64,000 bases of DNA from sequence record KX397371.1. The stretch is one strand, 5' to 3'. This document shows, one piece after another, positions 1-64,000 of this stretch. The translations under genes were made by a program, and so were the position numbers. How positions within the stretch are numbered: position 1 is the first letter of the stretch; every line of letters starts with the position of its first letter. A model generated the notes under the pieces. It was not told where the DNA came from. It worked only from the letters and a program-made list of their open reading frames with translations, and searched no databases.

Positions 1-2
1 GT

Positions 3-1133
3 TTGAACAGTTTACTGGACATGGGTCGCTATTCATTAGTGACGGAGTCCGAAGCTTACTTCGTGATTCCCAAACCCCTGTTCAATCTGCTGAATGCCTG
101 CTGGGTCGCTTCTGAAACCCGTGTGCCCGCGTATCCTACATTTAAGGAATATCTGGCCGCCAACTTCGAAGAGACGGTTGGGGTAGTGGCCAACGACAGT
201 GGCGGCCAGCAAACGCTGATGGTGCGGTATTCACCGACCCGCGTCGAGATGGTGTACGATGTTAACCCACCGGCATGGAGTAAGGAAGATAATCACTACG
301 AAGCCACAATGACCGCGAGCTTCGAATATGACCGCCCGGAAGAAGTCGGGTGTGTCTATCCGTACATCATCAATCAGACACCGTTGCCGGATGCCTACTT
401 CCCGCAAATCGATCCGCCGTGGATGGAAAACGAAGACGGTGTCGAACGCAGCGAAGTGCAGACATCCTTTGACGGTACGTGGTGGCAGAATGAACGCCGT
501 CAGTTGATTCGACTGCCTTACCTGTTGTGTCCACCAGAACAACTCCACCGTGTCCATTCGCCGTTAGAGGCAAAGCTTCTGCGGATGTTCGGTACCGATG
601 TGTGTTTCGGTGAGGAGAACATGTCGAACCCGGTGGTGATGTCAACCTCTGACTTGCCGTATGAGTGGAACCCGGTACTGCTGCCGTACATCGAGCACTG
701 CCGCACGATTGACCCGACGGGGATGACGGGTGTGTTCCGTACCGAGCTGTTTGAAAACGGTTTACGTATCGAACCCCGGTTGTACCACTGGCAGGATGAT
801 GAGTTCTCCTTAACCCGTGAGATGGATGTGCACAAAGCCTACTTCCTGACCGAGTCAGTGATTTACGACTGGCGGGGATTAGACCTCTGGCCGCTCCAGA
901 AATACCCGAAGGCCGCAGAGCTGCTCATCAAGTGGTTGTTCCCGAATCTGGACTTCCCGGATTGGTGGTGGGACTTACCGACGCTCCCGCCGAGTGCGTG
1001 GGAAGAGATAGAAGACAAAACCACCCAAGACGAGACCGGTGCAGGCACCAACCGCAAGCATTTGCTACTGACTGTCTTTAACACCACCATCATTGCAATA
1101 CGAGGTACTTCGAATGCTGCAAGCGAAGGGTAA
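3..1133 (+). CDS. Conserved phiKZ-family virion structural protein (5'-truncated by window edge)
   Basis: ORF open from the window start, Pro/Trp-rich, heads the block leading to helicase/MCP as in phiKZ-like phages. Product inferred from synteny. Confidence 0.55.
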   Translation: MNSLLDMGRYSLVTESEAYFVIPKPLFNLLNACWVASETRVPAYPTFKEYLAANFEETVGVVANDSGGQQTLMVRYSPTRVEMVYDVNPPAWSKEDNHYEATMTASFEYDRPEEVGCVYPYIINQTPLPDAYFPQIDPPWMENEDGVERSEVQTSFDGTWWQNERRQLIRLPYLLCPPEQLHRVHSPLEAKLLRMFGTDVCFGEENMSNPVVMSTSDLPYEWNPVLLPYIEHCRTIDPTGMTGVFRTELFENGLRIEPRLYHWQDDEFSLTREMDVHKAYFLTESVIYDWRGLDLWPLQKYPKAAELLIKWLFPNLDFPDWWWDLPTLPPSAWEEIEDKTTQDETGAGTNRKHLLLTVFNTTIIAIRGTSNAASEG

Positions 1134-2445
1134 GGGTAAAACCACATTCGAGCCGGTTAAGACGGAACCCGAATACCTGAATCAAGCTCAAGACGGCGTC
1201 AAGGAAAAAACCAACATCGTCACAGAGCCTACCAGAACGACTGTAGTCGATTTAGAGCGCACGCCTGCCGTTAACCTGCTTCCTGTCGTTGAAGGCTCCT
1301 CGTGGCCGCTGCTGGCGTATTATCGCCGGTTAATGGGCAAGAACGACCCGAAGATGCTGTTCGACCCGAAACAGGACACGCCGGTACAGCAATACGACTG
1401 CATCCACTATCTGGAGCTGCGGGTTAACAGTCCCTTGTCGCGTGACCAAGACGGGGGCAACAAAACCTTCACCATGTCGGGTAGTGCCACCATGGCCACG
1501 TCCGTGGTACCGAACGAAAACGACATCTTCACGGCTTCCCTCGGGGATAACCGCGTCGGTATCTTTAACGTCACCACTACCACCCGTAATTCGAACAACA
1601 AGGTTGCCACCTATTCCATTGAGTACACCTTACTCTTTGAAATGTCACCTGCCCACAAAGCCATACTGGACAAGTGTACGGCGCATGAGTTCTATTACGT
1701 TAAGGAACGTGCGTATACGGGTGGTGACACCTTACTCACCCCGAACGAGTACAACGCGTACTTGGCACTCGGTGAGCATGTCAAGGGGATTGAGGAGACG
1801 TACCTGCGTCGTTTCTTTAACGAGGACGCGCAAACGATTCTCTTCCCGGATGACCGTTACGGGTATGCCTACGATGTGTTCTTGGCGCAGTTCGTCCGGG
1901 ACATTGGCCTGCGTATGGTGGGTAAAGATGTGCGTATCTATCCGCACCCAACCAAACCGATTCGTGATATCGAAACGCTGTTCACGGTCATCATCGCCCA
2001 ACAACCCCTGTTCCTGCAAGATGTCAATCGCAAGAACAAAGGGTTGTCGGTGCGGTCGTTCCGTACCATGCAGACGTACAACAACGTGGGTTGGTCGAAG
2101 ATTGCAGTAACGCGCTACTTCTCTGACGATGCGCCGTTGCGTCAAATGCCTGCGGAATGGCCGAAGTTCGATGACTTTACCAGCATAGATGTGTTGCTGG
2201 AAGGCTCGAACGAAACGGTGCCGGGCTTCCTGCCGTTAACGTACACGCCATACCTGCTGACTGACGTGTTTTACAACGGCGGATACAGCTCCGGGCTGGA
2301 GTACGCACTACAGCAGTACCTGAACAAACAACCGCTTTCCACAAAGCTGGCGCTGGATTTGGCGAAGCAGGTTCACAAGCTGCCGAAGACCGCGCAACTG
2401 TATTACGTACCACTGGTGTACGTATTGTTGAAATACGCGAGGTAA
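1114..2445 (+). CDS. Conserved phiKZ-family virion (tail/baseplate-region) protein
   Basis: GAGG RBS upstream of ATG 1114. Motif VVPNENDIF...G.F.V...R recalled from Chimalliviridae structural proteins. Confidence 0.55.
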   Translation: MLQAKGKGKTTFEPVKTEPEYLNQAQDGVKEKTNIVTEPTRTTVVDLERTPAVNLLPVVEGSSWPLLAYYRRLMGKNDPKMLFDPKQDTPVQQYDCIHYLELRVNSPLSRDQDGGNKTFTMSGSATMATSVVPNENDIFTASLGDNRVGIFNVTTTTRNSNNKVATYSIEYTLLFEMSPAHKAILDKCTAHEFYYVKERAYTGGDTLLTPNEYNAYLALGEHVKGIEETYLRRFFNEDAQTILFPDDRYGYAYDVFLAQFVRDIGLRMVGKDVRIYPHPTKPIRDIETLFTVIIAQQPLFLQDVNRKNKGLSVRSFRTMQTYNNVGWSKIAVTRYFSDDAPLRQMPAEWPKFDDFTSIDVLLEGSNETVPGFLPLTYTPYLLTDVFYNGGYSSGLEYALQQYLNKQPLSTKLALDLAKQVHKLPKTAQLYYVPLVYVLLKYAR

Positions 2446-2448
2446 GGC

Positions 2449-2991
2449 ATGAGCACGCAGAACAAGACTGCGGCATTCCACCTGTTCCATTCGTGGGTCG
2501 GGTGGCGTATCCCGGAGTATTCTACCCTGACCGCGTATGCGACGCAGGAGTATGGTTTGTTTCTTCCTGAGGACAAACAGAAAGCCCGTGCTATCCTGTT
2601 GAACAAAAAGTTCGTGATGTACCGCCCCTTCGAGATTGCCCAGTATCTGGCAACCGGGGGTGCGTTGGACATTAACGATCCGCAAGACGGGATTAAAGTG
2701 TACGGCTGGATAATGGAGCACTTGGCAAACTGGATTAAACACATCGAGACGCCACAGCTGATCCCACAACCTATCCCCATCGTGGGGCTGCGTGAATTCA
2801 ACGTGCTCGCCAACAAACTCTTCCCCGTGGCAAACCGTTATGGTTACTTCAAAAAGCCCGAAGCCACCATGGCGGATGCAGTTGCGTCGTTGTTCGGGGA
2901 AGTGAAGTTAACGCAGCAACAACACCGGTTTAACGATACGCTGATTAAACGCATCGAAGCCGGGTACCGTAAACGTGGAGGTAATCGGTAA
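2449..2991 (+). CDS. Hypothetical protein
   Basis: 180-aa ORF tightly coupled to both neighbours; the stop overlaps the next ATG. Confidence 0.8.
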   Translation: MSTQNKTAAFHLFHSWVGWRIPEYSTLTAYATQEYGLFLPEDKQKARAILLNKKFVMYRPFEIAQYLATGGALDINDPQDGIKVYGWIMEHLANWIKHIETPQLIPQPIPIVGLREFNVLANKLFPVANRYGYFKKPEATMADAVASLFGEVKLTQQQHRFNDTLIKRIEAGYRKRGGNR

Positions 2992-4295
2992 TGGCCTATG
3001 GTCGCTTTCAACAGATTGTAAACTACCACATCGCGCAAGCGGCCGGATTGCCTCCCGTCGAGTACAACGCGGTGGTCACCGTGAGAGGGATTCCCCTGAC
3101 GGTGATTCGTGTGCACTCCCTGATACACTCCGGGAACTTCTTCGAAGACATCACGACCCTGACCCATTTGACGTTGGTGGTGCCGTTCTCGCAGATGCGT
3201 ATCGCCACCGCAAATTCCGACGGGGACTTAAAGGTGCAGATTACCTTGCGTAGCGCCAACCGCTTACTCGCCACGTACGCGTATCGCGGTATCGTGGTAA
3301 ACAACCGTGACCCGGACATGGAAGCCCAAACCATGTTCTCCGGTCAGTCGGATGAGAAAGCGATTGCCTTCGTCACCTTCGAGCTGATGGATGAGTCCAT
3401 CTGGTTCTTGCGTCTGCGTAACGTCAAGGTACGTCACCAAGAAACGGACGCCTTAACAGTCGCCCGTGCTATCTTGGCAGACACGCTGCCTGACTCGTCC
3501 AACGAAGGGGAAGTCTTGTCGCTTGCCTACGAGAAAGAAGAACAGCAACTTTACCGTAACATCATTCTGCCGGACAGCACGACCTTTATGGAAGTGTTTG
3601 ATCAGTTGCAAGAACGTTATGGTATCTACAGCAAAGGGTTGGGTGTCTACCAACATTTGCGACGCTGGTATCTGTATCAATTGTGGGACGAGGAGAAGTT
3701 CAACACCGCAACCGAGAAGGTGGTCATCTATAACCTTCCCCGCGAAAAGGCAGCCCAGATAGACAAGACCATCCACATCACGCCGGGTGTTCTCTACCTG
3801 ATTACCGGTGGGGACACCACTACCGTCGTGAAGACGGACGAGAACGCCCTGAATCAAGGGACGGGTTACCGTGTCGGTTCTATCCGTGCATTGGATAACC
3901 GTGCGTCTTCGTTTACACCGGGCGGTGTCAGTATGACCACACCAGACAAATTCGTTTCACAAGCTAACCCGGTGGACTACGCCGGAAAGGTGACGAATGC
4001 GCCGGTGGCCAAACAAGGCTTTACCGACAACGACAAGCCGCTTCGTGCGAAGCTCGCCCGCTCAACCGGCACCTTTATCAAGGTGACGTGGAACCGCGCT
4101 GCACATGGTCTCATTAAGCCGGGGATGGCGGTGAAGTATGTCTATGCCAATGAGTACGGCATTTACAGTCGCTACGGTACCGTTGTAGGTGAGGTCTTCC
4201 AAGCCGGTCTGGACGGTGGGTCGATTGCTACAGCGAACCACAATACCCAATCAGAACTTACCCTCTGGTTAGGGAAACAAAAAAATACAGCATAG
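2991..4295 (+). CDS. Virion structural protein, possible baseplate hub-like
   Basis: 434 aa, coupled start. C-terminal W..A...LIKPGMAVKYVY resembles hub/late-control-D type folds; weak inference. Confidence 0.4.
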   Translation: MAYGRFQQIVNYHIAQAAGLPPVEYNAVVTVRGIPLTVIRVHSLIHSGNFFEDITTLTHLTLVVPFSQMRIATANSDGDLKVQITLRSANRLLATYAYRGIVVNNRDPDMEAQTMFSGQSDEKAIAFVTFELMDESIWFLRLRNVKVRHQETDALTVARAILADTLPDSSNEGEVLSLAYEKEEQQLYRNIILPDSTTFMEVFDQLQERYGIYSKGLGVYQHLRRWYLYQLWDEEKFNTATEKVVIYNLPREKAAQIDKTIHITPGVLYLITGGDTTTVVKTDENALNQGTGYRVGSIRALDNRASSFTPGGVSMTTPDKFVSQANPVDYAGKVTNAPVAKQGFTDNDKPLRAKLARSTGTFIKVTWNRAAHGLIKPGMAVKYVYANEYGIYSRYGTVVGEVFQAGLDGGSIATANHNTQSELTLWLGKQKNTA

Positions 4296-4332
4296 TGCCG
4301 TTCTATGTTAACGTAACCATAAGGACTTTGTA

Positions 4333-5130
4333 ATGAACTCAGTTTACGCCCTCCGCCTACCTGGACAACTTATCCAGGAGATTGAAGCCCACGAACAGAA
4401 AAACTTTAGCCGCCCGTCGAACCTGTGGGATCGCATCGTTAAAGTTTTACCGCGTGACGGCGAAATCGCACTGTTGTACGTCATGGCGTCCAGCCTTGAT
4501 GCCAACGTGGCTATCATTTATACCCAAAATGGTGTGGAGCAATGTCGTCAGCTGCCGATTAGTGAAAAAGGCTCTCTGGGCCAACTGCTGTTCCTGCACT
4601 GCATGACCACCCTCCCGGTCTGGTCTGCGCTGCGTGGCCAGTACGATTTCGAATACATCTACTTCTACGGCCAGAAGCTGTCCAACGACATCATCGTTGG
4701 TGATCAGTCGACCTACCCGCGTTATGTTGAACGTATCACGCCGCAAGACACCGCTGATGCCGGTGACTACGAATTCAACATGTTCCGCTTCCAGTTGGTC
4801 GGTGAATCCCGTGACCCGCAGAACACCGTGGCCCTTCGCGCTGCGATTCGTTGTGTGGCTCGCTCAACTACCCGTGAGCTGTCAACCAACATCAACGAAA
4901 TCTTCCCGGTGCTGCAATACGGCCCGCTGATCACGTTCAACTCCTACGTGCCATTCCCGTGCCAGATTCTGACGCCGTACGATAACGAGTGCACACTCGG
5001 TGCGGCGAAAGAATACGGTCTGCATGCGCAGGACGCTGTGATTGCCATCAGTGATGAACGTATTGTCATCAACGCACTGCAAGGTGTACAGGCCATGGAC
5101 GTTCCGCCAATGACCGTGATGGGGCAATAA
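4333..5130 (+). CDS. Hypothetical protein
   Basis: AAGGA RBS, biased codon usage, followed by a hairpin terminator. Confidence 0.8.
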   Translation: MNSVYALRLPGQLIQEIEAHEQKNFSRPSNLWDRIVKVLPRDGEIALLYVMASSLDANVAIIYTQNGVEQCRQLPISEKGSLGQLLFLHCMTTLPVWSALRGQYDFEYIYFYGQKLSNDIIVGDQSTYPRYVERITPQDTADAGDYEFNMFRFQLVGESRDPQNTVALRAAIRCVARSTTRELSTNINEIFPVLQYGPLITFNSYVPFPCQILTPYDNECTLGAAKEYGLHAQDAVIAISDERIVINALQGVQAMDVPPMTVMGQ

Positions 5131-5140
5131 AGAATAAGAA

Positions 5141-5163
5141 GCTGACCTCCTTGTGAGGTCAGC
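5141..5163 (+). terminator. Intrinsic terminator
   Basis: GCTGACCTC-cttgt-GAGGTCAGC followed by a T-rich tract. Confidence 0.75.
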
Positions 5164-5295
5164 ACTTTCTATTTCTTTCTCTAAACAGAGAAACAACAGG
5201 ACAACATCATTTATCGTTTATTGTAATAAAAACGCTCTACGTGCGTTACAGAGCGTTTAAATGCCATATCTGGCTCACTCGTAGTAAAAATAATC

Positions 5296-5320
5296 TCAGA
5301 TATATATTACCTAGGTGAGA
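5296..5320 (+). promoter_or_regulatory. Putative early (virion RNAP) promoter
   Basis: TCAGATATATATTACCTAGGTGAGA contains TATATTAC, the phiKZ early-promoter core; near-identical copy at 52833. Confidence 0.75.
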
Positions 5321-5363
5321 GTTGTACAATAATCCTTAACTAATTACATATCTGGAGATACCT

Positions 5364-5543
5364 ATGAATACTTTAGAACGTATGGCTGCTGCACGTAAAG
5401 CTCGCATGTCCGAAAACAACCCACACGGTTATCAGTCAGAACAACTGCGCCACTCCGATGCAGTTCTGACTCGCAGCATTAACGAAGGCAAGAAAGTTGA
5501 CGATGTACTGGCCAGCGCCATGGACCGTCTGAACAAATTCTAA
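5364..5543 (+). CDS. Small early protein, 59 aa (MNTLERMAAARKARMSENN...), absent from ORF track
   Basis: GGAG RBS, ATG 5364, in-frame TAA 5541-5543, directly downstream of the promoter motif. Confidence 0.8.
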   Translation: MNTLERMAAARKARMSENNPHGYQSEQLRHSDAVLTRSINEGKKVDDVLASAMDRLNKF

Positions 5544-5579
5544 TTCTACCATCTCTAATCGACTATCGAGGACTACATC

Positions 5580-5717
5580 ATGTTCAAACACAAACGCGCT
5601 ATCCTGACCATCGTTGCAATCATGGCCTTCGGTTCACTGTACTTATCTGTTTCTACTGACTACGACACCTGCCGCGCTAACGGAAACTCCGTTAATCTGT
5701 GCACCGGTCGTGGTTAA
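5580..5717 (+). CDS. Small membrane/secreted peptide, 45 aa (MFKHKRAILTIVAIMAFGSLYLSV...C...C), absent from ORF track
   Basis: GAGGA RBS, basic N-terminus plus hydrophobic stretch, two Cys, followed by a terminator. Confidence 0.75.
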   Translation: MFKHKRAILTIVAIMAFGSLYLSVSTDYDTCRANGNSVNLCTGRG

Positions 5718-5723
5718 TCCAAT

Positions 5724-5743
5724 AGGTAGCCTTCGGGCTACCT
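5724..5743 (+). terminator. Intrinsic terminator (UUCG loop)
   Basis: AGGTAGCC-TTCG-GGCTACCT plus T tract. Confidence 0.8.
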
Positions 5744-5773
5744 TAATTTTTTGTTTACACAAGGACTATCAAG

Positions 5774-6490
5774 ATGACCCTGTTATTGAATCGCTTCGAC
5801 CTGTCACCCCGTTACCCAACTTTACGTCATGACCCTAAACTGATTGCCGAAGTGGAAGACATTCGCTTGGCGGTATCCGAAGACCCGAACGGCGAAGACA
5901 AGATTTTCGTGGTCATTTATAAAGGTCAGGTTATCTCTGGCGTCTCTTTCAGTAAGCCCAGTTATCCGCGTGATGAAGACAACCAACGTGAGCAACGTAA
6001 CGCGGCATACACTGCGCTGAGTTATGCCTCATCCCACCTGATGGCAGTTACCCCCATCTTTGCAGAGCGTGCGGTGCTGGTAGGTCAGATGGTCGCGTTG
6101 TACACCCTGACTAACATGGACGAATTCTACAACGACGATCGTATTACGCAACGCCTGCAAGAAGACCCACGTAAAGCCCACAACGCCTCTGACTGCAAGC
6201 TCGATGCCTTAGCGCTGTTGTCTGAGCTGTATCACGTTTGCCCCACCTTTGACAATAACGGCATCGTTGCCCAGTACGAAAACGTCAAACTGAACGTACT
6301 GACCTTGTGGGGAATTGAAAAGATTCGCTACAAGCTGACCGCCAAAGGTGGCACGTACGAACTGACTGCATATGTCGATGTCGGCTTCGAAGAAGACAGC
6401 CGCGACACGGTTGACAATTTTATGTCGCAGTTTGAGTTCCCGCTGCAATCCATCCCTGTTGACCAGAAAGAAGAAGGAGAAGACGAATAA
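5774..6490 (+). CDS. Hypothetical protein
   Basis: 238 aa, AAGGA RBS. Confidence 0.8.
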   Translation: MTLLLNRFDLSPRYPTLRHDPKLIAEVEDIRLAVSEDPNGEDKIFVVIYKGQVISGVSFSKPSYPRDEDNQREQRNAAYTALSYASSHLMAVTPIFAERAVLVGQMVALYTLTNMDEFYNDDRITQRLQEDPRKAHNASDCKLDALALLSELYHVCPTFDNNGIVAQYENVKLNVLTLWGIEKIRYKLTAKGGTYELTAYVDVGFEEDSRDTVDNFMSQFEFPLQSIPVDQKEEGEDE

Positions 6491-6882
6491 TGCGAAAGAG
6501 TCGTCTGTTACTGGCGTTAAAGTTTTTGTTTAAAGGTAACATTTTTAAGTGTCGTCACCGTATGGGACGTGTGAAGGATTTCCTGTACGGCCCAAAGAAA
6601 TACCACCTCACAGAGCCACGTTGCCTGTGGGATGAGACACTCGACCACAAGTTCCGTGTGGTACGCTACCGCAGGGTATACTGCTGGTACGGAAGACTCT
6701 ACTCACCATTTCGTCGGACTCACCACAAAGGTCTGGAGTTGGAAAACGGGGTCATCGTGCCCCATGAAACCATCGCAGATTATCTGGCAGCCCTGAAAAA
6801 GGCTGATGTAGTGTTTCCGCAATTAGTTGCGAACCTGAGAAAGGCGACCGACGAGTTGTGTAATTCACGCATCGAAGCCTAG
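6490..6882 (+). CDS. Hypothetical basic protein
   Basis: 130 aa, TAATG coupling, terminator at about 6888-6913. Confidence 0.75.
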   Translation: MRKSRLLLALKFLFKGNIFKCRHRMGRVKDFLYGPKKYHLTEPRCLWDETLDHKFRVVRYRRVYCWYGRLYSPFRRTHHKGLELENGVIVPHETIADYLAALKKADVVFPQLVANLRKATDELCNSRIEA

Positions 6883-6996
6883 TTGTACCCCCAATCTCTT
6901 CGGAGGTTGGGGTCTTTATTTATTTTCGCAAAGAAAATAAAAGTCGGTTACTCCCCCGGCAAGGAGAGTAACCTTAATCACATTGGAGTGACCAAT

Positions 6997-7140
6997 ATGA
7001 ACAACTTTGTAAACCACTTACTGGCGCAAAAGAAGCGCACTGAGCAATACAACCAACGTGTGGCCGAGGTGCAACGCGCCCCAGCGCCGCGCTCACGGCT
7101 TAAAGGCTTAGGGGGTGAAATAGTATTCACTAAACGGTAA
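6997..7140 (+). CDS. Small hypothetical protein, 47 aa (MNNFVNHLLAQKK...)
   Basis: GGAG RBS before ATG 6997; the longer ORF-track start runs through the terminator. Confidence 0.7.
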   Translation: MNNFVNHLLAQKKRTEQYNQRVAEVQRAPAPRSRLKGLGGEIVFTKR

Positions 7141-7157
7141 TTGATAAGATAACTAAC

Positions 7158-7183
7158 CTAGCCGGTGTTACAGCACCGGCTAG
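7158..7183. terminator. Hairpin between convergent genes (probable bidirectional terminator)
   Basis: CTAGCCGGTG-ttacag-CACCGGCTAG. Confidence 0.6.
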
Positions 7184-7275
7184 TAATCCCACCATAGTAA
7201 GACGCTTATTTTTTTTGTCTCGGCAGGACACATAACTGCCCCTGCTGGAGACCGAAGTCTCCAGCTGAGTTAGGC

Positions 7276-8841
7276 TCAGAATAAATCGTCGCCCATGCCA
7301 CCGGTAAAGTGGTTGATAGAGGATGCCGTCACGGTCATCTCTTTGTCGCAATCCCAAGGTAGGATGCCAACGTCTGCAAACGGTATAACAGTGTAATGAT
7401 GTTTCTCATTGGTATCAATGATGGTACGGTGTTTACCACGTTGCACTTCTAAGAAGCTGTGACCGTTGACCACACGCTTGTTGAAGTACACCTCACCATC
7501 GGCTTCGTTATCCAGACTCGTACAGTTGTCGTACAAGCCACGACCGGGCAGGTTCTTACAGAAGCCAACCGGGTCTACCGCTTTCAGACGTTTCCCTTCT
7601 GGAGAAATCTGATGCGGTGCTAACAGGAAACCGTGGTTACGCACGACCTGAATGTTTCGGGCCATACGGTAAATCTCTTTGATGTCACTGCCTGCAATCC
7701 CGTTACCGTGTCCCGCTTTGTTGATGGTGCCAAGGTAGTCGGCACGAATCCCAACAACGTGGAAGCCGTCACGTTTGTAGTCAGTGATAAGGTCGTTCAG
7801 GTAATGCACTTTGAAATCGGTGTTCGTGTGTTTCTCAAACGAGTATTCCCACCCGTTCGCACGAATCTTACCAATCAGGTAATCGGCCATTTGCTGAACA
7901 TGAGCAGCACGTTCTTCATCGGTGGCCGTCTCAGGCAGGGTCATTACTGGTGCAGCACCTTCAAAGTGACCGTAGATAGCCTGATAAGCGTAAGCGATGT
8001 TCACGTCCAGTTCGTTCTCAAGACTCAAGTCCAGAATCAGCGGAGCCAAGTTACCTTTTACATTCGCCATGACTTTTTCCGGTGTGTTAAACAACGGAAC
8101 CGAAATAGCGGTCAAGAGACTAAACAGAGACTTACAGTTAAATGGTAGCGCAGGCATGAGCCACAATTCTTCGGTAATCCCTTTGTTACACCCCATCATT
8201 TGATTGATGGCTTTCCAACCGGTCTTCAAACCATTACCGGCAACCTTACGGTTAATGTCGCTGAACGTCTTCACAAACGGTGCTCGGTCTGTGGTAATCA
8301 GCTTGTTCACCTGTGAAGGAATCTTATTATGAGAACGTTCACCGAACGTGGCCATCGATCCCGTCAGATCTTTCAGCGCTGTCTGGAGGTCAACGCGGGT
8401 TTCTGTTCCGTTCAACACGCCGAGTGTACGACCAAGGTATTGCTTTAACTGCACGCCTTGGATTGCCTGACGCAATTGGAAATAATATTGGGAGAGGGTT
8501 TTGTTCAGATAGTCGATACGTTCTTCTTCGGCTTCCGGCAATTCCTCAGCATCCATGAATTTCACAATCACATCGTATAGAGGGCGTGTTTGCGTGGTTG
8601 CCAGTTTCAAGCGCTTCATGACATTGGTGTGGTTGTATTCCATACCACCGTCGATGACTGATGTTATAATGTCTTTGATTTCAGCTAATGCCGAGCGCTC
8701 GTCACCTTCTTCGACGTAATCGGGGAGCTTGACCTCGTGGAGCACTTTTCTTATGACGTCATGATCTTTATCGGGCTCAGACAGAAGGCTCTCTGCGTAT
8801 AAGGCGGCTAAGGCTGTTATCAACATCATTTTACTATTCAT
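7276..8841 (-). CDS. dnaB: DnaB-like replicative helicase (phiKZ gp118-like)
   Basis: GLKTGWKAIN, variant Walker A ALPFNCKS, SLENE, ADYL, PHQIS and QRGKHR motifs; position next to the MCP gene. Confidence 0.85.
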   Translation of the reverse strand: MNSKMMLITALAALYAESLLSEPDKDHDVIRKVLHEVKLPDYVEEGDERSALAEIKDIITSVIDGGMEYNHTNVMKRLKLATTQTRPLYDVIVKFMDAEELPEAEEERIDYLNKTLSQYYFQLRQAIQGVQLKQYLGRTLGVLNGTETRVDLQTALKDLTGSMATFGERSHNKIPSQVNKLITTDRAPFVKTFSDINRKVAGNGLKTGWKAINQMMGCNKGITEELWLMPALPFNCKSLFSLLTAISVPLFNTPEKVMANVKGNLAPLILDLSLENELDVNIAYAYQAIYGHFEGAAPVMTLPETATDEERAAHVQQMADYLIGKIRANGWEYSFEKHTNTDFKVHYLNDLITDYKRDGFHVVGIRADYLGTINKAGHGNGIAGSDIKEIYRMARNIQVVRNHGFLLAPHQISPEGKRLKAVDPVGFCKNLPGRGLYDNCTSLDNEADGEVYFNKRVVNGHSFLEVQRGKHRTIIDTNEKHHYTVIPFADVGILPWDCDKEMTVTASSINHFTGGMGDDLF

Positions 8842-8854
8842 GGAGCATCCTTCA

Positions 8855-9394
8855 ATGCGAATTCGTTTTAGCCCTGCATGGGAAGTTCAACCTAACATAG
8901 ATAAAGTAGCCAGCGTTAAAAAGTTGGAATTACTCCAACCGCTGTTCTTTAACTGGTTATATGACTGTGCTCCTGTTGCATTCAGTTCAAAGCTGTTGCC
9001 GGACTGCTCGCGTGAAACCATCTACAAATCATTGATGGCACCTCCGCTGCTTCCAGTTAAATATTATGACCAGGTGTTTGACTTGGTTAGACAAGGTTCG
9101 AAAGAGTCCCTTTCCGATTTATATGGGGAAGCTTTCACCGAACAGTTACGCTGGGCTTTTGTCCAACGTAACGATGTTATAGTGGCGTCTCTAGTTGAAG
9201 CGAAGGCCGGACATCCGGGTTTCACCCTCAGCGACGAACGCGCCGCGAAAAAGACGTTCTGCGCAGAACTTTTTAAATATGTGCGTACCAAGACTCGCGT
9301 CGTGGATGATTCATTCAGCACGTCTACGCAGTTTGCTGCTCATGAAGTGCTGACGCAACTCTACGCATGTCATTTATCACACAAGGTAACTTGA
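8855..9394 (+). CDS. Conserved protein between helicase and MCP (phiKZ gp119 position)
   Basis: GGAG at 8843-8846 before ATG 8855; synteny. Confidence 0.65.
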   Translation: MRIRFSPAWEVQPNIDKVASVKKLELLQPLFFNWLYDCAPVAFSSKLLPDCSRETIYKSLMAPPLLPVKYYDQVFDLVRQGSKESLSDLYGEAFTEQLRWAFVQRNDVIVASLVEAKAGHPGFTLSDERAAKKTFCAELFKYVRTKTRVVDDSFSTSTQFAAHEVLTQLYACHLSHKVT

Positions 9395-9395
9395 A

Positions 9396-11708
9396 ATGAA
9401 AGAAACTCGAATCTCCAATCTGGAGCGACTGATTGAGCAAGGCAACACTCTGGTTGCTAACTCAGCGGTTGGCACCACCACTGCGGATCTGTGGAAAACT
9501 GTTGCAGTTGGCGAATCTGTTCGTAGTAACGCACATGCATTCTCTACCGCTGTAAATAGCGCTGGCCAGGCATATGCTGCTGTGTACGGCGGTAAGCCAA
9601 TGTCGCACGCGGCACAGGTTGCTTCTGCCATGATTCTTTCTGCCATGGGCAACGAAGAAGAGTTCATGTCCAAGCCTGCTCGCGAATCTTCCGACAAGCG
9701 CTGGAACAACTACATGGAAGTTGCCATTCCTGGCCAAGCTTCCCTGAACGCTGACTACGGTAAAACGCCGCTGGTTGCGACTGAATACTACACCAACAAA
9801 GATCTGGACAAAAACCTGGGTCTGACTTGGACTCTGAACGTCCGCGCGCTGGAAACCCAGTCTGCGTTCGCTGAGAAACTGTTCCCGACCATCACTGTTG
9901 ACACCAACGACGTTGGTATCACCGTGCGTACCAAAATCACCACCGTAACCCGTGGTATTCTGAACGCGCTGCTGGCGAAAGACAGCGTCATCGACGATCG
10001 TAAACCGCTGCACAACGCACTGACCGACCACACCGTGCTGCAAGACGATGCTATCCGCATCGTGCCGTACGTGATGGAAGACGGCGACAACGCCGAATAC
10101 TTCGTGAGCGATGACATCATCGAAAACGAAACTGTGCGTCTGGGCCGTGTGCCGCCGTACCCGACTAACTATCTGGACATCAGCAAGCTGAAAGGCAACC
10201 TGTTCCGTCTGGCAGCACATCCGGGTATCGTAGCTGAAGGTTACGACGAAACTGACGAAATCGCGCCGGGTGCTGCACTGGGCTCGCTGCTGGTTTCTGT
10301 CCGTAAGCCGGGCGACGATGTGAAGGCTGGTAAGAAAATCATCCTGAACACTCGCGACATGCAGTTTGCAAGCTTCCAGCGTCCTCCTGAAGGTGACGGT
10401 CGTGAGCTGGTCCTCCAGTTCCGTCGTACTCAGTTCGCGCTGAACGGCGACTCTCTGGATTACAAAGGCGACGACATCCCTGCGCTGTCTGCCCTGAAAC
10501 AGAGCAAGTACACCCTGCGCTACGTGATCAACATCACCATGAGCCTGTTCACCAACGGTCAGCGCTCCGGCCAGTACGAAATCAGCGGTGCCAACCTGTC
10601 TATCGAAGACCTGGTTGATGCAACTGGTGCAGAAGTGTCGATGGATTCCGGTATCGGTAAAACCATCATGGACAACCTGAAAATCGAACTGCTGGGCTGG
10701 CGCTTCGACGGTACTCGTACCAACGAGAACCGGAGAACTCAGGGCCTGCTGCTGGACCCGGTCTGGGAACAAGAGAACTACAAGCTGCAATACGGTTCTC
10801 CGATCATGACCAAACAGCCGGTTGGTGTTGAATACGACGACGCTGAACGTCTGGATGACCTGGTGTCTGCGGTTAACATCCGTAACGAAATGCTGGCCAT
10901 CACGCAGACCCTGTCTTACACCGATGCGGTTAAGCAGGCGAAAGCAACTATGGTTACGCAGTGGGATAAAACTGCTATCCGCGGTCTGGGTCGCCACTGG
11001 GTCGCTCCGTGGTACGAAGAAGTTGACTTCAACGTTGACAAAATCGTCCAGTCTCTGGAAACCAAAGATGCGCTGATCAACGCCCGTCAGGCGCTGCTGC
11101 AACGTATCGCTGACCAGGTAACTCGCGCTATCCAGGATAGCCGTTACATGCCTGCTCTGCGTCTGTTGACTGCAAACCCGCAAGCTGTACCGAAAGTTGT
11201 GATTGCAACTGACGAACCTACTGCTGCAATGCTGCTGCTGCAAGTTGGTGAAACTCGCCTGCTGGGCGACCGTTACGACTACGAAGTTGTGACCACCAAC
11301 GATGACCGCTGGCGCATCAAGAACGAGGCTGACGGTTCTTGGACTCGTCGTCTGCAATGGGTTCTGAAAGTTGACGGTGTTGAAGAAGGTTCTTACTGTG
11401 TTCTGAACTGGGGTAACCACTTCTGGTCTCCGATCATGGTAACCAACATCAACATCCAGCGTAACGGTTCTACCAGCAAAGAACTTGCTGTGCAGCCTCG
11501 TAACGCGCACATCTGCCACTGCCCGATCACTGGTCTGATCTGGGTTAAAGGTATCACCAAACTGGTTGAGCAGAAACTGGCTTACAACGTTGTTACCACT
11601 CAGAGTGGCGACGGCGCAACCGCAGGCGGCAACGCAGGCGATGTAGCTGGTGATGCTGGTGCTACCACTCAGAGCGCTGGTACTTCTACCACTGCTCCGA
11701 AAAGCTAA
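9396..11708 (+). CDS. Major capsid protein (phiKZ gp120 / SPN3US gp75-like)
   Basis: 770 aa, strongest codon bias in the window, ATE at residues 128-130 matching an A-X-E prohead-protease site, strong terminator, helicase-X-MCP synteny. Confidence 0.9.
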   Translation: MKETRISNLERLIEQGNTLVANSAVGTTTADLWKTVAVGESVRSNAHAFSTAVNSAGQAYAAVYGGKPMSHAAQVASAMILSAMGNEEEFMSKPARESSDKRWNNYMEVAIPGQASLNADYGKTPLVATEYYTNKDLDKNLGLTWTLNVRALETQSAFAEKLFPTITVDTNDVGITVRTKITTVTRGILNALLAKDSVIDDRKPLHNALTDHTVLQDDAIRIVPYVMEDGDNAEYFVSDDIIENETVRLGRVPPYPTNYLDISKLKGNLFRLAAHPGIVAEGYDETDEIAPGAALGSLLVSVRKPGDDVKAGKKIILNTRDMQFASFQRPPEGDGRELVLQFRRTQFALNGDSLDYKGDDIPALSALKQSKYTLRYVINITMSLFTNGQRSGQYEISGANLSIEDLVDATGAEVSMDSGIGKTIMDNLKIELLGWRFDGTRTNENRRTQGLLLDPVWEQENYKLQYGSPIMTKQPVGVEYDDAERLDDLVSAVNIRNEMLAITQTLSYTDAVKQAKATMVTQWDKTAIRGLGRHWVAPWYEEVDFNVDKIVQSLETKDALINARQALLQRIADQVTRAIQDSRYMPALRLLTANPQAVPKVVIATDEPTAAMLLLQVGETRLLGDRYDYEVVTTNDDRWRIKNEADGSWTRRLQWVLKVDGVEEGSYCVLNWGNHFWSPIMVTNINIQRNGSTSKELAVQPRNAHICHCPITGLIWVKGITKLVEQKLAYNVVTTQSGDGATAGGNAGDVAGDAGATTQSAGTSTTAPKS

Positions 11709-11729
11709 GCCTTAGGCTAACGCGGAATA

Positions 11730-11751
11730 CCCTACTCCTTCGGGAGTAGGG
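11730..11751 (+). terminator. Intrinsic terminator, core identical to those at 40378 and 52774
   Basis: CCCTACTCC-TTCG-GGAGTAGGG plus long T tract. Confidence 0.9.
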
Positions 11752-11776
11752 TTTTTCTTTTTTTGTTTAAATTTTT

Positions 11777-11799
11777 TGAGATAGATATTATCTAAGGGA
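11777..11799 (+). promoter_or_regulatory. Putative early promoter
   Basis: TGAGATAGATATTATCTAAGGGA, a motif variant directly after the terminator. Confidence 0.7.
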
Positions 11800-11833
11800 A
11801 GCAACAACCTTTTCATTTATAAGGAGTATTATC

Positions 11834-12586
11834 GTGGATATCGATTCGTTACCGGTAGTTGAGTTTACTGGCGTGAGTAGCGTCGTTCCCGTTTTCGATG
11901 GACGTGGGTACCTTGTCACCTTTCGAAACGAGGCTAGTCACCGGACGTGGTTGAATTTGGCAAGTATTAAGAAACCCATCTACATGAGCTGTGATGCCCA
12001 CGCGGCATTGCTAGCCTACATTGCACAACAGAAGAAGAACGCAGAGAAAAATACCGGTTGGGGCTACAGTTCCGACTACCTGATACTCGGGAATGTTCGT
12101 TTTAGCTCTGCGCACTTTAACCACGTTTACAATCGTAACGATGAGCGTATCGGTTATCTTACCGATCTGTACGTAGCGCTGGCATCTGGATTAACATTGA
12201 ACACCCAGTACGATTGGCAGCCTGTACCGTGGGATTGTGATGGGACTGTGATATCCCCGTCTACGCGTCCAGATACACCGTTGTTGGTCGCCGCCGATCA
12301 GGGAATGGTGTCCTACCTACGCAAAGAGTTCGTTGAATCACCACATGGCCACCACCGTATACGTGGGTTGTTTATGGAACGGAATTACCGCGAGATGGAG
12401 AGTCCGGTTGTTGAAACCGATACGTCGTTCATCGAGATTGCCGATCGCCTCCACGGAATTGCCACCACGGCAACGTTCCCCAATGAGGGTTATCAACTTT
12501 CCGTTGAGCTTGGTTTGGGTAAACTCGAACTTGCTAAACTGAGCAAAAACAAGATATTGAAAATGGCGTATGCGCTGATGCCGTAA
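11834..12586 (+). CDS. Hypothetical early protein
   Basis: AAGGAG RBS, GTG start, 250 aa. Confidence 0.8.
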   Translation: MDIDSLPVVEFTGVSSVVPVFDGRGYLVTFRNEASHRTWLNLASIKKPIYMSCDAHAALLAYIAQQKKNAEKNTGWGYSSDYLILGNVRFSSAHFNHVYNRNDERIGYLTDLYVALASGLTLNTQYDWQPVPWDCDGTVISPSTRPDTPLLVAADQGMVSYLRKEFVESPHGHHRIRGLFMERNYREMESPVVETDTSFIEIADRLHGIATTATFPNEGYQLSVELGLGKLELAKLSKNKILKMAYALMP

Positions 12587-12637
12587 CATTTTTACGCCAG
12601 AGGCATAGCCTATGTGCCTCTTTGAATCCACGCATTC

Positions 12638-12660
12638 TGAGATAGATATTATCTCTGTGA
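12638..12660 (+). promoter_or_regulatory. Putative early promoter for the nvRNAP operon
   Basis: TGAGATAGATATTATCTCTGTGA. Confidence 0.7.
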
Positions 12661-12693
12661 ATTGACGATTGGTTTTAAAGCTGGAAGTAAATA

Positions 12694-13785
12694 ATGAAAC
12701 GACATAATCTAGATATCGCACCGGTTATCTCGAAGAAGCCTATTCGGCATAACGCCCTTAGGAAAACCTTCACTTACGAGAACAACACCGGCACGCCAGT
12801 CTACGTTACGGATTCAACAGGGTCGTACATTATCATTGAGCCCAAGAGAAATGTTATCTCGCCGAACGCTATCGTGGTGTATGTCACGTACAGCATTCCG
12901 GCGGGAATGGCAAATCTCATTGGTATCGCAGACACCCTACCTGCGGCTGTCTATCAGAATCTGTGTCGTGAGCTGGATAGATTCGGTGAATCCACCTTGA
13001 TGTACATCGTGGAAGATCCCGTACCCATTTTACGTGGAGAAGCTATTGTATTGGAGAACCTGGGGTTATCCTTCTCGGTTCGCCCATTAGAATTAGATAA
13101 GACACCTGTTCATCGCAATGGCCAAGCGACGGAACTGACGTTAGGTATTGTTGTAGTGCAGCGCCACGATGACACACGCGTAATAAAGTGGGTGCGGTAT
13201 TACAACACGATGGTTCAGGTGGTTCCAATCAAGGCGAAGTTTTACGAGCCGGGAATGTATCTGGTGATGATGAGTGGAGATATTGTAGAAGGAAGTCGAC
13301 TGTTACATTTCGACTTCGATGACCCAATGTCGCCGATGCGGGGGTTTGAAACAGAAGAAGCAGCTCGCCAGTTCAGGTGGGTTACGGATGCTGTTCCTGC
13401 ATTAACTGATCTTAGAAACAAACTCGAAGCGCAAATCGCCGCCAACGACTTGTCTCATGCCCAACACAAGCAACAGTTAGATGTTGAGCATAGACGCAAG
13501 CTTAACGAAATGACAATCGAACGGGAGCAACAGGCCGCCCTCTTCAGGGAACTGGAGATGAAGGTTAAACAGCGAGCAGAAGAACGAAAAGACAGCTTTG
13601 ATGAACGGTCTACATTACGTAAAGACCATTACGACGAACGGTCGACTGTCAGGAAAGACCAATCGGATGAACGTAAGGAACATTACGAAAACCGTTCACA
13701 GACACGTAAAGACGCGTCTGAAACATTGAAAGCTATCCCGGCGATATTAGCAGCGGGGGTGGCTATCGTAGCGATGCTTATGTGA
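12694..13785 (+). CDS. Hypothetical protein with C-terminal charged RKD repeats and terminal hydrophobic anchor
   Basis: RKDSFDERSTL/RKDHYDERSTV/RKDQSDE/RKEHYENRSQT repeats, then AIPAILAAGVAIVAMLM-stop. Confidence 0.75.
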   Translation: MKRHNLDIAPVISKKPIRHNALRKTFTYENNTGTPVYVTDSTGSYIIIEPKRNVISPNAIVVYVTYSIPAGMANLIGIADTLPAAVYQNLCRELDRFGESTLMYIVEDPVPILRGEAIVLENLGLSFSVRPLELDKTPVHRNGQATELTLGIVVVQRHDDTRVIKWVRYYNTMVQVVPIKAKFYEPGMYLVMMSGDIVEGSRLLHFDFDDPMSPMRGFETEEAARQFRWVTDAVPALTDLRNKLEAQIAANDLSHAQHKQQLDVEHRRKLNEMTIEREQQAALFRELEMKVKQRAEERKDSFDERSTLRKDHYDERSTVRKDQSDERKEHYENRSQTRKDASETLKAIPAILAAGVAIVAMLM

Positions 13786-13798
13786 GAGGAGAGAATGT

Positions 13799-15568
13799 GT
13801 GTTTGCAGATGCGATAAAAGAGTTAAAGGCGTCCGGTAAGATTGTTCCCTTTAACCGCGCAGTGGCAGAAGGCGTCGGCTATGCACAAGCAAAAGATGGT
13901 ATCCATGAACGGGTGTACGGGATTCTGAAACGCGAACTCACGTACGATGCAGAAACCAACCCAAGATTGCCCATCGGGTTAGCGGTGCAACAATATCGTT
14001 TCATGTCACCATTCGAAGCCTTTATCTTTAAGGTGGCAAAGGCAGACAATCGTCAAGCACGGGGACGTGCACCGGTCTCCATTGCCAGAACCGATCAGTA
14101 TATGATCATGGCCAACATCCGTATTCCGGGAGAGAACAGACTTACTGCACGTCCGATGTATCTGCCGTTTATACGTCGCGGTGGACTGATGTACTCGTGG
14201 GGTACTTTGTACCATGTTGCGCCGGTGATTCACCAACCGGGTATCTGTCGCGAGCACGGCGGTATCTTCATTAACTTCGACTTCACCCGTAAAGTCTCAC
14301 TGAAATTCTGTAAGCACTCAGTGAAGATTCTGGTTAACGGGAAAAAGGAGGAAATCTTCCTGCCGGGTACATCGAACCTCTACGTCCCTAAAACGACGCA
14401 GGGACAAGATTCCGATGAGAAGCCTCTGTTGTATTGGTTGTTCGGTAAGTACGGCTTTAAAGAAGCTGTAGAGCGTTATACGGGCGCACGCGTTGCCATT
14501 TGGCCATCGTACAATCTCAAGTCTATTGATTTGGATAAATACGTGGTGGTGCAATCGGGTGAACCGCAACTGGGTAAAAACATCCAGTATGCGATTGTTG
14601 TCCGTCGCGAAGATTTACCGAGCACCGAGAAGTCGCGCTGGGATCAGAACGAACACATGCTGTTGGCGATGTGTGCAGCTTTCTACAAAGCAGCGCATTT
14701 CTACGCAGGCCGTCGTACTGGTCGGAGTCAGCAACGTAACGCATTGGCACCTCTGTTCACCTCTATCAACGAATTCGATGTTGATGGTGACATTGCCAAC
14801 CTGAACTCTAAGGATATCTGGAAGGAGATTCTGGGACGCAGTATTCAGGGTACGAAGCCTTCTGATGTGGATTTGCTGCGAAGCATGAACAGCCACTTCA
14901 TGGAGTGTGAGCGTTATGTGAACAACACGTTCCGTGCCGAACTCATGGCGGTGGACCCGGACATCGATCCAGAGATGGATATGTTCGACTTCCTGTACTA
15001 CACCACCAAGATGATGGTTCGCACACGTTTGACCAAGCAGGATGATTTCTCGTCCATGTACGGCAAACGCTTAACCGTTACCGATTACCTGTTGCTGGCA
15101 CCAAAAGGTTTCACCAGTACGATCTCCAACATCCGTTGGCGGTTGAGTCAGCTGGAGAACCGGACAGCCGAAAGTTGCCACGAAACCATTCGTGATGAGT
15201 TGAACAAGAAGATTGTACCTAACCTTGTCTGCCGTGGTATCACGTCGAACGGGGGCATCAACTTCTTCAATGCATCTACTGAATCGATGGTACTGGCGGT
15301 CTCTACGCACGCAATTGGTCAGACGGAAACAGACAGTAAACGCGGTAAGAAAGGTAAGACCGTTAACCTTAACGACCGTACCAAACACGCTTCGGCGTCG
15401 CATCTTGAATGTGGCAACGTACACTTCATTCCGAAGTCTGCCCCGTTCAAGTCTAACATCCTCAATGCATATATGGTGACCAGCCGCCAGCTTGTGATGA
15501 TGCGTAACCCGAAACTGAAGAAAGAAATCGAAGCCGCCGAGATTGACATCGCGCAAATCGGCCGATAA
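13799..15568 (+). CDS. Non-virion RNA polymerase beta subunit, N-terminal part (phiKZ gp123-like)
   Basis: 589 aa, PMYLPFI...HVAPV motif region, LLYWLFGKYGF; position downstream of MCP as in phiKZ/SPN3US. Confidence 0.75.
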   Translation: MFADAIKELKASGKIVPFNRAVAEGVGYAQAKDGIHERVYGILKRELTYDAETNPRLPIGLAVQQYRFMSPFEAFIFKVAKADNRQARGRAPVSIARTDQYMIMANIRIPGENRLTARPMYLPFIRRGGLMYSWGTLYHVAPVIHQPGICREHGGIFINFDFTRKVSLKFCKHSVKILVNGKKEEIFLPGTSNLYVPKTTQGQDSDEKPLLYWLFGKYGFKEAVERYTGARVAIWPSYNLKSIDLDKYVVVQSGEPQLGKNIQYAIVVRREDLPSTEKSRWDQNEHMLLAMCAAFYKAAHFYAGRRTGRSQQRNALAPLFTSINEFDVDGDIANLNSKDIWKEILGRSIQGTKPSDVDLLRSMNSHFMECERYVNNTFRAELMAVDPDIDPEMDMFDFLYYTTKMMVRTRLTKQDDFSSMYGKRLTVTDYLLLAPKGFTSTISNIRWRLSQLENRTAESCHETIRDELNKKIVPNLVCRGITSNGGINFFNASTESMVLAVSTHAIGQTETDSKRGKKGKTVNLNDRTKHASASHLECGNVHFIPKSAPFKSNILNAYMVTSRQLVMMRNPKLKKEIEAAEIDIAQIGR

Positions 15569-15592
15569 GTATACTTTAAGGAGAATCATTTA

Positions 15593-17161
15593 ATGGCAAT
15601 TTCATCCAGTGCAGTCGTGAAAATCATCGAAAGTCGTTTAGCGGCTGGTAATGACACGACGCTTACTGCCATCAATCAGACCATCAGCGAACGTGGTATC
15701 AGTGCGCAAGATGCACTGGACATCGCTATCCAGATTGGTGACATACTCCTGGGTAAGGGCGTTGCTCAAGACAAGATTGTAGAGAACATTATTTCTGCGT
15801 ACAAAGCTGCTGCGTATCAGCTGTTGCAGAAAGCCGGTATCGCTTTCCAGAGCGACCCTGGCCTACACGAACGTCTGAACAAGTTCTTCCAAGAGGTGCG
15901 GGCCATGATCAAAGCCGCTGCCCAAAGTTCCACTGGAACCTTAGGTGGGCTGGTCGGTACCGCAATTCCGGGTGCAAGTTTGTCTGTTGCTCCAAGTGCG
16001 CCAGTGACGTCTTCCCCAATCGGTGATTTGGGTGGGATTCAAGTTGGTGATGGTATCCCCGTAACTCCGGCAGCTACCAGTCCGGGTCTTAGTGCAGTTA
16101 GTGCCGCGCCGCTTGAGGCGTTTGCAGAAACTCCCGCAGCCGCCAAAGCCGCTGCACCACAACAACCCGCGCCAAAGGTGAATCCCGTGTTAAACGCTCC
16201 GGTTAAACAGATTATCGAGGTAGAAGATTTGGAAACGTACGCAGAACATGAACTGTCAACGCCACGTACTCGCGTGTCGGTCAGTGCGAAAGATGCCAAT
16301 GAGAAAGTCAACGAGTTCCTGACCACCGGTAACTGGGTTGAACCACTGGCTGATCTCTTGGCTGGGAAAACCAATGCGGTGTATTACGCGGGCGCAGATA
16401 TTCTGGTGCGTGCTAACCGTGTCACTCGCCGTTATCTGGTTAACCCGACGAAAGATGCCGAGTTCGAAACGCGTATTGCGGAGTTCACTTCGCAGCACGA
16501 ATCTCAGCTGGCGCGTCTGGACGATCTCTATGGAATGGATGACCCTGAGAAAATCATCAATGCGGTAACCTCGGTTGTGCAGAAGATGAAAGAGAACTTC
16601 GTCTCCTTCTACACCGACATGCTGCGTGAAGGTGCGGCCTCTGAAATCGTGGCCTCCGAAGTAGCCCGCTTCACCAACGTTGCACTGGGCACCATGTCCA
16701 TTGCGGTACACAACGCACTGAGCCTCGGTACTAACCGCTGCCAGAGCATTCCAACCAATCCGAAGATTGAGCTGGAACGTAACATGGATGACCTGGAGTT
16801 CTTCTCTGACATCCTGTACCAGAAAACCGTTGGCGATAATGGCTACACCACGGAGCCGGATTTCTTCCGTGAGCTGTTCATGATGGTGGCCTCTTCCCTG
16901 CGTAAAGTTAATGTGCGCTACAGTTCTGGTGAACTGATCGTACGTCACGAAATCGCAGAGATTGTGATTCCGGGTAACTACCCAACCCTGAAACGCAATA
17001 ACGTGGTGGGTAAACATTCTCTGGGTGCAACGCACGACCCGGTGACCACCATCTTCGAAGAGTTCGTCCGTAACAAGCCAGAAGTGAACGTCATGCTGAA
17101 AGCCGATGAAAGTTATCTGCTGCTGAGCACTGGCGAAAACACTGCGCCGATTTATTACTAA
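15593..17161 (+). CDS. Conserved hypothetical protein with central Pro/Ala-rich linker
   Basis: 522 aa, AAGGAG RBS, terminator at 17173-17192. Confidence 0.8.
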   Translation: MAISSSAVVKIIESRLAAGNDTTLTAINQTISERGISAQDALDIAIQIGDILLGKGVAQDKIVENIISAYKAAAYQLLQKAGIAFQSDPGLHERLNKFFQEVRAMIKAAAQSSTGTLGGLVGTAIPGASLSVAPSAPVTSSPIGDLGGIQVGDGIPVTPAATSPGLSAVSAAPLEAFAETPAAAKAAAPQQPAPKVNPVLNAPVKQIIEVEDLETYAEHELSTPRTRVSVSAKDANEKVNEFLTTGNWVEPLADLLAGKTNAVYYAGADILVRANRVTRRYLVNPTKDAEFETRIAEFTSQHESQLARLDDLYGMDDPEKIINAVTSVVQKMKENFVSFYTDMLREGAASEIVASEVARFTNVALGTMSIAVHNALSLGTNRCQSIPTNPKIELERNMDDLEFFSDILYQKTVGDNGYTTEPDFFRELFMMVASSLRKVNVRYSSGELIVRHEIAEIVIPGNYPTLKRNNVVGKHSLGATHDPVTTIFEEFVRNKPEVNVMLKADESYLLLSTGENTAPIYY

Positions 17162-17221
17162 GTGAATCAAACAGGTGACCTTCGGGTCACCTTGTTTTAT
17201 TTTTTTAATCAGGAGAAAAAG

Positions 17222-17488
17222 ATGTTAACTGTCGATATTCTGAATCACGAAGGTAAGAAACTGTTTGACTTCGATCTGTCGGTGACGGGCGGAAAGGTAT
17301 TGGAATTCGCCAAAGCCTGTGATCGCAACGAAACAACGGCCATCAAGAACAAACGCAGCGTGCGTTATTCGATGGTGAAAAAAGAACTGGATGCGTGTTT
17401 ACGGGGAACATTAATTGCGCACCACTTAGCCCGCCTCAACTCCCTCGACCCCCATTTTACCTTCATTACTCACGATTATTATAGATAA
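17222..17488 (+). CDS. Hypothetical protein
   Basis: AGGAG RBS before ATG 17222. Confidence 0.75.
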   Translation: MLTVDILNHEGKKLFDFDLSVTGGKVLEFAKACDRNETTAIKNKRSVRYSMVKKELDACLRGTLIAHHLARLNSLDPHFTFITHDYYR

Positions 17489-17511
17489 CGTGATACACGC
17501 TGAGGTGTAAG

Positions 17512-17817
17512 ATGGTCAAGTTGCTTGTAATCGAGTTAAATCAGTACCGGGATGTGTTGCATCGGTTCGAGCTGCCTGACAATGTAGCGACTACCGCGTT
17601 CTTGGAACGCTTCCGTGGAACCAGAACAGCCATCTACAGTGGTCGTCGCTGGACAGTCTATTATAACGTGCGTGGTGCACTCACAGACGCGTTAACCGCA
17701 GGGAAGGTAAAGGAGACCACCGCATTTTTAAAAGCCTACGAGAAAGACCCACTGGCGATTGGTATCATGCTGGCCGAGAAAGAACAGATCGGTCGTCCTG
17801 CCCAACCGGACGAATAA
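17512..17817 (+). CDS. Hypothetical protein
   Basis: GAGG RBS, 101 aa. Confidence 0.75.
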   Translation: MVKLLVIELNQYRDVLHRFELPDNVATTAFLERFRGTRTAIYSGRRWTVYYNVRGALTDALTAGKVKETTAFLKAYEKDPLAIGIMLAEKEQIGRPAQPDE

Positions 17818-17826
17818 AAAAGAGCA

Positions 17827-17852
17827 AACTCCTACCCGTAAAGGTAGGAGTT
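17827..17852. terminator. Bidirectional terminator between convergent genes
   Basis: AACTCCTACC-cgtaaa-GGTAGGAGTT. Confidence 0.7.
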
Positions 17853-17875
17853 GTGCTGCTTATTTTTTTTGCTAT

Positions 17876-20614
17876 TTAGACGGTTTCATCTTCCGGATTA
17901 ATATCCAGAGGATCGCTACCATCACCAGCATCGCCATTATCCCCAGCGTTGTTTCCATCGTCAGGGTTAAGAGCGTCATCTGGATTATCGTCTGGATTGT
18001 CATCAGGGTTGTCGTCCGGGTTATCGAGAGGATTATCGTCCAGCGGGTTGTCGTCCGGGTTGTCATCTAAAGGATTGTCATCCAATGGATTATCACCACC
18101 ACCCCCACCAAAGTTATCATCCCCGCCACCTTCTCCACCCATATCGCGCTGCTTAGCCAACGTCTCAATCTTACCAGACGTTGTTTTACCGAGCTGCATG
18201 ATAGTGTTGGAAGCTTCACGGATTTCATCACTGATCATCTTCACGGTCTCAGCACGTTTCTCTTTATCGTAAATCAGGTCGAAGAATTCATTCTCGATAC
18301 CCTGTTTACGCAGCCACGTACGGACATAGAAGTTCTTCACCATCGTCTTAATGGTGTTGGCATCCAGCGAGATACCCGCATCCTGCATCATCGTGGTGAT
18401 ATCATCCGTCACTACCAAGTCTGCCAGCTTCTCAATGAACTCTGTACGTTTGTCGAACAGTTCCATTTGTGAAGAGGCCGCAGACGTATCCGGCGGTGGC
18501 AGCGTGACTTTAATACCGTTGATAAACTGACGCATGTACATAGAGGCTTTCGCCACGTACTGATCTTCAGATGTATCCGGCTCTTTGTCTTTGATGTACT
18601 CCACACAGGCTTTCAGCAGTTCTGCTTGCAGGCTTGGTGAAGACAGCGTGGACGTCACGACATAGCGGGTCAACGGTTTTTGCAGAATCTCTTGCTTCTT
18701 CATGATCTTCTGGGTGACCAGCAGAGACTTGGAGAAGATTTGAGATGCAAACTCGATGTTGTCCGGCGTCAGTACCAAGTCCGGGTCAACGTCCGCGATG
18801 TGGCAGGTACGACGCAGTAACTGCTCGTCGAGTTCTTTATCGGGTGCTTTGTAGTCCGGTGTGGTGTCCGACACAGACACTTTACTGCTTGGGTAGTAAT
18901 CGTTCCCCTCAACGTTGAACGCAATCCCCGAGTTGGTTGCCATTGACCAGATGTCATCCATATTCCCCCACATCGGCTGGCGACGGTTGAAGGAGTTCAG
19001 GATATCGGACTTCATACGGGCAACAGTTTCTTCCCCGTTCATGGCATCCGGTGACAACTGAATGTCGTACTGCATATGGCGCGCAGAGTTCAGGATAGAG
19101 GTGTTCATGGTGGCGAACAGCAGTGCCATACGCACAGACGAGATAATGAAAGAACGTTCAGTGATGGACACACCAAAACCGTCTTCATCAAAGTCAGTAG
19201 CAAAGTAGCACAGGTTCTCAGCCGGAATGTAGACCACCTGCGTGTGACGTTTTGCTAAGTGGCGAGTCAGCATGATACGGCCAAAGGTTTCTGACACATT
19301 CATGTCCAGCTCAGCACCGCCTAACGCATCACCCAGCGCAACCGCTAACTGGTTCTCAGCAATCTCACCGAAACGGCTAATCAGACGGTTAGCAATCTCA
19401 GGCGTGACCTTCGCGTTACCTTCACCCATCCCGATAGCGGAACGGTTAATGATGGAGTCGACCATCCCGTCATTATTCAGGTAGTTCATGAAGTTCGCAT
19501 CGCCGTACAGAGACGAGCGTGCGTTAATGAAGTTACCCAGCTCATCGACGATTGCCAGATAACCGATCGGGTTCATCACGTCATCGCCCAGTACCAACGG
19601 CATGGTGGATTCAGCAGGCAGAACACGCTCGGTGTATTCAACGTGGTTTACGTCGTCCATCATCGGCTTCTGCATCTCGCCGTACATCATGGTCTGTGGC
19701 GTGGTGCGATACGTTTCGTTCAGGTCGGCGATGTTGATGCCGTCGTATTTGCGGTCTTGGCTCTCTTTGAAGGCATCCGCTTCAAATGTTCCAGCCCCGG
19801 TAGGCGTTTGAGGCTTTTCATATGCAGTCTGTTCCAACTGCCCGTAGAAGGACGCCGAGGCGTTCTCGCGTGCAACACGACGGACGGTTTCCGGCATCAA
19901 GAAAATGTTGGGGTTGTCGGTCAGCGTCAGTTTGATAGAAGCCATGTCACCGACTTTCTTCGAATCAAACAGCGAGTCCAGTTTAATCTCGATGGTCTGC
20001 GGACCGTCAGGACGCGTACGCCCATTCAGTATGCTTTCAATCCCAACCTTACGCTCATCCGGCTTAGAAATCTTACCGAGGATACCACGCTGCTGATTAA
20101 AGAAATCAATGCGCTGGTTCTTGACAGATTCCTGTGCGACCTTCGTGTCCAACCCAAACAGTTTATCAAACCCTGAGTCGGAGAGCAGAAGTACCGGCGT
20201 TGCACCTTTGAATTTAAGGGCATCGTAAATCCACTTGTACAGCTTAGTCGGCAGCTGACGTTTGTTGTCGTGGAACTCACGTTCGATGCGTACCATCTCC
20301 TGACGCAGGTCAAGAGGCATCTCGGCTACGCAATCGTAAATAAGACTGGTGTTCACTAGGTCTTTCGACGACAACAGAGAAGAGGTGGCGATAGTGACAA
20401 TCGTTTCGAGTTCAGGCAATGCCTGATAGATACGCTGTGCGTTCTTCGCTGTACGAATACGCGAACTGGCGATACCTGTCAGTTCTGAGCGAGTTGGTGT
20501 GGTGCCTCCCTCCTCGCGCTTACCGCGCTCTTGCGAACCGCTTGGGCCGGTTGCCTTGCGCAGGATGGCGCTAACTGCTGGGTCGCGCGCCTGTAACTTA
20601 CTAATATCGTCCAT
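17876..20614 (-). CDS. Portal protein (phiKZ gp129 / SPN3US gp81-like)
   Basis: 912 aa, minus strand, back-to-back with a gp128-like gene; LGYLAIVDELGN and DVDPDLV motifs; acidic DDNP-repeat tail. Confidence 0.75.
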   Translation of the reverse strand: MDDISKLQARDPAVSAILRKATGPSGSQERGKREEGGTTPTRSELTGIASSRIRTAKNAQRIYQALPELETIVTIATSSLLSSKDLVNTSLIYDCVAEMPLDLRQEMVRIEREFHDNKRQLPTKLYKWIYDALKFKGATPVLLLSDSGFDKLFGLDTKVAQESVKNQRIDFFNQQRGILGKISKPDERKVGIESILNGRTRPDGPQTIEIKLDSLFDSKKVGDMASIKLTLTDNPNIFLMPETVRRVARENASASFYGQLEQTAYEKPQTPTGAGTFEADAFKESQDRKYDGINIADLNETYRTTPQTMMYGEMQKPMMDDVNHVEYTERVLPAESTMPLVLGDDVMNPIGYLAIVDELGNFINARSSLYGDANFMNYLNNDGMVDSIINRSAIGMGEGNAKVTPEIANRLISRFGEIAENQLAVALGDALGGAELDMNVSETFGRIMLTRHLAKRHTQVVYIPAENLCYFATDFDEDGFGVSITERSFIISSVRMALLFATMNTSILNSARHMQYDIQLSPDAMNGEETVARMKSDILNSFNRRQPMWGNMDDIWSMATNSGIAFNVEGNDYYPSSKVSVSDTTPDYKAPDKELDEQLLRRTCHIADVDPDLVLTPDNIEFASQIFSKSLLVTQKIMKKQEILQKPLTRYVVTSTLSSPSLQAELLKACVEYIKDKEPDTSEDQYVAKASMYMRQFINGIKVTLPPPDTSAASSQMELFDKRTEFIEKLADLVVTDDITTMMQDAGISLDANTIKTMVKNFYVRTWLRKQGIENEFFDLIYDKEKRAETVKMISDEIREASNTIMQLGKTTSGKIETLAKQRDMGGEGGGDDNFGGGGGDNPLDDNPLDDNPDDNPLDDNPLDNPDDNPDDNPDDNPDDALNPDDGNNAGDNGDAGDGSDPLDINPEDETV
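17970..18110 (-). repeat. Tandem DDNP/DDNPL coding repeat in the portal C-terminus
   Basis: DNPLDDNPLDDNPDDNPLDDNPLDNPDDNPDDNPDDNPDD; on the + strand recurring GGATTATCGTC/GGGTTGTCGTC units. Confidence 0.9.
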
Positions 20615-20629
20615 TGGGGTCTCCGGAAA

Positions 20630-22813
20630 ATGCAGAGGTTCAATATCTTTAGAGACCAGTCCATCCAGTTGGCGATGTCTTTGATTTTTAAATCAGAAGC
20701 CATTGCTGAGCAGATGAATCTGGCTATAACCGAGAATGGCGGTTATGTGTCGAATGACCGCACAACGTGGCGGTACTACCTGCATTTGGCAGGTCGTCGA
20801 CATGAAATCGACAAACCGATTTTGTTTAAATCGGTCGAAAGCGGCGAGGAAATAGAGCTTACGGTGGCCAACTTGGCTATTCATAAGAAAACCTCGAACG
20901 TCTATCGTTCCAACACCGAGTATATCGAAAACCTCATCGAGGCGTATCCCGACTACGCGGTCTATATAAAAGGTGTCTTTTGGCCTGTGAGTTTAGAACG
21001 GGCCATCTCCCTAAATGATTGCAGTATCATGTACTACGACTCGAAGTATGTCGAAGCGCAAGAGCAGTCATTGATTCACGATTTAGAAGCAAAGATTCGT
21101 GCCACGCACGTCCGATATTTTGCCCAAGGATGGCGTGTACACAACGATGCGTTCGTGCTGGCGTTCTACGACATGCTCTACCCTATGTTGCCTGCCTTTA
21201 TCATGCAGCTGCGACATGAGAAGCAATTCACCGTTGAAACACACAGTTACTACGTCACCGAGTTCCTGGCCTCGCACCAAGAGCTGCACGAGTTCATTCC
21301 TTACCTAACTCAAAAACAGATGTTCACGCTATACCGTAACATCCGTTATTGGGAGCGCAACTCCGGCAAGAAAGAAATCTTCGACTGGATGGTGGAAACC
21401 CTCCTCACCGGTTGGAGCATGCCTGCCGTGGCGTACAATGTTGGCCAGTTAATTCATGACCCCACCACCGGGTTAGATGAAGACTTAACGCCGAAGCCGA
21501 CAGGGTACCAGCAAGCTCTAAACTATAAAGAGCGTACGTCAGGCCGTGATTTGGATTTGGTTGCAACCGCTGACCTCATCCAGAAAGAGTTGTCGTTGGC
21601 CTCCGAAAACGGTCAACACCAAGTTGAGTACCAGACAGACCTAGACACTCGCCTGGGCCTGACGCAGTATCCTAACCTGTCCACGAAGCTTGTCGAAGTG
21701 ACCGCCATTGACCCCGAAGCTATTGAGCGTTGGGAGTATATGCACGGCCTCTTTAATGAGTGGTTACACTTAACGGCCAGTGGAAAGTACAACATTTATC
21801 ACGACATCCTTAACCCGACCAATGGGGACACGTTGAAGCTCTCGTCTAAAGAGTTGTTCGCGCTGTACCTCTATGCTGGGTTCAAAGGGTTCTCCAATAT
21901 TGAGTTGACCACCATCCCTGCGTTCCATGCCATGGACGTCCAGATTAAACGCTGGATTACCCCGGAAGAAATGCACAACGCAATCTACCCAGATAGCTGG
22001 GTTGGGCGTTACGATGGTATGGTTAACTATTTCGCTGACACACAGTACGAGGTCATTGGGTCGCTGACCAGCAACGATGAGTTGTTCGATGCAATCTCCA
22101 CGATGCTAGATAATAAACGTAAGCGGTACAGTTATGTTTATAACCGTCGTAAGATTCCTGACCGTGCAGCGGGCTTGCAACTGTTTGCTTACATGTATCG
22201 GAGCTACCGTTGCGATTTAGAACTGCCGTATACGGACTATGAAGAATTCTTCAGAACGTACGGAATCGACCACACATTGATTTCGAACGAGACGTGGCAG
22301 GACATTGCAACTGATGCGTTCAATATTGCAACAAACATGGAGAACCGGGCGGTTCTGTCTCAAGGTGAGATTCAGCGTGCAATGGTAAGGTTGATGAGTA
22401 AGCTCTCATCGTACACCATCCATTTTGCTGCACGTATGGCGTCTGACTCGTACGACATTACCGATCCTATCACACCGATTCTTGGGGACATACCGGCTTC
22501 CGCACACGCGTCGATGTCGGTTGACCATCCTCATACCGGTGTGCAGGATGTGGCTGTGAAGTCGAAGATGTCCACCTCAACACCGCTCGCGGTGATGCCC
22601 GATATCGTCGCCTTAAAAGCACCCCGTCGTTTGCGATACCAAATGGATATCGCTATGGGTATTCAGGTAACGATGCATCAGCATCAGGTGGTTAACATTT
22701 CTGAGCCGTTAGTGGGCGTGGACGTTACTGAAAACGTAAAAGACAAAGCCTACTTGAGCGATAAGATTAGGAAGCGTGCCCTCGATGGCTTTATTAAGGG
22801 CGAGTATTTCTAA
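20630..22813 (+). CDS. Virion structural protein (phiKZ gp128-like)
   Basis: 727 aa, WRYYLHLAG motif, divergent from the portal gene as in phiKZ. Confidence 0.65.
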   Translation: MQRFNIFRDQSIQLAMSLIFKSEAIAEQMNLAITENGGYVSNDRTTWRYYLHLAGRRHEIDKPILFKSVESGEEIELTVANLAIHKKTSNVYRSNTEYIENLIEAYPDYAVYIKGVFWPVSLERAISLNDCSIMYYDSKYVEAQEQSLIHDLEAKIRATHVRYFAQGWRVHNDAFVLAFYDMLYPMLPAFIMQLRHEKQFTVETHSYYVTEFLASHQELHEFIPYLTQKQMFTLYRNIRYWERNSGKKEIFDWMVETLLTGWSMPAVAYNVGQLIHDPTTGLDEDLTPKPTGYQQALNYKERTSGRDLDLVATADLIQKELSLASENGQHQVEYQTDLDTRLGLTQYPNLSTKLVEVTAIDPEAIERWEYMHGLFNEWLHLTASGKYNIYHDILNPTNGDTLKLSSKELFALYLYAGFKGFSNIELTTIPAFHAMDVQIKRWITPEEMHNAIYPDSWVGRYDGMVNYFADTQYEVIGSLTSNDELFDAISTMLDNKRKRYSYVYNRRKIPDRAAGLQLFAYMYRSYRCDLELPYTDYEEFFRTYGIDHTLISNETWQDIATDAFNIATNMENRAVLSQGEIQRAMVRLMSKLSSYTIHFAARMASDSYDITDPITPILGDIPASAHASMSVDHPHTGVQDVAVKSKMSTSTPLAVMPDIVALKAPRRLRYQMDIAMGIQVTMHQHQVVNISEPLVGVDVTENVKDKAYLSDKIRKRALDGFIKGEYF

Positions 22814-22838
22814 TCTATTGACATAAGCGAGAAATTGT

Positions 22839-23363
22839 ATGCCGTATCGTATCGACCTATCGAAACCACCCCACGAAATACTGGTGAATCGCATCAACTA
22901 CGTCTGGGGTACTTCTTATAGACCAGACCAGGTTGAATTCAACAGTCGTGGCGCATGGCCGCTGACGAAAGAAGAACGACGTGCGCGTGGCGTCGAATCT
23001 AAAATCGCGGCACGATTTAAAAACGGGGTAATGGGCTTTCAGGAGTTCCACCTTACCCGTGCCGACCTGACCGAACTGCTGGAAGGGGTTGTGGTAGAAG
23101 TTCCGATGGGTATTACGTGGAGCCACTACCTCGTCCCTTACATCATTGATGAGTTAGGTTTACAGTTGGGGCCGTACGATTTGGTGATTGAACCGTTAGA
23201 AGGGGATTTCACCACGTACGTCGCACGCATCGAACCGCATCATCCTTCATTCAAAGGGACGATTGATATTAAGTTCGTTGACCCGACCCCACGTAAGTTA
23301 ACCGACCTCGTCACGAAATACAAACTTGACGGATTCCGCGTAGGAGAATTTTTCGATGGCTAA
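22839..23363 (+). CDS. Probable virion protein
   Basis: 174 aa in the structural operon; ends with KLDGF. Confidence 0.6.
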   Translation: MPYRIDLSKPPHEILVNRINYVWGTSYRPDQVEFNSRGAWPLTKEERRARGVESKIAARFKNGVMGFQEFHLTRADLTELLEGVVVEVPMGITWSHYLVPYIIDELGLQLGPYDLVIEPLEGDFTTYVARIEPHHPSFKGTIDIKFVDPTPRKLTDLVTKYKLDGFRVGEFFDG

Positions 23364-24240
23364 TACCAAGGTGTATGACGGTAAGTTGTCCACAGCGACA
23401 CTTAGCGCCATGCGTTTAGCAAGTGCGTTGATTTGTGGTGCCGATGTAAAGTACCCACAGAACTCAACGCTCAATGAGTTTTTCAAACTGATGACCGGTA
23501 AGCTGCCAGACCCATCGGTACGACCGAGTCTGAAGTATATGTCCATCGGCTTCGCAGGTCACAAATCCATCAAGGTGAAAACCATTGACAGTTTTGTGCC
23601 GATTGCGAAAAGTCCTACTGCGTCGGGGATGTTCAGTCACGTACCGTTTGTGTTGCGTACCCTCGATAACGACCTGAGCGATGAACAGCGTAAAGATTAT
23701 GCGTTCCGTACTCAAGTCAATGTTGAAGGCCGTAACTACTGGGCGTATTACCTGAAGCGTCTGGATATGCGTTCTGTTCAGACGACCGACCTCGAAACAA
23801 TCCGCGAAAACGGCGTGCCGAAGACGGAAGACTTCGTCTACAAAGACAGCGACCTGAACCCGATCCCTAAAGACCTGCCAGATTATGACTACGACGATGA
23901 CAGCACCGTCGAAATCCCGGACGGTCGTTATGTTCAGTCGGGCTGCGACATCGTTATCAACTGGACGGAGTTCGACATTCAGGAATACCTGAACGTGGCG
24001 GCCATCATGTTGGGTGACGCTGGTTCTGCTATCGTGTCTGAAATCGCGCTGTGCTCTGGTGTGGACTTCACCACCGGTGGTCAATCTGCAACTGGTTCGC
24101 CGTTCTCGTACGAAGAAGCCATCGGGGTACAGGTTCTGTATCACATCAGCCTCTTTACTAACCTTGCACAAACCAACGACCAGCTGGGTCTGACGATTCG
24201 TGTGGGTCAGCCTGCGCCGTTCTATCTGGGACAAGCGTAA
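23356..24240 (+). CDS. Virion structural protein (phiKZ gp139-like)
   Basis: HVPFVLR...NDL, YWAYYLKRL and SEIALCSGVD motifs recalled from this family. Confidence 0.6.
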   Translation: MANTKVYDGKLSTATLSAMRLASALICGADVKYPQNSTLNEFFKLMTGKLPDPSVRPSLKYMSIGFAGHKSIKVKTIDSFVPIAKSPTASGMFSHVPFVLRTLDNDLSDEQRKDYAFRTQVNVEGRNYWAYYLKRLDMRSVQTTDLETIRENGVPKTEDFVYKDSDLNPIPKDLPDYDYDDDSTVEIPDGRYVQSGCDIVINWTEFDIQEYLNVAAIMLGDAGSAIVSEIALCSGVDFTTGGQSATGSPFSYEEAIGVQVLYHISLFTNLAQTNDQLGLTIRVGQPAPFYLGQA

Positions 24241-24890
24241 TGTTGATACCTGAACCGCGTCTCCCGGACAACATGGTGCGGATTGTGGGTGTCGACCCCG
24301 GCACCTCACATCTCGGGTTAGCGGTTCTGGATTGGGAATACGGCACAGAGCAGGCCGAAGTGGTGTGGGCAGAAACTCTACACGTCAAAGACCCGACACA
24401 CGACTCCTCTTTTGGAGAGACGGTGGGGCGGCGTGATGCTCGCATGATACAACTCGAAGCCTTATTCGAGGAATTCCTTCGGTTAGCTCGGCCGACCTTC
24501 CTTGCAACAGAAACCCCGTTCATGAAACGGGGTAAGCTTTCCGCCTATGAGTCCGGTGTTGAATTGCAATTGATGTTGCGCCGTTCCTTGTGGCGCGTCT
24601 TTCCGACGAAAGTCATTCACGGTTATCACCCCATTATTGTGAAATCTTATGTTGGTGTTGATGCGAGAGGCACTGATAAGGAAGACATGAAACGCGCAGT
24701 CCAAAAACTGTACGCGAACCACACCCATGTCGACCTCAGTACCTTGGACGAACACAGTAACGATGCCGTCGCTGTGTGCAACATCTTCGTGAGGCTTTCA
24801 CTGCTCAACTTAAACAGTCTCCTGCCGCCCAAAGAGAAGAAACCGAAAGGCTCCTTTTCCAAACGTCGGCGTAAACGGAAAAGGGGTTAA
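24240..24890 (+). CDS. ruvC: RuvC-like Holliday junction resolvase
   Basis: IVGVDPGTSHLGLAV, ETPF, VKSYVG..KEDM, EHSNDAVAV acidic tetrad; basic C-terminal tail. Confidence 0.85.
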   Translation: MLIPEPRLPDNMVRIVGVDPGTSHLGLAVLDWEYGTEQAEVVWAETLHVKDPTHDSSFGETVGRRDARMIQLEALFEEFLRLARPTFLATETPFMKRGKLSAYESGVELQLMLRRSLWRVFPTKVIHGYHPIIVKSYVGVDARGTDKEDMKRAVQKLYANHTHVDLSTLDEHSNDAVAVCNIFVRLSLLNLNSLLPPKEKKPKGSFSKRRRKRKRG

Positions 24891-24892
24891 CC

Positions 24893-25447
24893 ATGTCACT
24901 GTCTCAACAGGATGCTACCGCACAAGCGTTAGATGTCCTTATTCAAGCGGGCACCAACAAGCTCAGCATTGAAGAGGCCAGTAAAGTGAAAGACGCGGCT
25001 GCTGCTCTTGGGCATGCGGATATCATCGATGTCACCAAGCCTGCCAGCGTCATACTGTCTGTTCTGCGCCCGATGTTAATCGCGCAGATTGGCCAGTTGG
25101 CAGACAACCTCGAACAGCGCGCAGTCGGTGCTGTAGAGGGGCTGGATGCAAAGTATGGCAAAGAAACCATGATGACCTTGTGGCCGAACTTTGGTCGCGG
25201 GGTGAAGTTCATCGTGATGCTGTTAGCGTTGGCGACCGTTGCCGTTGCGGGGTACCTTGCGTACTACACCATGCACACGCCAGAAATGGACTCCATGGAT
25301 GTGGCTATCGTGGGACTTACCCCACTGTTTGGACTGGCGGTGTTCTGCACTTGGCCAATCAAAACACTGGCGTACAGTTCGATGGCGATTGCAGCCAAAG
25401 TCGTTGAGGCGAAACTCCAGAAAAAAGCGACCGCAACCAAGTCGTAA
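24893..25447 (+). CDS. Membrane protein with two C-terminal TM segments
   Basis: VKFIVMLLALATVAVAGYLAYY and VAIVGLTPLFGLAVFCTW hydrophobic stretches; terminator at 25451-25470. Confidence 0.7.
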   Translation: MSLSQQDATAQALDVLIQAGTNKLSIEEASKVKDAAAALGHADIIDVTKPASVILSVLRPMLIAQIGQLADNLEQRAVGAVEGLDAKYGKETMMTLWPNFGRGVKFIVMLLALATVAVAGYLAYYTMHTPEMDSMDVAIVGLTPLFGLAVFCTWPIKTLAYSSMAIAAKVVEAKLQKKATATKS

Positions 25448-25534
25448 GTCTCTCGCCCTTCGGGGCGAGATCTTTTCTTTTTTTGTCTTAATACGCGAGT
25501 TGTAATTTATGTGAAAACGATTAGGGGGATAACC

Positions 25535-26158
25535 ATGAATCTATTACAGATGCGCGTTCGCACGGCACTGATATCTGCGACGGGGGTTCTGAACGCCATA
25601 CCGAAGCTGCCTAAAATAGTGCTCGGTGATGAAATCAGAAAGCGGCTTATTGTCAGTATGCTTGAAGAACAGACGTGGGCGAAGTACAGAACACTTCCTG
25701 CGGGTTATTCACAAGTAAGGCCACCGTATGTGGGTCAAACGCTAGACATGCTTAAAACGTTGTTTAAGGGCGCTAGCGTTGACGATGTACAACATGCGTA
25801 TCGGTGTCTGGCGAATGCGACAGACAAACTACTCGCTCGGAGCTATGGCTTATGGCCAGAAGGTTTACCCGAAGAGGGTTTCGATGACAGTTACCCTGCG
25901 GGTGCGCTGTTGTTTGACCACGGGGTGTCTTACCGATTCCACAAGAACTTCATCCATGCAGTTTGGCTACGTCCAACGGTAGACATGAAGGAAATGTCAG
26001 TTGCTTCCTACATCGACTTCATTTGCACACATTGCGGCGACGTCGACGTCAAGGGCTACACGGTGCGTGAACTAACACCATCGATGCCTATCGAAGATTT
26101 CCTCGGCGATGTGCACACCGATTATTTGGAGAGGAAATTATGCTCTACATCGAAGTGA
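25535..26158 (+). CDS. Hypothetical protein
   Basis: AGGGGG RBS before ATG 25535; overlaps the GNAT start. Confidence 0.75.
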   Translation: MNLLQMRVRTALISATGVLNAIPKLPKIVLGDEIRKRLIVSMLEEQTWAKYRTLPAGYSQVRPPYVGQTLDMLKTLFKGASVDDVQHAYRCLANATDKLLARSYGLWPEGLPEEGFDDSYPAGALLFDHGVSYRFHKNFIHAVWLRPTVDMKEMSVASYIDFICTHCGDVDVKGYTVRELTPSMPIEDFLGDVHTDYLERKLCSTSK

Positions 26159-26616
26159 GTCCTGATAAGGTCTCCGGTGACCTGTTCCCCGGATTGCGTA
26201 AATGGATTGATGACCAGAACGAACACCGAGGTCAACCCATCCGTGTGGTCATGGCAGTGGAAGATGATATTCCGATGGGTGTTATGGCCTATGCCGATGG
26301 CCAGATACTCTACATCTACGTACCGGAAGAATCTCGCCGGGGTGGTGTCGGTACGGCATTACTGAAACGGGCGGTGTTGGAAAGTAAGCGTTCGGTGGTC
26401 AGCGCAAAGGTGCACCCGTCGAACGTTGATGGATTATGTTTCATGCTCAAGTGCGGCTTCGCTATTGATGGTGTCATGATCGGTTTGGATAATGTACGTT
26501 ATCATCGTATGACGAATAACATCGTCGTTGTACATACGCCGCCGGAGGAGAAGCACTTAGAAACGTTTGTGACGAATGTGCCGATATTTTTATCGATGGC
26601 GGAAGGTAATTTCTAG
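26140..26616 (+). CDS. GNAT-family acetyltransferase
   Basis: YIYVPEESRRGGVGTALL (motif A) and N..GLCFMLKCGF (motif B). Confidence 0.85.
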   Translation: MLYIEVSPDKVSGDLFPGLRKWIDDQNEHRGQPIRVVMAVEDDIPMGVMAYADGQILYIYVPEESRRGGVGTALLKRAVLESKRSVVSAKVHPSNVDGLCFMLKCGFAIDGVMIGLDNVRYHRMTNNIVVVHTPPEEKHLETFVTNVPIFLSMAEGNF

Positions 26617-26632
26617 CCGCGAGATTATAACA

Positions 26633-27118
26633 ATGTTACGTGTTGTGTACGAGACACGGTGCTTGGACGATGTCCAATCAAAGCCAGTTTGTCGCGCTGA
26701 AATCGTGCCCGCCTCGGCGGTGGACAGAGCAGCGTCCACACTTCGGGGTGTGCCGGTGAAGTTTACACAGTGTGACGAACATCGCGAGAACAAACCTTAT
26801 AAGACTATACCGGCAATGCGGCCCAGTAAGCGTAGAAGTTATGCCGAATTAAAGCAAAGACTTTATCGGCATTACCGTCGAAGTGCTTGGAAACAGTTAG
26901 TGATGCTAGTCATTGACGATTTCATTAAGAACCTCGATTGGGAAGAAGTGCTTAAAGAGGCGGGCTTCCGCACTCATTCTTTCACGTACCACTGGCATCA
27001 ATTCAAAAAACAGTACGACCACGAACTTCGTTGGTCACCTGCAACCCGAAAGATGTTTGCGCGTCTTGAGGGGCAGGACTGGCTCCTACCGTATATGGAA
27101 GAGGACAAAAAAACATGA
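26633..27118 (+). CDS. Hypothetical basic protein
   Basis: ATG 26633, ATGA overlap with the next gene. Confidence 0.65.
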   Translation: MLRVVYETRCLDDVQSKPVCRAEIVPASAVDRAASTLRGVPVKFTQCDEHRENKPYKTIPAMRPSKRRSYAELKQRLYRHYRRSAWKQLVMLVIDDFIKNLDWEEVLKEAGFRTHSFTYHWHQFKKQYDHELRWSPATRKMFARLEGQDWLLPYMEEDKKT

Positions 27119-27507
27119 TGCGCATTGTAGCAGCTTTTATTTTAACGGTTATTTCGTTTACAGTTTCTGCAAACTTTAATCCCTACGTAATGGAAGGGTT
27201 CAAACCTTCCAATCCGGGGGATGTTCGTGTGAAGTTTACCGAGTTGGATAACCCGACCACGGTAGCGGAGCATGGCGGGTTTGCTGTCGTGAATACAGGC
27301 CGGTCAGAAAAATGCCCCGCAGGGGGTTTCTATCTGGTTAACCTGACCCGCAAGACATATCAGTTCGTCGATGCGGGTTCCTGTCAAAAGGATATTCGTG
27401 TGTCATTGTCTGGCCCATTCCCAGACAAACTTTCAGTCGTAACGGAGATTTTGACGTTCACTTACAAAGACATCGTTACGGCACGATACCCACTCTACAG
27501 TTATTGA
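27115..27507 (+). CDS. Secreted/periplasmic protein
   Basis: Sec-type signal MMRIVAAFILTVISFTVSA, Cys pair; terminator at 27515-27534. Confidence 0.7.
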   Translation: MMRIVAAFILTVISFTVSANFNPYVMEGFKPSNPGDVRVKFTELDNPTTVAEHGGFAVVNTGRSEKCPAGGFYLVNLTRKTYQFVDAGSCQKDIRVSLSGPFPDKLSVVTEILTFTYKDIVTARYPLYSY

Positions 27508-27582
27508 GTGGTTTTCTCTCCCTTCGGGGAGAGATCATTTTATTTTTTAAGTCACCGGTGAATGCTATAGGAGGTGTCAATC

Positions 27583-28185
27583 ATGACCAAAATCTATCGC
27601 ATTGCTGTAATCGGTTCACGGGAAACAGAAGAAGCGACCATGAGCGAAATGTACATGGCGTTGCTGCGCGGATTCAATATGCTGCACCACAGGGGCTACA
27701 AGATTCTGTACAGTAGTGGTGGGTGCTGGAAAGGCCCTGACCAGTTACAGTTCAGGTTTGCTCAACAGTGGGCGAATACCATTGACCAAGACACCGGTAA
27801 GAAGGTCGTCTGGGACGATGAGTTCATCTGTTACTTAGCCGACAACAAGAAGATGGGTTGGCTACCGGGATTGCACCGTAACGTCGACTTCCGTGTAATC
27901 GCACAGGACGAACGCTACCGCGATATCGTACGAAAGTTACACTCTTACCCTGATAAGCTAAAAGAATTCGCCTGGGCGCTTCATGGGCGCAATTTGAACA
28001 TCATTATGGGGGATAATCTCGATACCCCAGTAGATGCCGTCTATTATTCGGCACCGTTGGATAAAGACGGTAATCCAACGGGCGGTACCGCGATGGGTGT
28101 GAAGTACGCCAAGGAGTGTGGCATCCCTTGTTATAACCACGGTTACGATGCCCGCAAGTGGCTGGAGACCGTGCGTTTATTATGA
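27583..28185 (+). CDS. SLOG/DprA(Smf)-like protein
   Basis: IAVIGSRET, SSGG..GPD, RN..IIMG.NLDTPVDAV, TGGTAMGVKYA..GIPCYN. Confidence 0.75.
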   Translation: MTKIYRIAVIGSRETEEATMSEMYMALLRGFNMLHHRGYKILYSSGGCWKGPDQLQFRFAQQWANTIDQDTGKKVVWDDEFICYLADNKKMGWLPGLHRNVDFRVIAQDERYRDIVRKLHSYPDKLKEFAWALHGRNLNIIMGDNLDTPVDAVYYSAPLDKDGNPTGGTAMGVKYAKECGIPCYNHGYDARKWLETVRLL

Positions 28186-28212
28186 CCTGGCCGCATACCT
28201 GAGGACACCACT

Positions 28213-28485
28213 ATGAAACCCTATCCATTCTGGAAACGTTTATACTTTGCCTTTTTCCCAGACAAAGACCCGAGAACGGTTAAATACATCTTCACGTTCG
28301 ATCGTGAGGAAGATGAGTTTTGGGCAATGCTGAACGGTGACTATCCGGGATGGACGGCTATCTTTCCGTTCATGGAACGGAGTGAGCCCCGTGTGATTCA
28401 CTATCATGACATCCACGGGGACTTAGTGGCTATCTGTGTACGGTGGCCAAACCGCAACTATTACTACACCGTTAAGGTGCGTTAA
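28213..28485 (+). CDS. Hypothetical protein
   Basis: GAGGA RBS, 90 aa, aromatic-rich. Confidence 0.75.
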   Translation: MKPYPFWKRLYFAFFPDKDPRTVKYIFTFDREEDEFWAMLNGDYPGWTAIFPFMERSEPRVIHYHDIHGDLVAICVRWPNRNYYYTVKVR

Positions 28486-28501
28486 GACAAGGGGTGTGGC
28501 C

Positions 28502-28861
28502 ATGCGTGTAAAAAGAACAAGTGATGGCAAACTGTCATTCTTGTGTCCGGGTTGTGGCGTACGCCATACGGCGTCAGTTTCTTCATCTGGTGGCCCACAG
28601 TGGTCGTGGAACGGTGACGTAGACCGTCCCACGTTAACGCCATCTGTGTTGGTGCGCTCCGGGCACTATGTTCCCGGACACGACAAATCTGGCTGTTGGT
28701 GTACCTACTACGCTGATCATCCTGATGAAGATCCCGAAGACAGTTTCAAATGTGGTGTCTGCCACTCGTTTGTGACAGACGGAAATATCCAATTCTTAAA
28801 CGATTGTACACATGCACTGGCCGGGAAAACTGTTCCTCTGCCTGAGTTGCAGGAGGACTGA
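28502..28861 (+). CDS. DUF6527-like Cys/His-rich protein
   Basis: CPGCG..H, WSWNGDVDRPTLTPSV, CHSFVTDGNIQFLNDCTHALAG. Confidence 0.75.
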   Translation: MRVKRTSDGKLSFLCPGCGVRHTASVSSSGGPQWSWNGDVDRPTLTPSVLVRSGHYVPGHDKSGCWCTYYADHPDEDPEDSFKCGVCHSFVTDGNIQFLNDCTHALAGKTVPLPELQED

Positions 28862-28863
28862 TT

Positions 28864-30030
28864 ATGTCGTCACCAGATTTAGATTTTATTACGCTGTGTG
28901 AGGATTTTGACACAGTGGTTGCCTTGGAGTCCATTGGGGTGGGAATGAATAACCCGATGATGCGCTCTATTGCCTTGCGATGGAACGTGTTAGATGAAGC
29001 CGAGGCGGAGTGGGAAGAAGCGGTTGCCCGTGAGTCCAATGCGATGATGGAACGGGCACAGGCGGTCGCCGACGGTGCTGCACAAGGTAGCATCGCGAAG
29101 AAGGTTGCCAAAGACGCCGGTAAGGCTGCGGTGGGTGTGGGGATGGGTGCTGCCCGTCTGGCCGGTAAAGGGACTGTTAAGGGCGCGAAAGCCGCAGGTA
29201 AAGGCGCTAAACACCTTTCGAGCAAACTGCTGGATAAATTCAAAGAGTGGGCAGAACACTACGGTCCTATCTTTAAAGAGAAAATCGCGGACATGACGTC
29301 GAAATCCACCACGATGGAAAAGCGTCGCCAGAAGCTCGAGTCCAAACTGCACACGGCGGAGATTCACCCGCAGGATGTCCGTGTCCTGACGTGGGCGAGT
29401 TGTGTCTGTTATGAAGACAAACCCGACCTTGCCAAGTGTATCGAGTTGTCGAATCACAGTGAAGCGATGGCTGCCGCGGTGAAAGAGTACACCGTGAAAG
29501 TTGACCAAACCAAACTGGTTGTCGACCGCCGTAAGAAGAACGATGACGGTACGCTGGATAAAATTGGTTATCCGTCAAACGCCGCGATTCACCGTGCTTC
29601 AGGTCTTCTCGGACGCTTTACCGAGAACGATGTCAAGGCCCGTCCGTTAGCCGGTAACGTTATCATTGTTACCCGTGGGTTCGGTGCAAAAGAGAAGGTG
29701 GAGTTTGCCGTTGCCCGTGAAGCCAAAATCGGTGGCAAGTTCGAAACGCTGTCTAAGGCCGAGTGTGAAAAAGCATTAGAAGCCGTTAAGCGTATTGCAC
29801 AAGCCCTCGAAGACCGCAGTGCTAAGCGTGGCGTCTTCAGCTACACCGGCATCTATGAAAACATGGAAAAGCTGCGTGAGCACATGAAGGATTTGGACGG
29901 GAACGAGCTGCGTGCCGTTACGCTCCAGTTCAAGAACGCCATGGCTGTCGAAGATGCGTTTACAACAGCGCTCGTTCGTGTGGGTGATGGTCTGCTCAAT
30001 TGGGTGCAGGCGTCCATTAAGGCGGGTTAA
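28864..30030 (+). CDS. Putative internal head (ejection) protein of a phiKZ-type paralogue family
   Basis: Acidic N-terminus with ALE (20-22) and ARE (55-57) cleavage-like motifs, then an Ala/Gly/Lys-rich helical region; strong codon bias. Confidence 0.55.
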   Translation: MSSPDLDFITLCEDFDTVVALESIGVGMNNPMMRSIALRWNVLDEAEAEWEEAVARESNAMMERAQAVADGAAQGSIAKKVAKDAGKAAVGVGMGAARLAGKGTVKGAKAAGKGAKHLSSKLLDKFKEWAEHYGPIFKEKIADMTSKSTTMEKRRQKLESKLHTAEIHPQDVRVLTWASCVCYEDKPDLAKCIELSNHSEAMAAAVKEYTVKVDQTKLVVDRRKKNDDGTLDKIGYPSNAAIHRASGLLGRFTENDVKARPLAGNVIIVTRGFGAKEKVEFAVAREAKIGGKFETLSKAECEKALEAVKRIAQALEDRSAKRGVFSYTGIYENMEKLREHMKDLDGNELRAVTLQFKNAMAVEDAFTTALVRVGDGLLNWVQASIKAG

Positions 30031-30032
30031 GC

Positions 30033-30509
30033 ATGAAAGTCGTTTTAGTTTCTAAGTTAACATCCCGGCTGGGCCAGAAGTTCCACGCCGAGTTAACCGA
30101 TTTGCACAACAGTCTCTATAACGACCAGCAGGCCCGTCTTAAAGACCTGAATGGCCGAAGTGGCTTTAATGAAATCGATGATGTCTCCGAAGTCTGGAGC
30201 GAAGGACAGCAGGCTGCCGTGGCTGTAGACGACGAAGGTCGTGCGGTGGGGTTCCTGTCCTTCTCCATTCAGACCGGTCGGTCGAACATGGGCAGTAAGT
30301 GGTTGTGGATTTACAACTTCTATGTCAACAACGACCAACGTGGTAAAGGTGTCGGTCTTCTGCTGATGAACGCGGTGCGTGACCACGGGAAAGCCAAAGG
30401 TTGTGGTTTCATGCAGCTCTACGTGCTGGACAATAACCAGCAAGCGATTGCGATGTACCAGAAGTTTGGTTTTCGCACCGAATATCGGGATATGGTGAAG
30501 GAGATTTAA
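30033..30509 (+). CDS. GNAT-family acetyltransferase
   Basis: NFYVNNDQRGKGVGLLLM and LYVLDNNQQAIAMYQKFGF. Confidence 0.9.
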   Translation: MKVVLVSKLTSRLGQKFHAELTDLHNSLYNDQQARLKDLNGRSGFNEIDDVSEVWSEGQQAAVAVDDEGRAVGFLSFSIQTGRSNMGSKWLWIYNFYVNNDQRGKGVGLLLMNAVRDHGKAKGCGFMQLYVLDNNQQAIAMYQKFGFRTEYRDMVKEI

Positions 30510-31115
30510 ATGGCAACTGTTCGCAATGTGCCCCATCAGGAGGGTCGTCATTATACGTTTGGTGTGAAGCGGCATTTCCTCGGTTTCCGTCCGGGATGGA
30601 AAGTGGTTCGCGTTGCGGGCAGTTTCTGGCAACTCCCACCTAACGTGTTGAAGCATTACTCGGCAGAGCAGATACAACATTTCCTCACACTGGCGGACTG
30701 GAGACAGAAAGAGTCCTTTAACCGCATCAAGTGTAATGAAATTGGTAAGTCTCGGAATGCAACCGAGCGGGGTGTTTATTGGACGGGGCAGAACGCATTT
30801 CAAACGGGTGGTTTTGTTGGCCCAACAGAAGTGCGTGAAGTCGAAGGGCAACTGGACGGCAGAAAGTTTATCGGCCTGCACATCCACTGCCCTGATTCCC
30901 CTCAGTATGACTACCTGCTTGTTACCGATAAAGATGTGACCTTCTCAACGTTCTACAAGTACCTCTTGTTTTACAGCGATAAGATCTACTTCTACGCGTT
31001 CAATCGTGATACGCCGTGGGATATCGGTTTCCCTTACTTACGCCTACGGAGTAAAGAGGCATGTTCTATCGAGAACTTCAACAGTATACCGACGCTTTGC
31101 AAAGAAGCGAGCTAA
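30510..31115 (+). CDS. Hypothetical protein
   Basis: 201 aa, directly abuts the GNAT stop. Confidence 0.75.
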   Translation: MATVRNVPHQEGRHYTFGVKRHFLGFRPGWKVVRVAGSFWQLPPNVLKHYSAEQIQHFLTLADWRQKESFNRIKCNEIGKSRNATERGVYWTGQNAFQTGGFVGPTEVREVEGQLDGRKFIGLHIHCPDSPQYDYLLVTDKDVTFSTFYKYLLFYSDKIYFYAFNRDTPWDIGFPYLRLRSKEACSIENFNSIPTLCKEAS

Positions 31116-31429
31116 AGCACGACAGTAACTTTGATGATGTCACGGATGTCCTTTCTCAATTTAAAGACCTCGTGGTAACCGTTAAGACTGACCCAATCGG
31201 TGTACAGTCGCGGGGGTTAGACCTTGTGATTGCCAACGAACATGGGCGGTTCCATTTGCGCTTCCGTTACAGTAAGGATTTTTTACTCACCTTATTGTGT
31301 CACGTTGAAACGAATGGCCAGCGACACAAAGTGCGTTGGTGGGACGATTATTCTAAGTTCGAGTACGCAGAAGCGGAACACCGCCAAACCGTATACGACT
31401 TTATGCGAGCCGTAATTAACGGATTTTGA
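31061..31429 (+). CDS. Hypothetical protein
   Basis: AGAGG RBS, 55-nt overlap with the upstream gene; start uncertain. Confidence 0.6.
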   Translation: MFYRELQQYTDALQRSELKHDSNFDDVTDVLSQFKDLVVTVKTDPIGVQSRGLDLVIANEHGRFHLRFRYSKDFLLTLLCHVETNGQRHKVRWWDDYSKFEYAEAEHRQTVYDFMRAVINGF

Positions 31430-31439
31430 GAGAGCGAAA

Positions 31440-32039
31440 ATGCCTGAGATGATCTTAGACTCGCTTTTCCTGATTACCAATGCGTACATTGATAAGAATG
31501 GTAAACTGCCGGTGCGAATCTGCGTCCGGCGCAGCGGCGTGAGCCGTCTGTATCACATTACCAAAGTCTTAGACATTGCGTGTAAAGTAACCGGGATGAA
31601 GCGACCGAAAACCCTGAACAACTTCAAACACGTTCAGGGTATTTTACACAAAGCCATGTGTGACATGCACCGTAAGCGTCGTCACTCGCCGTACCATCCA
31701 TTAACACGGGCATCAGGGGGTAGCGTGGAGTATCGTGAGAATATCGTTAACCTGCGGCCGGGTTATTGCAATGTTGCGGGGTTAGGCGCACAACGCCTGC
31801 GGAACATCATTCAGGGCAAGAACGCTGAACCGACCCCGCAGGAAGCAGAACACGCGATGTCGATGTTGCGCGCTGCTGAACTCGTGGTGGTGGATACCGA
31901 AGTCGAAGCGTACCGTATGCAGTTCTTCTTGACGGAACGCGGACTAACGGCTTTGGTGGTCTACGGTGAAACAGCGGACAAGCTGAACCTGCCGAGCACA
32001 GATGGTGAATGGTCGAAACCGACCGTTGAACACCAGTAA
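31440..32039 (+). CDS. Hypothetical protein
   Basis: 199 aa, terminator at 32045-32064. Confidence 0.75.
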   Translation: MPEMILDSLFLITNAYIDKNGKLPVRICVRRSGVSRLYHITKVLDIACKVTGMKRPKTLNNFKHVQGILHKAMCDMHRKRRHSPYHPLTRASGGSVEYRENIVNLRPGYCNVAGLGAQRLRNIIQGKNAEPTPQEAEHAMSMLRAAELVVVDTEVEAYRMQFFLTERGLTALVVYGETADKLNLPSTDGEWSKPTVEHQ

Positions 32040-32079
32040 AGTTTACCCACCCCTCGGGGTGGGTTTACTCTATCTTTTT

Positions 32080-32105
32080 TTGAATAGATATTATTTAGGT
32101 GAGAT
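32080..32105 (+). promoter_or_regulatory. Putative early promoter
   Basis: TTGAATAGATATTATTTAGGTGAGA after the terminator. Confidence 0.65.
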
Positions 32106-32192
32106 AACAATAGTTATCTTTTTTTACAGCAGATATTCTAAGTATGCCGATGTGTGCCGGTTAAAGCACACCACATCCTACTAGGAGACATT

Positions 32193-32942
32193 ATGAAATT
32201 GGAACACGCTGTCGGACACCCACTGAAAACGCTGCGCAGTAACCCGTACATGGAAGAAGTCTGGACACTTAACCATCCGGATGCCGCTCACAGTTTCCAC
32301 TTCTTCAAAGCGAACGATAAGAAATACTCAGCGAAAGGTGTCGTGGTTGAGAAAGGGATTGATATCATCGTCGAAGTATTGCCGAGTATGGCCGACATGA
32401 AAAAGTTAATCGGTGCACGCGGTTTCGGATGGAAGTTAGAGAGCTTTTATCATCCTCTCTATTTGAGGATAGGCGAGATTGCCTTCAGACGTTGTTTGGG
32501 CAACGCAGATTTTCGCGTGGCACTAGCAAAGAACGACGGTGAGTTTGTCAGGAATTATGATCCACTAATTCACAGTTTGTTCTTAGCGTATGGCTTGGCA
32601 ACAGCCGAGATACGACCAGGAAAAGAGGGGATTTGGCCGTACGAAATTCTAACGTGGAATAGCACCTTCCGTGCGAAGTACCATACCGGAAAAGAGTTGT
32701 CAGGTCGCCGCAAACTTACTTACCGCCAAAGCAAGCATCCGGAACTGCCATGTACCGCAGAAATGGATATGCGTTTTGATGTCAAGCGTCGATGTAACAC
32801 AGCGCCTAATTTGACGATTACCAGACGGTATCTTCTCGAGAGTTGGCCAAACTCCAAAACGTTTGTTGCGTCCCCAGAAAACAAACCGTATTTGGATATC
32901 CTTTTGGCAGAGGCGGATAGCACCGATACCAGACAGTTGTAA
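32193..32942 (+). CDS. Hypothetical early protein
   Basis: AGGAG RBS before ATG 32193; terminator at 32947-32970. Confidence 0.75.
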   Translation: MKLEHAVGHPLKTLRSNPYMEEVWTLNHPDAAHSFHFFKANDKKYSAKGVVVEKGIDIIVEVLPSMADMKKLIGARGFGWKLESFYHPLYLRIGEIAFRRCLGNADFRVALAKNDGEFVRNYDPLIHSLFLAYGLATAEIRPGKEGIWPYEILTWNSTFRAKYHTGKELSGRRKLTYRQSKHPELPCTAEMDMRFDVKRRCNTAPNLTITRRYLLESWPNSKTFVASPENKPYLDILLAEADSTDTRQL

Positions 32943-33040
32943 TTCTATAAGCGACCTTCGGGTCGCTTATTTTTTTGTTCGATTACACCAGTTGTACATT
33001 ATGTGTACAGAACACTTAAAGCTTTAATGGGGAAAACGTA

Positions 33041-33682
33041 ATGACAGCCATTACCGCGGCCTTCGATGGTCACGATTATGCTGGGAAGTCTACGATGGTG
33101 CAGAAGGTTCGTGCCGTCTTAGAAGGTCTTGGTCTGCGAGTGAAGGTGGTTAACCACCCGTGTGCGGATACCGAGACAGGGCAGTTTGCTCGCCGCCAGT
33201 TAGTGACTGGTGTGGCAGATGCTCTGGTTGCACGGGCAATGTGTCAGGATTTCGAATACACACTGCAATACGTCGTACCCCAATACGACGTGGTTTTGCT
33301 TGACCGTTGGGCACCCGTGACAATCGCGAACCAAGGTGACGAGGGCCGTCAGGAAGTCTTCCGTTCTGGCGTGTGTAACCAACCGGGTTCTCCCCAGATT
33401 TATGTTTCGATGGAAGTTGGTTTTGAAACCGCCAAACTCCGTCGCAGCAAACGTCTGGCTGAGAAAGGGTTGGACTGGGATGATGCGGTCAGTGGTAAGA
33501 TGTTCGAGTCGGAAGAAGCGTGGGATGCGTATCGCGATCGCTATCGTTATGCGTTTCAGATTCTGACCGAGGGCGGGGATAAGTTCCAGTGGCTGAAGTT
33601 TGACGAACAGTCTGACCAAGTTACGGCACCGCTCACTATCGCGACCGCAATCGCAGTGGCGTACGTGAACAAACTAAAATAA
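33041..33682 (+). CDS. tmk: Thymidylate (dNMP) kinase
   Basis: FDGHDYAGKST P-loop, VLLDRW, lid AKLRR; terminator at 33690-33713. Confidence 0.85.
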   Translation: MTAITAAFDGHDYAGKSTMVQKVRAVLEGLGLRVKVVNHPCADTETGQFARRQLVTGVADALVARAMCQDFEYTLQYVVPQYDVVLLDRWAPVTIANQGDEGRQEVFRSGVCNQPGSPQIYVSMEVGFETAKLRRSKRLAEKGLDWDDAVSGKMFESEEAWDAYRDRYRYAFQILTEGGDKFQWLKFDEQSDQVTAPLTIATAIAVAYVNKLK

Positions 33683-33762
33683 GAAAGACCCCTCTTACCT
33701 TCGGGTAAGAGGGTTTTATTTTTTACACCAACCAATAGTCCTATGCTTTATTCCACAAAATC

Positions 33763-33785
33763 TCAGATAGATATCATCTAGGTGG
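33763..33785 (+). promoter_or_regulatory. Putative early promoter
   Basis: TCAGATAGATATCATCTAGGTGG. Confidence 0.7.
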
Positions 33786-33830
33786 ACATTGAAATCAATG
33801 TCTTATTGTACCCACAAGGAGAATCAAACA

Positions 33831-34181
33831 ATGCGTTATATCCATGATGCTACACGTAATGCTAAAAACAAGTTCGTCAACCAGATGAGCTTCATCATTG
33901 AAAAGATTGTTGAAGACGGTGTAAAGCAGCGTGAACTTGCTGACGTTGCGAAAGTCTCACCTGGCGTCATTAGCAACATCAAATTCGGTCGTGTTGACCG
34001 TGTTTCATTTGACGTCGTTAAGCGTGTCGCCGATGCCCTGCGTCTGGAATATACAATCACCGTAACGTCCCGCTTTGGTAAGGCTACCGAAGTCGTGACC
34101 GTACAAACCGGTTATGAATATATGAGACTCAATGCCGCATGGCAGGGTCACCAGGCTAAGTCCGTCCGTACCGCACACTAA
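33831..34181 (+). CDS. XRE/Cro-type helix-turn-helix protein
   Basis: QRELADVAKVSPGVISNIKFG..VSFDVVKRVADAL; AAGGAG RBS. Confidence 0.85.
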   Translation: MRYIHDATRNAKNKFVNQMSFIIEKIVEDGVKQRELADVAKVSPGVISNIKFGRVDRVSFDVVKRVADALRLEYTITVTSRFGKATEVVTVQTGYEYMRLNAAWQGHQAKSVRTAH

Positions 34182-34192
34182 TCGAGGTTACC

Positions 34193-34657
34193 ATGAAAGC
34201 AATTTATGCCGCTGGTAAGACCCAGCACATTATCGCCCCACACGACGAATGTTGCCCACACCTCCATCCGTGGCAAATCGCCCCGTACTACACCGCGCAA
34301 ATCGTCGGCCCTATCCGTACGGTGTTCTACACCTGTAAGTCGTGCCACGAAGCGTTACAGAACGAAATCGCGCAGAACTTTATCCTCTGCAACGATTGCC
34401 GTAAACCGATGGCCCCGGAAGAAGTGATTTGCTGGTCGCCGTATGACACAAATCCTGCACAGCCGACCATCTATCTGTGCAAAGACTGTGAATGTGGTAC
34501 GAAACACTTTGACCGTGTGGAGTACGACCGTGCGAACTTCGTGCAAAGCTACCCGGTGAAACAACGTAACCTCCGCCTGCTCGCGACAAGCGATGTCGGA
34601 ATGAACATGCGTTATATTCCGGAGCCGATTCGTCGTCCGTATGACACACACATCTAA
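34193..34657 (+). CDS. Zinc-finger protein
   Basis: CCPH, CKSC, CNDC and CKDC motifs; terminator at 34668-34686. Confidence 0.7.
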   Translation: MKAIYAAGKTQHIIAPHDECCPHLHPWQIAPYYTAQIVGPIRTVFYTCKSCHEALQNEIAQNFILCNDCRKPMAPEEVICWSPYDTNPAQPTIYLCKDCECGTKHFDRVEYDRANFVQSYPVKQRNLRLLATSDVGMNMRYIPEPIRRPYDTHI

Positions 34658-34755
34658 AAGTAAAGTAAAGGGGGTCTTTCCCCCTTCTTATTTTTTGCCT
34701 TTTTACGCAACTTCCCTTTCCTGTGAATAACAAGAATTTGTTGCGGGGGAAATCG

Positions 34756-35763
34756 ATGCAATCGATAGCGCAATCAACCATCATTAAACCGTCGGTCGAA
34801 CCGACAGAACAGCAAATCAATATCACCATTGAGCGTCTCACTTGGGGTAGCGAAAAAGCACGCGAGTATTATCATGCCTTTGGGTCACGTACCATTCCGA
34901 TTAAACAGTTGAACGTTATCCTCAAAAATTCGCAGTACCAAGTCTTCGGTTTGCGTAACGACAGACATAAGCCACTCGGGTATATCTCGGTCATTACTAC
35001 CATGGGCGATGAAACACTCATCATTCACCATGCAGAAGAGATTATCTCTAAGTCTCTTAACAAAGTGGCGATGATGATGTTGTTGGATCACGTCGGGTGC
35101 CGCTATGCAATGACGGTTGACGGGTCGTCTGATAACTTCGACTTCCGCAATCGCATGGGCTTTAAGCTGATTGAAAACAACTGGATGGTGAACTGTAAAC
35201 CGTACGAGAAACTTCCCATCGATAAACGGATTGTGGATGTCTCTGGTTTAGAGTCACTCAGCGAACATCAGCTTGAGCAACTTACCGGTTTAGTCCGCTA
35301 CACCATCTACCGCGAAGGGCAGACTGATCCGTTTGGTCGGGAAATCTTCCGTGAAGTGTTACCAGAGTCGGTCATTGAACGTGGGCGCACCAGTCAGTAT
35401 AAAACGCTGGTCTGGATGGATGCGGGGGATATTCTCGGCGTCGCACAACTGCAATACGCACAATGGGGTGAGGTTATCCTGAGTGGGGTTGGGGTTGATG
35501 GTTCCCATACGGGCAAGCGTATCGGGCGCAATCTGGTTGCCGCGGCAATTCAGAAAGCGGGCATGTCTCACGAACACCTGATGGCCACCACCTTTGCAGA
35601 CAATGGGCCAATGAACCACCTGTTTGGAAACCTCTTAGGTTGGGATATGTTGCCGGGGTCAATTGGCGTGGAGTTGGTTGAGAACGCGGTGAGCTGGAAG
35701 AAGTCGAAGAAGTATCTGGGTGTGACAGCCGGTCACGGTGCCCCAATGTACAAAGGGGATTGA
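34756..35763 (+). CDS. Tandem (double) GNAT-fold acetyltransferase
   Basis: C-domain SGVGVDGSHTGKRIGRNLV and DNGPMNHLF..LGW; N-domain ends FRNRMGFKL. Confidence 0.75.
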   Translation: MQSIAQSTIIKPSVEPTEQQINITIERLTWGSEKAREYYHAFGSRTIPIKQLNVILKNSQYQVFGLRNDRHKPLGYISVITTMGDETLIIHHAEEIISKSLNKVAMMMLLDHVGCRYAMTVDGSSDNFDFRNRMGFKLIENNWMVNCKPYEKLPIDKRIVDVSGLESLSEHQLEQLTGLVRYTIYREGQTDPFGREIFREVLPESVIERGRTSQYKTLVWMDAGDILGVAQLQYAQWGEVILSGVGVDGSHTGKRIGRNLVAAAIQKAGMSHEHLMATTFADNGPMNHLFGNLLGWDMLPGSIGVELVENAVSWKKSKKYLGVTAGHGAPMYKGD

Positions 35764-35764
35764 G

Positions 35765-36586
35765 ATGCGTTCTATTTTAAAATGGGTCGGTGGAAAGAAG
35801 CGAATCATCCAACCCCTGCGTAAGGTGTTCGGTGACACCGATTGTTTCGTCGAGCCGTTCGTGGGCGCAGGTTCGGTATTCATGAACACCAACTTCCCGA
35901 AGTACATTCTCTCTGACTACAATCCCGATTTGGTTGCGGTGCTCCGTTCTGCGATGGAAGCCCCGGACGATTTGGTGGAAGCTTGTGAGCAACTCTGGAC
36001 TAACGGGTGTGACCCTGAGGTTTATGATGCCCGCCGGGCGATACTCAACGACCGTGAGAACGTCACCGTCGAAGACACCATTGACCGGGCAGCTATCTTC
36101 ATTTACCTGAACCGTCACGGGTACAATGGGTTGTGTCGCTACAACAAGTCGGGCGGGTACAACGTCCCTTATGGCGACCACCCAACCAAACCGTATTTAC
36201 CCAAAGAAGAAATTCATGCTTTCTGGAAACGCTGCACCGAATCCGAAGTAGACTTGCGCTGCTGTGGCTTTGAGGAGACGATTATCAATGCACCGAAAGG
36301 TTCACTGATTTACGCTGACCCTCCGTACATACCCAGCTCGAAGACTTCCTCGTTTGCGCAGTATCATAAAGCGTCCTTTAACCAACAACACCAACGCCAA
36401 TTGGCTAAACTCCTGAAAGAAGCACATCTTCGTGGTTGTCGTGTAGTCCTGTCGAATTCTGATACGCTGCTCACCAAAGACATCTACTATGGCTTCCAAT
36501 GGGAGACCGTAGAGGTGGGGCGGTATTTAGGGTCGAAGGCTGAAACCCGTGGACGTGTGAACGAGTTGATTGGTGTTCTGGAGTAA
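35765..36586 (+). CDS. dam: DNA adenine methyltransferase (Dam family, GATC presumed)
   Basis: LKWVGGK, FVEPFVGAGSVF, YLNRHGYNGLCRYN..G.YNVPYG, IYADPPY, SNSD. Confidence 0.92.
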   Translation: MRSILKWVGGKKRIIQPLRKVFGDTDCFVEPFVGAGSVFMNTNFPKYILSDYNPDLVAVLRSAMEAPDDLVEACEQLWTNGCDPEVYDARRAILNDRENVTVEDTIDRAAIFIYLNRHGYNGLCRYNKSGGYNVPYGDHPTKPYLPKEEIHAFWKRCTESEVDLRCCGFEETIINAPKGSLIYADPPYIPSSKTSSFAQYHKASFNQQHQRQLAKLLKEAHLRGCRVVLSNSDTLLTKDIYYGFQWETVEVGRYLGSKAETRGRVNELIGVLE

Positions 36587-36588
36587 CC

Positions 36589-37383
36589 ATGCACCTGTTA
36601 TCGTATCCACCTGTGTACGAGCGACCTGTCCTCCTTAACGGTCGAGAGGTTGAAGTTGAACGTATCTGGCAAGGCATTAAACAAACCCATCCGTTAGCGA
36701 TGGACGAGGAGCATTATCTGGTGGTGTCTAACACTCGCCAGACGCTCCTTGTATTAAGTGGCGAACGTCACGGCGATGTGTTCCATATTCTCAATATGGT
36801 GCCGATGACCGACAAGCCCTTTTACCAGTGGAAAAACCTCATGCGTCAACTCGAAGTGGTTCACTTCGATGTGGTATTAGACCCAAGTGCTCATGTCGAG
36901 CACGGGATATGTCAGGCCATGGGACTTGAGTTCGTGACAAAGCGTGTGAAGTTTACCCCGTTTGATGTTTCGCGTTTCAACACGCGTGCGCCGATGATTC
37001 ATCGTCAGGAGAACTGCTCTCTTGATGAGATGGAGCGTGTGTGTCAGATAACGAAGAAATCACTGCCGGGGTACAAGCACATCTTAAAGGAAGTGGCGTT
37101 CGGTTTTATGGAAACGTTGGTACGCAAACAAAACGACAAGATTACGTCGGTGTTGTTTGTTAGCCAGACACCTAATACCGTCACCGTCGCTAACTACGTT
37201 TCTGTGTTTCATCAACAGGACAGGCAGTATGCGCAGGACTTCTCGGAGTTCTTCCGATACTTACTGAAACTGTGCGGGACACAGAAAAAGTCGTTGTATA
37301 TCTCGCTGGACGCTAAGGCAGAGATACCGACTTACGATGGTATCACTCATGAGGTGGTGACACATCATTACACGATTGCTTAG
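36589..37383 (+). CDS. Hypothetical protein, probable degenerate tandem-GNAT fold
   Basis: ICQAMGLEF and ETLVRKQNDKITSVLFV align by eye with 34756; motif A not seen. Confidence 0.5.
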   Translation: MHLLSYPPVYERPVLLNGREVEVERIWQGIKQTHPLAMDEEHYLVVSNTRQTLLVLSGERHGDVFHILNMVPMTDKPFYQWKNLMRQLEVVHFDVVLDPSAHVEHGICQAMGLEFVTKRVKFTPFDVSRFNTRAPMIHRQENCSLDEMERVCQITKKSLPGYKHILKEVAFGFMETLVRKQNDKITSVLFVSQTPNTVTVANYVSVFHQQDRQYAQDFSEFFRYLLKLCGTQKKSLYISLDAKAEIPTYDGITHEVVTHHYTIA

Positions 37384-37390
37384 GAGGGTT

Positions 37391-38152
37391 ATGAGAGAGA
37401 TAACGAAAGAGGTGCTAGATGGTACGTATGACCAACCGCTCGGGCGTGGTGTATTAGACTGGCGTATCTTAGATCTGGCCCCCATGGAAACAAAACACAT
37501 TGTTGAAGTGGGGCGTTGGCGTGTGTACCTAAAACGTCATCGTATCGAGGAAACAGCGCTACTGGTTTCCGTTGACCGTTTTGGGGATGTGGAAGAACCA
37601 CTGAATCTGCTCCCTGATGTGCTGGATGTCAAGGCAGTCTTTGCTTACTCGACGACGACTGCGGATGAAGCCCTTAAACGAATAGGGTTTGATCTGCATG
37701 CAGTGAAATATATCATTCCACCGCGCGAGGGTATCAGACCACCGCCGAAGATGATTGAAAACTGCCTGTTGACGGACCAAGAAGCGGCGTCTTTTAAACT
37801 GGCCGCCATCGAAGAAGAAAGCATCCGTAAAGCGGCGGAAGCGTACGGTATGGGCACAGCTGCGTTTCACCGTGTCGACTTTGGGCACGGACGTACGGCA
37901 GTTGCGCTTATCAATATCGTCGATGAACATGCCACACTGCTGACGCACTGGGCAAGTGACTTCCAATCGCAAATGACGGTTGCTGACATCTTTAACTACA
38001 TTGCCTCCAGTCAGAAGAACGGCGGGGAATACGTGGTTAACCGTCAAACGTTCGATAACCCAACCCCTCTGGTGGAAACGCTGGAAACCCTCAACACCAC
38101 GACACGCGGTGTTTATATTATCACAAAAGGAGTATCTACCCATGCAAACTAG
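37391..38152 (+). CDS. Hypothetical protein, probable degenerate tandem-GNAT fold
   Basis: ALKRIGFDL and GRTAVALINIV segments parallel 34756/36589; GGAGG RBS. Confidence 0.45.
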   Translation: MREITKEVLDGTYDQPLGRGVLDWRILDLAPMETKHIVEVGRWRVYLKRHRIEETALLVSVDRFGDVEEPLNLLPDVLDVKAVFAYSTTTADEALKRIGFDLHAVKYIIPPREGIRPPPKMIENCLLTDQEAASFKLAAIEEESIRKAAEAYGMGTAAFHRVDFGHGRTAVALINIVDEHATLLTHWASDFQSQMTVADIFNYIASSQKNGGEYVVNRQTFDNPTPLVETLETLNTTTRGVYIITKGVSTHAN

Positions 38153-38438
38153 CATCAATCGTTCTGTCGCGCGTTCTAAAGAAGTGGTTTACGATGTGGT
38201 CTCTGGTGAAAAGACCCTGTTCCGTGCGGTGATTGTCGAGAACAACGAACTGCTCGTGGTCTATCCGGGTGGCGAGTTCTCTAAAGCGGAAAAGGTGGCA
38301 CTGGATAAACTCATCACCAAAGCGAAACACCGCGACGGGATTTCTATCCACCGTGTGGTTAATGGTCGTGAGTTAGTGGAGAATGGCAAAGACTTAGAAG
38401 TGCGTCCCGTGAGCACGCAAGTCAACGCCTTTGTATGA
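38142..38438 (+). CDS. Hypothetical protein
   Basis: AAGGAG RBS before ATG 38142. Confidence 0.75.
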   Translation: MQTSINRSVARSKEVVYDVVSGEKTLFRAVIVENNELLVVYPGGEFSKAEKVALDKLITKAKHRDGISIHRVVNGRELVENGKDLEVRPVSTQVNAFV

Positions 38439-38465
38439 CACCACTAACGTTATAGAGGAATCGCA

Positions 38466-38966
38466 ATGGATGTTATCGATTTCGAACAGCTTCCACAGCA
38501 CGACTTCGACCTCGGCGTCCGTGACATGGATTGCGGCTTCGAAGAAAAGGCGCGTGCGCTGTTCCAGAAATACGGCGAACTGATTATGGGTACCGACCAT
38601 CCAGACATCACACTGGATGAGTTCGAGAAACTGATCGTTGGTCTCATCACGACCCGCGCACAGGACAGAGCGTTGCTGAACGAGTTGAACTTTACCACCG
38701 TGTCCCCCGCGGATGCTGCCGGTATCCTGTCGCAGTCCATCGTGCCGAACGATGAGATTCTCGACAAGGTTGCTGAGCTACGTGGCCCGTTCGACACAGC
38801 GGTAGAAGACTACGCGCAGCAGTTAGCGGAATCGGAATACGCGATGGTCGCCCCTGAGGGTGAGCAGCTGCCGTCTGATGAGCAAACTGAAACTGCCCGT
38901 CTGCGTCTTGCGCGATATGTCATTACCAGCGTGCTGGTTGATGACCGTGAAGATTGTCAGCTCTAA
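38466..38966 (+). CDS. Highly acidic hypothetical protein
   Basis: About 35 D/E versus about 13 K/R by hand count; GAGG RBS; terminator at 38974-38993. Confidence 0.8.
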   Translation: MDVIDFEQLPQHDFDLGVRDMDCGFEEKARALFQKYGELIMGTDHPDITLDEFEKLIVGLITTRAQDRALLNELNFTTVSPADAAGILSQSIVPNDEILDKVAELRGPFDTAVEDYAQQLAESEYAMVAPEGEQLPSDEQTETARLRLARYVITSVLVDDREDCQL

Positions 38967-39064
38967 TGAAATGACCTCACCTTCGGGTGGGGTTTATTTT
39001 TTTTGCCTTTTTACAGAATAGCACCTATCTATGTCAAACCAAATAACCCTGAGGATTAAAAGCA

Positions 39065-39400
39065 ATGTGGCTTAGCGCAATTCACCGTGATTTACCAAAA
39101 ATCGTTGACTTCGGTACCAGCGTGACTGGCGACCCGAATGTCGAACCGGTACAAATCGATGTGGGTCTGGCGAAGTTCGACCGCATGGAAGAAGGTCAGT
39201 TCGTGGTTCTCGATGCTGAAGAGAACGAATACATGCTGTTCCACCCGGAAGTGGATGTCGCGGGCATCGTTGACGGTGTGTGGTTAGCATCGTGGCACGA
39301 TAAGTCCACGGACAAGTGGATGTGGGCGCTGGCAAAACAAGTCGGTGATAATTCATTCGTTCTGGATACCAAGCACCATGTTGAGCCCGTCCCTCATTGA
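39065..39400 (+). CDS. Hypothetical acidic protein
   Basis: GAGGA RBS, 111 aa. Confidence 0.75.
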   Translation: MWLSAIHRDLPKIVDFGTSVTGDPNVEPVQIDVGLAKFDRMEEGQFVVLDAEENEYMLFHPEVDVAGIVDGVWLASWHDKSTDKWMWALAKQVGDNSFVLDTKHHVEPVPH

Positions 39401-39704
39401 TGTCCGCGATGAGCTGTCGACGAATGATTACCTCATTCGGATGCAGTCCGCGTTTCAAAAGCCGTTAGGTGGCCCACCGGAAGCACGTCAGGTGTACGCA
39501 CAGGTCATCGGGGTGGATAACAAAGAGGTTCACTTCACGAACCTTGAAACCAAACTCGACTTCACCATGCCCCTGAACGTGTTTCTGTTTGTGCCTGCTC
39601 TCGGTTTGCCAGTTGAGATTAGTCGCGTGCATCACCGCATCTTCTGTTGGCCTGATGTCCACAAAGAGAACAGCGATCCTACCCAGCTGCAAATTCGCCT
39701 GTAA
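39378..39704 (+). CDS. Hypothetical protein
   Basis: Overlapping start, fills the gap before the promoter motif; start uncertain. Confidence 0.6.
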   Translation: MLSPSLIDVRDELSTNDYLIRMQSAFQKPLGGPPEARQVYAQVIGVDNKEVHFTNLETKLDFTMPLNVFLFVPALGLPVEISRVHHRIFCWPDVHKENSDPTQLQIRL

Positions 39705-39715
39705 CGTATTACTTT

Positions 39716-39740
39716 TCAGATAGATATTATCTAGGGGAGA
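39716..39740 (+). promoter_or_regulatory. Putative early promoter
   Basis: TCAGATAGATATTATCTAGGGGAGA. Confidence 0.75.
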
Positions 39741-39783
39741 AGATTGTTTTCTCCCTCACATTTTAATCTATAAGGAGTATCTC

Positions 39784-40368
39784 ATGTACAATTACGTTGT
39801 GTTGGGCCGCAAAGGTAGCATCGTCAGATTCGTCTTTAAATCTGACCCACCTGCCAAGCCGCGCGCGTTGGATTTAGCGGGCTTCGATTATAAAGGCATC
39901 CGCAAAGGTGTACAGCTGGACTTCAACGGTGACGTGAAGCCGGAGAACCTTTTGTATTCTGGCGATGTGAAGCCAAGAAAGCTTGTCGCCATCGGTGGAA
40001 AGAAACCCGCGAAGGCTGCAAAAGAAAGCAAAAAGGCACCGAAGGCTGAACCGACTTTCATCGTTGTTAAACGTGTGAAGCAGGTCATCGAATATAAGAT
40101 CTGCGGGGACGAGTCTGCGGAACCGTTAAACGAGACTCTGAAGATTAGTCTCGCCGGTTACGACTACAGAAAGCTGCGTAAGGACATGACCTTCCAGTTT
40201 GAAGGCGGTAAGATTGCTGCGGAGAATATTCGCTACTGGCCGTTCCGCGGTACTTCAAATAAGCTGCCGTTGCCGAAGCTTGAAGAAGTTGCACCTAAAG
40301 CGAAATCCGCAGCGGTGTCCAAGCGCGGTGCCACACCAAACGTGTCTATCCTGCGTAAGCACTTCTAA
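39784..40368 (+). CDS. Basic early protein with two internal repeat domains
   Basis: LDLAGFDYKGIRKGVQLDF...ENLLY versus ISLAGYDYRKLRKDMTFQF...ENIRY; Lys/Ala linkers. Confidence 0.8.
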   Translation: MYNYVVLGRKGSIVRFVFKSDPPAKPRALDLAGFDYKGIRKGVQLDFNGDVKPENLLYSGDVKPRKLVAIGGKKPAKAAKESKKAPKAEPTFIVVKRVKQVIEYKICGDESAEPLNETLKISLAGYDYRKLRKDMTFQFEGGKIAAENIRYWPFRGTSNKLPLPKLEEVAPKAKSAAVSKRGATPNVSILRKHF

Positions 40369-40375
40369 TCAGTAC

Positions 40376-40399
40376 GTCCTACTCCTTCGGGAGTAGGAC
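40376..40399 (+). terminator. Intrinsic terminator
   Basis: GTCCTACTCC-TTCG-GGAGTAGGAC plus T tract. Confidence 0.85.
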
Positions 40400-40423
40400 T
40401 GTTTTATTTTTTAAGGACTGTCG

Positions 40424-40951
40424 ATGACTACTTTTATTGCGGGCAAGAACTACCTCGCCGCAGACCGTGCGGTAATGAAAAACCGAATGGTATTTGAAGA
40501 TGCGAAGATTCGCACTATCAAAGGACGCATCGCGTACTTCTTTGGTTCAGAGCATCCCACACCAGACGAACGCAAGTTGCTGGAAAAGAACATCTACGAT
40601 TACATCTTCGGTAAGCAGAAAGCCCACGAGGCAGCAGAGTTGTGGTTGCTGCACTTCATGGAAAGCAATACGCTGGTTGTGATGACCCGCAAGAAGACGC
40701 TGACCTTCAGTGCTATCTCACGGCTTGCTGCGTGGTCGCCGGAGCTGGGTGCCCCAACACGCCACACAGGACTTACCGTAACCGAAGACCTGCTTGAAAC
40801 ACCCGTCGTTTATGGCTCGGGTGCAGAGTTGGCACGGGCAGGATGGGCATGTGGATTACAGCCTGAGAACATCATTCTCATGGTACAGAAAATAGACCCG
40901 ATGTCAGGGCATGGCTGCGATGTGGTTTACAGAGAGGGCTTGCGAAAATGA
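40424..40951 (+). CDS. HslV/proteasome-beta-like Ntn (Thr) peptidase
   Basis: Met-Thr-Thr start, LAAD, DAKI, VYGSG, IDPMSG: Thr1/Asp17/Lys33/Ser129-type pattern. Confidence 0.7.
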   Translation: MTTFIAGKNYLAADRAVMKNRMVFEDAKIRTIKGRIAYFFGSEHPTPDERKLLEKNIYDYIFGKQKAHEAAELWLLHFMESNTLVVMTRKKTLTFSAISRLAAWSPELGAPTRHTGLTVTEDLLETPVVYGSGAELARAGWACGLQPENIILMVQKIDPMSGHGCDVVYREGLRK

Positions 40952-41496
40952 GTACCGTTTCTATTGCTGGTTTCGTTGTGAATGGTGTGGTCTACGTCAA
41001 CACCGCTGTTCAATCCATGCACCTGATGGCACCGTACAACCCTGAGGCGGGTTTCGATAAACTCGGATGGTGGTTCCCGAACGATGGGCAGGATAAAATT
41101 AGTGACATCTTGGTTAATGGGGATGACTGCGAACGCCATGAGGACATTACCTACTCCGGTAGTGTGCTGCGTCACGATGGGCGATTCTACGACGTTAAAT
41201 TAGCTGGGCCAAACTACCGATTAATTTTCCTCCATCAACTGACCCCCGTGATGGTCTTTCCAGCCGACACGGAATCATCGTTTGTGGCGACCTTTATCGA
41301 GCACTTGTCCTTGCACCCCGACTTGGACACCGAAGGGCCTGGGTGGAGCGCAGAGCGTATCATGAAGATACTGTCGTGCTTCGCAGGCTGTCACAACTTC
41401 AAACCTTTCATGACTCTGGATGAACTCAAAGCCAAAGTCCAAGCTATGCCGGAATGTAAATTAGCGCCATTCCCCCGCCAAAGAAAACCGGAGTAG
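40948..41496 (+). CDS. Hypothetical protein (possible degenerate Ntn-fold partner)
   Basis: ATGA-coupled to the peptidase; N-terminal STVSIAGFVVNGVVYV beta-hairpin pattern only. Confidence 0.6.
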   Translation: MSTVSIAGFVVNGVVYVNTAVQSMHLMAPYNPEAGFDKLGWWFPNDGQDKISDILVNGDDCERHEDITYSGSVLRHDGRFYDVKLAGPNYRLIFLHQLTPVMVFPADTESSFVATFIEHLSLHPDLDTEGPGWSAERIMKILSCFAGCHNFKPFMTLDELKAKVQAMPECKLAPFPRQRKPE

Positions 41497-41557
41497 GAAC
41501 GCGCGGATTTATAACAGCAGCATCCCTTTTAATGACAAACACAAGAGGATTATCAAC

Positions 41558-42169
41558 ATGCAATCTGTAGCCCATGCTTTATCTCCAGTCGCTTTTCCAC
41601 AGTTCACCGGGCTGCAAGTCTACATGTTGCAAGCCACAGCGGGAACCCTCGCCGATGTAGCGCCCGAAGGTTATCGTGACCTCGTTAGCAACATGCTGAA
41701 AGATGGTAACATTCCTGCGGACACACAGGTCTGGCTGACGGTTGATGAGTCGAACGTCAAAGCCGGTAAGAAGCAACGTCGTGGTGGTGCACACATCGAT
41801 GGCAACTACGACCTCTTCGCAAGTGACTGGTGCACCGGTAGTTCTGGCTGGTTAAACGGGGTGCCGGGACGTGAACTGACGCTTGAAGAACACCATCGTA
41901 GTTATCAGGAGTTCGGTGGTGGGATGCTGATTGCCTCCAACCATGCAGCCTGTCAGGTGTGGGAAGGGGAAGTGAACGGTATTCCGGGCCAAGGTGGCGA
42001 CTGTGAGCATCTTCGTGACCAACTGGAAATGCTCCCGACCTATCTGATGGAAAGCAACCGAGCGTACCTGACGAACTCGCAGTGTGTGCACGAGTCGTTA
42101 CCATTAAAAGTTGACTTTCCACGTCAGCTTGTGCGCATCACTCTGTCCGAGCAGTACAAATTTAATTAA
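41558..42169 (+). CDS. 2OG-Fe(II) oxygenase-like protein
   Basis: RRGGAHIDG (HxD), distal CVHES, and RQLVRITL. Confidence 0.6.
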   Translation: MQSVAHALSPVAFPQFTGLQVYMLQATAGTLADVAPEGYRDLVSNMLKDGNIPADTQVWLTVDESNVKAGKKQRRGGAHIDGNYDLFASDWCTGSSGWLNGVPGRELTLEEHHRSYQEFGGGMLIASNHAACQVWEGEVNGIPGQGGDCEHLRDQLEMLPTYLMESNRAYLTNSQCVHESLPLKVDFPRQLVRITLSEQYKFN

Positions 42170-42195
42170 TCTAAAACCACAAAGAGAATCAGAAT

Positions 42196-42858
42196 ATGGC
42201 GAAGCAAAAGAAAACCCGTAACAAAAAATATAACCCACAGCAAGCCCATGCAGAAACAGCCCGTATGGTGGTGCAAAACTCATTAGCCCGCATTTCCTTT
42301 ATCGGTGCATCTAACCGCCGCATTCAACCCTACGGTGGTCGCGGCTTCCAATTCACCGTCAATCGCCCGGTACGGGTAACGGTCAGTGCAGCATTGGCTG
42401 AAACACTGTTCGAAGACCCACGGACATGGTCGGTGTGGATGGCGCATTATGCCGTTAATGCGGAAGGTGTCGTGGATGTGGAGTCTGGTGTTCTTCGCTT
42501 AGACGAATATACGTTGACTGACTTCACGGAAAACGTGGACAAGTTAGTGGAGCACATGAAACCTGAACGCATGATGGATAACCCGGAATACGTGGGCTAT
42601 GCATTCTTTGCTTCACCAAATGAGCGTTACGATTTCACGCATGACACCACGGACGAACGTCTGATTGAAAACTTCATGGCGTCGGGTGTGCTGGAGAAGG
42701 AGAATCATCTTTCACAACACGTTCTGAATGTTACCAAGGAAGAACTTATCATCATGCTCATGGCGGACCATGCCAAGTTTGATACCAACATCAGTATTCA
42801 CCATCGCGGCGAGGGGGATGATTACCACGTCGCAAATAAGCAAGTTATCGGAGAGTAA
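42196..42858 (+). CDS. Hypothetical protein
   Basis: 220 aa, basic N-terminus KKTRNKKYNP. Confidence 0.75.
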   Translation: MAKQKKTRNKKYNPQQAHAETARMVVQNSLARISFIGASNRRIQPYGGRGFQFTVNRPVRVTVSAALAETLFEDPRTWSVWMAHYAVNAEGVVDVESGVLRLDEYTLTDFTENVDKLVEHMKPERMMDNPEYVGYAFFASPNERYDFTHDTTDERLIENFMASGVLEKENHLSQHVLNVTKEELIIMLMADHAKFDTNISIHHRGEGDDYHVANKQVIGE

Positions 42859-42861
42859 GAA

Positions 42862-43428
42862 ATGAAGTTCTGGGAGCGTTTTTGTCGCTTGTTTAAAGAT
42901 GTCCCTGAGGCCCAGTCTGACGGTGACCGTTATACCCAAATCGTGCGTGACTACTTCAATGCAGGTAATCACAACGTCGTGGAACTCTGTGATGCTATTG
43001 GCATGACACCACGCTCACTGTACTTTGCGGTTAACGACGACAACGTACGGGCTAACATTCTGCCCCGCCTCCCTGAAAAGATGCGGATGGAATTGCGTGA
43101 TGAACTGACCGCGCGTGCGTTCAGTCGTCAGGCCGTCTCGTTAATTCGTCCGAGCACCGCGAAGTACGATTTCGAAAACCTCAATGAGTTAATGGCACAC
43201 GTACACCAGTTGTTCGAAACCTACCGCCTCGAACGTGGCGAGAAAGTGGACACCTTTATTAAGGCGTACATCCACTCCCTTACACCACGTACCGTGCGTA
43301 TCGCCTTCGTAGGCGGCGGTCACGAATTCAATGTGGGTATCATTGAAGGTATTAACGTTGTGCAGCAAAACCTGCTTATGGTGAATTATGGAAAACTTAA
43401 CGCCCGTGGAAATCGTCAATGTTTTTAA
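42862..43428 (+). CDS. Hypothetical protein
   Basis: 188 aa; 41-nt overlap with hslU. Confidence 0.75.
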   Translation: MKFWERFCRLFKDVPEAQSDGDRYTQIVRDYFNAGNHNVVELCDAIGMTPRSLYFAVNDDNVRANILPRLPEKMRMELRDELTARAFSRQAVSLIRPSTAKYDFENLNELMAHVHQLFETYRLERGEKVDTFIKAYIHSLTPRTVRIAFVGGGHEFNVGIIEGINVVQQNLLMVNYGKLNARGNRQCF

Positions 43429-45124
43429 CCGTTATGTCCACGGTCAAGAACTGGCAAAAAAGATGTTGGCGATTGCGCTGCGTAACCGCGTACGGGTAGC
43501 ACTGCTACCCCTCGGTGAACGTGACAGTGTTCGCAAACAGAATCTGTTGTTACTGGGGCCAACTGGCTGCGGTAAAACTGCGTTGATGCGTGTATTGAAG
43601 ACGCAGTTTGGTTTACCCGTGTTAGAGCTGGACATGACAGGCTTTTCTGAGACGGGCTACGTGGGGCGTAATCTCAATACCGTGGGGACGGACTTACAAA
43701 CCCTCACGCGTTCAATCGCTTTGCCAGACTGGTACGTAGAAATGCGCACCGGGATGCAACTCGAAAAAGACGAGCAGCGCTATACCCGTGAAGAACTCAA
43801 AGCGTTAGAAGAAAAAGAGTACGAAGTGGAAAGCGCCGCACGACAGGCGGAATGGGATGCAGGACGTGATGCTAAAAAGCAACACGAACAAACGCTGAAA
43901 GATTTAGGCGTGTTCCCGGACGACGATACCTACAATCATTATCGCATGGTCTATTACATGCGTGCGTTTTTAGTGGGCTATCATGCGTTAAAGAACCTGC
44001 CGTATGACGTCATTGATTTCGCGGACATCGAAATGATTCATGGGCAGAAGCTCATTGATGTCGCGAAGACTGTGGTTGGTCTTGTCGAGAAGATGGCTGG
44101 CAGACCGATCAACAGTATCGATGATCTCAATGAAGATCTCAGCGAGCGCACCGATGAGATGATGGAGAACAATCCTGCCTTGTTGGGTGAGTTCATGGGA
44201 CTGATGGCCTACAACGAAGTGTTGGAAACCATTATGGAACTTGGCACCGATCGCCTCAGCAGTAACCCGGTGGCGGCCTGTGTCTCCTCCAGCGATTGGT
44301 ACGACGTCGCGCACTCTTTCGATGAAGCGGATGAACAGGATATCCCGCCAGGCATTGCTTGGCGTCCGATGGACTTCACGGAGTTTGCGCTCTACATCTG
44401 TGTGATGTTGGTGCGTGACCCGGAAGGTCTGGAGGAAGTCTTCGAAGACTGTGATGACTTCACCCGCTTCGCCGACAAGAAACTTTGGAGCTACACCGTC
44501 CCTAAACCGGAAGTGGTGCAGCCTAAAGGGAAGCGTAATGTGTTGTCGAAGAAAGACCTCGACAAGGTGGCGAACTGTAATGGTCGCGACTTCGTGGAGA
44601 ACTTCGGGGTGGTGTTCTTAGATGAGATTGACAAACTCATTGAAACGGATACCACGGGAAGGACACACGTCTCCCGCAGCGGTGTACAGCGCAGTCTGCT
44701 CAAGATGGTAGAAGGCGGCTTGTACGCCGGGATTGACACCACGAACATTCTGTTTGTCGGTGCCGGTTCTTTCGCGGAAGCTCCGGTGACCAAACTGATG
44801 CCGGAACTGCAAGGGCGCTTTACGTTGCGTGCTGAACTGGAACCGCTTGACAAAGAAGCACTGGTTGCAATTTGTCGAATGGACAGCAGTGAGTTCCATG
44901 CGATGGTTCGTCTCTTGCGAATCGAAGGAGTGAAAGTCAATTACGACCTTGACACCTTTGAGTACATTGCAGAGAAAACCGTTGAAGCGAACTCGGTAGA
45001 TAACCTCGGCGCACGGCGCTTAGCCGCGATTGTCGAAGCGTTGTTCCAAGATGCGTTGTACGAACCCAACAAGTACGTGGAGAAAGGTTACGACCTGTCA
45101 GGGAAAACCCTAAGGAAGAAATGA
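43388..45124 (+). CDS. hslU: HslU-like AAA+ unfoldase with expanded I-domain
   Basis: LNRYVHGQELAKK-type N-terminus, GPTGCGKT, GYVG pore loop, VFLDEIDK, GVQRSLL, ELQGRF, NLGARRL. Confidence 0.9.
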   Translation: MENLTPVEIVNVFNRYVHGQELAKKMLAIALRNRVRVALLPLGERDSVRKQNLLLLGPTGCGKTALMRVLKTQFGLPVLELDMTGFSETGYVGRNLNTVGTDLQTLTRSIALPDWYVEMRTGMQLEKDEQRYTREELKALEEKEYEVESAARQAEWDAGRDAKKQHEQTLKDLGVFPDDDTYNHYRMVYYMRAFLVGYHALKNLPYDVIDFADIEMIHGQKLIDVAKTVVGLVEKMAGRPINSIDDLNEDLSERTDEMMENNPALLGEFMGLMAYNEVLETIMELGTDRLSSNPVAACVSSSDWYDVAHSFDEADEQDIPPGIAWRPMDFTEFALYICVMLVRDPEGLEEVFEDCDDFTRFADKKLWSYTVPKPEVVQPKGKRNVLSKKDLDKVANCNGRDFVENFGVVFLDEIDKLIETDTTGRTHVSRSGVQRSLLKMVEGGLYAGIDTTNILFVGAGSFAEAPVTKLMPELQGRFTLRAELEPLDKEALVAICRMDSSEFHAMVRLLRIEGVKVNYDLDTFEYIAEKTVEANSVDNLGARRLAAIVEALFQDALYEPNKYVEKGYDLSGKTLRKK

Positions 45125-45321
45125 TGCTTGCGTCTATCGTAGCAATTATCGTTGGCTTTTTGATGCTCAGTGTGTTGGGTATCTCGATTGCCAAGGTTTC
45201 TATACGGTATCACTGGCCGTGGTGGATCATGCTAGTAGTAGCGCTGGCACTCGGCGGTATTCTCGGCAACGTTTACTTTAACTTCGTTATTGTACCACTT
45301 TATCAAAATATCGGAAATTGA
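45121..45321 (+). CDS. Small two-TM membrane protein
   Basis: 66 aa, two hydrophobic helices, coupled to hslU. Confidence 0.7.
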   Translation: MMLASIVAIIVGFLMLSVLGISIAKVSIRYHWPWWIMLVVALALGGILGNVYFNFVIVPLYQNIGN

Positions 45322-45325
45322 GAAC

Positions 45326-45799
45326 ATGGAAAAGAAAACTGAACGTAACTTGATTGAAATCACAGGCAAGGGCGAAGACAACAACGGCAAGTTCTATTCC
45401 GTCGTGTTGTTAGACCAGTCCAAGATGAACGCTAATGGTCGTCAGTATAACGGCGATCTTGCGCATCTGGTGCGCGGTATCAAACGCATGCCGCGACTGT
45501 TCTGTGAAGTTGACCCGTATCACGATTACCGCTTCCAGTTCCCGGTAACCGATGACCGTTCTGTTTCTGGACCATGTACGGTCGACATGAAAAACGTTTG
45601 TGCATCTATCGAGAACATCCGTCACGATAAGATGAACCAGCGTGTGTCGGCTGAGCTGCGTCCGTGGGGCCCGCAGGCTTCGATGGTGCGTGATCTGTTG
45701 GACGGGGTCAACCAGAACGTGACCTTCGGGATGCGTGCGTTAGCAACCCCTGATGGCAAGATTGATAAAGTCATCACATGGGATTTGTTACCAGAATGA
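45326..45799 (+). CDS. Short paralogue of the phiKZ gp175 / T4 gp21-type prohead protease, catalytic residues apparently lost
   Basis: NANGRQY, LFCEVDP, VDMKNVCASI, LRPWGPQA, NVTFGMRA and VITWD follow the family motif order, without His and Ser at the catalytic positions. Confidence 0.7.
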   Translation: MEKKTERNLIEITGKGEDNNGKFYSVVLLDQSKMNANGRQYNGDLAHLVRGIKRMPRLFCEVDPYHDYRFQFPVTDDRSVSGPCTVDMKNVCASIENIRHDKMNQRVSAELRPWGPQASMVRDLLDGVNQNVTFGMRALATPDGKIDKVITWDLLPE

Positions 45800-45830
45800 A
45801 TATCGCCGAACTGTTCTAATGAAAAAAAGC

Positions 45831-45853
45831 TCAGATAGATATTATCTTGATGA
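45831..45853 (+). promoter_or_regulatory. Putative early promoter
   Basis: TCAGATAGATATTATCTTGATGA, flanked by an AAGCTCA/TGAGCTT inverted repeat. Confidence 0.7.
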
Positions 45854-45924
45854 GCTTTCCATTATTAGTTCCAAGGAAGGTGCGTTTTACAATTACAATA
45901 AATTAAAATAATAAGGAGTCCGTC

Positions 45925-46101
45925 ATGGATAAAATTTATATCGTTACAGCAATCCTCTTTACCATCGCCTGCTTACTCAGCTGGCGTGTATCATCTAACA
46001 TGAAACGTCGTAAGTGTCCACCGGGTGCTATCGCGTTTGGTGTTCAAGCCTGTGTTTATGGTTTTGTGGCCATCTACACCGGCGTGAAGTATTTCATCTA
46101 G
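45925..46101 (+). CDS. Small two-TM membrane protein, 58 aa (MDKIYIVTAILF...), absent from ORF track
   Basis: TAAGGAG RBS, in-frame TAG 46099-46101, terminator at 46111-46132. Confidence 0.8.
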   Translation: MDKIYIVTAILFTIACLLSWRVSSNMKRRKCPPGAIAFGVQACVYGFVAIYTGVKYFI

Positions 46102-46161
46102 CAGTAAAAAAAGGGGCACGGAAGTGTCCTTTTTCTTTTTTCGTAAAATAAGGAGTATCAA

Positions 46162-47226
46162 ATGCCACGTCTCTTAGCGTTCACCGGTGGAGTTGATTCC
46201 ACATGGGTGTTACAGAAGTTAATTCAACAACCGTCTGCTGATGGCGGTGAAGTGATCCATCCGGTTTACATGGATTTCTATCAAGGTTCCCCGGCAGCCT
46301 TTGTCGAGTTCCTGCTTGGCAGCGAAATCGCTCTGCGGTTGTTAAAGCACAACAAAGACAATTATAAAGAGCCGCTGGAATGGCGCTCACCTCCACTGCA
46401 AATCTTCACGAGCTGTATCATCGGTCGTTCAAGCGGAAATGAAAGCCGTCTGATTCAACAGGGTAACACTGTGTTGGGTTTGGCACACCTGATGAATGCG
46501 ATACAAGCTCGACATCCGGGGTCTACCGCCTTAACCGGTTGGAACAAAGCCGACTTCATTGAAAGCAGTGCCCTACAAGGCGAGTGGTCGGAAGAAGACT
46601 ACCTGCGCCTGAAAAAACTCTACAGTGAAATGATGTTCTTCCAAGACCATCACTATCGCTGTTCTCCGCTTCTCACCCCGGCGTGGGATATGGAGAAGAA
46701 AGACATGTGGGATGCACTCCCGACTGATGTGCAAGAACTGATCACTGTGTGTTCAACCTACATGTTTAAGATTTACCATGTTAAGTCCGAAAATGCGCTG
46801 TACATCTCCTGTAACCCACAACACTTCGGTAAGTCTGTGCGGTATCTGGCCCGTGGGATTAACCTCACGGCTGCCTGGCGTATAGCGATTGACGACGAGT
46901 TCCATCGTCGACTCAACACGGACAACGTCCCGAGTAACCACTTCGCTGGAAGCTTCCCAAGTGAGTTGCTATCGTCGACCGAAACGAAGCACCGGCCATC
47001 ACTGCGCATGCGTTCCGATGACCGCAACCTGCAAATCGAAGCCTACAGTATCGATGAGTGGAAAACGAAGTTTGACCATGTAGAAGATATGCTAAAGGTG
47101 GAACGTGAACGAGAACAAGCCGAGTACCGTGCCCAGCGAGAAAAAGAGAAAGCTGAAAATCCGGACAGTGCAAATCGCGAAGTGGCGGAAGGCGAAGTCC
47201 TTATTTCCGACAGTGTCTCTGATTGA
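46162..47226 (+). CDS. QueC-like PP-loop (adenine nucleotide alpha hydrolase) protein
   Basis: LLAFTGGVDSTWVL (SGGxDS variant), PLLTP..MEKKDM..ALP, TVC; the canonical QueC CxxCxxC zinc site is not evident. Confidence 0.65.
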   Translation: MPRLLAFTGGVDSTWVLQKLIQQPSADGGEVIHPVYMDFYQGSPAAFVEFLLGSEIALRLLKHNKDNYKEPLEWRSPPLQIFTSCIIGRSSGNESRLIQQGNTVLGLAHLMNAIQARHPGSTALTGWNKADFIESSALQGEWSEEDYLRLKKLYSEMMFFQDHHYRCSPLLTPAWDMEKKDMWDALPTDVQELITVCSTYMFKIYHVKSENALYISCNPQHFGKSVRYLARGINLTAAWRIAIDDEFHRRLNTDNVPSNHFAGSFPSELLSSTETKHRPSLRMRSDDRNLQIEAYSIDEWKTKFDHVEDMLKVEREREQAEYRAQREKEKAENPDSANREVAEGEVLISDSVSD

Positions 47227-47530
47227 TGTCACGGTCAAATCCGGTATCAAAGCCTTAGCCCCAACGTGGGACTTTCTGATGGAGTACAAGAACTCCGACA
47301 AAGGTCCCGAGGCTGAAGACGCCTACACAAAAAAATATAAAAGCAGAATCCAACAGCTCAAACAGGATGACCCTGATGTGATGTTGGAACTGCTGTATCA
47401 GGATGAGATTATCCTGATGTGTTATTGTCCGGCCGGTAAGTTTTGTCACCGGCTTTTATTAGTTGATGAGTTCAAAGCCTTAGGCGATGAACACAATGTC
47501 GAAGTAACCTACGAAGGAGAAATAGAATGA
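47105..47530 (+). CDS. DUF488-like protein
   Basis: LAPTWDFL, YTKKYKSRI, IILMCYCPAGKFCHRLLL signature; overlaps the upstream gene by 122 nt. Confidence 0.7.
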   Translation: MNENKPSTVPSEKKRKLKIRTVQIAKWRKAKSLFPTVSLIDVTVKSGIKALAPTWDFLMEYKNSDKGPEAEDAYTKKYKSRIQQLKQDDPDVMLELLYQDEIILMCYCPAGKFCHRLLLVDEFKALGDEHNVEVTYEGEIE

Positions 47531-47919
47531 GTTTTGATATCAAGAACGACGCCCTGCGCATCATTGTTCCCGTTGGCACCATTCCCGGTCGTGAAATCCC
47601 GCTGTTCGAAAACGCCACGGCACTGGCAAAAGAAGCCTTTGAAGCCGCAGGCTTTGAGAAGGTGGAACTGGTTGAGAAACCGGCAGCGTTTTTCACCCGT
47701 GCTTACAGCGACAGCGGGCAGGCTTGGGCTGCACTGTATAACTACGGTTTGGTATTACGCTCGTCGTTTACGCCGTACGTCACCATTGAAGAACTGCAAA
47801 AGCACGCAGCCATCATCAATGTGTGGCATGACATCTTCAGCCACAAAATCCCAACGGATACACTGATCAGATTCTCCCCGACCCTGACCATGATTGCCGT
47901 TAACGATTTGGCCAAATAA
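47527..47919 (+). CDS. Hypothetical protein
   Basis: GGAG RBS, ATGA coupling. Confidence 0.75.
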   Translation: MSFDIKNDALRIIVPVGTIPGREIPLFENATALAKEAFEAAGFEKVELVEKPAAFFTRAYSDSGQAWAALYNYGLVLRSSFTPYVTIEELQKHAAIINVWHDIFSHKIPTDTLIRFSPTLTMIAVNDLAK

Positions 47920-47944
47920 ATTAGCACCCACAAGGAGTATCAAC

Positions 47945-48847
47945 ATGCAGGCTCAATTTATCCGCGTACCGTTGTTTTCGAAAAATACCATCTCCGACAA
48001 CATTGTTCTTCAGAATCTAATCGATACCACCCACAAACTTTATACGCTGGCGAAAGACAAGTTTCCGCACATCGAGGGCTATAGCGTCCCCGAAGAAACA
48101 CGCACTTACGTACTGATGGAGAAGTACGCCCGTCCGGCTTATCGCGCATTATCGACGCTGGCACCCGATTCGGAAGAAGCAGCGAAAATCATTGCGTTAT
48201 TGCACGAAGTCTATTGTGGTATCGCGGCGGACGATTGTGTAAACGTCGAACCGACGCCAGCGATGCTGTTGGCTATCAACAATCAGCACCTCCAGTCTGA
48301 CATGTACATGCGTGCTGTGTTAGAAAGTAAACCTGGGTTCATGCGCAGGAGTATTGCTAACAACGGGCCGCGCGTTAAAAACCCTATCAATAAGGATATC
48401 ACGCTTATCGGTGTCGCGGATATGCCTGCCGATATGCAAAAGGCTATTCTCGAAACGATGGCGCGGTTTAACGCAGGCAGAAACACGTTGTTGACTGGCC
48501 GCGACCGTAACATTATTACCGGTCCGGTGAGTTTCAATTTGAATTACCTCGGCGACGGTAAGTGGGAAGCCGATATCCACATTGTGGCTCAATCAGTTTC
48601 CGGACAGATCTGGCAGTTCATCATTGAACGTCTGAAGGCAGACACTGATTCAACCGAAGATAAATATATCATCAACGGTGATAAAATGGTTATCGAGATG
48701 GCCCAAATGTTGCCGGAACGTCAGATGAGTGATGTTGTTATCAAACTGGTCACCAATGGTCTCAAAAACACCATTATCCATGCCCTGTTGGATATCAGCA
48801 AAAACCGTTATCAAAATGAAATTATTCTTCGTTCCCTGAAGAAATAA
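47945..48847 (+). CDS. Hypothetical protein
   Basis: AAGGAG RBS before ATG 47945. Confidence 0.8.
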   Translation: MQAQFIRVPLFSKNTISDNIVLQNLIDTTHKLYTLAKDKFPHIEGYSVPEETRTYVLMEKYARPAYRALSTLAPDSEEAAKIIALLHEVYCGIAADDCVNVEPTPAMLLAINNQHLQSDMYMRAVLESKPGFMRRSIANNGPRVKNPINKDITLIGVADMPADMQKAILETMARFNAGRNTLLTGRDRNIITGPVSFNLNYLGDGKWEADIHIVAQSVSGQIWQFIIERLKADTDSTEDKYIINGDKMVIEMAQMLPERQMSDVVIKLVTNGLKNTIIHALLDISKNRYQNEIILRSLKK

Positions 48848-48871
48848 GCAGTCCCCACAAGGAGTATAAAA

Positions 48872-49390
48872 ATGGAAATGAACTTTTACACTAAGCGAGA
48901 GTTAACGCACCTCGCAATGTTAAAACAACCGGGTATGGCCATTGACCCGGAAATCAAGATTGACCCGCTCAAAGAAGAAATCGCGTTGAGCTACCCGGAA
49001 GCCGAGTGGAACGACTGGTACTGCAAGGTGAAGATGGTGTCTTACGCGCTTCTGGAGCTGGCACGCTACAACACCTGCAAACGTTTGCAAGGTTGGGTCT
49101 GGTATGTGCCCCGTACGCCGTCTCAGTTAGCCTTTGAGACAAATCCCGAAGAGAAGGTGGCTATCCGCCCAGTCATCCACCCTGAGCGCTTAGAGGTCCA
49201 TCTGGAAGCGATTTGGAACCGTCCGCGTACGGAGCTGGCGGAAATCGTTCGCATTATCCAGCGGGTTGAGATGCCGGGACTGACGTGGGTAACCTGGGAC
49301 TCGGTTGATGTCAACAAAAACTTCTGGGTATTAAGCTGGGTCGGTGGACCGTTCCATAACCACAACCATATCTACCTGAACCGGAGATAG
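48872..49390 (+). CDS. Hypothetical protein
   Basis: AAGGAG RBS; Trp-rich. Confidence 0.8.
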   Translation: MEMNFYTKRELTHLAMLKQPGMAIDPEIKIDPLKEEIALSYPEAEWNDWYCKVKMVSYALLELARYNTCKRLQGWVWYVPRTPSQLAFETNPEEKVAIRPVIHPERLEVHLEAIWNRPRTELAEIVRIIQRVEMPGLTWVTWDSVDVNKNFWVLSWVGGPFHNHNHIYLNRR

Positions 49391-49394
49391 CCCG

Positions 49395-49670
49395 ATGCTT
49401 GACCGTCTGCTCTCCTTGATTAACAAACGTCAGCGTGACCTCTTTCAGCGTAACCTGCGTCTGGAAGAACAAAAGCTGGAAGCGGAACAGCGTGTCCGTG
49501 CGCTCGAAAAGGTGGTGTTGGAAATGACCGACGTCGCGATATCGCATTGCGTGGTGATAAAAGCCGGTGTCGAGCGCAGTGACGGGCCATCCATTCGCCT
49601 GTCGACCGATACGCTCCATCAGCGCATGGTGGGCTACCGTACCAAAGTCAAAGAACTGGATTATTTCTGA
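49395..49670 (+). CDS. Hypothetical coiled-coil protein
   Basis: 91 aa, GGAG RBS. Confidence 0.7.
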   Translation: MLDRLLSLINKRQRDLFQRNLRLEEQKLEAEQRVRALEKVVLEMTDVAISHCVVIKAGVERSDGPSIRLSTDTLHQRMVGYRTKVKELDYF

Positions 49671-49996
49671 TGAAAGATGTAACGCCTTTTGATGCCAAGT
49701 CACTCGGTGGGATGTCGCCAGAGCAATCGCTTTCCTACCTCGCAAGGGGTGGGAAGATTCTGGATGACACCGACACAGCTGACCGGTTGTTAACCATGAT
49801 GGTGCCCCTGCGTGATAACTACTACGAGATTGTGCCGCTCGCAACCGAGTATGTGGTACGCACGCCGGGGCGTGAATACGAAGCATTGAGAGCGCCTCGC
49901 AGCGTAGGCGGGGTGATTCTATTGATGCGTAACTTTAACGACGCTGTAGAGCGCTGTGGGCTGTATATCGCCACAGGTGGAGCGGGACACTACTAA
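49670..49996 (+). CDS. Hypothetical protein
   Basis: TGATG coupling. Confidence 0.7.
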   Translation: MKDVTPFDAKSLGGMSPEQSLSYLARGGKILDDTDTADRLLTMMVPLRDNYYEIVPLATEYVVRTPGREYEALRAPRSVGGVILLMRNFNDAVERCGLYIATGGAGHY

Positions 49997-50415
49997 TGTT
50001 TGGATGGCTTACACGACTGTCGAAATTGAAGCAGGAAAACGCCGAGCTAAAAGAGTTGGTGGTAACGCTGCGGGAACTCAATGAAACTGATGAACGTATG
50101 CTTGCATCCACCATGGCTTCCTTAAATGATGACATGATGCGCGGGCGCGTATGGGTCGAGTCATACCGGTGGCACATTTGCCGGATGAACGAATCCACGC
50201 AGAAGTACATCAAGGAATACGAGGAGTCGTATCAAAATACCGCCAAAGAACGAAACATCCACATTAATCACGAACCGATACCGACGTTCGATTTCCCGAC
50301 CTCACCACCGGACGAAATTGTTGTACGTCCCCGTGATAAGTACCGTACGCCGATTCGTGGCACAATAGAGATTAAAGATCTCAGCACGTATATTCAACCA
50401 AAAAAGGAACAGTGA
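49996..50415 (+). CDS. Hypothetical coiled-coil protein
   Basis: TAATG coupling. Confidence 0.7.
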   Translation: MFGWLTRLSKLKQENAELKELVVTLRELNETDERMLASTMASLNDDMMRGRVWVESYRWHICRMNESTQKYIKEYEESYQNTAKERNIHINHEPIPTFDFPTSPPDEIVVRPRDKYRTPIRGTIEIKDLSTYIQPKKEQ

Positions 50416-50834
50416 TGTACCAACTGACATTGTCAAACGGTTTAACAGTTAGCTTAGTTCAACCCACGGTTGAAGATGTGCGCAAGTTCACCCACAACCA
50501 GCGCGATGCCCGCACGTCGCAGACTATGTGGATTCTCAGCGAAAACGGTGAGTTTATCTTACCGAAGTTTGTGAAATCGGAGCGCGGTGAACATCTCGCG
50601 ATTAACCGTTTTCTTGACCGGATGCAAAAGGTCGGTACGGAATATGGCTTAGCCGTGTGTACTGCGGAACTGCCGGACGACCTCGTGCTGATGTCAGATG
50701 AGCTGATGCACCTGTCCGTTGAGTATTTGGCGATTATCGATAACTATTGTAAGTACCCGAATGCCCGTACGTTCATCATGATGTCGAACATGGCGTCGCA
50801 TCTTTGGAACGTGCACCACCGCAAGAAACACTAA
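50412..50834 (+). CDS. Hypothetical protein
   Basis: AAGGA RBS, GTGA coupling. Confidence 0.7.
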   Translation: MMYQLTLSNGLTVSLVQPTVEDVRKFTHNQRDARTSQTMWILSENGEFILPKFVKSERGEHLAINRFLDRMQKVGTEYGLAVCTAELPDDLVLMSDELMHLSVEYLAIIDNYCKYPNARTFIMMSNMASHLWNVHHRKKH

Positions 50835-50858
50835 GAGTAACCTAAAAGGAGTATTAAA

Positions 50859-52199
50859 ATGTTGAAACCTCGTAAAGCAAAAACCGGTCTGGTAATCGTT
50901 ACTCGCTATTCTGCGGGACTCCGTGGATTCCCAGAAGGGTTTGCGGTGTACTTGGGCAAGAAACTTGTTCGCTACATCGATGGCGTAGAAGTCGGTGAGA
51001 TTGTGGGGCCATTAGGTGCACCTACCTTACCGGTCTTTAACCTGCCGAAAACCACCCGTGTGATATATCGCCAATTACAGAATATGTTTTGTCGTGCGAC
51101 CATCGGCATGGGTACCAAATACTACGGCCTGCGTAAGTTAAAGCCGGTCGCTAAAAAGAAAGACACCTACATGGAAGAGTTGCAGGAGTCACTGTTCGGT
51201 AAACCGGATTACAGTCACATCGGTATTAACGCCAACCGTGACGCGGGTATGCAAACGTCGATGGACACGCTGTTTAAGGGCGGGATTCACAACGGTAATG
51301 ACAAACTGGCCCGTAAGATTGCCAATAACCCCGGTGTGTCCGGTGCGTTTGATAATCGTGTTGCCGGACTGCTTCAGCAAGGTACGGGACATTCTTTACT
51401 GACAAGTGACTGTCGCTCCATCCGGTCTATTGCGTTGCAGATGGCGCAGCACAATGTCGATACGGCTATGCGTAAGTTGAACTTCTCTAACGTTACGGTG
51501 CTGTACAGCACCGACGTGTTGAAGGATGTCGAGAACGAACTCCGTACCTGTCACGATGATCGTAACCACATCAACCGAATGCTTGAGCTTCGTAAAACGC
51601 TGCCGTTAGCGGGTACCTACACACTCGTTGATGATCTGGTTAAGCTACCGCTGATGTCTCAATTGACTGAGTCTATCTGCGCAGCCGGTAAACGGGCAAT
51701 GGCAGAACTGCCAACGGAAGACGCCGCTGAGTTGGATGACCCGACTCCAGAGACGTTAGTGGACTGGCTGATTCTGTTCGGTTCACTAAACCAACCGAAG
51801 ACGGTGGACTATCTTTCCACGTTGAACGTCGGTGGCAGTGGGATCTCTTCTGAGGAAACGGCGGCGTTGTATAAGCGCATTCGTGAGCGTGCTGGAATTA
51901 ACGATGGGGATGAAGCAGTTGCCAGAACGGTGGCGATGGCACGGGCAATTAGTCCGCACCTTCACGACCCTTATGCTTACTCACGCGCGTTGCGTAACGG
52001 CGAACCTGTGCTGTACATGGATCTCGAAATGCCGACGGATACCAGTAAGCTCAAAGACCTGTTGGTCAAGGAAGAAGATTTGCCTAAGTTGATGGCCAAC
52101 TACATCAAGGTTCGCCAAGGGGGCAAAGGCGAGATGTTCACCCTCGACTCTATCCCTCGTGAAAACAGCTTATTGAAGGACGAAGACGACAATGCTTAA
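50859..52199 (+). CDS. Hypothetical protein
   Basis: 446 aa, AAGGAG RBS. Confidence 0.8.
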   Translation: MLKPRKAKTGLVIVTRYSAGLRGFPEGFAVYLGKKLVRYIDGVEVGEIVGPLGAPTLPVFNLPKTTRVIYRQLQNMFCRATIGMGTKYYGLRKLKPVAKKKDTYMEELQESLFGKPDYSHIGINANRDAGMQTSMDTLFKGGIHNGNDKLARKIANNPGVSGAFDNRVAGLLQQGTGHSLLTSDCRSIRSIALQMAQHNVDTAMRKLNFSNVTVLYSTDVLKDVENELRTCHDDRNHINRMLELRKTLPLAGTYTLVDDLVKLPLMSQLTESICAAGKRAMAELPTEDAAELDDPTPETLVDWLILFGSLNQPKTVDYLSTLNVGGSGISSEETAALYKRIRERAGINDGDEAVARTVAMARAISPHLHDPYAYSRALRNGEPVLYMDLEMPTDTSKLKDLLVKEEDLPKLMANYIKVRQGGKGEMFTLDSIPRENSLLKDEDDNA

Positions 52200-52764
52200 A
52201 CCGAAGAAACGCAAGGACCGTGTATACTTGATGCGGGCAACGAACGGCGGTTATGTGGTGCGCAGCGAAACCAAACGACGCGCGCTCACCCAAGACGCTA
52301 TCGATGGCATCCTGTTGGTCTACAGTCCAGAGTACAGTTATCCGTGCGCAAACCGTGTAGTGCGATTAGTTCTGGATATGGTTTACCGGAACAATCGTAA
52401 GAAGGTTATGTTGAAAGAGTTCTCGTGGGAAACCTTCACGCCAAGTCCGGAGAAGTTCCGAGTCCCGACTGATGGTGTGATGGGTCGTGAGTTGGATTGG
52501 AGTCGACTTTTGACGAAGCCGGTTATCTCTGAGAACGCGAAAGCGGCGATTGGGGGTTTGGAAATCAAAGGTGTGCAGCTGAAGCAATCGAAGCTTAAAA
52601 CTGACGACATCCAAGAACTGGTTAAAGAGTTCGGGGTTGTCGCGGAGCAGCAACTGATTGACCGCTTCATGCGAAACGAACAACCTACCCAAGAAGAGTA
52701 TGAGCAGGCGCAGGCTATCGGCCGTTTGATGCTCCACCGCTGGTTAGAAAAGCAGAACTGTTAA
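52192..52764 (+). CDS. Hypothetical protein
   Basis: 190 aa, begins MLKPKK like the upstream gene. Confidence 0.75.
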   Translation: MLKPKKRKDRVYLMRATNGGYVVRSETKRRALTQDAIDGILLVYSPEYSYPCANRVVRLVLDMVYRNNRKKVMLKEFSWETFTPSPEKFRVPTDGVMGRELDWSRLLTKPVISENAKAAIGGLEIKGVQLKQSKLKTDDIQELVKEFGVVAEQQLIDRFMRNEQPTQEEYEQAQAIGRLMLHRWLEKQNC

Positions 52765-52773
52765 AAGGCAGTG

Positions 52774-52795
52774 CCCTACTCCTTCGGGAGTAGGG
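52774..52795 (+). terminator. Intrinsic terminator identical to the MCP terminator
   Basis: CCCTACTCC-TTCG-GGAGTAGGG plus T tract. Confidence 0.9.
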
Positions 52796-52832
52796 TTTCT
52801 TCTTTTTTTGTTTACTCGCAATAAAAAATATT

Positions 52833-52861
52833 TCAGATATATATTACCTAGGTGAGAGTTG
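52833..52861 (+). promoter_or_regulatory. Putative early promoter
   Basis: TCAGATATATATTACCTAGGTGAGAGTTG, identical over 29 nt to 5296-5324. Confidence 0.8.
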
Positions 52862-52913
52862 AGTAATAATCTTCTCTTAACCATCCTATTAATAGACTAT
52901 CGAGGAATACATC

Positions 52914-53339
52914 ATGAACACAGTTATCACTCTGAACGACACCATCCGTGAAGTAGCTCGCCGTAACCCAGCAGCTCTGTTATCCGTAGTTGGCATGTAT
53001 GCGGGTACCGGTCGTGTCAATGATATCCCGGTGGAAACACTGGAAGCTGCAATCGAGAAAGCGCACGAAGCAGGACGCAACACACCTGTTCCTAATCGTG
53101 AAAATTTCGACAGTGACATGGCCTACAACGACCAAGTCAATCAGCTGACCATCATCAAAGCACTGGCAACTAATCTCTGCTATGGCTTTACTGCGGATAA
53201 CATCCCAGACATGATTGATGAAATGTACGACCGTATGGAAAGTCATGAAGAAGTGTGGGATGCCTACACGGCCATCACTGTATCCACGCGTCGGATGGAA
53301 GAAGCTTTCATGGAGAAAGCGAAAACCGAACTGTTCTAA
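52914..53339 (+). CDS. Early hypothetical protein
   Basis: GAGGA RBS; terminator-like hairpin at 53347-53370. Confidence 0.8.
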   Translation: MNTVITLNDTIREVARRNPAALLSVVGMYAGTGRVNDIPVETLEAAIEKAHEAGRNTPVPNRENFDSDMAYNDQVNQLTIIKALATNLCYGFTADNIPDMIDEMYDRMESHEEVWDAYTAITVSTRRMEEAFMEKAKTELF

Positions 53340-53411
53340 TATACCTACCCCTACCCAATTGGGTAGGGGTTAACTTAACTTATCTTAAAATATAAATACT
53401 GGAGAATCACC

Positions 53412-53633
53412 ATGCGCAACTTATTCACTACTAACAAAGCTATCGTTGAAACTGTTAAACCTGCTGGCAAGAAAGAAGACATGCTGGACCTGCTGCTGAA
53501 ACTGAACAGCAATGAGCTGACCGCAGTTATGGCTGAGATGAAAAAGGGTGACCCTATGGTCAGCAAAGTCGAAGCCATCTACGACCGCAAGTCTGATGGC
53601 AAGATGAAAAGCACCATGCTGTTCATGTGCTAA
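53412..53633 (+). CDS. Small early hypothetical protein
   Basis: GGAG RBS, strong codon bias, 73 aa. Confidence 0.8.
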   Translation: MRNLFTTNKAIVETVKPAGKKEDMLDLLLKLNSNELTAVMAEMKKGDPMVSKVEAIYDRKSDGKMKSTMLFMC

Positions 53634-53812
53634 GGGTAAATGATGCGACAACCAATACGCTGACTCTCGGTTACCCGAGAGTCAGCTGAGGCGTGTGTGT
53701 CATTTATTTTTTTTGATTTTTCCCGTGGTTGACACACTCTTCTTTTTTCTTGTTGGATAAGTGGCAAAATGCTATGGACGTCACCCCTTCACTTACATGA
53801 GGAACATGCACC

Positions 53813-55615
53813 ATGGTTATCACTGCTACTGCTTCTGACCGTTGTGCATCAATTGGCGCGTTACGCGCGAGCGAACCGGTATTCCCCGGACAACGTATTG
53901 ATTTGAAAGAATATCGTCAAGGCTCCGGCTTTGGTGGTGGTTTCTTTATTCACGACGACACCGACACGTCGACTCCTGATGATGGCGGCTATTGTGTTGT
54001 CACCCCTAAAGGTGCCCGCTGGAAACGTGCACTGAATTCCCTACATGAGCTGAATATTTGTCACTTCGGCGCAGAAGGGAACGGAGTCGATACCGCAGAC
54101 GCGTTCGCGCGAATGATGGCCTTCTCCCAAAAGAACATTCCGGGTATGGGCGTGCAGTATCCGACCGGTACCTTTAAACTGTCAAGCTTCTCCAACACAA
54201 AAGAGCTGGCACGTTTCCGCGTTGCCGGTGCACCGATTGACGCTGACTACGGTTACTTCACGGGCACCACGCTTTACGGCAACAACGACCAAGAAGGGTT
54301 CATCTTGGATATCGTTGCACGCCGTACTGCTATTTCGAATATCAACTTCGAAGGGGCGGTGGATATCACCGTGGCGACCAACAAGAAGGTCGCCGGTAAG
54401 ATGGGCTTCCTGCGCAACACCTGTCCGGGTGGTCAGTATCTCCGCGTCAGTAACTGGACCAGTTCGTTTGTGGGTGGCGTGGCCTTTAGCATCCTTGATG
54501 CACTGGACACCAAGTTCGACCAGTTCTACGTGTCTAAACACACCAACAGCTTTATTCGTGGTCGTTGGTCTGGCCAGACATGGGGTGTGTGGGATCACGA
54601 AACCGCCATTGAGCTGTGCAACTTCAACATCCAGAGTTGCACTGGCCCACATGCGCTTGACCTGCCGCGTGCGACCCAATCGCAAATTACCAACGGTTGG
54701 ATTGAGCACACCGAGAATCCGGGCGACCTGTCTGATGGCCATTGGCTGATTGACAACTTCTCGATTGAAGACTCGGGTAAAATGCTGATTCAAAACGCCC
54801 GCCTGACGCGCCATCACATCAACCTGCAAGGGACGAGTGGTTTCGACAAGGGCACCGGCGTATCGAATTGGCCGGGTCTGTCTGGGTACGAGAAAGGTGA
54901 CCTGCAACTCGAATGGCACGGTATTGAAGCTGCGGGTTCTATCGCTGCGAAATACTTTGCCCCTATCGGTCGCATGGATAACAACAAAGCTACTTCACAG
55001 TGGTTCTATCTGGGCAGCATCCGCACCACCGGTGTGGGTGAGAACGTCAAGATTACCCTGCAAGGCACCCGTGGTTATAACGGTGTGAACGCCAGTGAAA
55101 CCCGTTTGGGTGGCGGTGGTAGTGCACACGGTGCGGGTATTATCAGCATCAAAACGGTCTCGTCTAACTACGCTGATGTGCAGTGGGACGGCGAAGGCTC
55201 TTGTCCGGTGAAGAACGTGAAGTTCACGAAACCGTTCAAGAACACCTGTCACCTGTTCGTTGAGCTGTTTGACTGGACGCGTTACATTTCGCCGAAAGTT
55301 GAGGTGACTTCGAAGTCACGTTTTGAAGCCGGTATTCCATTCGACTTCAGTTTCGTAGGCACACCGATTTCGCTTGAAGAAATGCAAGCGATGGCTGATG
55401 CGCAGACTGCGGCAGCGGGTAACACCGTGACACTGAACGATGCCATTACCGGCATGTATCTGGGTGCCAAGAACGGTATTGGTTGGAACGGAAACGGTGA
55501 ACTGCTGTTACGCTTTGCATTAACTAACGGGTATTTACCTGTGCGGATTACCGATCCGGTAACCGAACGTGTAACCCAAGGGTACATCAAAGTCGAAACA
55601 TCGTTGCCGGTGTAA
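53813..55615 (+). CDS. amsF: AmsF/WceF-like tailspike-fold (beta-helix) exopolysaccharide-modifying protein
   Basis: GSGFGGGFF..DDGG, RVAGAP..YGYF..TTL, NTCPGGQY, WDHETAIELCNFN, LPRATQSQITNGWIEHTENPGDLSDGHW match Erwinia AmsF as I recall it; no signal peptide. Confidence 0.85.
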   Translation: MVITATASDRCASIGALRASEPVFPGQRIDLKEYRQGSGFGGGFFIHDDTDTSTPDDGGYCVVTPKGARWKRALNSLHELNICHFGAEGNGVDTADAFARMMAFSQKNIPGMGVQYPTGTFKLSSFSNTKELARFRVAGAPIDADYGYFTGTTLYGNNDQEGFILDIVARRTAISNINFEGAVDITVATNKKVAGKMGFLRNTCPGGQYLRVSNWTSSFVGGVAFSILDALDTKFDQFYVSKHTNSFIRGRWSGQTWGVWDHETAIELCNFNIQSCTGPHALDLPRATQSQITNGWIEHTENPGDLSDGHWLIDNFSIEDSGKMLIQNARLTRHHINLQGTSGFDKGTGVSNWPGLSGYEKGDLQLEWHGIEAAGSIAAKYFAPIGRMDNNKATSQWFYLGSIRTTGVGENVKITLQGTRGYNGVNASETRLGGGGSAHGAGIISIKTVSSNYADVQWDGEGSCPVKNVKFTKPFKNTCHLFVELFDWTRYISPKVEVTSKSRFEAGIPFDFSFVGTPISLEEMQAMADAQTAAAGNTVTLNDAITGMYLGAKNGIGWNGNGELLLRFALTNGYLPVRITDPVTERVTQGYIKVETSLPV

Positions 55616-55753
55616 TATTGTGTGGGACACCTCGGTGTCCCACTTTATTCTTTTTTTGTGCCAAACAAGATGGGCCTTTAATATGCTGGCAGGGGGTTAA
55701 CACTACCGCGGTAGTGTTTGGCCTTATTACACCTTAATAACCGAGTTAACGCG

Positions 55754-56548
55754 ATGTCTTTTAAATCCAAACAGAATCTGCTTAAACTCATCAACAAAGA
55801 GAACAAAATCTCCCCGGAGCTGACGTTCGATGATGTTGATATCTCTCTGCCGGAGGTGGTTTCAGTCGACGGTCGTGATTCAAAGGTTACGTTAACCTCG
55901 AAAATCAGGGGCGACGAAGGATCACAGGTTGAGGTGACATACCACCGTCGCGATCTACCTGACTATATTCTCGGCGATCTGAGGTTCGATACAATCGGTG
56001 TGGTCACGACCCACGATTATATTCCCGCGCTAAACGATCGTTTCGATTTGAACCTGCTTCCGGAAGACCTGGAAGACGCCCCGGTCGCGGGTGATTCGCA
56101 TACGGTAGTTGCCGTGCCGACATCACACGAATGGCGTGGGAGCGTTACATTACAACTTGTTACCGCAGTACCGTTAGCATCTGTTGTCCCTCTTACTGAA
56201 TTAGATGGACTGTTGTATCCTGATCATCAAACGACGTCGCTGGGGCAAGCCTCCGTGTACTCGTACTATTTGGATGCAAGTAAACTGGCTAGCTGGGTTC
56301 CTTCACTGCGCGCCGGTACAGCAGACATGACTGCCTTTGCGAAGGCGTTAAATACGATTGTACCTGAGCTGTGGGTAAATGAACTCAATGCGGTACCTTA
56401 CAACCTTTCACAAGCAGTAGTCCAGTTTTACGGCAGCCCGTCGAAGATTGCTGGTACGAACCCGGCGTTTGACAGTGTCCTCGGCTTAGAGTTGGGCCCA
56501 CTGTGTACGAACTTCCAGGGCACCTTACTGCTGCACTTTAACAACTAG
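55754..56548 (+). CDS. Tail-associated virion protein, paralogue 1
   Basis: LLKLINKEN...YHR...LN..FDL.L...D...GQA.VYSY...W...G.LLLHFN family pattern; start could be 55718. Confidence 0.7.
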   Translation: MSFKSKQNLLKLINKENKISPELTFDDVDISLPEVVSVDGRDSKVTLTSKIRGDEGSQVEVTYHRRDLPDYILGDLRFDTIGVVTTHDYIPALNDRFDLNLLPEDLEDAPVAGDSHTVVAVPTSHEWRGSVTLQLVTAVPLASVVPLTELDGLLYPDHQTTSLGQASVYSYYLDASKLASWVPSLRAGTADMTAFAKALNTIVPELWVNELNAVPYNLSQAVVQFYGSPSKIAGTNPAFDSVLGLELGPLCTNFQGTLLLHFNN

Positions 56549-56557
56549 GAGGGCTGA

Positions 56558-57400
56558 GTGTCTATCTACAAGAAACCCTCACGCGAGATGTTGTTAGATG
56601 CCATCAACCGCCAGAACAATCTGACGGCAAAACCCCTGACATGGAACCAAATCGCTTCGGGTTATCCTGAAGAGGTGTTGACTCCTGGGGCTGATCGCAA
56701 TACCCGTGTGCTGTTATACGGTCTGAACGGTCAGGGCTATAAAGGGAACGTCACGATTGAGTACGACCGTATTCTCATGTCGATTTTGTTCCGCAATGTG
56801 ATCCCAGTGGTGATTACCAATCCGGTCGATAAAGTTTCCCAACTGTTGCCTGCCATAAACGAGAAGTACGGCCTGTCACTGGTTGCCAGCGACATTGAAG
56901 ACTTCTCCGTGAAAGACATGGGTGAGAATTGGATTGCAGACGTCAACATTAAACCGGCCTGTCTGGCTTGGAAGGGTACGTTCAAACTGCGTTACGCGAA
57001 GTTCTTCCCGAACCTTGCCGATGCGGTCATGGACCAAGCCCTGTTGGCGATTATCCCACCGTTTACTGTCGCTGCGAAACCGCAAGCGGAATACGTGGCG
57101 TACGGATACGACTGGACGAACATGCTGCAACAGTTCGGAACTGATTGGGCGTACAACCGTGCGCTAACTGCTGATGATGTGGATTTGCTCAACGAGGTCG
57201 TGCCATTGAAATTTGGCTACGTCACCGGAGCCACTGCACAAACCGGGCAGATTGCGTTACAGGGTGCGCGCTTTATGGGAACGGCTGCCGTTACACCGGG
57301 TGACCAGTATGACGACTCGTTCCAGCGTGTGGCGGTTATCAAGCTAGCGGCAGACAGCAACTACGCGGGTAATCTCATCCTTCACTATCTGCCGATATAA
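56558..57400 (+). CDS. Tail-associated virion protein, paralogue 2
   Basis: LLDAINRQN, RNT, GYKG..EYDR, INEKYGL, GNLILHY. Confidence 0.7.
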   Translation: MSIYKKPSREMLLDAINRQNNLTAKPLTWNQIASGYPEEVLTPGADRNTRVLLYGLNGQGYKGNVTIEYDRILMSILFRNVIPVVITNPVDKVSQLLPAINEKYGLSLVASDIEDFSVKDMGENWIADVNIKPACLAWKGTFKLRYAKFFPNLADAVMDQALLAIIPPFTVAAKPQAEYVAYGYDWTNMLQQFGTDWAYNRALTADDVDLLNEVVPLKFGYVTGATAQTGQIALQGARFMGTAAVTPGDQYDDSFQRVAVIKLAADSNYAGNLILHYLPI

Positions 57401-57408
57401 GGATTCCC

Positions 57409-58254
57409 ATGCCACTTTTAGCTACCGCAGAAGAAGTTATTCTGAAAGCGTTGAATACCGAAAACAGTCTCGACCTTAAAGTCGCAGAGGTGGTCTTCGG
57501 TACACCGGCCATTCCTACAGAACCGGACGATGTCACCAAAGCCCAGGGCTTAAACAGCATGGTGCGTATCCAAGCATTGGCGACTGCTAATGCCATTGGA
57601 GCCACCACCGTGTACTACGACCGGGTCGACTTTGCCGACATGTTTACCGGCGTGGACGGTATCCAGCCGATGCGCATTCCCGCGCGTTTAGATGCTGTCT
57701 TTACCGCACACCAAATCGTGGGGTTGATTAACCAATACTACGGTTTGAGTCTACGGGCGAATGATATTGTTGATACGGACATCGACCGCAAAACCTGGAT
57801 GATGGATTTGATTGCAACACCAACCTCCTTAGGGTGGATTGGACAGCAGCAGATTCAGCTGTTACCAGGTGATGCCCTCCTGCCGATCAACTTTGAACCG
57901 GTGACGGTGATGCCGTACGAGTACCCGTACTTCAATACGAAGGTCGGGCAATCCGCAGTGTATTCGTATCCATGGCGTTTTGACAATTATGCAGCAGAGT
58001 TCCAGAACGCTGGGTTGTATATCACCCCTGAGCGTCTGGCGCAGATTCTGAAGACAGTCACCGGCGACGGGTGGATGGTGTACCGTAACCCGGTTAACTA
58101 CAACCTGAAAGAAGCCATCGTGGTGTATAACGGCCCGAACAAAGCATCGTTCCCGACCAACCCCTCGATTGACAATGTTCTGGTAGTCGAGCTGTCACTG
58201 TACAGTCTTAACCTTGGTGGACGTTTGTACCTCCACTACAACGATCCTGATTAA
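57409..58254 (+). CDS. Tail-associated virion protein, paralogue 3
   Basis: ALNTEN, VYYDR, INQYYGL, GQSAVYSY, GRLYLHYN. Confidence 0.7.
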   Translation: MPLLATAEEVILKALNTENSLDLKVAEVVFGTPAIPTEPDDVTKAQGLNSMVRIQALATANAIGATTVYYDRVDFADMFTGVDGIQPMRIPARLDAVFTAHQIVGLINQYYGLSLRANDIVDTDIDRKTWMMDLIATPTSLGWIGQQQIQLLPGDALLPINFEPVTVMPYEYPYFNTKVGQSAVYSYPWRFDNYAAEFQNAGLYITPERLAQILKTVTGDGWMVYRNPVNYNLKEAIVVYNGPNKASFPTNPSIDNVLVVELSLYSLNLGGRLYLHYNDPD

Positions 58255-58274
58255 TCCTGAGTAAGGGAAGTTAA

Positions 58275-59186
58275 ATGAAACCTTTAAACAAAACGTCTGA
58301 CCTGCTGGTTCTGGACTTCATCAACGAAAAGAACCCAGGTGCCGACCTCGAGTTGGGCAAAGTCAAACTGGGTACGCCGGTTCCGATTACCGAAGAAGAC
58401 GCCGACCGTAACACCTCGCTGGAACTGACCGCACGTAAGAACTCCGGTTACATCGGCAAACAAGGCGTTACCTACGACCGTTTGGAAGGTGTGTCGCTGT
58501 TCCGTAACGTCACTGCGTATCTGGACGTCAAGTTGCCGAAAACCACCACCGATCTGCTGCCAACCCTGAACGCGCAGTATGGCCTCAAAATCACCGAAGA
58601 CGATATCGTCCCGGCGGCGATTGCAGACAACACCAACCCACCGTTGACTGACCCGGAAGCGCCAGACCCGGCCCCGGTTGATCATGACATCGTCTTCAAA
58701 GACGACTGCTATGCGTACCTCGGTAAAATCGCGGTGAAAATTGGGCCACGTCCACAGGTGGGTGAGCGTTTGAGCTTGGTCGTTACCCAGACCAAACTTG
58801 ATGGCTTGGTGTACCCGGATGGTCCGTCTGATGATAAAGGTCAGGCGTACATCTACTCCTACGGCATCGACGCCTCGGCAATTGCACCGTTCTTGGATGT
58901 GCAGGCAACTGGCGTTATGGCCAACGATACCGCGTTTGCGGTTGAGCTGAACAAAGTGGTGCCTGAGCTGTGGGTTGCGGACGATGCTGTCCACGACTAC
59001 AACCTGAAAGGCGCGAACGTGCTGTACGTGGGTCTGACTGCGGATGACGGTACTGCAACCGGTACCGATCCGAAGAAACCGGTAGAAGGTGCGAACCTGT
59101 CCTACAACAAAGTGATGTTGCTGGAGCTGGACGACACCAAGTGCTCTAACTTCACCGGTATCATGTTCCTGCACTTCAATGCCTAA
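58275..59186 (+). CDS. Tail-associated virion protein, paralogue 4
   Basis: FINEKN, RNT, GYIG..TYDR, LNAQYGL, GQAYIYSY, GIMFLHFN; hairpin at 59195-59224. Confidence 0.7.
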   Translation: MKPLNKTSDLLVLDFINEKNPGADLELGKVKLGTPVPITEEDADRNTSLELTARKNSGYIGKQGVTYDRLEGVSLFRNVTAYLDVKLPKTTTDLLPTLNAQYGLKITEDDIVPAAIADNTNPPLTDPEAPDPAPVDHDIVFKDDCYAYLGKIAVKIGPRPQVGERLSLVVTQTKLDGLVYPDGPSDDKGQAYIYSYGIDASAIAPFLDVQATGVMANDTAFAVELNKVVPELWVADDAVHDYNLKGANVLYVGLTADDGTATGTDPKKPVEGANLSYNKVMLLELDDTKCSNFTGIMFLHFNA

Positions 59187-59257
59187 GTAGGTCTCGCTGG
59201 GAGGGGGAAATCCTCCTCCCGGCGTTCTCCTTTCTTTTTTAGGCCGAGGAGGCTAGC

Positions 59258-60097
59258 ATGGCTTTATACAGTCTGTCTCAGCGACAGTTCCTGTACGATG
59301 CGATTAACGCGGAGAACCCAGGGGCCATTGAGCCGATGGGACTGAACAACGCCGACATTGGCGTACCGAAAGCCATTCCCGCGACCCCCAGTGGAGCCAA
59401 CACCGAGATTACCGTTCGTGGGCGTCAAGGGCGTGGTTACGTGGGCGTACAGACCTTCCGTTACAAACGTCTGTCCCTGAATGATTTGTTCAAGAACATG
59501 ACGCCACAGGTGACTTCTCCGAATGCGTACGGGTGGCTCAACGTATTGTCGAAGAAGACCGCGTTTGTGCAAAACATCAACGGCCGTTATGGCATGAATT
59601 TGGTGCCGGACGATATCCCGGATGTGTACGTTTACCTGAACGTGAATAACACAGTGTCAGTGAAAGCGAGCTGTATTCAATATATCGGCTCCATTACCTT
59701 CCTGTCTATCCGGGGCAAGAACAACTTGGAAGAACTGGTGGTGAACGATATTCTGAACGAACTGTCACACCCAGTCCCGCCGAAAGACGGGAAGAAATCC
59801 ATGGCGCTGTTGACTTACGGTCAGGACTTTACTGACGAAGTCCAAGTCATGAACTCGTTTAAGAACGGGCGTCTGGATGTGGGCAGTAACTTTGATAGCG
59901 GCTACACCACCAACTTGATGGCAACCTTGGTTGCGCGCGGACTACCAAGCTTTGACCCGACCGGGGTAAATGTGACCCGTTCGAAGACCACAGCCGTGAC
60001 GGGTGCGAACACAGCGTACGATAACGTGCTGGTATTGAGTGATATTACCCTCGATGCCAACGTCGCTGGCAGCTGCATGCTTCACTACAACGATTAG
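59258..60097 (+). CDS. Tail-associated virion protein, paralogue 5
   Basis: AINAEN, GYVG..RYKR, INGRYGM, GSCMLHYN. Confidence 0.7.
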   Translation: MALYSLSQRQFLYDAINAENPGAIEPMGLNNADIGVPKAIPATPSGANTEITVRGRQGRGYVGVQTFRYKRLSLNDLFKNMTPQVTSPNAYGWLNVLSKKTAFVQNINGRYGMNLVPDDIPDVYVYLNVNNTVSVKASCIQYIGSITFLSIRGKNNLEELVVNDILNELSHPVPPKDGKKSMALLTYGQDFTDEVQVMNSFKNGRLDVGSNFDSGYTTNLMATLVARGLPSFDPTGVNVTRSKTTAVTGANTAYDNVLVLSDITLDANVAGSCMLHYND

Positions 60098-60107
60098 GAA
60101 ATAACTA

Positions 60108-60995
60108 ATGGCTATTTATCAACCTTCGAAAGACGTCCTGTTGGCGGCAGTGAACAGCCAGAACTCGCTGAGCGTTAAGATGACCGACATCGTGTGGTCT
60201 GCACCGAAGGACATCCGTGGGACCGACAAGGAAACCACCACCCAGCGTAACACGATGGTGAAAATCACCGCCGACGGTGTGGTAGGCTCTACTTGGTCGG
60301 GAAAGAAAAACCTGTACTACAACCGCATGAAAGTGCAAGACCTCGCCATCATCCTGGGTGATACCCTGGCGATTGGTCCGTCTAACTCGACACTGCATGC
60401 TGCTTTGGTGGGTCTGAATCAGCGCTACGGTTTTGCGCTGGAAAACACCGACTGGTTAGAAGCCGACATCGAATGGAACGGTGACAAAACCGCCGGTACC
60501 GTGAAAGTGACCGCTGACCCAGACTCCCTAGGCTGGATTGGCACCTACACCTTCAAAGTAGTGAAAGGTGACGAGTCCTTGGTGTCCTCTGTAACCACCA
60601 ACGTTCTGACCGGTCTCAAATACCCGAACGGGCAGATGGGTTCCGAAACCGTCAGTGCGATTATCGCTCCGGTGTACTCGTATCCGTACAACTTCACCAA
60701 GTACCGCGACACCCTGTTGGCATACACCCCAGGCGTCCTGTCTGGTCAGCCACTGACCGACATGGTCAATCTGCTGAAGGACATCACCGGGACGGCGTGG
60801 GTAGCAACCACTGCGGCTTCTTACGGTCTGGCGGGTGCAGAAGTGCTGAGCGTGGGTCTCAACGATCCAGTTGCAATGCCAACCAACGCGAAGTACAAGT
60901 ACGCCTTGGCCCTCAAACTGCCTGCGACCTGTACCACCATCGTCGGTACCCTGTACCTCCAGTTCAACGACCTGGACGACCCAAGCGAGGTATAA
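60108..60995 (+). CDS. Tail-associated virion protein, paralogue 6
   Basis: AVNSQN, RNT, YYNR, LNQRYGF, VYSYPY, GTLYLQFN. Confidence 0.7.
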   Translation: MAIYQPSKDVLLAAVNSQNSLSVKMTDIVWSAPKDIRGTDKETTTQRNTMVKITADGVVGSTWSGKKNLYYNRMKVQDLAIILGDTLAIGPSNSTLHAALVGLNQRYGFALENTDWLEADIEWNGDKTAGTVKVTADPDSLGWIGTYTFKVVKGDESLVSSVTTNVLTGLKYPNGQMGSETVSAIIAPVYSYPYNFTKYRDTLLAYTPGVLSGQPLTDMVNLLKDITGTAWVATTAASYGLAGAEVLSVGLNDPVAMPTNAKYKYALALKLPATCTTIVGTLYLQFNDLDDPSEV

Positions 60996-60998
60996 TGA

Positions 60999-61826
60999 AT
61001 GCTCAACTATGCTAAGCCGTCGAACGAACTGGTCTTTGACCTGATTAACCGCGACAACCCGAACCTGCCGTTTAAGGCCGATGCCTCCAACTGTATCGTT
61101 GAGAAAATCACGAACGTTGCCGTCAATGCCGCGTCGAATAACCGCAATACCTCAGCCCGTCTGCGCGGGGTGCAGGGTACCGGCTTCCGTGATGCGATTA
61201 CGGTGTACTACGACCGTGTGAACCTGGGACGTTTGTTACCTTGGGGCACCACGGTACAGGCACAGTTCGTCACCTTTGATGCACCCAACCTCCATGGGGC
61301 GTTTGCCGTGCTGCTCGATACCTACGGGGTGAACTTCTCCGCTATCGACATCACCAACTACGGCCTGAATGGGGTGAAGCAGGCGAACTATACATCTACC
61401 ACCACCATTAATGCCTTGGCGACATCCCCGGCGTACGTCGGGTCGGCCAACGTGCGTTACAGTCGTGGTCTGCCGGTACTGGATACCTCCATTACTAAAG
61501 AGGTACTGGTCGCGCTTCAGGAGCCGGTTGATCCGGCGCTGGGTCAGAAGTGTATTGACATGCTGACCTACGGTATTGACTTCACCGCGTACCGTAACCT
61601 GTTGACTGTCGATTCGTCTGGTCTGCCGCAATGGGCGGGTCTGCGTAAGGTGCTCGATGACCTCGGTGTGCCGAGCTATTCCGGTCCGTTGAACAGCAAC
61701 ACCGTGCAGGACGTGGCAACGTCAACGGCCCAATTCGCCAACAAAATCTATGACCGTGTGGTTATCCAAACGGGTATCGATGAAGCGGGTGTGAAGGGCG
61801 TGGCGTATTATCACTACAACAGCTAA
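60999..61826 (+). CDS. Tail-associated virion protein, paralogue 7
   Basis: LINRDN, RNT, VYYDRVNL, GVAYYHYN. Confidence 0.7.
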   Translation: MLNYAKPSNELVFDLINRDNPNLPFKADASNCIVEKITNVAVNAASNNRNTSARLRGVQGTGFRDAITVYYDRVNLGRLLPWGTTVQAQFVTFDAPNLHGAFAVLLDTYGVNFSAIDITNYGLNGVKQANYTSTTTINALATSPAYVGSANVRYSRGLPVLDTSITKEVLVALQEPVDPALGQKCIDMLTYGIDFTAYRNLLTVDSSGLPQWAGLRKVLDDLGVPSYSGPLNSNTVQDVATSTAQFANKIYDRVVIQTGIDEAGVKGVAYYHYNS

Positions 61827-61873
61827 GTGTGGGGGTCCTTCGGGACCCCTTCTTCTGGCGATGCGGAGTCCCT

Positions 61874-63247
61874 ATGCTTTTTTATTCTAAGGAGGCAGCG
61901 CTGCTCGTGTATGACCAAGTCAATCGGGATAATCCTGACTTGGTAGTAGAGTTGACGCCAGCTATCGCCGCCTTAACCAGTGGCCCGACAGTAGTATCGT
62001 CAAACGGCCGCAACACGAAAGCTGTCTTTACCGGATTTCCGGGTTCGGGGTTGCAAGGTAACGTAACCCTTTTTTACGACCGCATTAACCTGTCGACTTT
62101 ATTTAACTTTGTACCGAAAGTCTACATGCCGGATGCCGTGCGCAATTATCGTGACGCGTTACCGGTTATCAATGAAGCTTTAGGGTTGTCGTTGACCGCG
62201 AACGACATTACCACACCCGATGCGCTACTGACACAATCGTCAGCCGCACCCCAGTCAGGCAAAATTACAATCGACGGTAACTGTCCGGCCTTTACCGGTG
62301 CCATCAGCTTTACGTATATGCTGGAAGGGGCAGGCTTTTATCCTGACTCAGGCCCTGGACCGAAAACCTTATTGCAAGGCGACAGCCTGCGTGGTTATTT
62401 CGGTGTGGTGGATGCCGCCGAACTGTTTACCCACAAAGCACTTATTGATACGGTGTTCTTGAAAGGAACGAAGCCGGTGTTGAGTCCCGGTACCGAAGGG
62501 TGGCACAAATTCTTCTATCAAGGACGGGTGCTGTACTTCCCGGTGAGCGCCATCGGCTACACTATTGCCTGGCAAACGTTGTACGGCGAAGGATTGGTCT
62601 ATGGCGTAGACGGCCCTGGCCCCTATCCGTCGGGCACGCCGGTTGACCAAGGTCGCATTATTGCTGCCGACTCCGTCAGCGAAGGTCGCTTCTATTACCG
62701 CTGTCGTTTACCGGCGCTGGGCAAAGACCCGGTGTCGGCGACCAACCTGCTACCGGCAACGGAATACGCGGGCAGTGAACTAGAGATGTTCAATTATCTC
62801 TATAACGGAAAGTGGGCAGCATTGCGGGGCGCTGCATGGACGGTGTACATCATGACGCAGGCCAGTGTCGTGGGGACGTTAACCAACCACAAGGTTATCA
62901 CCGGTTCTCTTGCCGCTTCAACCAACATACCGAAAACCACGGCGAGCACCAGCTACACCTGGTTCCCGGTGCTGGAGTTGGTTGACAAAAACGGCACGAC
63001 CTTAGGACTGGAAGAGATCAAGGGTAATGTTGACCATACGCTTTCTCCGATTCTTTTCGATACCACTAACACGATGGAACTCCATCCGGTGGTGTTAGGT
63101 AATCCACGTACCGTTGAATTTGCCCCGGTGCTGTTCTCTGCGGATAACAGTATGGCGTTGCATCCGGTGACGTTAGGCTTACCGAAGACCGTGGACTTCA
63201 CCCCCATCACCTTTACGGCTGAGCTATATACCCCGCCGGAAAGTTAA
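61874..63247 (+). CDS. Chimeric tail-associated protein: paralogue-type N-domain, second-family C-domain and 26-aa repeats
   Basis: VNRDN/RNT/FYDRINL N-half; GYFGVV, WHKF..GRVLY, WQTLY..GLVYG C-half. ATG 61874 chosen because it matches the paralogue N-termini. Confidence 0.7.
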   Translation: MLFYSKEAALLVYDQVNRDNPDLVVELTPAIAALTSGPTVVSSNGRNTKAVFTGFPGSGLQGNVTLFYDRINLSTLFNFVPKVYMPDAVRNYRDALPVINEALGLSLTANDITTPDALLTQSSAAPQSGKITIDGNCPAFTGAISFTYMLEGAGFYPDSGPGPKTLLQGDSLRGYFGVVDAAELFTHKALIDTVFLKGTKPVLSPGTEGWHKFFYQGRVLYFPVSAIGYTIAWQTLYGEGLVYGVDGPGPYPSGTPVDQGRIIAADSVSEGRFYYRCRLPALGKDPVSATNLLPATEYAGSELEMFNYLYNGKWAALRGAAWTVYIMTQASVVGTLTNHKVITGSLAASTNIPKTTASTSYTWFPVLELVDKNGTTLGLEEIKGNVDHTLSPILFDTTNTMELHPVVLGNPRTVEFAPVLFSADNSMALHPVTLGLPKTVDFTPITFTAELYTPPES

Positions 63248-63259
63248 GAGGTAGTTATC

Positions 63260-64000
63260 ATGTCATTTACATTGCGTTGGAAGAACCCAAACGTAATTGC
63301 CACGGTGGTGAACATCTACCGTGACGTCAAAGATATTTCTGTTAGTGCACTACCTGCTCCGATTGCGACGTTGTCGAACGGAGAAACCGAATGGCGTGAT
63401 ACCACCGCCGTGGGTGGGGCGACCTACTACTATTTGCTGACTGTGACCGCGAACGGTAAGACCGTGGCGACAGCGAGCCAGAAATACGTGGTGGAGGTCA
63501 AGCGCGGGATTGGTCCGATGACCATTATCCAGGGCGATGACCGTCTCGGTTTTATGGGCAATGTACCGTACGATGAGCAGTGGCAGCCTACTCAGATGCC
63601 TGCGAGCTTTCAGGCAATGTACCCGACGCTACTGACTGATCGTGTCAGCCTGAGTAAGTTTACCCGCAACGGTAAAATCCTGTACCTGCTCAATAACAGT
63701 GCCCAGTTCCTCGGACAACAGTCGTGGGCGACGTTGTATCAGGCGGGGTTGGTGTACGGGACGGATGACTTTGGGCCGGTTGGTGGCCACGGGACGTTAC
63801 CCGATACCTTGCAGGATGCAAAGATTTATCACAATGGTGATGTGTATCGGATGCGTCTTGCGCGTGGACTTACCGAAGAAGGCCAGTCACCAGCGTTTGC
63901 GTTTGACAGCAGCCTGCATTTGAAAGACCACGATGCGGTCTCTGCGCTTACCGGATTTAACGAATACAACGACCTGCTGTACAGCATGGTGGTGGATGTC
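63260..64000 (+). CDS. Virion/tail protein with FN3-like N-domain (3'-truncated; missing from ORF track)
   Basis: GAGG RBS, ATG 63260, open to the window end: MSFTLRWKNPN..IYR..TYYY, then GFMG, KF..NGKILY, SWATLYQAGLVYG, YRMRL. Confidence 0.8.
   Translation, partial: MSFTLRWKNPNVIATVVNIYRDVKDISVSALPAPIATLSNGETEWRDTTAVGGATYYYLLTVTANGKTVATASQKYVVEVKRGIGPMTIIQGDDRLGFMGNVPYDEQWQPTQMPASFQAMYPTLLTDRVSLSKFTRNGKILYLLNNSAQFLGQQSWATLYQAGLVYGTDDFGPVGGHGTLPDTLQDAKIYHNGDVYRMRLARGLTEEGQSPAFAFDSSLHLKDHDAVSALTGFNEYNDLLYSMVVDV

Follow-up and report, generated by a model that had tools for sequence, protein, structure and literature searches.

A tandem-GNAT paralogue array with an orphan Dam methylase gene in the nucleus-forming Erwinia jumbo phage vB_EamM_Parshik

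The window analysed here is a stretch of 64,000 nucleotides of sequence record KX397371.1, and its source is the Erwinia jumbo phage vB_EamM_Parshik, a nucleus-forming phage (Machinavirus, Chimalliviridae). The taxonomy agrees with the original prediction, which had been made from the sequence and already pointed to the Chimalliviridae. SPN3US-like jumbo phages serve as genetic model phages and are candidates for biocontrol. The locus comprises six genes and their flanking signals, all on the + strand:

34668-34686, + strand: intrinsic terminator at the end of the upstream HTH/gp116 unit, a G+C-rich stem of 7-8 pairs followed by a T run
34691-34706, + strand: promoter-like 16-mer TTTTTTGCCTTTTTAC, copy 1, about 50 nt 5' of gp117
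34756-35763, + strand: gp117, 335 aa, probable tandem-GNAT protein
35765-36586, + strand: gp118 (Dam), 273 aa, Dam-family orphan N6-adenine DNA methyltransferase
36589-37383, + strand: gp119, 264 aa, predicted tandem-GNAT fold (AlphaFold2 and Foldseek)
37391-38152, + strand: gp120, 253 aa, predicted tandem-GNAT fold (AlphaFold2 and Foldseek)
38142-38438, + strand: gp121, 98 aa, basic (pI 9.05), phrog_7896
38466-38966, + strand: gp122, 166 aa, very acidic (pI 4.09), the final gene of the unit
38973-38994, + strand: intrinsic terminator at the end of the gp117-gp122 unit, a 9-pair stem followed by a T run
38999-39014, + strand: 16-mer TTTTTTGCCTTTTTAC, copy 2, heading the next unit (gp123)

The original prediction described gp117, Dam, gp119, gp120 and gp121 as tightly coupled, and the gene coordinates agree, with gaps of 1 nt between gp117 and Dam, 2 nt between Dam and gp119 and 7 nt between gp119 and gp120, and an overlap of 11 nt between gp120 and gp121. 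Because tight junctions are usual in this genome (within the surrounding 23 kb, 20 of the 38 gene junctions either measure at most 11 nt or overlap), the spacing of gp117-gp121 alone is not beyond chance. The limits of the operon are better set by the + strand terminators and the 16-mer, which place gp122 in the unit as well, and gp117-gp122 form a six-gene transcription unit bounded by terminators. The two exact copies of TTTTTTGCCTTTTTAC, at 34691 and 38999, each lie directly 3' of a terminator, and with up to two mismatches the 16-mer is found at 6 sites compared to 0.68 expected. Upstream of gp117 homologs the string TTTTTAC is invariant in 7 phages and the terminator hairpin at 34668-34686 is also kept. 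We interpret TTTTTTGCCTTTTTAC as a putative promoter for a phage RNA polymerase. Purifying selection acts on each of the six genes, with dN/dS between 0.06 and 0.17 (gp117 0.059, Dam 0.078, gp119 0.075, gp120 0.067). In every relative, Derbicus and Phobos among them, a gp121 homolog comes next after the GNAT array; the gp121 profile matches gp105 of Derbicus (E = 1.6e-20), gp105 of Phobos and a 75-aa gene of the metagenomic relative L011. The gp122 homolog occupies the equivalent place in the SPN3US-like clade and lies 8 kb away in Derbicus.

The gp117 protein probably divides into an N-lobe (approximately aa 24-158), which lacks a CoA signature, and a C-lobe (approximately aa 159-335). The Pfam GNAT family (PF00583) is matched only in the C-half, at aa 195-295, with 34.7 bits against a cut-off of 20.7, and PDB profile matches likewise back a GNAT domain with motif A in this lobe. 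Motif A is the acetyl-CoA pyrophosphate-binding loop between beta4 and alpha3, with the pattern R/Q-x-x-G-x-G/A. It falls at aa 251-264 of gp117 (nt 35506-35547), where the family shows no variation at the second Gly (G257), R258, L260 and A263, while the first Gly is replaced by Arg in Machinavirus (Parshik) and Wellingtonvirus; the earlier description of a "full" motif A was right about the loop and slightly generous about its completeness. The two-lobed structure of gp117 is suggested by the colinear profile alignment to gp119 described below and by a Foldseek match between the gp119 model and the gp117 homolog of phage Kwan (E = 4.6e-14, 274 columns). In characterised tandem GNATs catalysis is confined to the C-lobe (PMC10936415), and in gp117, likewise, the cofactor loop is kept in the C-lobe only. 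By analogy with these enzymes, gp117 would probably acetylate an amine, the acceptor being a small molecule or a protein of the host or the phage, bound in the cleft between the lobes. Literature searches returned no expression, binding or activity data for the gp117-gp122 proteins.

The gp119 and gp120 proteins had been expected to model as GNAT folds and to lack motif A, and both expectations are borne out. AlphaFold2 predicts gp119 with a pLDDT of 91.2 and a pTM of 0.82 (all five models reach a pLDDT of at least 90) as two lobes, aa 1-128 and aa 129-264, each showing the GNAT order beta1-alpha1-alpha2-beta2-beta3-beta4-alpha3-beta5-alpha4-beta6. For gp120 the pLDDT is 73.3 and the pTM 0.59, with one good model out of five; its lobes (aa 1-112 and aa 113-253, the latter at a pLDDT of 80-90) have GNAT topology at moderate confidence. 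Foldseek comparison of the gp119 model with the PDB yielded 156 matches at E ≤ 1e-3, and the best 50 of the 156 are all GNAT-fold proteins, among them VipF (6wqb, E = 8.7e-12), MAB_4324, clavulanate CBG and MshD. The gp120 model likewise retrieved VipF (6wqb, E = 7.4e-7) along with 2wpw, 3iwg and 3frm, and the alignments of gp119 and gp120 to VipF, CBG and MAB_4324 are full-length (250-280 columns). On the strength of these models gp119 and gp120 are predicted tandem GNATs with two lobes each. The analysis as a whole gives two conserved families of "hypothetical" proteins a fold and an evolutionary origin. Searches of Pfam, NCBIfam and PADLOC found no match for gp119, Pfam matched 0 of 37 members of the gp119 and gp120 families, PDB profile searches with these families were empty, and domain-level hhalign probabilities stayed below 6%. 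None of the four beta4-alpha3 loops of gp119 and gp120 has a conserved Gly, and the acetyl-CoA loop is absent; the gp119 loops are variable and free of Gly, and in the C-lobe the commonest residue is present in at most 7 of 18 sequences. Absence of the Gly loop is not proof that cofactor binding or catalysis has been lost. Both families belong to SPN3US-like jumbo phages; in a set of 1.84 billion proteins the gp119 family makes up no more than 11 clusters (50% identity), and gp120 homologs are similarly restricted.

The original prediction noted that these genes share a two-domain spacing and a helix-G(F/L) segment, namely FRNRMGFKL at aa 130-138 of gp117, ICQAMGLEF at aa 107-115 of gp119 and ALKRIGFDL at aa 94-102 of gp120. 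In each N-lobe the segments belong to the positions that are best conserved; within the gp120 family no residue other than G99 is invariant, and G112 of the gp119 family comes close to invariance. Comparison of the gp117 and gp119 families by hhalign gave a probability of 54% and E = 1.3e-4 over 200 colinear columns spanning both lobes, in an alignment that pairs the helix-GF motifs and places motif A of gp117 opposite a Gly-free loop. Judged by their profiles, gp117 and gp119 are diverged paralogues. The two types of gp120 sequence, A and B, match each other with E = 1.5e-4, and in a BFVD search with the gp119 model, gp117 homologs and a gp120-type protein rank right behind the gp119 orthologs.

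The gene between gp117 and gp119 encodes a member of the Dam family (PF02086 at 1e-51; TIGR00571 with 236 bits against a cut-off of 115), with the FxGxG SAM motif as FVGAG at aa 32-36 and the catalytic DPPY at aa 185-188. Its identity to the Dam genes of enterobacterial phages is 35-43%, and against the E. coli Dam equivalog model its score of 238 bits lies below the cut-off of 441. Family membership suggests that its specificity is probably GATC, and the Parshik genome is strongly depleted of GATC. The best PADLOC model for the gene is "orphan MTase"; gp117 and gp119-gp122 have no PADLOC match, no defence-system model fits the neighbours of Dam, and these models revealed no nuclease or other system partner beside it.

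The linkage of Dam to its neighbours, which the original prediction expected to be conserved, is strict within the SPN3US-like clade and broken at a wider taxonomic level. Dam lies directly 5' of gp119 (overlapping or with a gap of at most 12 nt) in all 14 SPN3US-like genomes or contigs with a gp119 homolog, and the adjacency persists down to approximately 19% identity. The SPN3US-like genomes examined are globally collinear, and given such regional collinearity within the clade the adjacency carries little weight and proves neither a functional nor a purely historical reading. In the Erwinia phages Derbicus and Phobos (Derbicusvirus), the orthologous locus reads TMK-gp102-gp103-gp104-gp105, tightly spaced, with gp105 homologous to gp121. 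Derbicus gp102 and gp103 match the gp117 family with probabilities of 99% and 98.6%, and both have a Pfam GNAT domain in the C-lobe; gp104 has no Pfam match and matches Derbicus gp102 with a probability of 54%. There is no Dam at the array locus of either phage and no match to Dam anywhere in the whole Derbicus genome. Conversely, Dam is present and gp117 absent in Erskinevirus (phiEaH2 and Asesino), and L011 retains Dam and lacks gp120. Caitlin has one additional GNAT copy. Derbicusvirus thus has, 3' of thymidylate kinase, three tandem-GNAT-sized genes with the gp121 homolog behind them and no methylase in the array, and the idea that Dam is integral to a GNAT-Dam-GNAT-GNAT functional module is not supported.

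These results lead us to favour, with moderate confidence, the explanation that an orphan Dam gene was inserted into an old array of tandem-GNAT paralogues, of which one is a probable enzyme and two are probably non-catalytic. The three tandem-GNAT genes would stem from local duplication at a time before the SPN3US-like clade branched off, and Dam would have been inserted later between the first and second GNAT copies, so that it is now co-transcribed with the trio, presumably with no mechanistic tie to it. Parsimony across few lineages points to gain of Dam in one clade rather than its loss in Derbicusvirus. Against insertion, the constant adjacency of Dam and gp119 is also what functional pairing would produce. 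Under this explanation gp119 and gp120 have kept the fold under strong purifying selection and would have lost the loop from both lobes, and their most probable role is binding and not transfer, be it as partners, as presenters of substrate, as decoys or as proteins that sequester related ligands. The trio of two-lobed GNAT paralogues would then be an older conserved trait in part of the Chimalliviridae, and the occurrence of several adjacent copies, some of them loop-less, suggests that the GNAT scaffold is used for binding or regulation in host takeover. The array is at the same time separated from Dam, and an attractive "module" is removed as probably false.

It is possible, though we consider it unlikely, that gp119 and gp120 are active transferases with a non-canonical acetyl-CoA site or with another acyl or aminoacyl donor, as in the GNAT-fold Fem and aminoacyl-phosphatidylglycerol synthase (aaPGS) families. 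Their dN/dS is as low as that of gp117 and Dam, polar residues are conserved in the final strands of each lobe (R119 and H260 are near-invariant and E201 is present in 15 of 18 sequences), aaPGS/MprF domains are among the Foldseek matches as well (5vrv and 4v34, E about 2e-7), and the matches among viral models include N-myristoyltransferases and a FemAB protein. The top structural matches are nevertheless tandem GNATs of the CoA type and not Fem or aaPGS proteins, no lobe has a conserved donor-binding loop, and gp119 and gp120 match family models of no enzyme class.

Somewhat less probable still is the original prediction itself, that the GNAT-fold proteins and Dam constitute one complex for DNA or protein modification or for anti-defence, in which the role of gp119, for example, could be that of a non-catalytic subunit, one that targets or regulates the methylase or extends what it does to adenine. 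The tight adjacency of Dam and gp119 in 14 of 14 genomes or contigs, their common transcription unit and the strong purifying selection on each are consistent with such a complex, and GNAT-fold enzymes are able to act on adenine N6 in DNA, as Mom does (reviewed in PMC7824862). These points are offset by the orthologous array in the Dam-free Derbicus genome, the survival of Dam in relatives without gp117 and without gp120, the clade-wide collinearity, the marginal likeness to Mom and the failure of the neighbours of Dam to match any defence-system model. In a narrower form, to which we give about a one-in-ten chance, gp119 would be an obligate partner of Dam, adjacent wherever either occurs, and the two, perhaps together with gp117 and gp120, would produce an adenine modification or control it, or would govern how the methylase is divided between the phage nucleus and the DNA of the host. 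If true, a partnership of Dam and gp119 would mean a new way of controlling how DNA is methylated in phages that keep it concealed within a nucleus-like shell, and an obligate one a new type of DNA-modification or regulation module of nucleus-forming phages. Finally, that gp119 and gp120 are unrelated alpha/beta proteins forced by AlphaFold2 into a common fold, in an operon that is a chance string of genes, is very improbable, since the near-blindness of the sequence methods and the moderate confidence of the gp120 model are outweighed by the very confident gp119 models, the independent full-length retrieval of identical tandem-GNAT structures by both proteins, the colinear gp117-gp119 profiles and the bridge that the Derbicus paralogues form between the families.

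Among known systems, the closest in architecture are the tandem GNATs VipF of Legionella (6wqb/7wx5), mycothiol synthase MshD (2c27), CBG of the clavulanate cluster (2wpw), MAB_4324 (7q3a) and GlmA (5kf1), which like gp119 and gp120 have two lobes in a single chain of approximately 260-340 aa and provide the best full-length structural matches of both proteins. The identity is only 7-14%, and the loop is gone from both lobes of gp119 and gp120 whereas characterised members have at least one working lobe; unlike these enzymes, Parshik has three tandem-GNAT genes in a row in a phage. Derbicusvirus gp102-gp104 share with the Parshik array the position 3' of thymidylate kinase and the neighbouring gp121 homolog, but two of the three copies have a Pfam-detectable GNAT C-lobe compared to one in Parshik, and Dam is absent from the locus. 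The gp118 protein resembles other orphan Dams (E. coli Dam, phage P1 Dmt and the T4 Dam class) in its FxGxG and DPPY motifs and the lack of a nuclease partner, and differs from them in being carried by a nucleus-forming jumbo phage with a GATC-poor genome, in the setting of a GNAT array.

Mom of phage Mu was considered because this GNAT-fold protein, which performs an acyl modification of adenine N6, acts on the atom that Dam methylates. Mom is single-domain, in contrast to the two-lobed gp119, and its match to the gp119 model is marginal (BFVD rank 49, E = 8e-3, TM 0.24). A Mom-type DNA acyl-modification is not supported, as we found no specific likeness beyond the generic GNAT fold and no sign of DNA binding here.

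Single-domain phage GNATs have been proposed as modifiers of host proteins, for example Rac of phiKMV-like phages and the jumbo-phage GNATs in the survey by Iyer et al. 2021 (PMC7824862), which does not mention the present array. These proteins and gp117 are both phage GNATs with a probable role in host takeover; unlike them, the trio gp117, gp119 and gp120 consists of two-lobed paralogues, two of which have no cofactor loop. Two single-domain GNATs, gp102 and gp109 of Parshik, are also encoded within the window.

The open reading frames and junctions predicted from gp117 to gp121 of Erwinia phage Parshik were all recovered, with gaps of 1, 2 and 7 nt followed by an 11-nt overlap. The 5 kb surrounding these genes match the vB_EamM_Parshik record (KX397371.1) with 100% identity. 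Window positions equal record positions minus 62,000, and the GenBank labels are given in quotation marks.

34756-35763, gp117, "putative GCN5-related N-acetyltransferase"
35765-36586, gp118 (Dam), "putative DNA adenine methylase"
36589-37383, gp119, "hypothetical"
37391-38152, gp120, "hypothetical"
38142-38438, gp121, "hypothetical"
38466-38966, gp122, "hypothetical"

The placement of the phage in Chimalliviridae was likewise right, as Machinavirus is now classed there among the nucleus-forming jumbo phages. A Pfam search of gp117 to gp121 detects a GNAT domain above cut-off in the C-terminal half of gp117 only (aa 195-295) and a D12-class methylase match in gp118, which also exceeds the NCBIfam Dam-family cut-off and contains FVGAG and DPPY. 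We found no mention of the gp117-gp122 genes in the SPN3US, Asesino and Chimalliviridae core-genome literature, and a broad survey of jumbo phages names GNATs and Dam apart from each other but not the array of tandem-GNAT genes gp117, gp119 and gp120 (PMC7824862).

The families of gp119 and gp120 are very narrow. Neither protein matched anything in Pfam, PHROGs function labels, NCBIfam or PADLOC, no Pfam family model matched any of the 37 members of the two families, and profile searches of the PDB with both were empty. Word-based homolog searches returned only 2-3 close relatives, and a profile search run exhaustively over 1.84 billion representative proteins returned 11 clusters for gp119, which therefore has no distant annotated relatives from which to borrow a function. 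The evidence on their fold comes from AlphaFold2 models built from alignments of 18 (gp119) and 19 (gp120) natural homologs. The gp119 model has a pLDDT of 91.2 and a pTM of 0.82, and none of its five models falls below 90; for gp120 the values are 73.3 and 0.59, one of the five models being good, and its C-lobe reaches 80-90. In each half of both models, strands and helices succeed one another in the GNAT order. Foldseek comparisons with the PDB give full-length matches common to both proteins, namely Legionella VipF (6wqb; gp119, E = 8.7e-12; gp120, E = 7.4e-7), the tandem GNAT of the clavulanate cluster (2wpw), 3iwg and 3frm, while MAB_4324 (7q3a) and MshD (2c27) are matched by gp119 only, among the matches listed. 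The models thus agree with the prediction that the two genes encode GNAT folds, each with two lobes. A weak match of gp120 (aa 146-185) to the MqsA-antitoxin HTH was rejected, as this stretch forms alpha2-beta2 of the C-lobe in the model.

Four results point to gp119 and gp120 being paralogues of gp117. Among predicted viral structures, the non-orthologous proteins that match the gp119 model best are the Kwan homolog of gp117 (E = 4.6e-14 over 274 columns), a GNAT of Derbicus (E = 1e-12) and the protein that phiEaH2 has at the position of gp120 (E = 7.5e-9). An alignment of the gp117 family with the gp119 family is colinear over 200 columns (hhalign probability 54%, E = 1.3e-4) and places a Gly-free loop of gp119 across from the acetyl-CoA loop of gp117; the signal comes from whole-protein profiles only, every lobe-by-lobe comparison having a probability below 6%. 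The helix-G(F/L) segments that the three proteins were said to share are present at aa 130-138 (gp117), 107-115 (gp119) and 94-102 (gp120), and the profile alignment pairs FRNRMGF with ICQAMGL, in agreement with the equivalence claimed for gp117 and gp119. The gene after gp119 occurs in two types with a common N-lobe (E = 1.5e-4): type A is found in Parshik, type B in SPN3US and the Erskineviruses, and both types in Caitlin.

The GNAT-fold expansion may, judging from the models, exceed three genes. In BFVD, the gp119 model also matches a protein of 190 aa from Asesino and uncharacterised proteins, about 214 aa long, encoded by Kwan, Huxley and other phages (E = 1e-7 to 1e-3); Pfam searches of candidate ORFs for the Parshik counterpart were uninformative. 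Two single-domain GNAT genes lie within 9 kb upstream and, with the two-lobed trio, make five GNAT-fold genes in 12 kb; Derbicus gp85 and gp97 are their counterparts in the same relative positions.

26140-26616, Parshik gp102, single-domain GNAT
30033-30509, Parshik gp109, single-domain GNAT

The original prediction described one active-looking copy with a full acetyl-CoA motif A and two copies lacking it. In the gp117 family the loop is present, with G257, R258, L260 and A263 invariant, but "full" slightly overstates it: at the first Gly of the textbook pattern, Machinavirus and Wellingtonvirus have Arg, and Seoulvirus has the Gly. The absence of motif A from gp119 and gp120 was upheld, as none of their four beta4-alpha3 loops has a conserved Gly, and the loop of the gp119 C-lobe is poorly conserved. 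In characterised tandem GNATs catalysis resides in the C-lobe only (PMC10936415); gp117 fits this rule by its signature; in gp119 and gp120 neither lobe carries the signature. For the pair Parshik and pEa_SNUABM_6, dN/dS is 0.059 for gp117, 0.078 for Dam, 0.075 for gp119, 0.067 for gp120, 0.17 for gp121 and 0.064 for gp122, values that are approximate because dS is near saturation for some genes; the six genes are not in decay. We regard it as unlikely that gp119 and gp120 act as enzymes using a non-canonical donor.

Dam lies directly upstream of a gp119 homolog in all SPN3US-like (Dam-bearing) genomes and contigs examined, down to about 19% identity; these are Parshik, SPN3US, Caitlin, phiEaH2, Kwan, Asesino, pEa_SNUABM_29, pEa_SNUABM_11, SPAsTU and five metagenomic contigs, and the whole region is collinear among these genomes. 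The other members of the array vary around Dam: gp117 is missing from the Dam-bearing Erskineviruses, gp120 from the Dam-bearing metagenomic contig L011, and Caitlin has one extra GNAT copy.

Derbicusvirus provides the decisive comparison. In Derbicus and Phobos, three closely packed genes encoding 278-323 aa come directly after the thymidylate kinase gene. Genes one and two match the gp117 family with probabilities of 99% and 98.6%, and in each of them Pfam recognises a GNAT C-lobe; gene three has no match in Pfam but matches gene one with a probability of 54%. A gp121 homolog comes next (E = 1.6e-20). A methylase is absent from the array locus in both phages; the complete Derbicus genome has no annotated methyltransferase, and tblastn with Dam found no match in it (best E = 0.14 over 21 residues). 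The array and gp121 therefore constitute the older, conserved unit, and Dam is specific to the clade of Seoulvirus, Machinavirus, Wellingtonvirus and Erskinevirus, where it is located inside the array. The predicted dam linkage thus holds strictly inside the SPN3US-like clade and fails in Derbicus and Phobos.

These results lead us to propose that a tandem-GNAT gene was locally and anciently duplicated. One copy, gp117, would have retained its cofactor site and is probably an acetyltransferase, and two copies, gp119 and gp120, may have retained the scaffold as a means of binding. Dam, an orphan gene, would have been inserted later and would be co-transcribed with the array today. We consider this composite reading reasonably probable; within it, our confidence is high for the fold, the paralogy and the Dam-free array and lower for the terms "non-catalytic" and "functionally independent". 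The proposed GNAT-Dam-GNAT-GNAT module was not supported, given the Dam-free array in Derbicusvirus and the variation of gp117 and gp120 around Dam, and a single functional module of the GNAT proteins and Dam is quite improbable, retaining what little probability it has because Dam and gp119 are invariably adjacent wherever Dam exists. We found no characterised system matching Dam plus a GNAT array, PADLOC reported only an orphan methylase in the gp117-gp122 neighbourhood, and the structural match of Mom to the gp119 model is marginal.

GATC is the most depleted of the 256 tetranucleotides in the window (1-64000), with 95 sites compared to 234 ± 14 in shuffled sequences (observed/expected 0.30), despite the phage-encoded Dam. 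The depletion is common to all relatives sampled (including loci L003-L010, L014 and L017-L023), with ratios of 0.21 genome-wide in Derbicus and 0.07 at the Phobos locus. Since Derbicus is Dam-free, the depletion is independent of the phage Dam. Avoidance of GATC is known in enterobacterial phages.

Tight spacing had been taken as evidence of coupling. This argument was rejected, as 20 of 38 junctions in the annotated 23 kb around gp117-gp121 are likewise 11 nt or less or overlapping. The operon is better defined by terminators and an associated 16-mer.

33690-33713, + strand, strong terminator
34668-34686, + strand, strong terminator
38973-38994, + strand, strong terminator
33690-33727, terminator hairpin and T-run cassette, TTTTTAC at once after it
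34668-34706, terminator hairpin and T-run cassette, TTTTTAC at once after it
38973-39014, terminator hairpin and T-run cassette, TTTTTAC at once after it

An identical 16-mer, TTTTTTGCCTTTTTAC, lies within a few bases 3' of the terminators at 34668-34686 and 38973-38994, and the terminator at 33690-33713 has a comparable T-run and TTTTTAC behind it. The 16-mer has two exact copies and, at two or fewer mismatches, 6 sites compared to 0.68 expected. The hairpin and TTTTTAC are kept upstream of gp117 homologs in 7 phages; on its own, TTTTTAC shows no enrichment (11 sites, 10.2 expected), and it is the 16-mer and its location behind terminators, not the 7-mer, that carry the evidential weight. Where jumbo phages have RNA polymerases of their own, the early promoters are short motifs that are rich in A+T and specific to the phage (PMC7598289). 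We infer that the 16-mer is an early promoter of this type, and the three cassettes look like terminator and promoter signals placed back to back, serving an RNA polymerase that the phage itself encodes. From the terminators and 16-mer sites, the unit therefore spans about 34706 to 38994 and includes gp122. This strongly acidic 166-aa protein (pI 4.09; 36 Asp+Glu, 13 Lys+Arg) has no family match among those searched; it is kept across the SPN3US-like clade, and in Derbicus its gene and the array are 8 kb apart. That it might act like a DNA mimic is no more than a thought.

Several minor observations concern the relatives and the rest of the window. In SEGD1 (KU726251.1, about 95.4-96.3 kb) the gp117 homolog matches in two pieces and the gene is unannotated, which suggests one break, a frameshift or sequencing error. 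The clusters of SPN3US-type homologs have 145 members for gp119 and 236 for gp120, many from isolate assemblies of Salmonella enterica and E. coli with contigs of ~240 kb; the assemblies of surveillance isolates thus often contain SPN3US-like jumbo phages, and a carrier state or contamination may be the reason. Parts of the gp120-family profile are matched by several database proteins (P0078 and P0084-P0087; 158-262 aa) that come from SPFM phages and from an E. coli assembly, P0078 also matching the gp119-family profile; these are probably gene calls that cross the junction, as alternatives or as fusions. At 55718-61826, seven + strand ORFs in succession, each of 275-303 aa, resemble the large family of paralogous head proteins described in SPN3US (PMC5105663), a family annotated in Derbicus as virion structural proteins.

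Follow-up and report, generated by a model that had tools for sequence, protein, structure and literature searches.

The segment gp126 to gp131 most plausibly carries two separately inherited proteolysis-related modules, an autonomous unfoldase (gp131) and a peptidase pair (gp126-gp127), placed in one probable late transcription unit; we give this reading a probability of roughly 0.55. The DNA analysed was a stretch of 64,000 nucleotides from sequence record KX397371.1 (henceforth the window, to which positions refer unless otherwise stated), and the source is the nucleus-forming Erwinia jumbo phage vB_EamM_Parshik (Machinavirus, Chimalliviridae). The gp126-gp131 segment corresponds to record positions 102424-107124 at 100% identity. 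In a sequence-only reading, gp126 and gp131 had been taken for the halves of one "split HslUV"; this was not borne out, the constant partner of gp126 being gp127. The features concerned are the following:

40376..40399, + strand: strong terminator-like hairpin (10-bp stem, TTCG loop, T-run) between gp125 and gp126
40424..40951, + strand: gp126, 175 aa, divergent Thr1 Ntn peptidase, apparently PPH-like (proteasome-beta/HslV superfamily)
40948..41496, + strand: gp127, 182 aa, obligate genomic partner of gp126-type peptidases
41558..43428, + strand: gp128, gp129, and gp130, three genes between gp127 and gp131
43388..45124, + strand: gp131, 578 aa, HslU-clade AAA+ protein and predicted unfoldase, with the AAA+ parts at residues 1-106 and 399-578
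43706..44581, + strand: enlarged I-domain of gp131, residues 107-398, 292 aa
45121..45321, + strand: gp132, 66 aa, small and hydrophobic, two predicted membrane helices
45326..45799, + strand: gp133, short relative of the Peptidase_S80 prohead protease (PF20034, E 3.3e-7; phrog_7478, E 4.3e-55)

gp131 is an HslU-clade AAA+ ATPase with intact motifs. The HslU proposed at 43388 with Walker A/B, GYVG, and Arg finger was recovered in full in the 578-aa open reading frame, and sensor-2 was found as well (Walker A at residues 57-64, GYVG at 90-93, DEID at 412-415, ELQGRF at 473-478 including R477, and GARR at 541-544). Across 71 aligned sequences, Walker A, Walker B, the GYVG pore-1 loop, the Arg finger R477, and the sensor-2 residues R543/R544 were invariant. 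Against PDB sequences, gp131 matched HslU at E 1e-48 and ClpX at about 1e-24, and the HslU equivalog model TIGR00390 was matched at E 1.8e-59 with 201.9 bits, which is below its cut-off of 362.45. The AF2 model of gp131 (pLDDT 86.2) was aligned with 1ofh_A using VIA-align (Z 29.2, rmsd 1.9 over 285 residues, 34% identity), compared with Z 24.2 for ClpX, and the top Foldseek matches were all HslU/ClpY. HslU (E. coli, H. influenzae; PDB 1g4a, 1ofh, 1g3i) is hence the best match of the core in sequence and structure. Walker A/B, the pore loop with GYVG, Arg finger, and sensor-2 are common to both, and each carries an insertion at the position of the I-domain. ClpX follows second, behind the clearly higher-scoring HslU; gp131 differs from ClpX in lacking an N-terminal zinc-binding domain and in carrying its insertion where HslU has the I-domain. 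The phage ATPase core is about 33% identical to enterobacterial HslU, and the 33 ATPases of the SPN3US group form a single clade (SH-aLRT 100). In contrast to bacterial HslU, the gp131 gene is not located beside an hslV gene.

The distance from GYVG to DEID, which had been estimated at about 320 aa versus about 165 aa, was 318 aa in gp131 compared with a median of 163 aa (range 152-194) in 42 cellular HslU sequences, and the insertion at the site of the I-domain is thus enlarged, as had been noticed. It comprises about 292 aa versus about 135 aa in bacterial HslU, is mostly helical and acidic (60 D/E versus 33 K/R), and occupies the HslU insertion site with 10-17% identity to cellular I-domains in sequence comparison, i.e., with no detectable sequence similarity. 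Searches with this domain yielded nothing in Pfam and no usable match in the ESM Atlas. Identity to the Caitlin protein is 43% in the I-domain versus 75% in both the N-terminal and the C-terminal part, so the I-domain evolves fast relative to the flanking AAA+ parts.

The C-terminal tail of HslU inserts between HslV subunits and is required for activation. gp131 ends in ...GYDLSGKTLRKK, and the ...DLSRFIL-type tail with terminal Leu, which is present in 41 of 42 cellular HslU sequences (P0061 being the exception), was found in 0 of 29 phage sequences. Instead, members of the phage ATPase family end in GYD[IL]xGxxLR followed by 0-12 variable residues. This phage end aligns with the cellular VxIDxxYVxxK strand, and the last residue of the gp131 model superposes on residue 429 of 1ofh_A (H. 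influenzae HslU), the end of the aligned range. The phage ATPases stop about 15 residues before the HslU C-terminus, and gp131 accordingly lacks these last residues, the ...DLSRFIL activation tail included. Since the "DLS" of the phage C-terminus aligns with a strand about 15 residues before the HslU tail, the tail is absent and not altered; the earlier reading was right in that the canonical HslV-activating tail is missing.

For activity, oligomeric state, autonomy, and location of gp131 we infer the following. Given the intact Walker A/B, Arg finger, and sensor-2, gp131 would bind and hydrolyse ATP as a hexamer-type, HslU-derived AAA+ translocase and would pass polypeptides through its GYVG pore, while the enlarged, acidic, and rapidly diverging I-domain most likely picks substrates or adaptors. 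Because the protein ends about 15 residues short, opening or activation of an HslV-type ring by the canonical tail-in-pocket mechanism would be impossible, and for this reason gp131 most likely works alone as an unfoldase or remodeller. The targets suggested from the sequence alone, host defence proteins or phage structures, are purely speculative. As a counterpoint to such autonomy, translocases with a GYVG pore are classically coupled to a peptidase.

Regarding location, GFP localisation placed the HslU-like ATPase gp116 of Erwinia phage RAY in the phage nucleus (Prichard et al. 2023, PMC10299810), and by analogy gp131 may act inside the phage nucleus. Like gp131, RAY gp116 comes from a Chimalliviridae phage, is about as long (569 aa), carries an enlarged insertion, and lacks the canonical tail; the AAA+ parts of the two proteins are 30-35% identical. 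In the tree, RAY gp116 was placed on a very long branch with uncertain position and did not clearly join the Parshik clade, so its nuclear localisation may not transfer to gp131.

The Ntn peptidase suggested at 40424 held up as a member of the Thr1 Ntn superfamily, based on phrog_1040, profile-profile comparison, and the retained catalytic residues. The gp126 gene is preceded by an AAGGA ribosome-binding site upstream of its ATG, and the protein carries MTT (residues 1-3), AAD (12-14), K28, GSG (131-133), and DPMSG (158-162), sharing with bacterial HslV (ClpQ) the N-terminal Met-Thr-Thr, the Asp/Lys catalytic positions, and GSG. T2, D14, K28, G41, and GSG are invariant among the five representatives of the gp126 cluster, all of which (5/5) begin with MTT, and T2 is also kept in L024, L026, L027, and CR5. 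gp126 matched phrog_1040 ("peptidase HslV family") at E 2.7e-10 over residues 1-172 and a small phage Ntn family at an hhalign probability of 97.7% (E 2e-12), with D14, K28, and G131-S132-G133 aligned to the D, K, and GSG of that family; the profile of this family in turn matched HslV (2.4e-11) and proteasome beta (3e-10) in PDB. No match of gp126 was obtained in Pfam (including PF00227) or NCBIfam (including TIGR03692), searches of PDB sequences with gp126, its profile, and gp1 gave no direct HslV match, and a scan of IMG/VR returned no gp126 relatives. The AF2 model of gp126, built from a 5-sequence alignment, is of low confidence (pLDDT 57.6, disordered termini); the best VIA-align match, to the confident central part of the model, was T. 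maritima HslV, which is weak (Z 4.0 over 71 residues), and Foldseek gave nothing significant for it.

The phage proteasome homolog (PPH) is a proteasome homolog of group I, about 140 residues long, that is carried by tailed phages and is near HslV and BPH (PMC8665760). The small phage Ntn family (976 members, 133-170 aa) and with it gp1 (157 aa), the second Ntn paralog of Parshik, encoded outside the window, fit this description (small, phage-borne, Thr1) and were likened to PPH by description only; the family is probably PPH. Judged by sequence, gp126 appears nearer to this PPH-like phage family than to HslV proper, from which family it differs in being longer (175 aa), at 15-20% identity. 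PPH is said to lack H2, whereas a pair of helices appears to be retained in gp126 (residues 47-79, a low-confidence part of the model); a further difference from PPH is the obligate partner gene gp127. The start of gp127 and the stop of gp126 overlap by 4 nt, and in 8/8 loci where either gene was found, gp127 lies directly downstream of a gp126-type gene with the two overlapping. Only 5 short gp127 representatives were present among 1.84 billion proteins. An interpretation of gp127 as a dead Ntn paralog found no sequence support (hhalign probability about 1%). Likewise, gp2 was rejected as a conserved partner of gp1, as it was not found beside gp1-like genes in Caitlin, SPAsTU, EC001, and phiEaH2. 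In the proposed mechanism, Thr1 of gp126 would be exposed by host methionine aminopeptidase, and gp126 would act as a Thr1 peptidase of the PPH-like branch together with translationally coupled gp127.

The hairpin at 40376..40399 probably marks the point after which a new transcription unit starts, and the next strong terminator-like site downstream on the + strand is at 46109-46134. With a hairpin just 5' of gp126 and no strong one until 46109, transcription of gp126 to gp131 as one unit is plausible. A sigma-70 promoter scan returned sites no commoner than in shuffles, which is irrelevant for a phage that encodes RNA polymerases of its own, and the stretch was absent from sequencing runs on record as RNA. 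The peptidase and ATPase genes are separated by exactly four genes (gp127, gp128, gp129, and gp130), as had been noticed from the sequence.

Two- or three-component ATP-dependent proteolysis by the phage, with gp131 hexamers seated on a ring of gp126 (or gp126/gp127) by means of a new interface in place of the lost C-terminal tail, and passing to it, unfolded, the substrates chosen by the I-domain, is a tentative alternative. Both modules are on the same strand and in the same probable transcription unit, the cellular ancestors of both families are working partners, and the catalytic (gp126) and pore (gp131) motifs are intact. Wherever both exist (Parshik clade, L024, CR5/Phobos, and L030, i.e., four lineages), the pair precedes the ATPase by 1-5 genes and shares its strand, a constant position that an old functional association and mere shared synteny fit equally well. 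The co-occurrence of the genes argues otherwise: at least five lineages (Caitlin, SPAsTU, Kwan, L029, and L031) keep the ATPase without having the pair, and in L016 no AAA+ gene lies within 10 kb of the pair. Moreover, gp131 has neither the docking tail nor any conserved C-terminal residues, and the PPH family has no known unfoldase partner (PMC8665760). A single "phage HslUV protease" formed from gp131 and gp126 is possible at best, because gp131 is tail-less and the very divergent gp126 always occurs with gp127. Under the preferred reading of two separately inherited modules, any cooperation between gp131 and gp126-gp127 would be facultative and via a non-canonical interface. A more elaborate version, in which, in nucleus-forming jumbo phages, a tail-less HslU-derived unfoldase whose I-domain is lineage-specific works at or in the phage nucleus and joins, in some lineages, a proteasome-like gp126/gp127 particle via a new interface, is doubtful.

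It is rather unlikely that gp131, together with the S80-like gp133, acts as a chaperone in the assembly or maturation of virion or prohead components, leaving gp126/gp127 as an unrelated accessory peptidase. Caitlin, SPAsTU, and L029 keep the order gp131, gp132, gp133, and the SPAsTU homolog of gp133 is annotated as a virion structural protein. However, the ATPase is dispensable, given that the SPN3US type retains just a 75-aa stub of it and still makes virions despite this loss, and any interaction is putative. A takeover of host HslV by gp131 in place of host HslU, redirecting proteolysis to phage-chosen targets, is very improbable: the AAA+ core is closest to HslU, and some lineages, such as Kwan and RAY, have the ATPase but no phage Ntn gene at all, yet gp131 lacks the C-terminal tail, the phage core shares just about 33% identity with its enterobacterial counterpart, and host HslV would be in a different compartment if gp131 were nuclear like RAY gp116.

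To our knowledge, virus-encoded AAA+ unfoldases and proteasome-like peptidases are almost unstudied, and the only experimental data found on such viral proteins were the GFP nuclear localisation of the distant homolog RAY gp116. A conserved HslU clade that has lost the one element known to provide HslV coupling and doubled its substrate-binding domain provides a natural experiment on partner change in AAA+ motors, and, as a candidate for a new proteasome-like particle of viruses, the strictly paired gp126/gp127 are tractable. If the doubtful version with a nuclear unfoldase joining that particle were true, it would amount to a virus-built compartmental machine for protein degradation or remodelling that arose independently of HslUV docking. 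In practical terms the genes are of modest value; they are accessory (lost in SPN3US, absent from many relatives) and already part of GenBank annotation, where the peptidase and ATPase genes are annotated for pEa_SNUABM_43.

Among the neighbouring genes, gp129 is kept throughout the SPN3US-like group, ATPase-less phages included. The match of gp133 is confined to the C-terminal part of the Peptidase_S80 profile. The start of gp132 overlaps the gp131 stop by 4 nt, and a gp132 homolog was found in pEa_SNUABM_43.

The 4.7-kb stretch carrying both genes matched Erwinia phage vB_EamM_Parshik (KX397371.1, record positions 102424-107124) with 100% identity, so that the window corresponds to record positions 62001-126000; identity to the phages Huxley, pSal-SNUABM-04, pEa_SNUABM_43/42/10 and Machina was 83-99%. 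Machinavirus belongs to the Chimalliviridae, i.e., nucleus-forming jumbo phages (NCBI taxonomy). In the Parshik annotation, gp126 (40424-40951, 175 aa) is 'hypothetical' and gp131 (43388-45124, 578 aa) a 'putative heat shock protein', and the pEa_SNUABM_43 record already names the respective genes 'HslV-like' and 'HslU-like'. For pSal-SNUABM-04, ORFs 1 and 116 were recorded as HslV-like and the ATPase was missed (PMC7823757); this ATPase carries the label 'DnaA'.

All sequence features listed for the two proteins in the sequence-only reading were found in place, including the separation of gp126 and gp131 by four genes. The parts of the proposed split HslUV protease are thus real, but its interpretation as such was weakened by the absence of a docking tail in gp131, the obligate pairing of gp126 with gp127 (182 aa, the next gene downstream), and independent phyletic patterns. 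We favor gp131 as an autonomous unfoldase and gp126-gp127 as a separate peptidase pair, with a probability of roughly 0.55.

The best match of gp131 was HslU (PDB, E 1e-48, in two stretches, residues 4-106 and 393-560), with ClpX as the runner-up in sequence searches; against TIGR00390, it reached an E-value of 1.8e-59 and 201.9 bits, far under the HslU equivalog cut-off of 362. The AlphaFold model, based on an alignment of 71 sequences, was confident (mean pLDDT 86.2), and its AAA+ core was superposed on I-domain-deleted H. influenzae HslU over 285 residues (Z 29.2, rmsd 1.9 Å) compared to Z 24.2 for ClpX, with Foldseek concurring with HslU. Walker A, Walker B, pore-1 G-Y-x-G, ELQGRF (Arg finger), and GARR (sensor-2) were invariant (71/71 sequences). 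Phylogenetically, 33 SPN3US-group ATPases formed one clade on a long stem, apart from 42 cellular (non-phage) HslU (SH-aLRT 100). A 586-aa HslU-like protein with 51% identity to gp131 (P0023, 135 member sequences recorded) bears the NCBI name Salmonella enterica 'AAA family ATPase', and many bacterial assemblies seem, from this protein, to contain jumbo-phage DNA.

The enlarged spacing between GYVG and DEID was borne out, at 318 residues versus a median of 163 (range 152-194) in the 42 cellular HslU. The insertion (residues 107-398) was predicted to form about 12 helices (pLDDT mostly 85-95), is acidic (60 D/E versus 33 K/R), and had no match in Pfam or Atlas searches. This I-domain changes much faster than the motor, with N-terminal/I-domain/C-terminal identities to gp131 of 75/43/75% for Caitlin, 58/24/66% for Kwan, and 52/15/55% for the CR5 type, the insertion of which is even longer (about 420 aa).

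For gp126, no match was obtained in Pfam, NCBIfam or direct PDB searches. In PHROGs, it fell into its own family (phrog_23394), with a weaker, full-length match to phrog_1040 'peptidase HslV family' (E 2.7e-10). The profile of its relatives matched one built from 98 aligned small phage Ntn proteins (hhalign probability 97.7%, E 2e-12), pairing MTT, D14, K28, and GSG of gp126 with conserved positions of that family (976 members of 133-170 aa at E ≤ 0.001, some with PF00227). The family profile in turn matched BPH and the solved structures of HslV (2.4e-11) and proteasome beta (3e-10), and the family probably corresponds to the phage proteasome homologs (PPH, PMC8665760). Because of the phrog_1040 match and these profile-profile steps, gp126 is assigned to the proteasome-beta/HslV superfamily as a divergent member with its predicted catalytic residues intact, and is by sequence closer to PPH than to HslV proper. 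Since the AF2 model was poor and its top structural match, HslV, reached only Z 4.0, we infer the Ntn fold from homology. A phrog_1040 search across the complete Parshik record yielded a second Ntn gene, gp1 (record positions 1-474, 157 aa, outside the window), with a much stronger match than gp126 (E 1.7e-38) and 17% identity to it; gp1 is the more canonical small PPH-like Ntn peptidase. Genes like gp1 are common in SPN3US-type phages, phiEaH2, Asesino, Stratton, and also 49-kb Klebsiella phages, and their distribution is independent of any HslU-like gene; phiEaH2, when searched, had no HslU-like gene.

The gp127 start lies 4 nt ahead of the gp126 stop codon, and a gp127-like gene directly followed the gp126-type gene, by overlap or a few-base gap, in 8/8 loci recovered (pEa_SNUABM_6, CR5, Phobos, and the relatives' records L016, L024/25, L026, L027/28, and L030). 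Sequence comparison gave no sign of gp127 being Ntn-like, and its profile retrieved only five short relatives from 1.84 billion representatives. Five long proteins (P0245, P0247-P0250; 1285-2831 aa) matched profile positions ~41-75 (GWWFPNDG region) in 3-12 repeated stretches, which may reflect a common repeat motif or a composition artefact.

ATPase and pair differed in distribution. Where the two occur together (the Parshik clade, L024, CR5/Phobos, and L030), the pair comes first and the ATPase follows 1-5 genes further downstream. The co-occurrence implied by a split HslUV broke down in at least five lineages having the ATPase without the pair (Caitlin/ChrisDB, the SPAsTU group, Kwan/Wellington, L029, and L031), with no Ntn gene of any kind found in Kwan, and in L016, where the pair sits in a different neighborhood and no AAA+ gene lies less than 10 kb away. 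There, a Macro-domain protein (L016:11039-11488) directly follows the pair, replacing the Parshik genes. Because basal branches (CR5, L030) share this position with derived ones, the pair is probably an old neighbor of the ATPase that was repeatedly lost; the ATPase evidently works without it. With the shared position on one side and the pair-less ATPases on the other, a non-canonical protease formed jointly by gp131 and gp126/gp127 seems doubtful. In SPN3US-type phages, the ATPase is reduced to a 75-aa N-terminal stub; that of Escherichia phage EC001 (L007:6001-6228) matches only gp131 residues 1-68, at ~70% identity, and is what remained when the SPN3US lineage lost the HslU-like gene by deletion.

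The C-terminal tail of HslU inserts between HslV subunits, which is required for activation, as seen in HslUV structures. A [DE]DLS[RK][FY]IL-type tail ended 41/42 cellular HslU aligned (sole exception P0061), whereas conservation in 29 phage homologs stopped at the motif G-[YF]-[DN]-[ILV]-x-G-x-x-[LV]-R, with 0-12 variable residues beyond it. This motif was aligned by MAFFT to the cellular V-x-I-D-x-x-Y-V-x-x-K strand, located upstream of the final helix and tail, and the last residue of the gp131 model superposed at 1ofh_A chain residue 429. For these two reasons, the tail is missing rather than remodelled. The 'DLS' near the Parshik gp131 end is coincidental, as relatives have DIT, DIR or NIS there. 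Loss of the activating tail argues against canonical coupling of gp131 to any HslV, phage or host, and capture of host HslV by gp131 is accordingly very improbable.

The sole experimental datum found on function concerns Erwinia phage RAY gp116, an HslU-like ATPase of 569 aa whose GFP fusion localized to the phage nucleus (PMC10299810). In the AAA+ parts, it shares only 30-35% identity with gp131; it likewise ends without the HslU tail, and its placement in the ATPase tree, on a very long branch, is uncertain. No phage Ntn gene was found in RAY. For gp131, RAY gp116 thus offers no more than a suggestive analogy.

Features flanking the two genes (window positions) were as follows:
39784-40368, gp125, 194 aa, two stretches of which match the phrog_12339 profile (104 positions)
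40376-40399, strong hairpin with T-run, directly upstream of gp126
45121-45321, gp132, 66 aa, very hydrophobic, probably with two membrane helices; 4-nt overlap between its start and the gp131 stop codon
45326-45799, gp133, with a match to Peptidase_S80 (phiKZ-type prohead protease) that covers just the C-terminal part of this profile
46109-46134, + strand, next comparable terminator-like site

As the hairpin precedes gp126 and no comparable + strand site occurs until 46109-46134, gp126 to gp134 may form one transcription unit. A search for RNA sequencing runs containing this stretch found none. In pEa_SNUABM_43, an additional 243-aa 'prohead core protein protease' ORF, absent from Parshik, lies ahead of the gp133 gene. 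The twofold phrog_12339 match suggests an internal tandem duplication in gp125.
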